Positions 1-32,000 of a stretch of 32,000 nucleotides of DNA are shown here, piece after piece. Source of the stretch: Wallemia ichthyophaga EXF-994 (lineage: Eukaryota > Fungi > Basidiomycota); contig NW_008806277.1 of assembly GCF_000400465.1 (NCBI RefSeq), positions 120,001 to 152,000 of the forward strand. Reading direction: 5' to 3'. The notes beneath the pieces are model-generated. The model did not search any database, was not told the DNA's origin, and saw only the letters and a list, made by a program, of their open reading frames with translations. How positions within the stretch are numbered: the stretch's first letter is position 1; every line of letters starts with the position of its first letter. Made by a program: the position numbers and the translations under genes.

Positions 1-269
1 TGGGTCTGCAGCAACTGCTTTGTCTGCATCTTCCTCCCTCTTCACCCTCTTCTTGGCTGGTTGCTGCTTCTGCTGTTTCTGCTGCCTGGGTTTCGCATCA
101 TCACTGTCGTGCGATCGCTTCCCAAACACCTCCTTCGACGCCTCGCCTAGTCCAAGTTGCTCGAGAAGACGGTTGTTCTCCTCGATGTTCTTCAGTCGCT
201 GTCGCTCACTAGCGTGTATTAGCGGATTGCAGTGAGCGCAGAACCACAAGCGTACTACTCTGAACCCAT
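1..269 (-). CDS. 5' end of a gene running off the window; N-terminus resembles DNA damage-binding WD40 protein CMR1/WDR76
   Basis: ATG at 269, 47-nt GT-AG intron at 209-255, giving MGSEYERQRLKNIEENNRLLEQLGLGEASKEVFGKRS... The 'EYERQRLxNIxxNxxLLxxLGL' helix is typical of CMR1 N-termini but also occurs in other nuclear proteins. No WD repeats are visible within the window. Confidence 0.55.
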
Positions 270-408
270 TTTGAGCACTTGTTTTGATGTTCGGTGTCGG
301 TGATTAAGTTTACTGGGTCAGTGGCGATTACATTTGATTGCATCCGATAGCGACTGATAGCAGCTTCCAAATAGACTTTACCTGAGCTAGCTAGTTGATG
401 ACTGTTTT

Positions 409-484
409 ACGCGTCACTTAACTTATCACTCGCTAATAATTAACAATTACAATATATACCACAATAAAACGCAACAGCACGCGT
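409..484. promoter_or_regulatory. Two ACGCGT (MluI/MCB-like) elements upstream of the CMR1-like gene
   Basis: ACGCGT at 409-414 and 479-484, 140-215 bp upstream of the ATG at 269. Function is inferred from the fungal MCB consensus only. Confidence 0.35.
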
Positions 485-489
485 AAATC

Positions 490-2090
490 TATCCTAGTAA
501 AAATACAACAAACACAATTCAACCCATTTGCAACCGCAAATCTAAAGCCATCAGAGTCAGTGCAAGGTTTAGCAGCAGTTAGGCAAGGTCTAGTATGAGC
601 GTCCGGGAATACTTAAGAGGCTTTCGGGAACTTCTCTGCACCGAGTAGACCGAGTTCAAGGGATTTGATGCGCGTATCGTTTATGTAGAACAAAGGCGTA
701 TACCCGTCTTAGGTAGAGGGTTTAGGGAAATTGGCGAGACCGATGGCATTTTAGAGGGCTTATCGGACTCATATGCCTCCTCAAAGGTTAGAGTGTGATC
801 ATACAATTCTACGATACTACCTATGGATGATGCTATGATTTGTTACCCGACGGTGAATAATGAGCATTCAGTCACCGATGATTGTTCTGATAGCCATAAA
901 ACAATCCTTCAACGTCAAATACATCTTCCGTGGGAGTTTTATTTGAATTTCGACTATCACTCTTCTGCAGCCCACTCACATCGAAAACTCGAAGTGTTTT
1001 ATCTGCACTTGCCAGAAAAATCTCAAACTGGTTGGCTGGATTGATCGAGACGCTATTTAGTGCTTTAATGGATTAGCTAAATTTTTCAACGGTTTCATCG
1101 TTATTCCGAATGCGCGCTTCAGTGATTGCCAACCTTCCTTGTGAGTCAGACATATAGATGATGTTTGGAGAGTTGTAATGTGCATCTATACCCAACACAT
1201 CAACTGAATCACCTTTAAAAGTCTTGTCGAGCAGACTTGGAGGATCGAAGAGCATTTGGAACACTTTACTCGACACACCAGTCTCAAAATCCAACAACAC
1301 TCGAACCGTTGAATCGGCGCAGACTGTATAAAGTTTACGGTAACAATGAGGATCTAGGAGGTTGTTGTTGATTGAATGACTTCTAACGTGTGGCTGTAGT
1401 CTCCATACTTCAGAATGATTTGCGTGTTTTGTGATACCAAGTTGGCCCTGCTTATCTCAAGTAAAGATAAGCTCAGATGATCGATCTGGGTGGTAAAGCA
1501 AAACAATTGGACTACTAGTCACAGCTTTAGTTCTGCAATAAGGTCTGCGTTTTTCTTTTTGGATCGCTGCTGAGTGTTCAAAACGACAGGAGAAATGCGG
1601 AATCTTGATCGTCTTTGGATCTCTTGAACAAGTTTGTTTTAGGTCATTTTTGGAACAGAACGGAGTTATTAGTGTAGATCAGCAGAGTTTTGCGCGTCCA
1701 ACTGATCCTGATAACACTCGTATTCTGCAGCATCGTCCCAAACATCGTCATAAACCGAGAAAAATACTGCGTCAAGTACGTCCAAACGCCTAGCAAACTT
1801 CCAAAGGTGAACTTTTTTGCGTTACTCTTCAGAATCAACAGAGTAAAGAGTTGGATCTTATTAATAAGAGTATGAATTGAGTGCTCAGAATAATAAGAGT
1901 TATTATCAAGGCTCCAGCGCTCTTCCAGCATTTCACCAAGCCCAGTTTTATCTGGTCTATAAAGTTCGGCATATCTTCTATAGGACTGATTCTTTGCAAT
2001 GATGCTTAGCGATTTATTGTAAGTTGGAATCTTTCGTTCTCTTTCAGGATCCTTATGATTAGTTTGAAATTCACTTGGATTGATGTGCCA
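490..2090 (-). pseudogene. Decayed CMR1/WDR76-like WD40 gene
   Basis: Minus-strand frame reads ...LLYHPDRSSELIFT*DKQGQLGI...VWRLQPH...DPHCYRKLYTVCADSTVRVLLDFETGVSSKVF...EKFS*SIKALNSVSINPANQFEIFLASADKTLRVFDV...HR*LNAHYSPSGNK, then after a frameshift IIASSIGSIVELYD. In-frame stops at 1457-1459, 1073-1075 and 872-874; a frameshift near 840 and probably others near 1530 and 700. Motif order matches fungal CMR1. Both ends are approximate. Confidence 0.7.
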
Positions 2091-2176
2091 TGATACCTTT
2101 AATGCCTTTGATAGGAAATGCTTTGTAAATGACGGTAACTATTACAACATAATTGATTGTGATATACTTGTACGAA

Positions 2177-2555
2177 TTACTCTTTACTTTCTGTGCCGCT
2201 TGCTAGCATTCCTCTCTCAATATTCTCCACTGTTTTCCTGTGATTTGCTCAGTTGAGTCTTAAGACATTGTATTTGATACGAACAATTTCTGTTCGCGGA
2301 TCTTTGTCAGTTCCTCAATAAGCTTCAGTTGGTCCTCCTTTGTCAAATTGGCGCCTTGGATATTTCGCACTTTCTCATGAGACTTGTCCAAATTCGTTTT
2401 CAACTCTTTAGCCTGTATTGGGGGTTTGAGGGTGTCAAACTACACGAAACTAACCCGCTCACTGCCTTTGATGCTGCCTGTGTATTACCGCTGCTTATAT
2501 GCTCAGTTGTTTGCGCTATCAGCGGCAGTAATGATCCGAAGCTATCGTCAGCCAT
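2177..2555 (-). CDS. Small helical protein, probably Mediator subunit MED9-like (93 aa)
   Basis: Exons 2555-2463, 2412-2285, 2237-2177 with GT-AG introns of 50 and 47 nt. Product MADDSFGSLLPLIAQ...AKELKTNLDKSHEKVRNIQGANLTKEDQLKLIEELTKIREQKLKTVENIERG...; resembles the Med9 pattern (coiled coil, then 'LPGIDRSxEEQ..I.EL'). Absent from the ORF track because of introns. Confidence 0.6.
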
Positions 2556-3031
2556 GATGTGATAAGTGAGAGAGTGTATGGTATGTTAATTTTATGTGAT
2601 ATAACCAATACATTTGTGGATCTATAGCGCTACACATACTTGAAAATATAAATCCAGATGGAGTGCAGGTGGCGTGCAAGGCTTCGTGAAGGCTTTAGGA
2701 AGAGATTAATGAACATGTATAATATCAAGCAGCCTCAAAGCAATATGAATAACGCACAAAACCACCCCCTCTCGCCCTCCAGAGAGGTGTAAAAACTTCA
2801 CCCAAAATGACTGAAGGATGAGAATACAAGCGCGAGCAATACAATACCACCCTCATAAACCCCCTGATACTCCCACACAATTAAATATTTGAGTCTTTTA
2901 ATTTTTTTAATTCTCCAGCCTCCGTCTTCGTAAATTTGAGAGGCGCCTTCTTGTCGAACGAGCGTGAGGAAGTGAGTGAATATCTCGTGGCTATAAGGAA
3001 ACACATTGACGGGTGTTTGAAATAGAGCAGT

Positions 3032-3675
3032 ATGGTCAATCTCAGATCTCAGAAACGTATTGCTTCTGCAGTCTTAGGATGCGGTAAACGTAAGGTCTGG
3101 CTCGACCCAGCTGAGCAAAAAGAAATTGCTCAAGCTAACAGCCGTGCCAACATCCGTAAGCTCGCTAAGGTGGGTAACAAGTCTTTTGAATTGAATTTCC
3201 CTCACGAGACTTTCAGGACGGCCATGTCATCCGCAAGCCAGCTTTGATGCACTCACGTTCACGCGTCCGTGAAACTCACGCTGCTAAGCGTGCCGGTCGC
3301 CACACTGGCCTCGGTAAGCGTAAGGGTACCGCTGAAGCTAGGATGCCTTCCAAGGTCGTTTGGATGCGCCGCCAGAGAGTTCTCCGTCGCTTGCTCAGAA
3401 GATACAGGGAATCTGGCAAGATTGATAAGCACCTCTACCACTCCCTCTACCTCAAGTCAAAGGGTAACACTTTCAAGAACAAGCGTGTCCTTATGGAGCA
3501 CATCCACAAGGCTAAGGCTGAGGTCTTGCGTACTCAACGTCTCACTGACTCCGCTGAGGCTCGTCGTGCTGCTAACAAGGCTCTCCGTCTCCGTCGTGCT
3601 GCTAGAGTCGCTGAGAAGCGCTCAGGTATCACTCAAGTCGAGCACACTGACAACGTCGCCGCTACTCAAGCTTAA
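3032..3675 (+). CDS. RPL19: 60S ribosomal protein L19 (eL19)
   Basis: [26 protein letters not shown]; 47-nt intron 3170-3216 joins KLAK to [16 protein letters not shown]; [12 protein letters not shown] and [17 protein letters not shown] motifs; stop at 3673-3675. Confidence 0.98.
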
Positions 3676-3964
3676 ATTGGCACTATTTAAAAGTGGAGTG
3701 TTTTGTTGGGTCACATATCGTCTCACACATGTATATTGTTTATCATTTACGCTCGAAAATTTTTGGTCGTCTGTGATAGTGGCTTGGTCTGTATCGAGTG
3801 GTTATGCGGGGGATTGTATACACCAAATACAAACTTTAACTGCGGCAGATGCACAGATTATATTTTTAGAACTCGGCGGGCTGCCATCGGGAATCGGTCG
3901 TTCGGAAATCCCTCTCGCACCGAATCAGCTAGGGCTGATAGCTGATTACGCTTTCTTATCAACA

Positions 3965-6362
3965 ATGAAATCAGACGACGAAAGTACTTTACACAGCGAG
4001 CGCCACAGCCATAATAATTCACTCAGTAATCTCAACATACGCTGTGGTGGCGATCACACTGGCGATTACGATAAGGCGACGAATTTGGAAATAAAAGGTC
4101 AGGAATTACAGCGGGAGCAACGTACTGATGATCGCGTCTCTGATAAAGGATCAGAAATTAATACCGATAAGCAGCAACAGCAGCGGCAGCACGATGCTTC
4201 TACATCTAATAGCACTCCTGAGCATACCAACAATGGAGAGAATGCAGTCGTTGAGAAGGAACAGCGCACTGATGGTCTCGATGATCAGACAAACTTAATG
4301 CCCCGGAAACAGATCATCGTCGTGTTCATGGGAGTCTCGAGCGCACTATTTATAAGTCTACTCGATCAGACGGTGATAAGCACAGCTTTACCTGATATTT
4401 CCAGCGAATTCCACGCTGCAGGGAAGGGTAATTGGTGCGTAGACCGCTAAGTATCAGCCCTTTGAAACTAAAAAAAATTATGACAGGGTTGCTACATCTT
4501 ACCTGCTCACAAGCACAGCGGTAATAACCTTCTGGTCACGTCTGAGTGATCTAATCGGCAGGAAGTTAGTACTACAAATCAACTTGATCATCTTTTTCAT
4601 AGGAAGTCTAGCATGTGCACTGTCCACTACAATTACAATGCTTATCGGCTTTCGCGCTTTGGCTGGACTAGGCGGCGGAGGAATACTGAACAACGTCATG
4701 GTCATTATCAGCGACATTGTATCATTGCGCGAAAGAGGAAAGGTTAGGTTGAGATGGAGTAAAATAAACCATACTAATCGTAAGCATAGTGGCAAGGACT
4801 TATTGGTGTGATTGTCGCGATAAGTAACAGTCTAGGTCCAATATTAGGGTGAGTTTTTGCCTACGTATGAAATAGACCATTTACACCGCTCTCGACTAGA
4901 GGTGTATTCACTGAAACTATTGGATGGCGCTGGATATTCTGGATCAACCTACCGCTCACAGGTGCTGCTATTTTGATCGTCCAGATATTCCTGCCTCAGA
5001 AACGTATCACATCCAACCCCCGCGAACAGATTAAACGGATAGACTATATTGGCACGATACTGGTACTTGCATCGACTACTCTGACGTTGCTGAGCTTGAA
5101 TTGGGGCGGAAATGAGTATGCATGGGACTCAGCTGTCGTCATTGCACTGCTTGTTGTTGGCGTAGTGCTCATGGTAGTCTTTGTGCTGGTAGAGGCTAGC
5201 AGCTTTATTAATCTACCCATTCTCCCAATGTATCTCTTCAACGATAGGTCCGTCTCAGCTAGCTTCTTCTGCACTTTCTTTAGCGGTACCATCTTCTACG
5301 GGGCTCTTTACTTCCTACCGCATTATTTACAAGTTGTTAAGGAATACAGTCCTTTGCGATCAGGAGTGGTGCTGCTGGGACTGATCCTTACCCAAAGTGG
5401 GTTGTTGATATGTCTCACTCAATAAACGCTAACAAGGCCAAAACAGCATTGTTTTCATTCACATCGGGAGTGATTGTGTCTAAAACTGGAGGTTATAGGG
5501 TGAACATATGGACTGGATTTCTAATGTGGACTATTGGACTCGGGTTATTCACAATGCTCAGCCCGTCAACAAGTATTGCAGAATTCGTTGGATTCTCAGT
5601 GATTTCAGGTGAGACATACCTTGCTTGTTGAGCGAAACTCAATGTGATAAAGGTTTTGGTGCGGGGAATACATTCCAGACGACGTTACTGAGGTTGGTAT
5701 ATTGCTTAATGAAAGACAAGCACACTCAAATTTCGTAGCGTACAGGCTGCTGTTAAAAGGCAAGAGATTGCAGTTGCGACGGGAGGTAAGTGAGACTTTT
5801 CCGAAACATAAATGTAATCAATCTCAAACTAACTGTATCATATACAGGTCGTAACTTTATACGGCTCCTTGGGGGTACGATTGGACTTGCACTGTGCGAT
5901 GTTATATTGAGGAACACGTTGATTACGGGATTACACAGTTTAGGGTCAAGTGTAAGTGAAATCAACGAAATCACGCAGGATCCTACGGCTATTCGGACCG
6001 TTGAAGGGATAGATACCGGGAAGGTGTTGGGGATTTACTGTGACGGAATTCGAAATATATTCATACTATTTACAGCTGCATCGGGTGAGTTATAAGATTA
6101 AGCGGTTTGCGTCGGGTAATCAGACCAATAATTACGAATTTGCAGGCGCGTCATTTGCATGCAGCCTTCTGATTCGTCAATGTAAGTCGCGTACCCATTC
6201 GGTTAAGATGAGATAATCAGATATGACGTAGATGCGTTGGACAAGCCAGATGACCAGATATTGAAGGAGGAGGGTAAGGAATGGAATGAGGAGCGTAAGA
6301 GGAAGAAGAGAATGAGGAAGGGAGGTGGTGTGGATAAGGTGGAGAATGAGGACAAAGTCTAA
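3965..6362 (+). CDS. MFS drug:H+ antiporter, DHA2 (14-TM) type, multi-exon
   Basis: First in-frame ATG at 3965. Motifs LDQTVISTALP, WVATSYLLTS, GFRALAGLGGGG, RIDYIG and FLPHYLQVV. About ten short introns splice in frame; ends ...ALDKPDDQILKEEGKEWNEERKRKKRMRKGGGVDKVENEDKV* at 6360-6362. Confidence 0.9.
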
Positions 6363-6620
6363 AAAAGCGTCGGCAATTATGTGGAGATAGAGTTGTCTCA
6401 AGAAACCGGCGCAGGAAAGGGAGAGAATTACATGGCTACAGGGAACAAGTATAGAATATATAGATGTACAAATGTGAAATTAATAATTATCGGCCAAAGT
6501 GTGATAATAAAAATCTAACGGATCAAATAAAATTCTCAGCTTGTAACTCGAAGTAAATTGGATTGTTTCTTATAGAAATACTTCCATTAACACACACTCG
6601 TTTATAAATTTAAAGTCTCA

Positions 6621-7788
6621 ATGAATATTACAAACCTTGTCAACAGTGAGGGCAATAGCCATATCACCAAGGTGCCAAACCAGAACAAGCCATTCCAATG
6701 CACCTATGGTACCTGCACCAAGTCATTTGCCAGGAGATCTGACTTGCAGAGGCATTTAAGAATTCACTTGAATGAGAGGTGTGTCCGGTGTTTCAGGGGA
6801 TTACATATGCTCATAAACACCTAATAGACCATTTGGCTGTCCTGTTGACGGTTGCGGCAAAACCTTCATTCAACGTTCCGCCCTTACTGTTCATATTAGA
6901 GTACACACTGGTGAACGCCCCCACACGTGCGAGGAATGCTCAAAGTCTTTCTCTGACTCGTCCTCACTTGCACGTCATAGAAGAATTCACACTGGAAAGA
7001 GGCCCTATAAGTGTCCTATTCAAGGCTGTAGCAAGTCCTTTTGCAGGAAAACCACTCTCACTAAGCATACGAAGCGTAATCACCAGTTACACCTTGAAGA
7101 TAGGTCTCCTTCACCTCAAGTTGACCAAGTTGAGAAAGTTGACAAGTTAGACCACCCACAGCAACCAGCTTTGACTATACCACACACACTCTCGAACATC
7201 CACAACGTACAGCCTACAGAGTGTGTCCCTATCACGCAACCATCCCTCTACTCGCTTTCAATGGACCATAAGCCCCAACCATACATGCACACTCCGATAC
7301 CGCAGCTCTCTTCTTATCAGGATGATTCACCATCCAACTCAACCGTCTTTTCTTCACCAGCTACTCCTTCGTATTCGCAATCGCAGCCAGATTTCTTATA
7401 TACTCAGCCACCACCGCCTCACGCGTTCAATTTCTATGAGTCTGCCTCTCCATTCGTTTACTTGAATACACAGCTACAAGCACAGGCCAAGCACACTCAG
7501 CCTACACACACTCACGCTCATTACACTATAAATCATCACTCACAGCTACTTACTCCGCCTCAGTCTGCTGATCCAAACCAATTCGGTCCTTTCGCTTACG
7601 GTCCACCTCCAATGTCTCCAGTTGGAGTTGAGGACGAATTTGGCACATACCCATTCGTACCACCATCACCACCTCTGACAGGCTACTCGTCCACTCATTT
7701 TGACGAAAACGCTTATCAAGATCCATACCCATCCCAACCACACGTATTGACTGGATTGGGGTTAGATTTGGTACAGGATACCGAGTAG
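6621..7788 (+). CDS. C2H2 zinc-finger transcription factor (4 fingers plus Pro/Ser/Gln-rich C-terminus)
   Basis: [26 protein letters not shown], an intron after NER, then [80 protein letters not shown]; frame continues into ORF 7171..7788. Confidence 0.92.
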
Positions 7789-8061
7789 ATGTGATCATAA
7801 CTCGTAACTAAACTCTAATTGGGATAATTAGAGTTGTCTCTCATTTCAAGTATCTCAACTTTATCAGTTACGACACTTTCTCAATTTTCATCCTCGTGAT
7901 ACTATCATTCTGTTTGATTTCCGTTCTATTCGTTTGATTCGTTTTTGCGCTTACTCATTACTTTTAATAATCACTTTATATCCTTCTATATACCCGCTTG
8001 GACTATTTAACATCATTTTCACATTCATGAGTGTCATTCATTCGATTAACAGGGAGGCGCG

Positions 8062-9112
8062 TTAGGATTTGTGTTTCTGTTTCTTGTTTTGCTTCTTTTT
8101 GTTAAGCTTATCTTGAGATTTCTGAAACTCTTCCTCCGTGGGTTCATGGACTTGTTCTTGGTCTTCTTCATGGTCCTCTTCCTCCTCCACTGCGCGCTTC
8201 TTTTTATTCTTGGGCTCCTCCTGCTTGTCCTTACCCTTTCCTTTCTTAGGAGGTGCGTATTTAGCTTCTAGCGCGCCGACGAGATTATCAAGTTGGCTCT
8301 TACGTTTATCACCGCGTTGGGCAATAAGCTGAGCGAGAGCGGAGTCACCCTCGTCGCCCTCCTCATCTTCCCCACTTTCCCCACTTTCCTCTTGGAAATC
8401 GCTGCCCAGACCTAGCTCGCGCCTTAGTTCTGCAGCCTGCTCGGCCTCAGACTGAGCCTTGCTAGCGCGACTCTTGCGCGCGACGGGTTTAGACGATCTA
8501 ACGAATTTCTTCGAGTGCGCAAGTCGGCCACCGTCTATTTCACGCTGCAGTATGTCGATGAAGCGCTGCTCATCGTCCAGCACGCTAGCGTGAGGGATAT
8601 TTGCAAAGATGGCGTCGAGATCGCCGTCGCATGTCTCATAAGCGTGTTTCAAGTCGTTCAGTTCATCCTGCGAGCCTGAGCGGGAGTGGGAGAAATTGTG
8701 TTTGTGTTAGCCCCAACTTCTGATACACCCTCTACCCACCTTGATACCGCTCTCGATCTTCCGCTAGAGCTTCCCACGTGACGCGCTCGAAGAGGTCATC
8801 GAAATAATCTTCCCAGCTGTAGTCCTCCCCGATATCCACACCGAGATCTATCGACGATGTTCGGCCAGTCTTGTCGTACTGCTCACGCTTCTTGTCGTCC
8901 GATAGCACTGTATATGCGAAGGACACACGCTGGAATTGCTCAGATGCATCCTGCGATGGATTCTTGTCCGGATGACTCTCAAGCGCTAGTCGGTGGTACG
9001 CCTTCTTTATCGTCGATGTAGTGGGTAAGTCTTCCTGCTGCAATTGTAGCACTGCGTATAGATTCGGTGGGTCGGCACCGAATATCGTGTGCATTGGATC
9101 GCTGCTGTTCAT
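8062..9112 (-). CDS. J-domain co-chaperone, DNAJC9-like
   Basis: ATG at 9112; J domain with HPD motif ([18 protein letters not shown]...RREQYDKTG-like); one intron near 8668-8731; [42 protein letters not shown]; basic/acidic tail. Confidence 0.88.
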
Positions 9113-9124
9113 GTTAAGTGCTTC

Positions 9125-9145
9125 GTCGCGTGTCGCGTGTCGCGT
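9125..9145. repeat. (GTCGCGT)x3 direct repeat just upstream of the DnaJ start codon
   Basis: gtcgcgt-gtcgcgt-gtcgcgt read directly from the sequence. Confidence 0.8.
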
Positions 9146-9254
9146 GAACAAGAAGGAAGACGGAGTAATTAAAAAGTGAATTAGATACAATTTGCTTTCT
9201 ATTTGTATTCCTTACTATAAACTATATACCACATACCATAATTTATTCTACACA

Positions 9255-11149
9255 TTATACAGCACTCAACCACGCTTGTTCTGGCAGCACCTGTCTCATT
9301 ACATCCCAATGATGCATAGCTGATTTCTGCTGAACATTGTCGAGCTTCTTAGATTGGCCATCGTGCAAAACATCCTCATTGGAAGCCCCCACATAACCGG
9401 AAAGGTCGATTTCATTGCTAGTGAAACTGCTTAACACCCTAGTGCGCAGTATAGAGTTAAGCGTGTCGGCGCTAGTAGCTGGCCTGAAGTCCAAAGCTGG
9501 TTCAGCAAATTTAGTGCAGAAGACGACCATGTTGAGGAAAACCTCTTCCTCCTCCATCTTCTGGTTGACGGGGCGATCAGAGAAAGCGCGACACTGTGGG
9601 AAGGCGTGGAGGAGGGTGCCTATGACCATTCTTGTAGCTTGAGATGAAGCCACACCGGCAAAGTTGACGCCCAACACACCGCTCTCTTTCATTCCGTACT
9701 TGATTTGCTGCCATGACTCAGTCGTGTAAAGTCTTCCAGGCACACCTCCGCCTGTAAATACATCGTGGATCACATAGTCGAATTTGTCACTCTCACTGTC
9801 CATATCGACGATCCATTCTATCACTGCTCGACGCGCATCCGCCAACTTGAGGTGTTTGGGTGAAGGTGCTCCGAAATACTCCAAAGCATAATTGTAGACG
9901 GCTGGATCTATTTCTACAACTGAAAGTTCCAGGCCGTGCTTATCGAATGCAGTCGCTGAGACACCAATGCCTAATCCGATGATCAACGCTTTCTCCTGCT
10001 CGTTGAGCTGTTGGTGTTCCGGTCTATTAACAAGTCTGACTGCTTCTTGGAGAAGGAAAGTGGTGTAAATACTCTCGCTGTTGTTCACTACAACCTCATC
10101 ACTCAAGTCTACCTTGTTTCCGTATTGATTGATGAGTGACTCCTTTGATGGACCAACCCAGAGTCCACCAAGCAGGCTGTGATCAGCACGCATATACCTG
10201 AAACCTTGAGCTGCGTCTTCGCCGATGATTATCTGACCAGTAACTGACTGTGTGCGTGCGAGGATTGGATGGCCATCGACAGCCTCCCTTGGTGCAAAGT
10301 TTGAGATGGTGATAGCGAGCAGAATAACAGGGATAACAAGTAAGTTGCGTGATTTGGAGCTTGAGAAGATGCTTTCATTCTCAGCCTTACCAACGCCTAA
10401 AGAAATCAGGACAGAAATGAGTGCAGCTGGTAGAGAAACCAATTTGAGGAAGACAACGGGGTCTTGAGGCATGAGTGGAGAGAGGAAACCGCGTGTGAGC
10501 AATCTAGAGAAGCTAGTTTCAATGGAAGGGAACATAAATGAACCAATCAAAGGGAGAGCGTATTGGAATGAATCCGGACAGAGCTTTAGAAGATGTTCAT
10601 AGAGGTTGATAATGGCGAATATCCAGCTAGGGGCTTGGAGAATGGACCAGGCAATCCTAGGACCCCAAACGACACCCAATTGAGAAGACTTATTCGCAAT
10701 CAAGCGTATAGTGAATGGATTTGAAATAGCGCAGATGATTGCAACAGCGAATGGCTTCAAAGTCTTCCTAATCTTAATAGCTTTTTCGTTGTGCATTGCA
10801 AGTGGCAGAGGGAGTACAGATAACAAACCAGTGAGTACTTTATGCGGGGAATCAGTGTTTATACCGCCAAAGATGGGATTGAGGGATGATTTGATCAAAA
10901 AGGATTGGAATGATAATAAATAGGCTGTAATAGCGAATAAAGATGCTGTAATTGGGTTTGTTAGCGTATAACCACCTTACGTACGAATCCCCCACCAAGT
11001 TTGAACATTCTTACAAATGTGAACTGTTGTACGTAATCGATATTTCTAGCTTGATTCTCATTAGCCATGTGAAGCGCATCCATCAGTGTCGTTGGTTTTG
11101 CTGGCTGGGATGGCTGGGCCGGTTCAGATGCCTTCTTCTCTTGGGACAT
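9255..11149 (-). CDS. Membrane-anchored SAM-dependent methyltransferase (spermidine-synthase-like fold); 5' exon uncertain
   Basis: Long ORF 9255..10898 with several hydrophobic segments, then ALIIGLGIG, VVEIDPAV, ADARR and FDYVIHDVFTGG. The frame is open up to about 10945 and can be joined to the small ORF 10961..11149 through a phase-1 intron (donor 10980, acceptor 10925 or 10946). Otherwise the start is the ATG at 10796. Confidence 0.75.
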
Positions 11150-11246
11150 GATGGGCGTGGGTGGATAAGGGGCAATACAAACGTAAAATGAGAAATTAAA
11201 TCAATTTTATTTGTTTGTAATCGTCGCTTTAAATACATCTTCTAAT

Positions 11247-12895
<1,649 letters not shown>

Positions 12896-12984
12896 TTTTA
12901 CTATTTTTCAAGTTGAAGACGAGAGAGAGACCAAGTGGATTGCTACTCGTCGCTTTCAAGAAAAAATTAATAAAATTTATAAAA

Positions 12985-13676
12985 ATGGCTTCCAAGAATA
13001 TTAAATGCGTAGTGTGAGTTTGTTTGTATTTAAATATAAGCAATAAGCTTATCCAATCTCAACAGCGTCGGCGATGGTGCTGTTGGAAAGACGTGTCTGC
13101 TGATATCTTATACGACGAATCAGTTTCCAGTGGGTTATTTATTGTGTCTGGCGGTTCCATTCACTTAATTGCCTTTAGAGCGATTACGTACCCACCGTCT
13201 TCGACAATTACCAAGCCACGGTCCTTCTCGACGGCAAGCCTGTCCTCCTTGGCCTCTGGGATACTGCCGGTCAGGAGGATTACGACAGGCTGAGGCCCCT
13301 TTCATACCCCCAGACGGACATATTCCTTTGCTGCTTCTCTATCCACTCTCCCGCCTCGTTCGAGAACGTCAAGTACAAGTGGTGGCCGGAAATCTCCCAC
13401 CACGCTCCAGGTGTCCCTATCATCCTCGTCGGCACGAAGCTCGACCTCCGATCCGACCCGCAAGCCGTCAATGCCCTTAGAGCCCGTAGAATGGAGCCCA
13501 TTTCCTTTTCTCAAGGCGTTGAGCTTTCTAAAGACATCAACGCAATCAAGTACCTCGAGTGTTCCGCACTCACCCAAAAAGGCTTGAAAGGCGTCTTCGA
13601 TGAGGCTATCCGTGCCGTTTTGGTGCCTCAGGGACGCAAATCAAAGCGGAAGCAAAGAGGTTGCGTTTTGATTTGA
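12985..13676 (+). CDS. RAC1: Rho-family GTPase, Rac type
   Basis: [10 protein letters not shown][44 protein letters not shown]...[24 protein letters not shown]...[19 protein letters not shown]...GCVLI*. Trp in LGLWD indicates Rac rather than Cdc42; ends in a CaaX box. Confidence 0.88.
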
Positions 13677-13848
13677 TGTTATTCTCTAAACAATCTTGGA
13701 TGGGTTGTAAGCGAATGCTTCTCCACACCTTCTCCTCGTGCTAACGTATACCTCTCCTAAAAACACCGGCACAAGTCTCTTGTAATGTACATACATGAAT
13801 GAAATGAATGAATGAATATATGCATCGTCTTTCTCACTATCTTTTCTT

Positions 13849-15576
13849 TCACCTGTCCGGCGCCCCTATCCTTCCATGCTGCTGTTCCGACAGCAGGTAA
13901 GACTCGCACTGGCTTTGTGAGCCAAGGGGATATCTCAGCTGCCACAGGAGAACCAATTGATTGATAGCCTGCATCTGAGGACCAGGTTTGAGTTGCAAGA
14001 GGGTAAGGATGCGTTTACCGTCTACCAGAGGTCTCGACTCAAGTTCATGTGGGAGTTGAAGCATGTCGAGAGCAGCCTGCGTAAAAGAATTGTATGTGCC
14101 AACAATGCTGGTGATTTCCCCAGCCTTCAAAGCGTCGTCTGTGCAACCACCTGCGTAAAACGGCTCTGCGAGTTCCTTAGTGAGAGCGAAAAGTAGAGAA
14201 GCATTCCAATGTGTGCCTTGTACCGGACGATGAATGTGACCACTCCGTAAAGCACACGCGACAGCTACCCTGTCGCTTTTATCCACACTCCGCACATCTC
14301 TCTCCAGCTGCGCGCACGCCTGCACAAGATTATCCACATGACTTCTCTCCGCATTGCCCAGTTTGAGCCCATTGCTGATGATGGACGCGGGTGCACTCAC
14401 CTCCTTCTTCTTCTCGCGCACTGCCTTGCCGAAATAGGGAAGGAGCGCAACTGCCATCCATAGACGGCGGGTGAGTGTGGCATCGTGGAGCACTGCGCTG
14501 AACTGCTCACTCACCGCTGTGCTCAGCCCAAGTGTGTGCGGCGCGTGCAGCAGAAGGTGCAGGATGTGTCCGCCAGCCACCGCATATGAGGCTGATGAGG
14601 ATCGCAGTGACTGTATATTTTCTTCTCTACCTTGCCTAACATCCTCCACACCCACACTCCACCCAAACACCACGTCGTGCATCTGCGTATGTGCCAGGTT
14701 CTCCAGTGCGCTGAGTGGGCGGGATGAATTAAGCATTTTATCCACCTCGATACCGATGCGCTCGCGCGAGACATTCTCACATACGCCTTTTCGAATATCG
14801 CCGTGTCTAGCGGCGAGTATAATCTCCTGATCGAGAGCAAAGCCGTAACGAGTAGCGAATCGGATGCAACGAAGAACGCGAAGGGGGTCGTCAGCGAAAG
14901 TGGTAGCGGGGTGCAAAGGCGTGCGTACGAGACCTCTCTCTAGATCTTGCACACCACGCCCAGTGTAATCCTCCACTTGTCGCGTATGGATGTTGTAAAA
15001 CAGCGCATTGATCGTGATGTCACGTCGTAACGCATCTTCCTCCGCCGTCCCCAGGTTCATCTGAGGGATACGACTGCCCGTTGCGTACGTCTCTGAGCGT
15101 AGATTGACGAAATCTACCTCGTACCCCAGGAATTTCATCCTCGCTGTTTCGAGATGTTTGCTTTGGTCGGGGTTAGCGTTTATGCGTGCTATGGATATCT
15201 TGGTGGGTTTTTCGGGCGTGCCACTATCGCTGATATCGTGCACAGCGTGTGCTTCGATATACTTTGCCAACGCCTCAGCGAATGGTAGCCCATTCATTGG
15301 GGTTATGGCCACATCTATGTCGTCGGACGGCTTTCCAAGCAGCTTGTCACGCACCCACCCACCAGCTATACGCAGCTCTAGCTGACGCAGTGCACTATCC
15401 GACGTTCGCAACTCCGCCGTACACCCATTCAACACCTCACATAACCTCTGCTCACTCCTCGTCAAATCTATCATTGTCTTTGGGTTGCTTGCAATTTTCG
15501 GATTTCTCGGTTTTAGCCGCCCTGCTGCCGTTCGAAGCCCGCGTATTATGATGGCGTGGTGGTATCGACTAGACAC
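13849..15576 (-). CDS. CCA1: CCA tRNA nucleotidyltransferase
   Basis: Intronless 575-aa ORF: RIAGGWVRDKLLG, DIDVA, NPDQSKHLETA, DFVNLRSETY, RRDITINALFYN, DDPLRVLRCIRFA, VSRERIGIEVDKM. Confidence 0.95.
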   Translation of the reverse strand: MSSRYHHAIIIRGLRTAAGRLKPRNPKIASNPKTMIDLTRSEQRLCEVLNGCTAELRTSDSALRQLELRIAGGWVRDKLLGKPSDDIDVAITPMNGLPFAEALAKYIEAHAVHDISDSGTPEKPTKISIARINANPDQSKHLETARMKFLGYEVDFVNLRSETYATGSRIPQMNLGTAEEDALRRDITINALFYNIHTRQVEDYTGRGVQDLERGLVRTPLHPATTFADDPLRVLRCIRFATRYGFALDQEIILAARHGDIRKGVCENVSRERIGIEVDKMLNSSRPLSALENLAHTQMHDVVFGWSVGVEDVRQGREENIQSLRSSSASYAVAGGHILHLLLHAPHTLGLSTAVSEQFSAVLHDATLTRRLWMAVALLPYFGKAVREKKKEVSAPASIISNGLKLGNAERSHVDNLVQACAQLERDVRSVDKSDRVAVACALRSGHIHRPVQGTHWNASLLFALTKELAEPFYAGGCTDDALKAGEITSIVGTYNSFTQAALDMLQLPHELESRPLVDGKRILTLLQLKPGPQMQAINQLVLLWQLRYPLGSQSQCESYLLSEQQHGRIGAPDR

Positions 15577-15678
15577 AAAACACAGGACAAGTAAAAACTA
15601 TCAAATGTATTGCTTGTAACAATTTGTATGCAGAAATATTAAAGTTTTCCGTATTATTGATTATTGATTATCGGCTGG

Positions 15679-15699
15679 GTATCTTGTATCTTGTATCTT
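15679..15699. repeat. (GTATCTT)x3 short tandem repeat between CCA1 and PAC1
   Basis: gtatctt-gtatctt-gtatctt read directly from the sequence. Confidence 0.75.
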
Positions 15700-15843
15700 G
15701 ACGTGGTGTAGAGTAGTCTAGAGTTGTTTCGAGGGGGCAAAAAAGGAACGACGAGGAGAACGAAACTTAGAACGAGATCAAAGGAGTGTGGAACGAGATT
15801 AACATTTAAAAGAGGAGCAAAACGTGATCATTTTCCATCTCTT

Positions 15844-17506
15844 TCAAGGTGTCCAAATCTACAAAAACATCGTTAGTAAACGCTTCAATAATCCACATTG
15901 TACGCTTCACCCACCTTAATAGTCCCATCTGAGCTAGCAGAAGCGATCACATTCAGTGGTCGTATCACAGTGTGTTCTTCTTTTTCTTCTTCTCGCTGGT
16001 GAACACTACGCAAGACATCGCCACTACTCATCGAACGCATGGTTGGGGGAGGATGAGGCATGCTGAACCTCCGATTAAGATTGTTGTTGTTGTTTTTACC
16101 CAAACCCATGCTCTTGCTCACTCCAACTTCAGGCATCGCTTGTCTCCCCCAACTGAGAGTGTTGACGAAATTCCTGTGTGCAGCTTCGATAGTCCGCGTG
16201 CACCGGCCCGTTGCGAGATCCCATATCTTGATTGACTTGTCTTCTGAGCAGGAGAGTAAATGGGTTCCAACTGGGTGGAACACTATGCTCTTCACCCAAT
16301 TGTCATGTCCATTGAAGGTATACACACATTGGAACGACGAAGTATCCCACAGTTTGACAGACTTATCACGCGATGCTGTGGCTAAGTATCTGTTGCGAGA
16401 TTGTGATTGCGATTGTGAGTGGGTCTTGTTATTAGGTATCCCATTGGTGCTCGCACTTCCACTAGCACGGTTATCCCGATTACTACCAGTACCACTTTCG
16501 CCTATCAATTGGTGGATATTAGCAATTGAGGTGGTTGGGGCCCAAGCGACAGACTCGACGACATGCTCATGGCCTCTCAATTCGCTCACAGTGGTGCCTG
16601 TAGCGGTATCGACAACCATTGCAGTCTGATCAGAGGAAGCGGTAGCGAGCAAGCTCGAGTCATCCGACGGGAGCACGACTCTGATCCAATCAGAGTGAGG
16701 GTGTATAGAGCGAGTGCAGTAACCTGTATGCACATCCCAGAAGCGGATTGATTCATCTCTTCCACACGAAATGAGCGTGTTGGTGTTGCTATCACTGAGG
16801 AAGCGCACGCAGCTCACACTCTCGTCGTGGCCGTAGAGTGTCTTGGTATTGGAGTACTCGCCTAGCGCATCCCATAGCTTGATGGAGGTGTCTGAGGAGC
16901 AGCTGGCGAGGAGTGTGCCGGTAGCGTCGTAGTCTACGTCAAGCACTGCCTTTGTGTGCCCTTTAAGCGTACGCTCACACTCTCCCACATCCCAGTCCCA
17001 GATCTTCACTGAACAATCGTCTGAAGCCGACGCTAAGAGGACGAACTTTGGGTGGAAAGAGAGAGCAACAACGGCAGATCTGTGGCCTGAGAGGGTGTGC
17101 TTGGGGAGTGAAGGGAGGAAGTGGGCCGTATTGTGCCTCTTTGTGGCCATTGCAGGGGTAGAAAGTTCGCTGGAAAGCTGGGAATTCTTGGATTCAAGTT
17201 CCATGACCTGTAGGGAGGGAGTGAGGGGAGTACACGCCGCTAATCACGCTCAGCGCACCTTCCTCTGCAATCTAATCACCGAAGTCCACTTTTTCTCCAA
17301 TAAACCGGCGTATTTTGCAGTGGGATCGAGCTTAATATCGTCCAAGCCAGCATCCAGCCTTAAAGCGCGTGCACTGTCTTCGTATCCGCAAGACTGGAGA
17401 TAGTCGAGTAGAGATTTGTGGCTAGATTATAGATGAGCGAGCGAAAAAAGATATGGGAGATAGCCACGCACAGCTCGTCCCTTTGCCGATCAGATAGGGG
17501 TGACAT
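15844..17506 (-). CDS. PAC1: LIS1/NudF/Pac1 dynein regulator (LisH, coiled coil, WD40)
   Basis: Spliced N-terminus MSPLSDRQRDELHKSLLDYLQS...[26 protein letters not shown]; seven WD repeats; last intron leads to IWTP* (stop 15844-15846). Confidence 0.93.
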
Positions 17507-17750
17507 CTCTCGAAATAAAATATCAGTGATGGTTGTTATGGTTTAGAGCGCGTCATCGGTGTTGGAGAGGCGTGAAGGGGGAATTGGAGGAGAAGGAGGA
17601 GATGTAGAGATGAGCAATATACGCCGAGGAAAATAAGCAAGTCGATTGGTGGAAAATTGATTAAAATTTGCTTGGAATGTTTAAAGGTGATTTTTAGTCT
17701 GTGCACACTGATTAGCGTCTTGAGTCACGACGACGAAGAGAGAGGAATCG

Positions 17751-18823
17751 ATGGCAGCAGCAACAGCGTCAGCGTCACCAGTGATAAACAATCTAAACCC
17801 AGGCCAGTATGTTGGATTCGATTCGTGGGTTTTGTATAAATCACAGGGACTATCTGACAGCACACAGCATTACCCGCCAAATCGAGACTAAACTTCTCAA
17901 GCGTGGTTTTCAATTTAATGTTATGGTCCGTAGAAGCCTCGGAATCAATCAAATCTCACTCACCCCGCTCTCAGGTCGTCGGCCAAACTGGTCTCGGAAA
18001 ATCCACTCTAGTAAACACGCTATTCGCATCACAGCTGATCGATTCAAAGGGACGCTTGAACCCCGACGAGCAATCACGCTCTACCACTGAAATTCAGACT
18101 GTCTCCCACGTTGTCCAGGAAAATGGCGTTCGACTCCGCTTAAACATCGTAGACACCCCTGGCTTCGGCGATCACGTAAACAATGATGGCTGCTGGGAAC
18201 CTATCGTCAAATATATCAAAGACCAGCACTCTGCTTACCTCCGTAAGGAACTCACTGCGATGCGTGACAAGTACATTGTAGACACCCGAGTACACGCTTG
18301 TGTCTACTTTATCAACCCCTCTGGCCATAGTTTACGCCCTATCGACGTTATTGTCATGAAAAAGTTGGCTGAAGTCGTCAACGTTATACCTGTCATCGCC
18401 AAATCTGACTCTTTAACCTTAACCGAGCGTGAAGCGTTCAAGTCGAGAATCGCTTCTGAATTGGCTTACCACCAGATTAAAATGTATCCTTTTGACGCCG
18501 AAGACGACGATAGAGACGAGAGAGACATCAACGAAGGTGTCCGCGAAACTCTCCCTTTCGCTATTATTGGCTCACAGAAGACTCTCAACGTTAACGGCAA
18601 TCAGGTTAGAGGGCGTAAAACGCGTTGGGGCGTGATTGATGTTGAGAATGAAGACCACTGCGAATTTGTTAAGCTTCGTAACTTCCTCACTAGAACTCAC
18701 CTACAAGATCTCATCGAAACTACTGCGCAAATCCACTACGAGGCTTTTAGATCGAAGCAGCTGCTCGCTCTCAAGAACCAGGCTAACACCCCGTCTAAGC
18801 CTCAAGAAACTGCTTCTCCATGA
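17751..18823 (+). CDS. CDC10: Septin, Cdc10 group
   Basis: MAAATASASPVINNLNPGQYVGFDS-intron-ITRQIETKLLKRGFQFNVM-intron-VVGQTGLGKSTLVNTLF; DTPGFGD, AKSD and GRKTRWG motifs; no C-terminal coiled coil. Confidence 0.92.
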
Positions 18824-18934
18824 GTATGTGTTTGATATACCCTGAAATGAGCCAATGAGCCACTTGATTGTGTTAAGATTTTCACTTGTCTTGTCTAATT
18901 CCTTTTACATATACAATGCTTGTTGAATTTAACC

Positions 18935-19892
18935 ATGATGAGTGTCTTTAGTAAGGGTGCAGGGAATGTGCTGTTTAAAATGGACAGTGATATGCTTCTC
19001 AGAGTGAGGATGGATAAGGATGGAGAAGGGTGTATCGATAGCGAGGAGGAGTACGACGATGTTATCAGGAAAATTTTACCGTGGCTCAATCCTGCGCAGT
19101 TTCTGAGTGTGGATAATGACCAGCTGAAAGCGCTGGATCCTGACAACGCATATCACCTCACAACCTCAGCCCAAGTCACTGAAAATCTTATCAAGGAGTA
19201 TGATTTGGTGGTGGAAATAAAGGTGGGTGGTTGATCATATGTTTTGGCATCAGTCAGCTCACTCTCAGTAGCCAAAATGGGCATCTCTTCCTAATCCACT
19301 CTCTGTGGGTCTGAGACACTCGCGTATGAAGCTCAAGTGTAGCTTCCAGAGCGAGCGCTTGTTCTCGGAAAGCAGGCAGGAGCAGCTGGAAGAGCTATCT
19401 GGATTGATAGATGGTGATAGTAAGTTTCTCACTGTGTTTTCTAAAGGCAGGAAAGTGAGAATGGATAGTGAGACAATAGCCGGTAGACTACAGGAAGCGC
19501 TCAACGATAGCGGCGTTATGCGGGCTATAAAGTACTACCAGCTATACAGCGATCCCTTGGATATACAGCACATCTACCCGCTGGTCAAAGATACCAACAC
19601 ATGCAACCCATCCACCTCGTTTTTACGTGGCGTCATTAACAAGATACCAAAGCACCCGGGACTTCCGACGTGGGGGGATTTGAAGGCTTTTGGGGGAAGT
19701 CTGAGTGGGGAGGAGCTGCTCTACCTCTATTCATTATCGATGACGTTGCGCGATGTGTCTGTGTTAGTGAGATTGTCGCCAGAGACACAGCCAAAGGTGA
19801 AGGTAGTAGACGCAGACTACAAATGTCTATCTAGAATACACAAGTGGTATGAAAGTGACTGTAAATTAAATAATTTTCACGCGACCGGATAA
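18935..19892 (+). CDS. IPK1: Inositol-pentakisphosphate 2-kinase (Ipk1 family)
   Basis: MMSVFSKGAGNVLF...LLRVR; an intron joins VVEIK to PKW; SLSMTLRDVSVLV and VKVVDADYK motifs. Confidence 0.8.
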
Positions 19893-19943
19893 CCGGGTGT
19901 ATGACGGTGCATCACCAGATTAGCCTCTCACTCGCACACCACT

Positions 19944-20806
19944 ATGAACGCACTAAACTCACTGAAAATCAACGCCAACGTTACAAACTCATTAGAGTTG
20001 TTGAAATACACTAATGGTAGAGATAAAGTGTATCGCACGGCGCAATACGCAGCACGTTTACTCGCGTGGTTCTACTCGCGCTACGGTATTCCACAGGGCA
20101 CATTCGCAGGTGTCAGTCTCGATGCCATCAAGGGTGTTTTGAGTACATCGAGGAAGCTGATGCGTCTCGGCAAGCCAGTTGAAACGCTCACAGCAGCACT
20201 CAAGACGCTCGACGGCACGAGCAACAACGACATAATCGCCAGATCGCTCTCCGTGATTAGGAACCTCAACTACACTATCTTCCTCTCTTTTGATGGGTTG
20301 ATTTGGTTACATTCTACTAAGATACGCTGCGTGCAGAAATCTACCAATGAGAGATTCATCAGAAACGCTTACACGTTCTGGGCACTCGGCTTACTCTCTG
20401 GTGTTCTCTCTGGCGCTTACAAGGAGCAGATGCTGTCGCGCACCCTCCTCAAGGCTCGTAGACAAGCTCTGAGCGATGAGAAAGATGGTAATGCTAACGT
20501 TGAAAGGGTCGTTAGGTGGGCTCTTTGCTGATTGGCGGACTTTATGCTCTTACTCACTACCTTTACAGCCAACGCGCTTCTTCACGCAAAGCCATGCTTG
20601 AAGATGCCCTCAATCTGCTCATTCCTGTTAAGGGTCTCGATCTGTTTAATATCAACGAAGGTTTCGTTGGCGCAGCAGGGTGAGTCGGAGTCTCTGGCGT
20701 ACTAATTGCTTACTTAACCAACCCCCTCAGCCTCGTTACTTCACTTATGGGCTTACAGTCCCAATGGCACTCTGCCAGCGCTAGTACGGTTACAGCTAGT
20801 AAGTAG
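19944..20806 (+). CDS. PEX11: Peroxin 11
   Basis: TNGRDKVYRTAQYAARLLAW, STSRKLMRLGK, FLSFDGLIWL, FWALGL. Two 3' introns lead to DALNLLIPVKGLDLFNINEGFVGAAGLVTSLMGLQSQW...*. Confidence 0.9.
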
Positions 20807-20939
20807 AGCTGGAATGTGAATCTTAATGAGCATCTGTACAAATATCTGATTTCAATTTCAAACATTTATCATTCCAGCGTCATGTCCTTCTTCCACTACC
20901 GAATATACACAAATACAGTTTTAGATTAGAATAGGCCGA

Positions 20940-22357
20940 ATGAGCATTATAAGTCTGGATAAATATTTTGAAGCAGCAGTATTACCTCCGCTATCACCCA
21001 GCATAATAGTGCAGTGTCTCGAGCAAGAGAAATGGCTAGTGAGGATCGGCGAGGGGTTATTGAATGCATTTCTGGTAAAATTTCCTTGGTTGGAATAGCG
21101 GGGATTGCGCACTGTCTAATGCACAATTCATAACAGCTAGACTATATCTGCTGCAACCATCCCAATTTGGACGTTGGAGCAGTCTTGATGCACCTCACAG
21201 CACCCGCGCTGCTCGCTTGTCTGCTCGACAGTCTTGGTGTGTCTGAACTCAAATCCGAGGAGCGCAAGAAGAGGGCTTTGTACGCGTGAGTGGGCGAGAG
21301 TGACCTCAGCGTTGTCTCACCGTTCTCATTTTCATTGGGGCTATCTACCGCGAACTAAGCCACGATAAACTCGTCAAGTGGCTGCACGATGTGTATCACC
21401 CGCACATTCAACTCGCTGTGCATGACCCTAAGAGGTGCACCAGCCAGGTTATCTCACTCGACGACAGCGACAGCGAGAGTGGGAGTGATGAGAGCGAGGA
21501 GAACTGGGTGCAGGCTGTAGAGGCTTCTTTCGGCGACCTTTCCATGTGCGATACTGGGGAAACCACCATGTCCTCGCAGGATAACCCCTCCCCACCCACT
21601 AGTAGTACCACGAACACCACTAAAACCTCCCCAAACAACGATTTTGCACTTACAGATCTCGTTTCTACCCTATCGAACATTGTCAACCACTTTGAAAACG
21701 ACATGGAGGATCCCTACAAGAGCGAGCGGTATCATTTCCTCAGAATACTCAGAATAAAGGCGCAGGTGCACAACACAAAGAAGGTTGATCGACCAATGGC
21801 TGAATTAGGCCTAGACGTCGGTCACCATGAGCTGCAGTTCCACGAGGCTATCCAGAGCATGCCCAGCTTCCCCTCACACTACCCACCCCCACTTCCTTGG
21901 CTTTCTGATAAAGGAATCTTTGAGACACTCACACCGCGATGTTTATACCCGAGACAGCAATCCATATTCGACAATGAGAGATTGGAGTTTCTCGGCGACA
22001 CCGTTTTGGAGACCATAGTAGTGAGTTGGTTGGGTTGCTTGTGGATTGAGAGGATTCAGACTAAATTATCATCCCCAGACAGACGCGATATTCGACAAAT
22101 TCCCTAAATACCAGCCATGGGATCTCACCAAACTTAGACGAAAGCTGGTAACCAACAACTTTTTCAGCTTCTTCAGCGATCTTTATGGATTGTTTGATAA
22201 ACTACGCGGTTCTCGCACACTTCATCCCAAGAGAAAGGCTGATGTATTCGAAGCATATATCGGTGCGCTGTACAGGGAGTCCGGACACATTTATACCAAT
22301 AAGTGGCTCGTTGAGTTGCTCGAGCCTTTCATTTTCCAGTTTGCTGAGCAGATATGA
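20940..22357 (+). CDS. Tandem RNase III domain protein (degenerate N-terminal domain plus canonical C-terminal domain, no dsRBD), about 417 aa
   Basis: Proposed exons 20940-21074, 21137-21285, 21330-22020, 22079-22357 (1254 nt, phases consistent). C-domain: NERLEFLGDTVLE...FPKYQPWDLTKLRRKLVTN...KADVFEAYIGALYRE. N-domain: EKWLVRIGEGLL...DYICCNHPNLDVGAV...KRALYAFIGAIYRE. Intron 2 needs either a non-canonical AT acceptor (21328-21329) or the AG at 21358-21359. Confidence 0.8.
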
Positions 22358-22490
22358 GACGGTACATTGTGCAGTGTTTATACCACCAAAATGAGATACC
22401 ACGATACGTTATAAAATTATCAATTCAAACATTCAAACTTTATAAATATATTCTAAAAGTACACATTGTCTGTCTATCCACATAGCTTGG

Positions 22491-23145
22491 CTAGTTGTTT
22501 TGCGACCATTTGTATTCACATTTCGTGCACGTATAAAAAACAGTAGATCTGCGCGTTGTTTTGTTAGTTGATTAAGTTGCTATGCGAGATTTCTCGATAG
22601 CTCGATCGATTGAATCCTAAACTGTGTATACGCACCCTTCGTCAGCCGAGCCTGGAGGAGTATTGTCAGTAAGGGATTTATGGGAGTGGAGGGAGTGTGG
22701 TGATTGTAGCTAGTGCTACACTACCCTCACAAAACTCACGCAGTTGTAAAGTTTGGAACGTAGCCTTGTCGTGTCCGCAGCTTGGACACTTCTCATCAAT
22801 CTAAAGGACTATTGTCAGCTAAATCTGTAGTATTGTGTCATTAGTCACCTCCGCTCCCGTCGCTTTCGCACCGTCTGCAAGCGTATTCACAACGAGCGAC
22901 TTCTTGAGGTGGAGTGCGGAGGGAAATGCGTTTGGATGTGAACGCGTTTCAATGTTCAAGTTTTCGTACGCTGCGTTTTGCAATCTGATTAGCCAGTATT
23001 CGTATACCCACTTAACTCCCAACACACCTGCACCATTCTCTACTAATCCACACTCTTCACAATTTATCTTGTCATCGTCCGCTGGCGGATTGAGAAGACT
23101 CCCACAACGCTCGCAGAATAATAAACTTCCGATCCTGTTGCTCAT
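22491..23145 (-). CDS. RPA12: RNA polymerase I subunit A12
   Basis: IGSLLFCERCGSLL...CEECG zinc ribbon; four introns; IDEKCPSCGH...FQTLQLRSADEGSTVFYTCTKCEYKWSQNN* (stop 22491-22493). Confidence 0.93.
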
Positions 23146-23248
23146 GTCTTCTCTTTTGGTTAGAGTGCAAGATAATCAAGGCATTTGAAATTGAAAATAT
23201 AATAAAATGTGCTTCTATACAATGTGCTATGTCATGAGGTAATTTATT

Positions 23249-24325
23249 TTACACTGATTGTTTTGCTTGATTCGTTTGGTTCGTTTGATTGTTACGAACC
23301 TGCTGGTCTGGCATCTTGAACATGGGGATCGTGCGTGTGTCGCTTGATACTTCTTGAGAAACGTGCTTGGCTTTGCTTCCAATGGCCATCTTGGCAGTGC
23401 CCTTTTCCAGCCCCTGCAGCAAGACACATGCCTTACACAGTTCGTTCGATGATATGTAACCACACCTCTGACACTTCTGTTGCTTAGGCAACGCATCCTG
23501 AACTACTTCTGATATCCGTATGTTCTCAGCAGAGTGAATAATGTCGATAATCGTAGATGGTCGCAGTGCTTCCAGGTCTTTGATATATGTTCTAGCAAAA
23601 CCTCGATACGCTTCTGGAGAATAGATACACTCTGTGGAGAAGTAGTCTAGTTTCTTGAAGTAAGCATACATGACAATTTCCTTCTCGTAAGTGTATTTGA
23701 ATGGTTTTGATCTGTTGATAGTGTCTTCTCCGCGAGTTGTTATCTCAACACACCTCCCCAGTCTGCTCACATCGCCTCTGAGGATGTTCATCAGTACTGT
23801 CTCTGCAACATCGTCCGCGTTGTGACCGGTGACGATGTGGCTGATGTTCAAACTCGATGCACCTCTATCGAGCGCCTGTCTACGGAACACGCCACAGAAA
23901 GTGCAGTTATTCTTCTTGCCTACTGCCTCCACTATACGATCCATAGTCCAGCCATAGAGCTCGTTGTAGCTGAGTATCTTGAGTGGCAATTGATACTGCT
24001 CCTTATTCCTCTTAACCGTTTCCAAACTATCGTCTCTATAGCCGGTAATACCTTCGTCAATCGATAGCAAGAAGAGCTCGAGGCCATAATCGTGTCTCTC
24101 GTTGAGTGTTTTCATAACATGCGCGAGTACTGTTGAGTCTTTTCCACCAGATGCTCCAATCGCTACGCGCTCTCCTCGTTTAAAAGTATTTGCATCGCTT
24201 ATCGTCTTGTGTATTTCCTCCTCAAACGCAAAGAAGAAGCATTCCTTGCAAACCTGCTGTCCAGTCTTTGGACGCTTAATCATTGCTCTGTTGTTGCTGC
24301 ATAGCTGACACGGCCTCGGTGGCAT
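23249..24325 (-). CDS. NCS6: Cytoplasmic tRNA 2-thiolation protein 1
   Basis: Intronless 358 aa: [90 protein letters not shown]. Confidence 0.96.
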
Positions 24326-24388
24326 TTTTAGATATTTTAGTGATGGAAGTTCTGTTGCAACTCAACGGCGATCTGCAAATCAATTGGA

Positions 24389-25942
24389 ATGTTTCGCAGT
24401 CTAAACAGACTCAAACCTGCTTTAGAATTCCTTCCAAATAAGGTTGACTTTGAATTGCGCCCGCTTGGAAGGTACGCGCTATCTGTAGCTGCATAGCCTA
24501 TCTCACAATACCAGGCTCAACAAAGAAGCTGGGAGCAAGAGAGTTCCACACGTCACTCAGTCCGTTGGTTCCATGTTCGGGTCTGTCTCATCCTTCTCCT
24601 TTTCTCCCCGCTCTTCTCATTCTGTCGTTCCAGCGGAAATCACAGCTTGAAGTGGATATCTCAACCCCGCAATATCCTCCTCGTCAAGAAATCACACAGT
24701 GAAAGCTCCTCAAATGCAATGCATCACGTCATAAACCATATCAGGTCAAAATTTTCAGACACCAACATTATAGTAGAGGATGGCGTGAGCCGTGAGCTAG
24801 CAGCTGTGCATGGAATACACGGTCTATATACAGCCTCTCAAGCCAACGAATCTACCCTCCTCTCTAAAGTGGATTTTGCCATTACACTAGGAGGCGATGG
24901 CACAGCTTTGCACACCGCTTCCCTCTTTCCAACTGGCCCCGTGCCTCCTGTGCTTTCCTTTAGCACTGGCACTCTCGGTTTCCTGCTTCCCTTCCATGTG
25001 AACACATACAAAAGCGCGATCGACGATGTTTTCAACTCGACCGTTTCCGTTATAAAGCGCATGAGGCTTATGTGCACTCTTCACGACGCTTCCGGAAGGC
25101 TTATTGATGATTTGGATGGTTAGTGTTGCATAAAATATCGCCATTCTAACCCCACCCCGAAGTGTCGCATGTCCTCAACGAAGTGGCGCTCCATCGCGGG
25201 CGATATCCTCATCTAGTGCAGATTGAGATATACGTAGATGGGATGCCACTCACTGAAGCTGTAGCGGATGGCTTGATTGTCTCTACCCCCACTGGCTCAT
25301 CGGCCTACTCGGTGAGTTACGTGTGGTGTTTGAGTGATACAACTCACTCTCCCCAGCTATCTGCGGGTGGTCCACTAGTTCATCCCTGCGTACAGTCCAT
25401 TGTACTCACCCCTATTTGCCCACGAAGCCTCAGCTTCAGACCTGTCATTCTCCCGTCTGACTCGACAGTGCAGCTAAGGGTGAGTCAACGCCGATCCGGC
25501 TGCCATACTTGCTCACTGAATGTACAGATGTCCTCTAAAGCAAGAAGCAAACCGGATGTATCACTGGACGGACGCGAAGTGATGCAACTTGAAAACGACA
25601 ATTATATCCAAATAGCAATGTCGCCTTTCCGTAAGTGGGGTGTAGGATGTAGAATCGAGGTGAACAGGCTAACATGGCACAGCTCTCCCGTCAATCAATA
25701 GAGCTGCTCAGTACGATCCTGAGAGCAGAACCAGCACTCCTCGACTGCCTTCAGAAAAACAACTCGCGCAGAGCGCCTTGGACAGACTTGGGCGCGCACA
25801 GGATGACTGGGTTAGGGATATAAATGATCTTCTGAATGTGAGTAAGCCGCTTATTATCACGCTGCTGCTCACCTTTACTCAGTTCAACAGCCGCTTCGAA
25901 TCTAAAGGTCACGAAATCTATCACGGCGGGCAAGATGACTAA
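24389..25942 (+). CDS. POS5: NAD(H) kinase, probably mitochondrial POS5 type
   Basis: MFRSLNRLKP presequence-like start; PRNILLVKK, ITLGGDGTAL, FSTGTLGFL, LNEVALHRG, ADGLIVSTPTGSSAYSLSAGGP, LTPICPRSLSFRP; several introns; ends INDLLNFNSRFESKGHEIYHGGQDD* at 25940-25942. Confidence 0.85.
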
Positions 25943-26070
25943 AACTGAGCCAATGAGATGCTAGTTTCGTGAGTGTTGTATTTATATTAAAGTCTCACTT
26001 ATAATATCACGCGATTTTTATTCAAAAGCAGTCCCTGAGAACACTCTTTAATCATCATCACCACTTTTCG

Positions 26071-26506
26071 ATGAAGCGGCTACAAAACCTATCACTGGAA
26101 ATTGATTCAATACTTTTCAGCTACCTCGATGGCTACGGATGTAACATGCTGCGCCTCCCCTGCCGCGCTCTAAACCAACAGGGTTTAAGGTCGACGAGAG
26201 CGACTGTGAAGTTACTTTCGAGGATTCTGGTCAATTTATAAGCCTATTAATCGACATCCCCACAACCCTCGGGCTGACTGATCGAGTAGTGTGCGTCATT
26301 AGCTGAATTACAAAAAGTCACTAAATGTGAATAATAGGTCAGCAAACGTCAAACAAGAATTGGAAACATTGGTAACCGTTGGAATCCACAAGGTTTTAGC
26401 GCATCTTCTAAACCTGCGAAGACTCAAAATAAAAGCCAATGGGAATAGAATCGTAAATGATGAAATAACCTTACACGGAGAATATCCCAAGCTGGAAATA
26501 TTATGA
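26071..26506 (+). CDS. Orphan 3-exon ORF (about 115 aa), possibly the truncated 5' part of a longer decayed gene
   Basis: ATG 26071; GT-AG introns 26141-26181 (41 nt) and 26291-26337 (47 nt) splice in frame to MKRLQNLSLEIDSILFSYLDGYGWFKVDESDCEV...VGIHKVLAHLLNLRRLKIKANG...PKLEIL*. No family recognised. Confidence 0.5.
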
Positions 26507-27154
26507 TCCAAACGCGCACATTACGTGACAAAGTGTGCGTCTCCTTCCCCAGCCCTGAGTTGGATTTGCACTGATACTGGCCGCTGTGTGTAGCTGGTTC
26601 ACAATATCAGACCTAACTGTTGAAATAGCAAATAGTGAAAAAGGCTCACAAAAAGCCAAGTCACGCGAATTATGTAAACTATTCAGTTATCAACGGAACT
26701 ACAAGAAAAAAAAAAAGACATTTATGTGTTTGGGAATATTCAAAGTTCATATGGAGGACTTTTTGAGCGTTATTAAGAGGGTAAAACGCTGATGTATGAG
26801 AAGAGTCGAGACTGTACAAGTAATTTACAGATCCCTACAGAATAGACGAGTTCAAACTGCACACTCATCAAATTTCTCATAAATAGTACTACAAAGGTGT
26901 TATAAATCTTGATGAGGCTTATCGTACTGTTGCAAGTTATTATAAGAATGAATACGTTATGAAGGATAATCGATAGTGAGCGCTAATATGACTTTCTGAT
27001 TGAAATGGACAGGAACTGCAGTAATCGAGATACCACAATAAGCCCTAATGATATACAAGATTGCCTCGATTACTGTAAGACACTTGTATTTCAACCAAAA
27101 TTACAGTATACCTGCATAATAATAACAACAATTGATAAATTAAATCTATATTTT

Positions 27155-28964
27155 TTACTCCCCGAGACTAAATTGGGAAGTAGGACCGCCTGGCAAGTCC
27201 TTGAGAACAAAGGTTGCGACATCAGATCTGAGAATTGCAACATCAAGCATTTCAATGATGTGTTTGAGTTCTGCCAATCTATCTTGATCAGATTTGGCCA
27301 GAAGAGACGCGTCTTCCCTAACGTCTCTCCTGTCGGCTCTTGCAAGCACATCTGCTCTGATGCTTCTTTCGCGTCGCTTTCTCTCTATCAAATTGGCTAT
27401 AGTCTTGTACAGCTTAGCAGACAAAGCCAAATAGGCTTTGGGAAGATCAACATACCATAGGTAGAATGTACGATGCACAGCTCGGTCAGCAGATTTAGGC
27501 ACTTCCTGCAATTGAAGTAAACCGCTGGTCTGTAATTTGCCGATCGTCTCTCTAGTTTCTTTCATCGAGAGCAGCCCAAGAGTTGAGATATGTTTCTCTT
27601 CGAGCTTGCCTTTCTCCAAGACTATGTTGATGATACGCGCTGCTTCGTTTCCAAATTGCTCTCTGACTAAGCTGTCGACGAGTGATCTTTTGATACGAGC
27701 GCAAACGGTTTCATAGCAAACTTGGTATTCTTTACTAGTACCTGCTTTTTGCAAAAATCTGGTCGAAGCTCCTGCCGGTCCAGGGAAATCTTGAGATGAT
27801 AAGATTTGACAGTACTCAGTAATCAGCTTTACATGGTTGTCTTCTTTGTTGCTCAAAACTATGCCCTTTTTGAGGATGCTTTCCATCGGTGCGTATTTCG
27901 CTGCATGGTGGATTGGTATAGTCTCTGATAGTAGATCGTGAACGTTATTGTGAGTGTCTCTTTTGTTTTCCTCGGTAACTCTCAAGAATGCATCCACAAT
28001 TTTGCCAGACTGATCATTCCAGCGCTTGGCTGCTTCAGCAGCGATAAGCTGAGACTGTGCATTAGCAAGGCAAGACTTGTAATTTTAGACTCACTCGATT
28101 TCTCAGTCTGACGTTATAGTACTCGTAGTTAACACGGAAGTAGGCATTTTCCTGTATTTGATCAGCAAAGGCGATGGGGAGGTAGTCGCACATACGTCGA
28201 TCGAGTAGGAGTCTTCAGCCGAGTCTCCAGATTTATTCTTACGCTTCATACCAGCGCGTGTACCGTCATCCTGCATTGTATCACCACGCTCCTCTTGTAA
28301 CTCGCTGAACAACCTGCTAGCAGCCTGGTCTTTGATCATTTTGATATCTTTAGGGCCAAGGATGTGAGTCTTTGTGAAGGTACTCTGCTTAATCTCCTTT
28401 TCATATATGAGTGTTTTGTCTCTGGGACTGATGTGCATGTTTTTGGTTGATTTAGTAAGTGCAGCTGATCTGACGAGTTTAACGAGAACTCTCTTTTTCG
28501 TTGTGTCGCTGATTTCAGTTGATATTCTTGCGAGTAGATCGTGCGGACGCAATTTACCGTTGAGGAGTACAGTTGTGATCATTTCCGAAGCACATCTACT
28601 CTCCAGCTTATCTTTCAAGCTTTCTGCGGCGTAGACAATGTACCTCCCGAATCTAACTCTAGCGTGTATCTCGTCTGTGTTAGTTTCGTAGAATTCTTCG
28701 TTATCAGATTGACAATGCCACATGCAATTCTGCTGAATGAGAACCAAGAGTGCTGCTCGTACTTGCTTTGGTTTTAATGAAGTGTATCTCGCTATCAATG
28801 GCAATGGCAGTCTACCAAACTCCAGTACAACTTGGCCTACACGCTAGGAGCTGGCTGTTAGAAACTGGGACTACAGAATACTATGCAGCACTTACAGACA
28901 CTACTACACCAAAATCATTCTCTAAAATTATTCCACACAACCGAGAAGCCTCCTTGGTGACCAT
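27155..28964 (-). CDS. RPC82: RNA polymerase III subunit C3/C82
   Basis: MVTKEASRLCGIILENDFG-intron-RVGQVVLEFGRL...VRAALLVLIQQNC...RVRFGRY; YFRVNYEYYNVRLRN; EQFGNEAARIINIVLEKGKLEEKHISTLGLL; LQEVPKSADRAVHRTFYLWYVD. Confidence 0.92.
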
Positions 28965-28994
28965 GTCCTCTTGGTCGCGACAAGTCAAGAAGAA

Positions 28995-30701
28995 ATGTCG
29001 TCAATCTACAAGGTATTTGGCGTGTACTAGTCTGTATGCTGCGCTCACGCCTCAATTCAGCCAAGTCTCGCAGATGTGCGCTCACTCGTACTCGATCAAC
29101 AGAAAGGGAATTGCGTACCTGTGTACACCAGCATACAAGCAGATCTACTTACGCCTGTAATCGCCTACTTGAAAATATCACAAAACTCAAATCACAGCTT
29201 CCTCCTCGAGAGTGTCGCTGCGAATGAGCGTAGCAGATACTCTTTCATTGGTGCTTGTGAGTTTGATAGTCATCGCGTATTTCCTTTAATCAATGTTTAA
29301 AGCCCCACTCAAGCTTATGAAATCTGGCCCAAATGAGGACATTTCTGGTGATCCTATGCCTGCACTTGAAGCGGAACTTGGAAAGTACAAATATGTTAAG
29401 GTCGATGGCTTGGACACCTTCACTGGTAGGACCTGTTGGGTTTTCATGTACAAAGCTAACGATGCCTGGCTCAGGCGGTGCTGTTGGCTACGTCGCTTAC
29501 GATTGTGTTCACCACTTCGAACCAAAGACAAAAAGAGAACTCAAAGATCCACTCGGGATCCCTGAATCTATGTTCATGATCTGTGACACTATTCTTGTCT
29601 TCGATCATGTTTTCCAGAAAGTCCAAGTTGTTAGTCATGTCAATGTTCCAGATAACTGCAATGAAGTCACCCTTCAAGCCAAGTACGCTGTAGCAATTGA
29701 CAAGATTAGAAAGACTGTTGAATTGCTAGAGGATCAGCAAATGCCTAGGGGTCCTTACCAGCCAATGATTGGTCAATCCGGTGAAGCTTTCAGTAACGTC
29801 GGTAAGACCGGATACGAGGGCTTCGTTACATCTCTCAAGGAACACATCAACAAGGGTAACATCATCCAAGCTGTACCTTCACAAAGACTAGCAAGACCGA
29901 CGCAGCTTCACCCATTCAACGTTTATAGACACCTGCGCACTGTCAACCCATCCCCCCACATGTTCTATCTTGATTTCAACGGTGATAGCCCAGAAGGTGT
30001 AAGGTTTGTGGGTGCTTCACCTGAAACGCTCTGCAGGGTAGAGAACAACAAGGTGTTTAACCACGCAATTGCTGGTACTGTCAAAAGAGGTAAAACTAAA
30101 GAGGAAGATGAGAGGCTGGGAGAAGAGTTATCTCAATCTGAAAAGGATAGAGCTGAGCACATTATGCTTGTCGATTTGGCGAGAAATGACGTCAACAGAG
30201 TCTGTAAACCAGAGACTGTCAATGTCGACGAGCTGATGAAGGTCGAAAGATTCTCTCACGTCATCCACCTAACTTCACAGATATCTGGACAGCTGCGTGA
30301 AGGAAAGTCTCGCTTCGATGCTTTCAGATCCATCTTTCCAGCTGGGACCGTGTCCGGTGCACCAAAAGTCAAGGCAATGGAGCTGATCGGTGAGCTGGAG
30401 GGTGAACGCAGAGGAATATACGCCGGTGCAGCTGGTAGATTTGATTTTGCAGATAATGAAATGGATACGTGTATCGCTATCCGCACCATGACATTTAAAG
30501 ATGGCGTAGCATACCTGCAAGCAGGTGGTGGGATTGTGTATGACAGTGTTGAAGAGGACGAGTATATCGAGACTATAAACAAGCTTATGGGTAACGTCAA
30601 ATGCATAGATCAAGCCGAAGGTAGGTTGTTGTTTTCCGCGTTTGCCTGATACTTCTAACACGCACACAGAATACTATCGTATGCTTAACGGTGAACTATA
30701 A
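28995..30701 (+). CDS. TRP2: Anthranilate synthase component I
   Basis: MSSIYK-intron-PSLADV...GNCVPVY...[88 protein letters not shown]; final intron, then [10 protein letters not shown] at 30699-30701. Confidence 0.96.
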
Positions 30702-30799
30702 AAAGGACGCTATGTAATTAATGTATGAATACAGATAACATGGAAACATGGCCGTGCTCGATGGATGCGCGATGGTGAAAATTTCCCAAACATCACCAC

Positions 30800-31579
30800 T
30801 CATCTGCCTAATATCTGGGCAGCCTTTCCAATAATACCTTTTTTTTCAAGTACACGCTCGACGGCACGCTCAACAAAGCCTTCCAATGCGATTCGCTTTC
30901 CCTGTGGCGTGCTCTTGCCCTCTCCATCAACGTTCTCAGCCTCTTCGAAGAGAGCTTCGACTGCATTTTCTACGTACTTGCCAACCATATCGACTTCAAG
31001 GTTGACGGTATTGCCTGGCTTCTTGGCAGAGAGGGTAATTTGAGATTGTGTGTAGGGTATGAGCATCACTCCGAAGCTCTTTTCGCGAGTATCGACGTGT
31101 GTGACGGTGAGAGAAGCACCATCTATAGTGATATAACCTTTAGGAATGATATAAGGTGCAATGTTATCTTTACCGTGTTGCTTCGGTGGAATTTCCATCT
31201 TGTAGCGCAACGACGCGCCATCGCTATCGACCTGCATAATGCGCGTAGTGGTATCGACGTGGCCCTGAACAATATGACCACCCAGTCTAGTCCCGACTTG
31301 CATTGCCCTTTCGAGGTTCACCTCATCGCCAACTCTCAGCTCGCCAAGGTTCGTGCGCTGTAAAGTTTCCGGGGCTAAACCGACTTTGAAGCAAGTGGAT
31401 TCGAAGCTTACAACGGTAAGGCAGGTGCCATTTATAGCGATACTGTCACCGTTGTGGCAGTCACTGAGTAAATCGTGCGTGGTGCTGAGTAAAACACTCC
31501 AGCCACCATTCTCAGATTCATCCATCTGCTCAATTCTTTGTACTTTGCCTACAGCCTCAATTAAACCAGTGAAAACCAT
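30800..31579 (-). CDS. RIB5: Riboflavin synthase
   Basis: MVFTGLIE, GDSIAINGTCLTV, VNLERAM, RLGGHIVQGHVD, KGYITIDGASLTV, VNLEVDMVGKYV. Confidence 0.96.
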   Translation of the reverse strand: MVFTGLIEAVGKVQRIEQMDESENGGWSVLLSTTHDLLSDCHNGDSIAINGTCLTVVSFESTCFKVGLAPETLQRTNLGELRVGDEVNLERAMQVGTRLGGHIVQGHVDTTTRIMQVDSDGASLRYKMEIPPKQHGKDNIAPYIIPKGYITIDGASLTVTHVDTREKSFGVMLIPYTQSQITLSAKKPGNTVNLEVDMVGKYVENAVEALFEEAENVDGEGKSTPQGKRIALEGFVERAVERVLEKKGIIGKAAQILGR

Positions 31580-31696
31580 TTCGCTGTGAGTGAGTGTGCT
31601 GAGCCAAGAGCCAACGTCAACTTGATGATATGCGTGTTATTGAAATATTTGTGGATTTAATTCATTTCTTTATTCTTAACCACCAACAGCTATCAA

Positions 31697-32000
31697 ATGT
31701 CAACAGCAACGGCAACACCAGCAATCCCGGCGACAACGAGAGATGAAGCAACTCAGAGCAACTACGAGGAGATTTCATCCACGCATCTCCATTTAGACTG
31801 GCAAATCGTCTGGGAGATGTCCGAGATAACCGGTGTCGTCACTCACTCACTGGTTGCGCACAAGCACGGCGTGCATGAGGTGCACTTAGATACGAGTTAT
31901 TTGAAAATACGCCGTGTTTCCACTGCAAGGCATAATCAAAGTCTCAACTTCAAATTGCAACAGCGAGATGCCACAATGGGGAACAAATTGGTTATCTACC
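31697..32000 (+). CDS. 5' part of an M1 aminopeptidase, leukotriene A4 hydrolase-like (runs off the window)
   Basis: MSTATATPAIPATTRDEATQSNYEEISSTHLHLDWQIVW...VHLDTSYLKI, matching the LTA4H/Lap2 N-terminal pattern (DxxTxSNY, HxxLDW, LDTSYL). Confidence 0.8.
   Translation, partial: MSTATATPAIPATTRDEATQSNYEEISSTHLHLDWQIVWEMSEITGVVTHSLVAHKHGVHEVHLDTSYLKIRRVSTARHNQSLNFKLQQRDATMGNKLVIY

Follow-up and report, generated by a model that had tools for sequence, protein, structure and literature searches.

RNase III cuts double-stranded RNA (dsRNA) as a dimer of catalytic domains, and the canonical interface between these domains is a ball-and-socket contact with a hydrophobic ball residue. To our knowledge, there are two routes to an asymmetric RNase III dimer: tandem enzymes, as in Dicer and Drosha, and pairs of an active and a dead protein, as in the trypanosome editosome. 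Dicer and Drosha carry two RNase III domains and an intervening linker on one chain, and both of these domains are catalytic and dimerise with each other within the chain. The KREN1-3/KREPB pairs of the editosome combine an active with a degenerate RNase III domain, a concept implying single-strand cleavage. The members of these pairs are separate polypeptides that carry U1-like zinc fingers and dsRBD/PUF domains and sit in a large complex. The fungal class-2 enzymes Rnt1p (S. cerevisiae) and Pac1 (S. pombe) have a non-catalytic N-terminal region, and Rnt1 biology needs two active sites.

Here we describe a gene of Wallemia ichthyophaga, a halophilic basidiomycete, located in a 32,000-nucleotide stretch of DNA (the window, to which all positions refer). 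Its predicted product places a dead RNase III domain (N-domain) ahead of a live one (C-domain). As in Rnt1p and Pac1, a [WY]PPxLPx[IL] motif precedes the catalytic domain, which is closest to that of Rnt1p (5t16/4oog), and the N-terminal region is non-catalytic. Unlike these enzymes, the product lacks a dsRBD, has a dead RNase III domain as its N-terminal region and carries a long acidic linker. The two-domain layout with a linker is shared with Drosha and Dicer; in contrast to both, the first domain here has none of the ligands, dsRBD, PAZ, helicase and platform are all missing, and Drosha-like packing was not seen in the model. With one catalytic domain and no PAZ or helicase match the protein is not a Dicer, and with a dead first domain and no dsRBD it is not a Drosha; most likely, the tandem RNase III arrangement arose independently within Wallemia. 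The resemblance to the KREN1-3/KREPB pairs would be one of mechanism only, and we found no sequence relationship to KREN/KREPB. Like bacterial Mini-III, the protein has no dsRBD, so substrate recognition would fall to the nuclease domain or to partners; Mini-III differs in being a single-domain homodimer with no dead twin, and the C-domain described here is of the eukaryotic Rnt1/Drosha type. Finally, the model of the N-domain can be superposed on mitoribosomal mL44 (9hcg_c, TMq 0.65, rmsd 2.0 Å) and on Mucor R3B2 (6zdw), which shows that RNase III folds without ligands are kept for binding or dimerisation. The N-domain has no specific sequence relationship to mL44/mL57 or R3B2, none of which is joined to an active domain.

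Gene model and domain content

We built the exon model from three-frame translations and splice signals (Table 1). The closest database protein is TIB14474.1 ('hypothetical protein E3P92_01917', 97% identity), and the deposited entries go by the names 'hypothetical protein' or 'RNase III domain-containing protein'. The position of intron 1 is common to the orthologues L001 and L002 and to the paralogue gene L003, and is also used in the NCBI model P0126; that of intron 3 is identical in L001 and L002. Orthologues and paralogue begin 2–14 residues ahead of LPPLS, and the orthologue proteins terminate at the matching point, with no domain after the RNase III portion encoded by exon 4. In the Wallemia-like assemblies L001 and L002 the orthologue likewise has PEX11 upstream and Ncs6 downstream.

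Table 1. Features of the gene and its neighbours, in window positions
Feature	Position	Strand	Description
PEX11	from 19944	+	upstream neighbour
Gene	20940–22357	+	four exons, W. ichthyophaga nuclear DNA; start ATG 20940, stop TGA 22355–22357
Exon 1	20940–21074	+	45 codons; start ATG, LPPLS (L15–S19), degenerate signature helix KWLVRIGE (K31–E38, 21030–21053)
N-domain	20982–21423		about residues 15–126 (N-terminal ~115 residues)
Intron 1	21075–21136	+	62 nt, GTAAAA..CTAAT..ACAG, phase 0
Exon 2	21137–21285	+	middle of dead RNase III domain; ends ..KKRALYA; R91 (21272–21274), Y94 (21281–21283)
Intron 2 (canonical signals)	21286–21359	+	74 nt, GTGAGT..AG
30-nt segment	21330–21359	+	in frame for FIGAIYRELS (part of dead-domain core helix); inside canonical intron 2
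Exon 3	21360–22020	+	dead-domain end (HDKLVKWLHDVYHP), acidic Ser-rich tract, helical module, PPPLPWLS, ERLEFLGD
Acidic Ser-rich tract	21448–21501	+	exon 3, with SIM-like VISLDDSDSE (putative)
Conserved helical module	about 21646–21831	+	exon 3, with RPMxxxGLD
Poly-C tract	21883–21891	+	Pro codons (PPP of PPPLPWLS); length differs among strains
PPPLPWLS motif	21883–21906	+	exon 3
ERLEFLGD signature	21976–21999	+	exon 3
Intron 3	22021–22078	+	58 nt, GTGAGT..CTAAA..CAG, phase 0, within catalytic domain
Exon 4	22079–22357	+	rest of active RNase III domain; ADVFE, YIGALYRE..KWLVELLEP, TGA
ADVFE	22238–22252	+	exon 4, A379–E383
RPA12-like zinc-ribbon gene	22819–23145	−	downstream neighbour, convergent
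Ncs6/Ctu1	23249–24325	−	next downstream

A first-pass annotation of this DNA had proposed an intact C-terminal RNase III domain, and we found that Pfam Ribonuclease_3 (PF00636) matches residues 311–393 of the 417-aa model with an E-value of 2.1e-20 and 73.8 bits, against a cut-off of 27 bits, over profile positions 1–101 of 102. The acidic metal ligands that had been read there are indeed kept (E311, E314 and D318 in ERLEFLGD, D380 and E383 in ADVFE), and none of them varies among the orthologues or in the paralogue. Among solved structures the closest relatives of the C-domain are Rnt1p (5t16/4oog, 31–33% identity by Foldseek) and yeast Dicer (7dey), and its top non-fungal sequence matches are Drosha, at an E-value of about 1e-17. 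As annotated, Pfam at E<=1 gave no dsRBD, PAZ or helicase. The protein stops 34 residues past ADVFE, and the C-terminal dsRBD (dsrm) of the Rnt1/Pac1 class gave no Pfam match at E<=1, with the orthologues ending alike; nor did Pfam match the Rnt1-type N-terminal dimerisation domain PF18497. An LPxLS-type motif does lie ahead of each domain, as LPPLS and PPPLPWLS, the latter corresponding to WPPKLPEI of Rnt1p in an alignment via the paralogue. The (A)xIGAxYRE..KWL..P ending reported for both domains is likewise present, in the N-domain with the ancestral join of exons.

The same annotation had seen a degenerate RNase III fold in the N-domain, and both profile comparison and the predicted fold now show it. 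With a profile built from four sequences, hhalign aligned the N-domain with the C-domain over 93 columns (probability 95.9%, E 5e-9), and the N-domain profile weakly matched RNase III chains in the PDB (7dey, 0.006; 1o0w, 0.015). Modelled alone by AF2, the N-domain reached a pLDDT of 80.5 and a pTM of 0.74; this model uses the ancestral, non-canonical join and represents the family, not the probable W. ichthyophaga product. All of its best 50 Foldseek matches in the PDB have the RNase III fold, led by E. coli RNase III (7r97, TMq 0.69, rmsd 2.6 Å, 126 columns). Pfam gave nothing significant for the N-domain, the sole trace being RM44_endonuclase at an E-value of 0.01, below its threshold. The possibility that the N-domain is a disguised yeast Rnt1 NTD was rejected, at an hhalign probability of only 0.1%.

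At the ligand positions the N-domain reads V34, E38, R91 and Y94, in agreement with the first-pass annotation; R91 and Y94 are the equivalents of D107 and E110, and the position equivalent to E37 is K31. In L001, L002, L005, P0003 and P0137, too, these positions are non-catalytic, being variable or, E38 excepted, not acidic. The best-conserved part of the N-domain over four species is the signature helix, CLEQ[ED][KQE]WLV[RK]IG[EV]GLL[ND]AFL, which in RNase III is the dimer interface. The ball-residue position is F315 in the C-domain, R or K in the N-domains of the orthologues and T or D in those of the paralogues.

Between the dead and live domains lies a linker of ~150 mostly disordered residues. 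It had been annotated as acidic and Ser/Thr-rich, and the acidic Ser-rich tract is there; the linker is not disordered throughout, since it also holds a conserved helical module (residues ~201–262) that recurs in the paralogue, where the shared sequence reads RPMxxY(G/D)LD. When compared with the yeast Rnt1 NTD, this mid-module gave an hhalign probability of 0.3%, and that identity was rejected. VISLDDSDSE in the acidic tract is kept in all orthologues and is a putative SIM.

Paralogue, orthologues and extent of the family

The N-domain of this gene has company in its own genome. Strain EXF-994 encodes a 670-aa paralogue, P0003, annotated 'Double-strand-specific pac1 ribonuclease', and the earlier suggestion of a stand-alone oddity or Rnt1 substitute fell with it, as this Pac1/Rnt1-type protein has the same dead N-domain. 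Identity between P0003 and the gene product is 41% for the N-domains and 49% for the C-domains. The paralogue has a K/E-rich linker of ~270 residues, a putative coiled coil, and a C-terminal tail of ~125 residues. Its top PDB match is Rnt1p, in an alignment that takes in the WPPKLPEI/YPPPLPAL motif. Searched for a dsRBD, the tail gave nothing by Pfam or by PDB profile search, and hhalign against the Rnt1 dsRBD gave 0.7%. One phmmer alignment of the paralogue to C. jejuni RNase III reaches residue 243 of 248, in the expected dsRBD region, and some bacterial matches cover 74–83% of the paralogue query. P0137 is the counterpart of P0003 from another Wallemia species, and its N-domain is likewise dead.

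Conservation of the dead domain also holds among the orthologues, of which L001, L002 and L005 encode the full dead-plus-live protein. Both paralogue genes carry introns 1 and 2 at matching positions and in matching phase, which indicates that the internal domain duplication came before the gene duplication. As read from these sequences, the Rnt1-class enzymes of Wallemia share the dead-plus-live architecture as a lineage, and it is older than the gene duplication. We found no other Wallemia-labelled Rnt1-like protein among the best 120 matches of each of two RNase III searches, which points to the Pac1-like paralogue as the cell's Rnt1. It is thus probably the only Rnt1-class enzyme of the cell, and as such must cut double strands.

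To what extent the dead domain occurs elsewhere was judged with N-domain profiles. A word-indexed search with the four-sequence profile returned one protein, and a HMMER search of 1.84 billion representative proteins returned eight matches at E<=1e-3. Five of the eight are Wallemia-like (P0121, P0137, P0138, P0139 and P0002). Two are long tandem-repeat proteins that we took to be spurious, and the last is a protist-like protein that aligned in a genuine RNase III domain. By this exhaustive profile search, the dead domain is restricted to Wallemia-like sequences. Our search of the literature on Wallemia RNAi machinery and RNase III turned up nothing relevant and no description of the gene or its layout. 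The layout is real, undescribed in the literature searched, and confined to one small fungal genus.

Intron 2 and constraint in W. ichthyophaga

The 417-aa spliced product drawn in the first-pass annotation cannot be reached canonically, as joining KKRALYA to FIGAIYRE requires a GT..AT intron at 21286–21329. The sole canonical in-frame intron 2 gives a 407-aa product without FIGAIYRELS. At 21328–21329, the former acceptor dinucleotide is AT in W. ichthyophaga (context CTCAT/T), not AG, and the former branch site GTCTAAT has become GTCTCAC. The decayed acceptor and branch sequence are the same in all four W. ichthyophaga assemblies (the window, L004, L006 and L007). The junction in the orthologue L001 reads CAC GC/GTGAGT..CTAAT..TTAG/A TTC ATA, that in the paralogue gene L003 reads CTA GC/GTGCGT..GTCTAAT..TGCAG/A TTC ATT, and the acceptor in the orthologue L005 reads ..AACAG/T TTC ATT. 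Given these matching junctions in L001, L005 and L003, the position and phase of intron 2 are ancestral. L002 has no intron 2 and reads uninterrupted through RRSLLAFIGAINRE.

The next AG (21358–21359) lies 30 nt further on and in frame, and its use cuts out exactly FIGAIYRELS. The NCBI models P0001, P0124 and P0126 take this acceptor (..RALYAHDKLVKWL..). FIGAIYRELS is part (put at half) of the helix that matches the D107/E110 helix of bacterial RNase III, and FIGAI(Y/N)RE is invariant among the orthologues and the paralogue. Each of the exons is open, and the reading frame is kept when the downstream AG is used; a retained intron 2 would end translation at the TGA at 21287–21289, and a rare non-AG acceptor would yield the 417-aa protein. 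Transcript-derived proteins that span intron 2 were looked for among the cluster members, and none was found. Two further splice models were rejected. A donor GTGTCT at 21239 with an acceptor at 21309 would give 408 aa and keep FIGAIYRE, but it has a poor donor, lacks a plausible branch site and also drops 16 residues conserved in the orthologues. A 24-nt intron at 21286–21309 is too short and out of frame. From these splice signals, the 417-aa protein is probably not made as drawn in W. ichthyophaga, and the dead domain appears to be partly spliced away in this species.

Synonymous sites are saturated between species (pS 0.80–0.98), and for this reason we report pN and pS instead of dN/dS. 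The pN was 0.20–0.33 for the N-domain, 0.15–0.19 for the C-domain and 0.29–0.45 for the linker. Set against the saturated pS, the N-domain value shows that purifying selection maintains this domain across the genus. The N-domain has evolved faster on the W. ichthyophaga branch, with 14 unique substitutions versus 4 on that of L001 (p = 0.03), and the C-domain has not (9 versus 10). The N-domain contrast with L005 was 11 versus 5 and not significant, and the relative-rate signal for the N-domain is modest.

The strains of W. ichthyophaga differ by 2–5 positions per 1.5 kb. In assembly L006 a +2 frameshift falls in the poly-C tract, just upstream of the catalytic domain, and the resulting protein, P0124, is listed under accessions of strains E3P88 and E3P90. 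As the affected tract is a C9/C10 homopolymer, the frameshift could also stem from the assembly. Together, the decayed intron 2 signals, the substitutions on the branch and the poly-C frameshift suggest relaxed constraint in W. ichthyophaga, acting on the N-domain and perhaps on the gene as a whole.

Possible pairing of the domains

Our best explanation, to which we give about an even chance, is that the gene encodes a Wallemia-restricted, dsRBD-less nuclease of the Rnt1/Pac1 class whose C-domains pair in trans, with the dead domain being an interaction module that is decaying here. In the ancestor of the genus, a unit made up of a PPLPxL(S/T) motif and an RNase III domain would have been duplicated in tandem inside an Rnt1-class gene, and the N-terminal copy would then have lost all its acidic metal ligands. 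The gene itself would have been duplicated, with the Pac1-like 670-aa copy retaining the long, putatively coiled-coil linker and the C-terminal tail, and the present gene dropping the tail and gaining the acidic Ser-rich linker. The intact C-domain would be the nuclease. Like other RNase III domains, it requires a second one for the dsRNA cleft, and most likely finds this partner in trans, either in another copy of itself or in the Pac1-like paralogue's C-domain, to make ordinary staggered double-strand cuts. The role of the dead N-domain would be non-catalytic, in dimerisation or in binding RNA or protein, much like that of the N-terminal domain of Rnt1p, and without a dsRBD the choice of substrate would rest on the catalytic domains or on a partner. 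In W. ichthyophaga, the loss of 10 core-helix residues by splicing would leave the N-domain crippled or dispensable, and whatever activity the protein has would be that of a single-domain RNase III without a dsRBD.

The analysis shows one competent RNase III active site, one RNase III fold without ligands and no known RNA-binding appendage; that C-domains pair in trans, and what the N-domain does, we infer. We favour trans pairing because the Pac1-like paralogue, with the same layout, is probably the only Rnt1-class enzyme and must cut both strands, because the ball residue F315 is replaced by R, K, T or D in the dead domains, and because the full-length AF2 model shows no Drosha-like arrangement. 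None of these reasons is strong. The conserved signature helix fits N–C pairing as well as N–N pairing, and the long flexible linker would permit pairing in cis.

Pairing in cis would make the protein a single-chain asymmetric pseudo-dimer, in which the dead N-domain folds onto the live C-domain to leave one active site that nicks one strand or one hairpin arm. We regard this as rather unlikely. It is consistent with the RNase III fold of both domains, with the dimer-interface helix being the most conserved part of the dead domain, with the length and disorder of the linker, and with the retention of the dead domain by purifying selection in two paralogues. Cis packing was judged indirectly, by Foldseek superposition of the full-length AF2 model (pLDDT 70), and Drosha and Dicer chains superposed on one domain only, with a TMq of 0.28–0.30, as for single-domain matches, and an rmsd of ~20 Å over 405+ columns; at a pTM of 0.41 this argues weakly against the arrangement. 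The N-domain has also lost the hydrophobic ball, canonical splicing deletes part of its core helix in W. ichthyophaga, and the Pac1-like paralogue, which shares the layout, would need two active sites as the probable sole Rnt1-class enzyme. That Wallemia reinvented a Drosha-like tandem from an Rnt1 ancestor, with its first domain dead and both paralogues being single-chain pseudo-dimers with one active site, we consider unlikely. If true, it would provide a natural fungal dsRNA nickase or one-arm hairpin cutter, and the only Rnt1-class enzyme of the lineage would be built in the same way.

The gene may instead be decaying or already non-functional in W. ichthyophaga, with frameshift alleles segregating, and the family may still function in other Wallemia species. 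The degraded acceptor and branch site in all four assemblies, with a stop codon awaiting any transcript that retains the intron, the faster evolution of the N-domain on this branch and the L006/P0124 frameshift ahead of the catalytic domain are all consistent with such decay. Nevertheless, every exon is open and the downstream AG restores the frame, the C-domain has evolved no faster than in L001 and keeps its catalytic residues, the strains are separated by few differences and the homopolymer frameshift may be artefactual; to our minds, this reading is quite unlikely. Least probable, and in our view improbable, is a regulatory subunit that forms a heterodimer with the Pac1-like paralogue through its C- and/or N-domain and tunes specificity or localisation, with the SIM-like motif as a possible targeting signal: the two proteins share both domains and the mid-module, the gene product has no RNA-binding appendage and VISLDDSDSE is conserved, but its fully conserved catalytic residues would be needless in a pure regulator and the SIM is a putative one.

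Pairing in cis would turn the protein into a natural and compact dsRNA nickase, at about 400 residues. Practical consequences are limited, as the family is confined to one small genus, and Wallemia is genetically intractable. In the W. ichthyophaga copy, the loss of one acceptor appears to excise part of a core helix with the frame kept. For the family as a whole, an internal duplication in an Rnt1-class enzyme whose dead copy was kept throughout the history of the genus is a small natural experiment, which bears on the origin of tandem RNase III enzymes and on why ligand-less RNase III folds are retained.

Sequence modules between the two RNase III domains

Directly C-terminal to the catalytically dead RNase III domain, we found a conserved V-I-S-L-D-D-S-D-S-E motif that continues into an acidic, Ser-rich run. 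Its versions in the orthologues read VISLDDSDSEDE, IISIDDSDDEN and VISITDSDSDFEF, and it is missing from the Pac1-like paralogue. Together with the acidic/Ser run, the motif resembles the consensus of SUMO-interaction motifs and is a putative phospho-regulated one. Further along, after the linker and before the PPPLP motif, lies a helical module that both paralogue families keep, in which R-P-M is invariant and is followed four residues further on by (G/D/N)-(L/I)-D. AF2 modelled this module at a pLDDT of 58–78, and no similarity was found between it and the NTD of yeast Rnt1.

Features at the RNase III locus and in its paralogue P0003 (locus L003)
Feature	Window position	P0003 residues	Remarks
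PEX11 coding end to RNase III ATG	20805-20939		~135 nt; sequence read by eye
V-I-S-L-D-D-S-D-S-E motif, then acidic/Ser run	21448-21501
Helical module	21646-21831	~330-385
Poly-C tract	21883-21891		encodes prolines of PPPLPWLS in the RNase III gene
Ncs6 and adjacent RPA12-like gene	22819-24325		- strand
C-terminal tail of Pac1-annotated paralogue		545-670

A variable poly-C tract and the layout of the locus

The poly-C tract differs in length between W. ichthyophaga assemblies (the window, L004, L006 and L007). It reads CCACCCCCA in the window and L007. In L004 a C10 run adds one extra Pro, and in L006 a C9 run shifts the reading frame by +2 shortly before the RNase III catalytic domain; the annotator's model bridges this shift with a mini-intron. 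The protein from this frameshift allele, P0124, is listed for strains E3P88 and E3P90. The C9 frameshift may reflect either genuine slippage or an error in assembling the homopolymer.

In the NCBI models for other strains (L004, L006 and L007), a single 412-aa product carries Ncs6/Ctu1 domains (ATP_bind_3, zn-ribbon_14) together with a TFIIS-type zinc ribbon, which suggests an annotator's fusion of the Ncs6 gene with the adjoining RPA12-like gene. The RNase III gene is likewise fused with PEX11 and an upstream gene in the NCBI model P0126 (788 aa). The 3′ end of the RNase III gene is convergent with the RPA12-like gene; by eye, the first ORF of the latter begins ~460 nt downstream. As read from the sequence, the PEX11/RNase III/RPA12-like locus is very compact, with scant space for a separate promoter.

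The C-terminal tail of the paralogue

The tail of P0003, the 670-aa Pac1/Rnt1-type paralogue, occupies the place of the dsRBD in Rnt1. Neither Pfam nor hhalign nor a profile search of the PDB recognised a dsRBD in this tail, and Wallemia may therefore be without a canonical dsRBD on both of its Rnt1-class enzymes.
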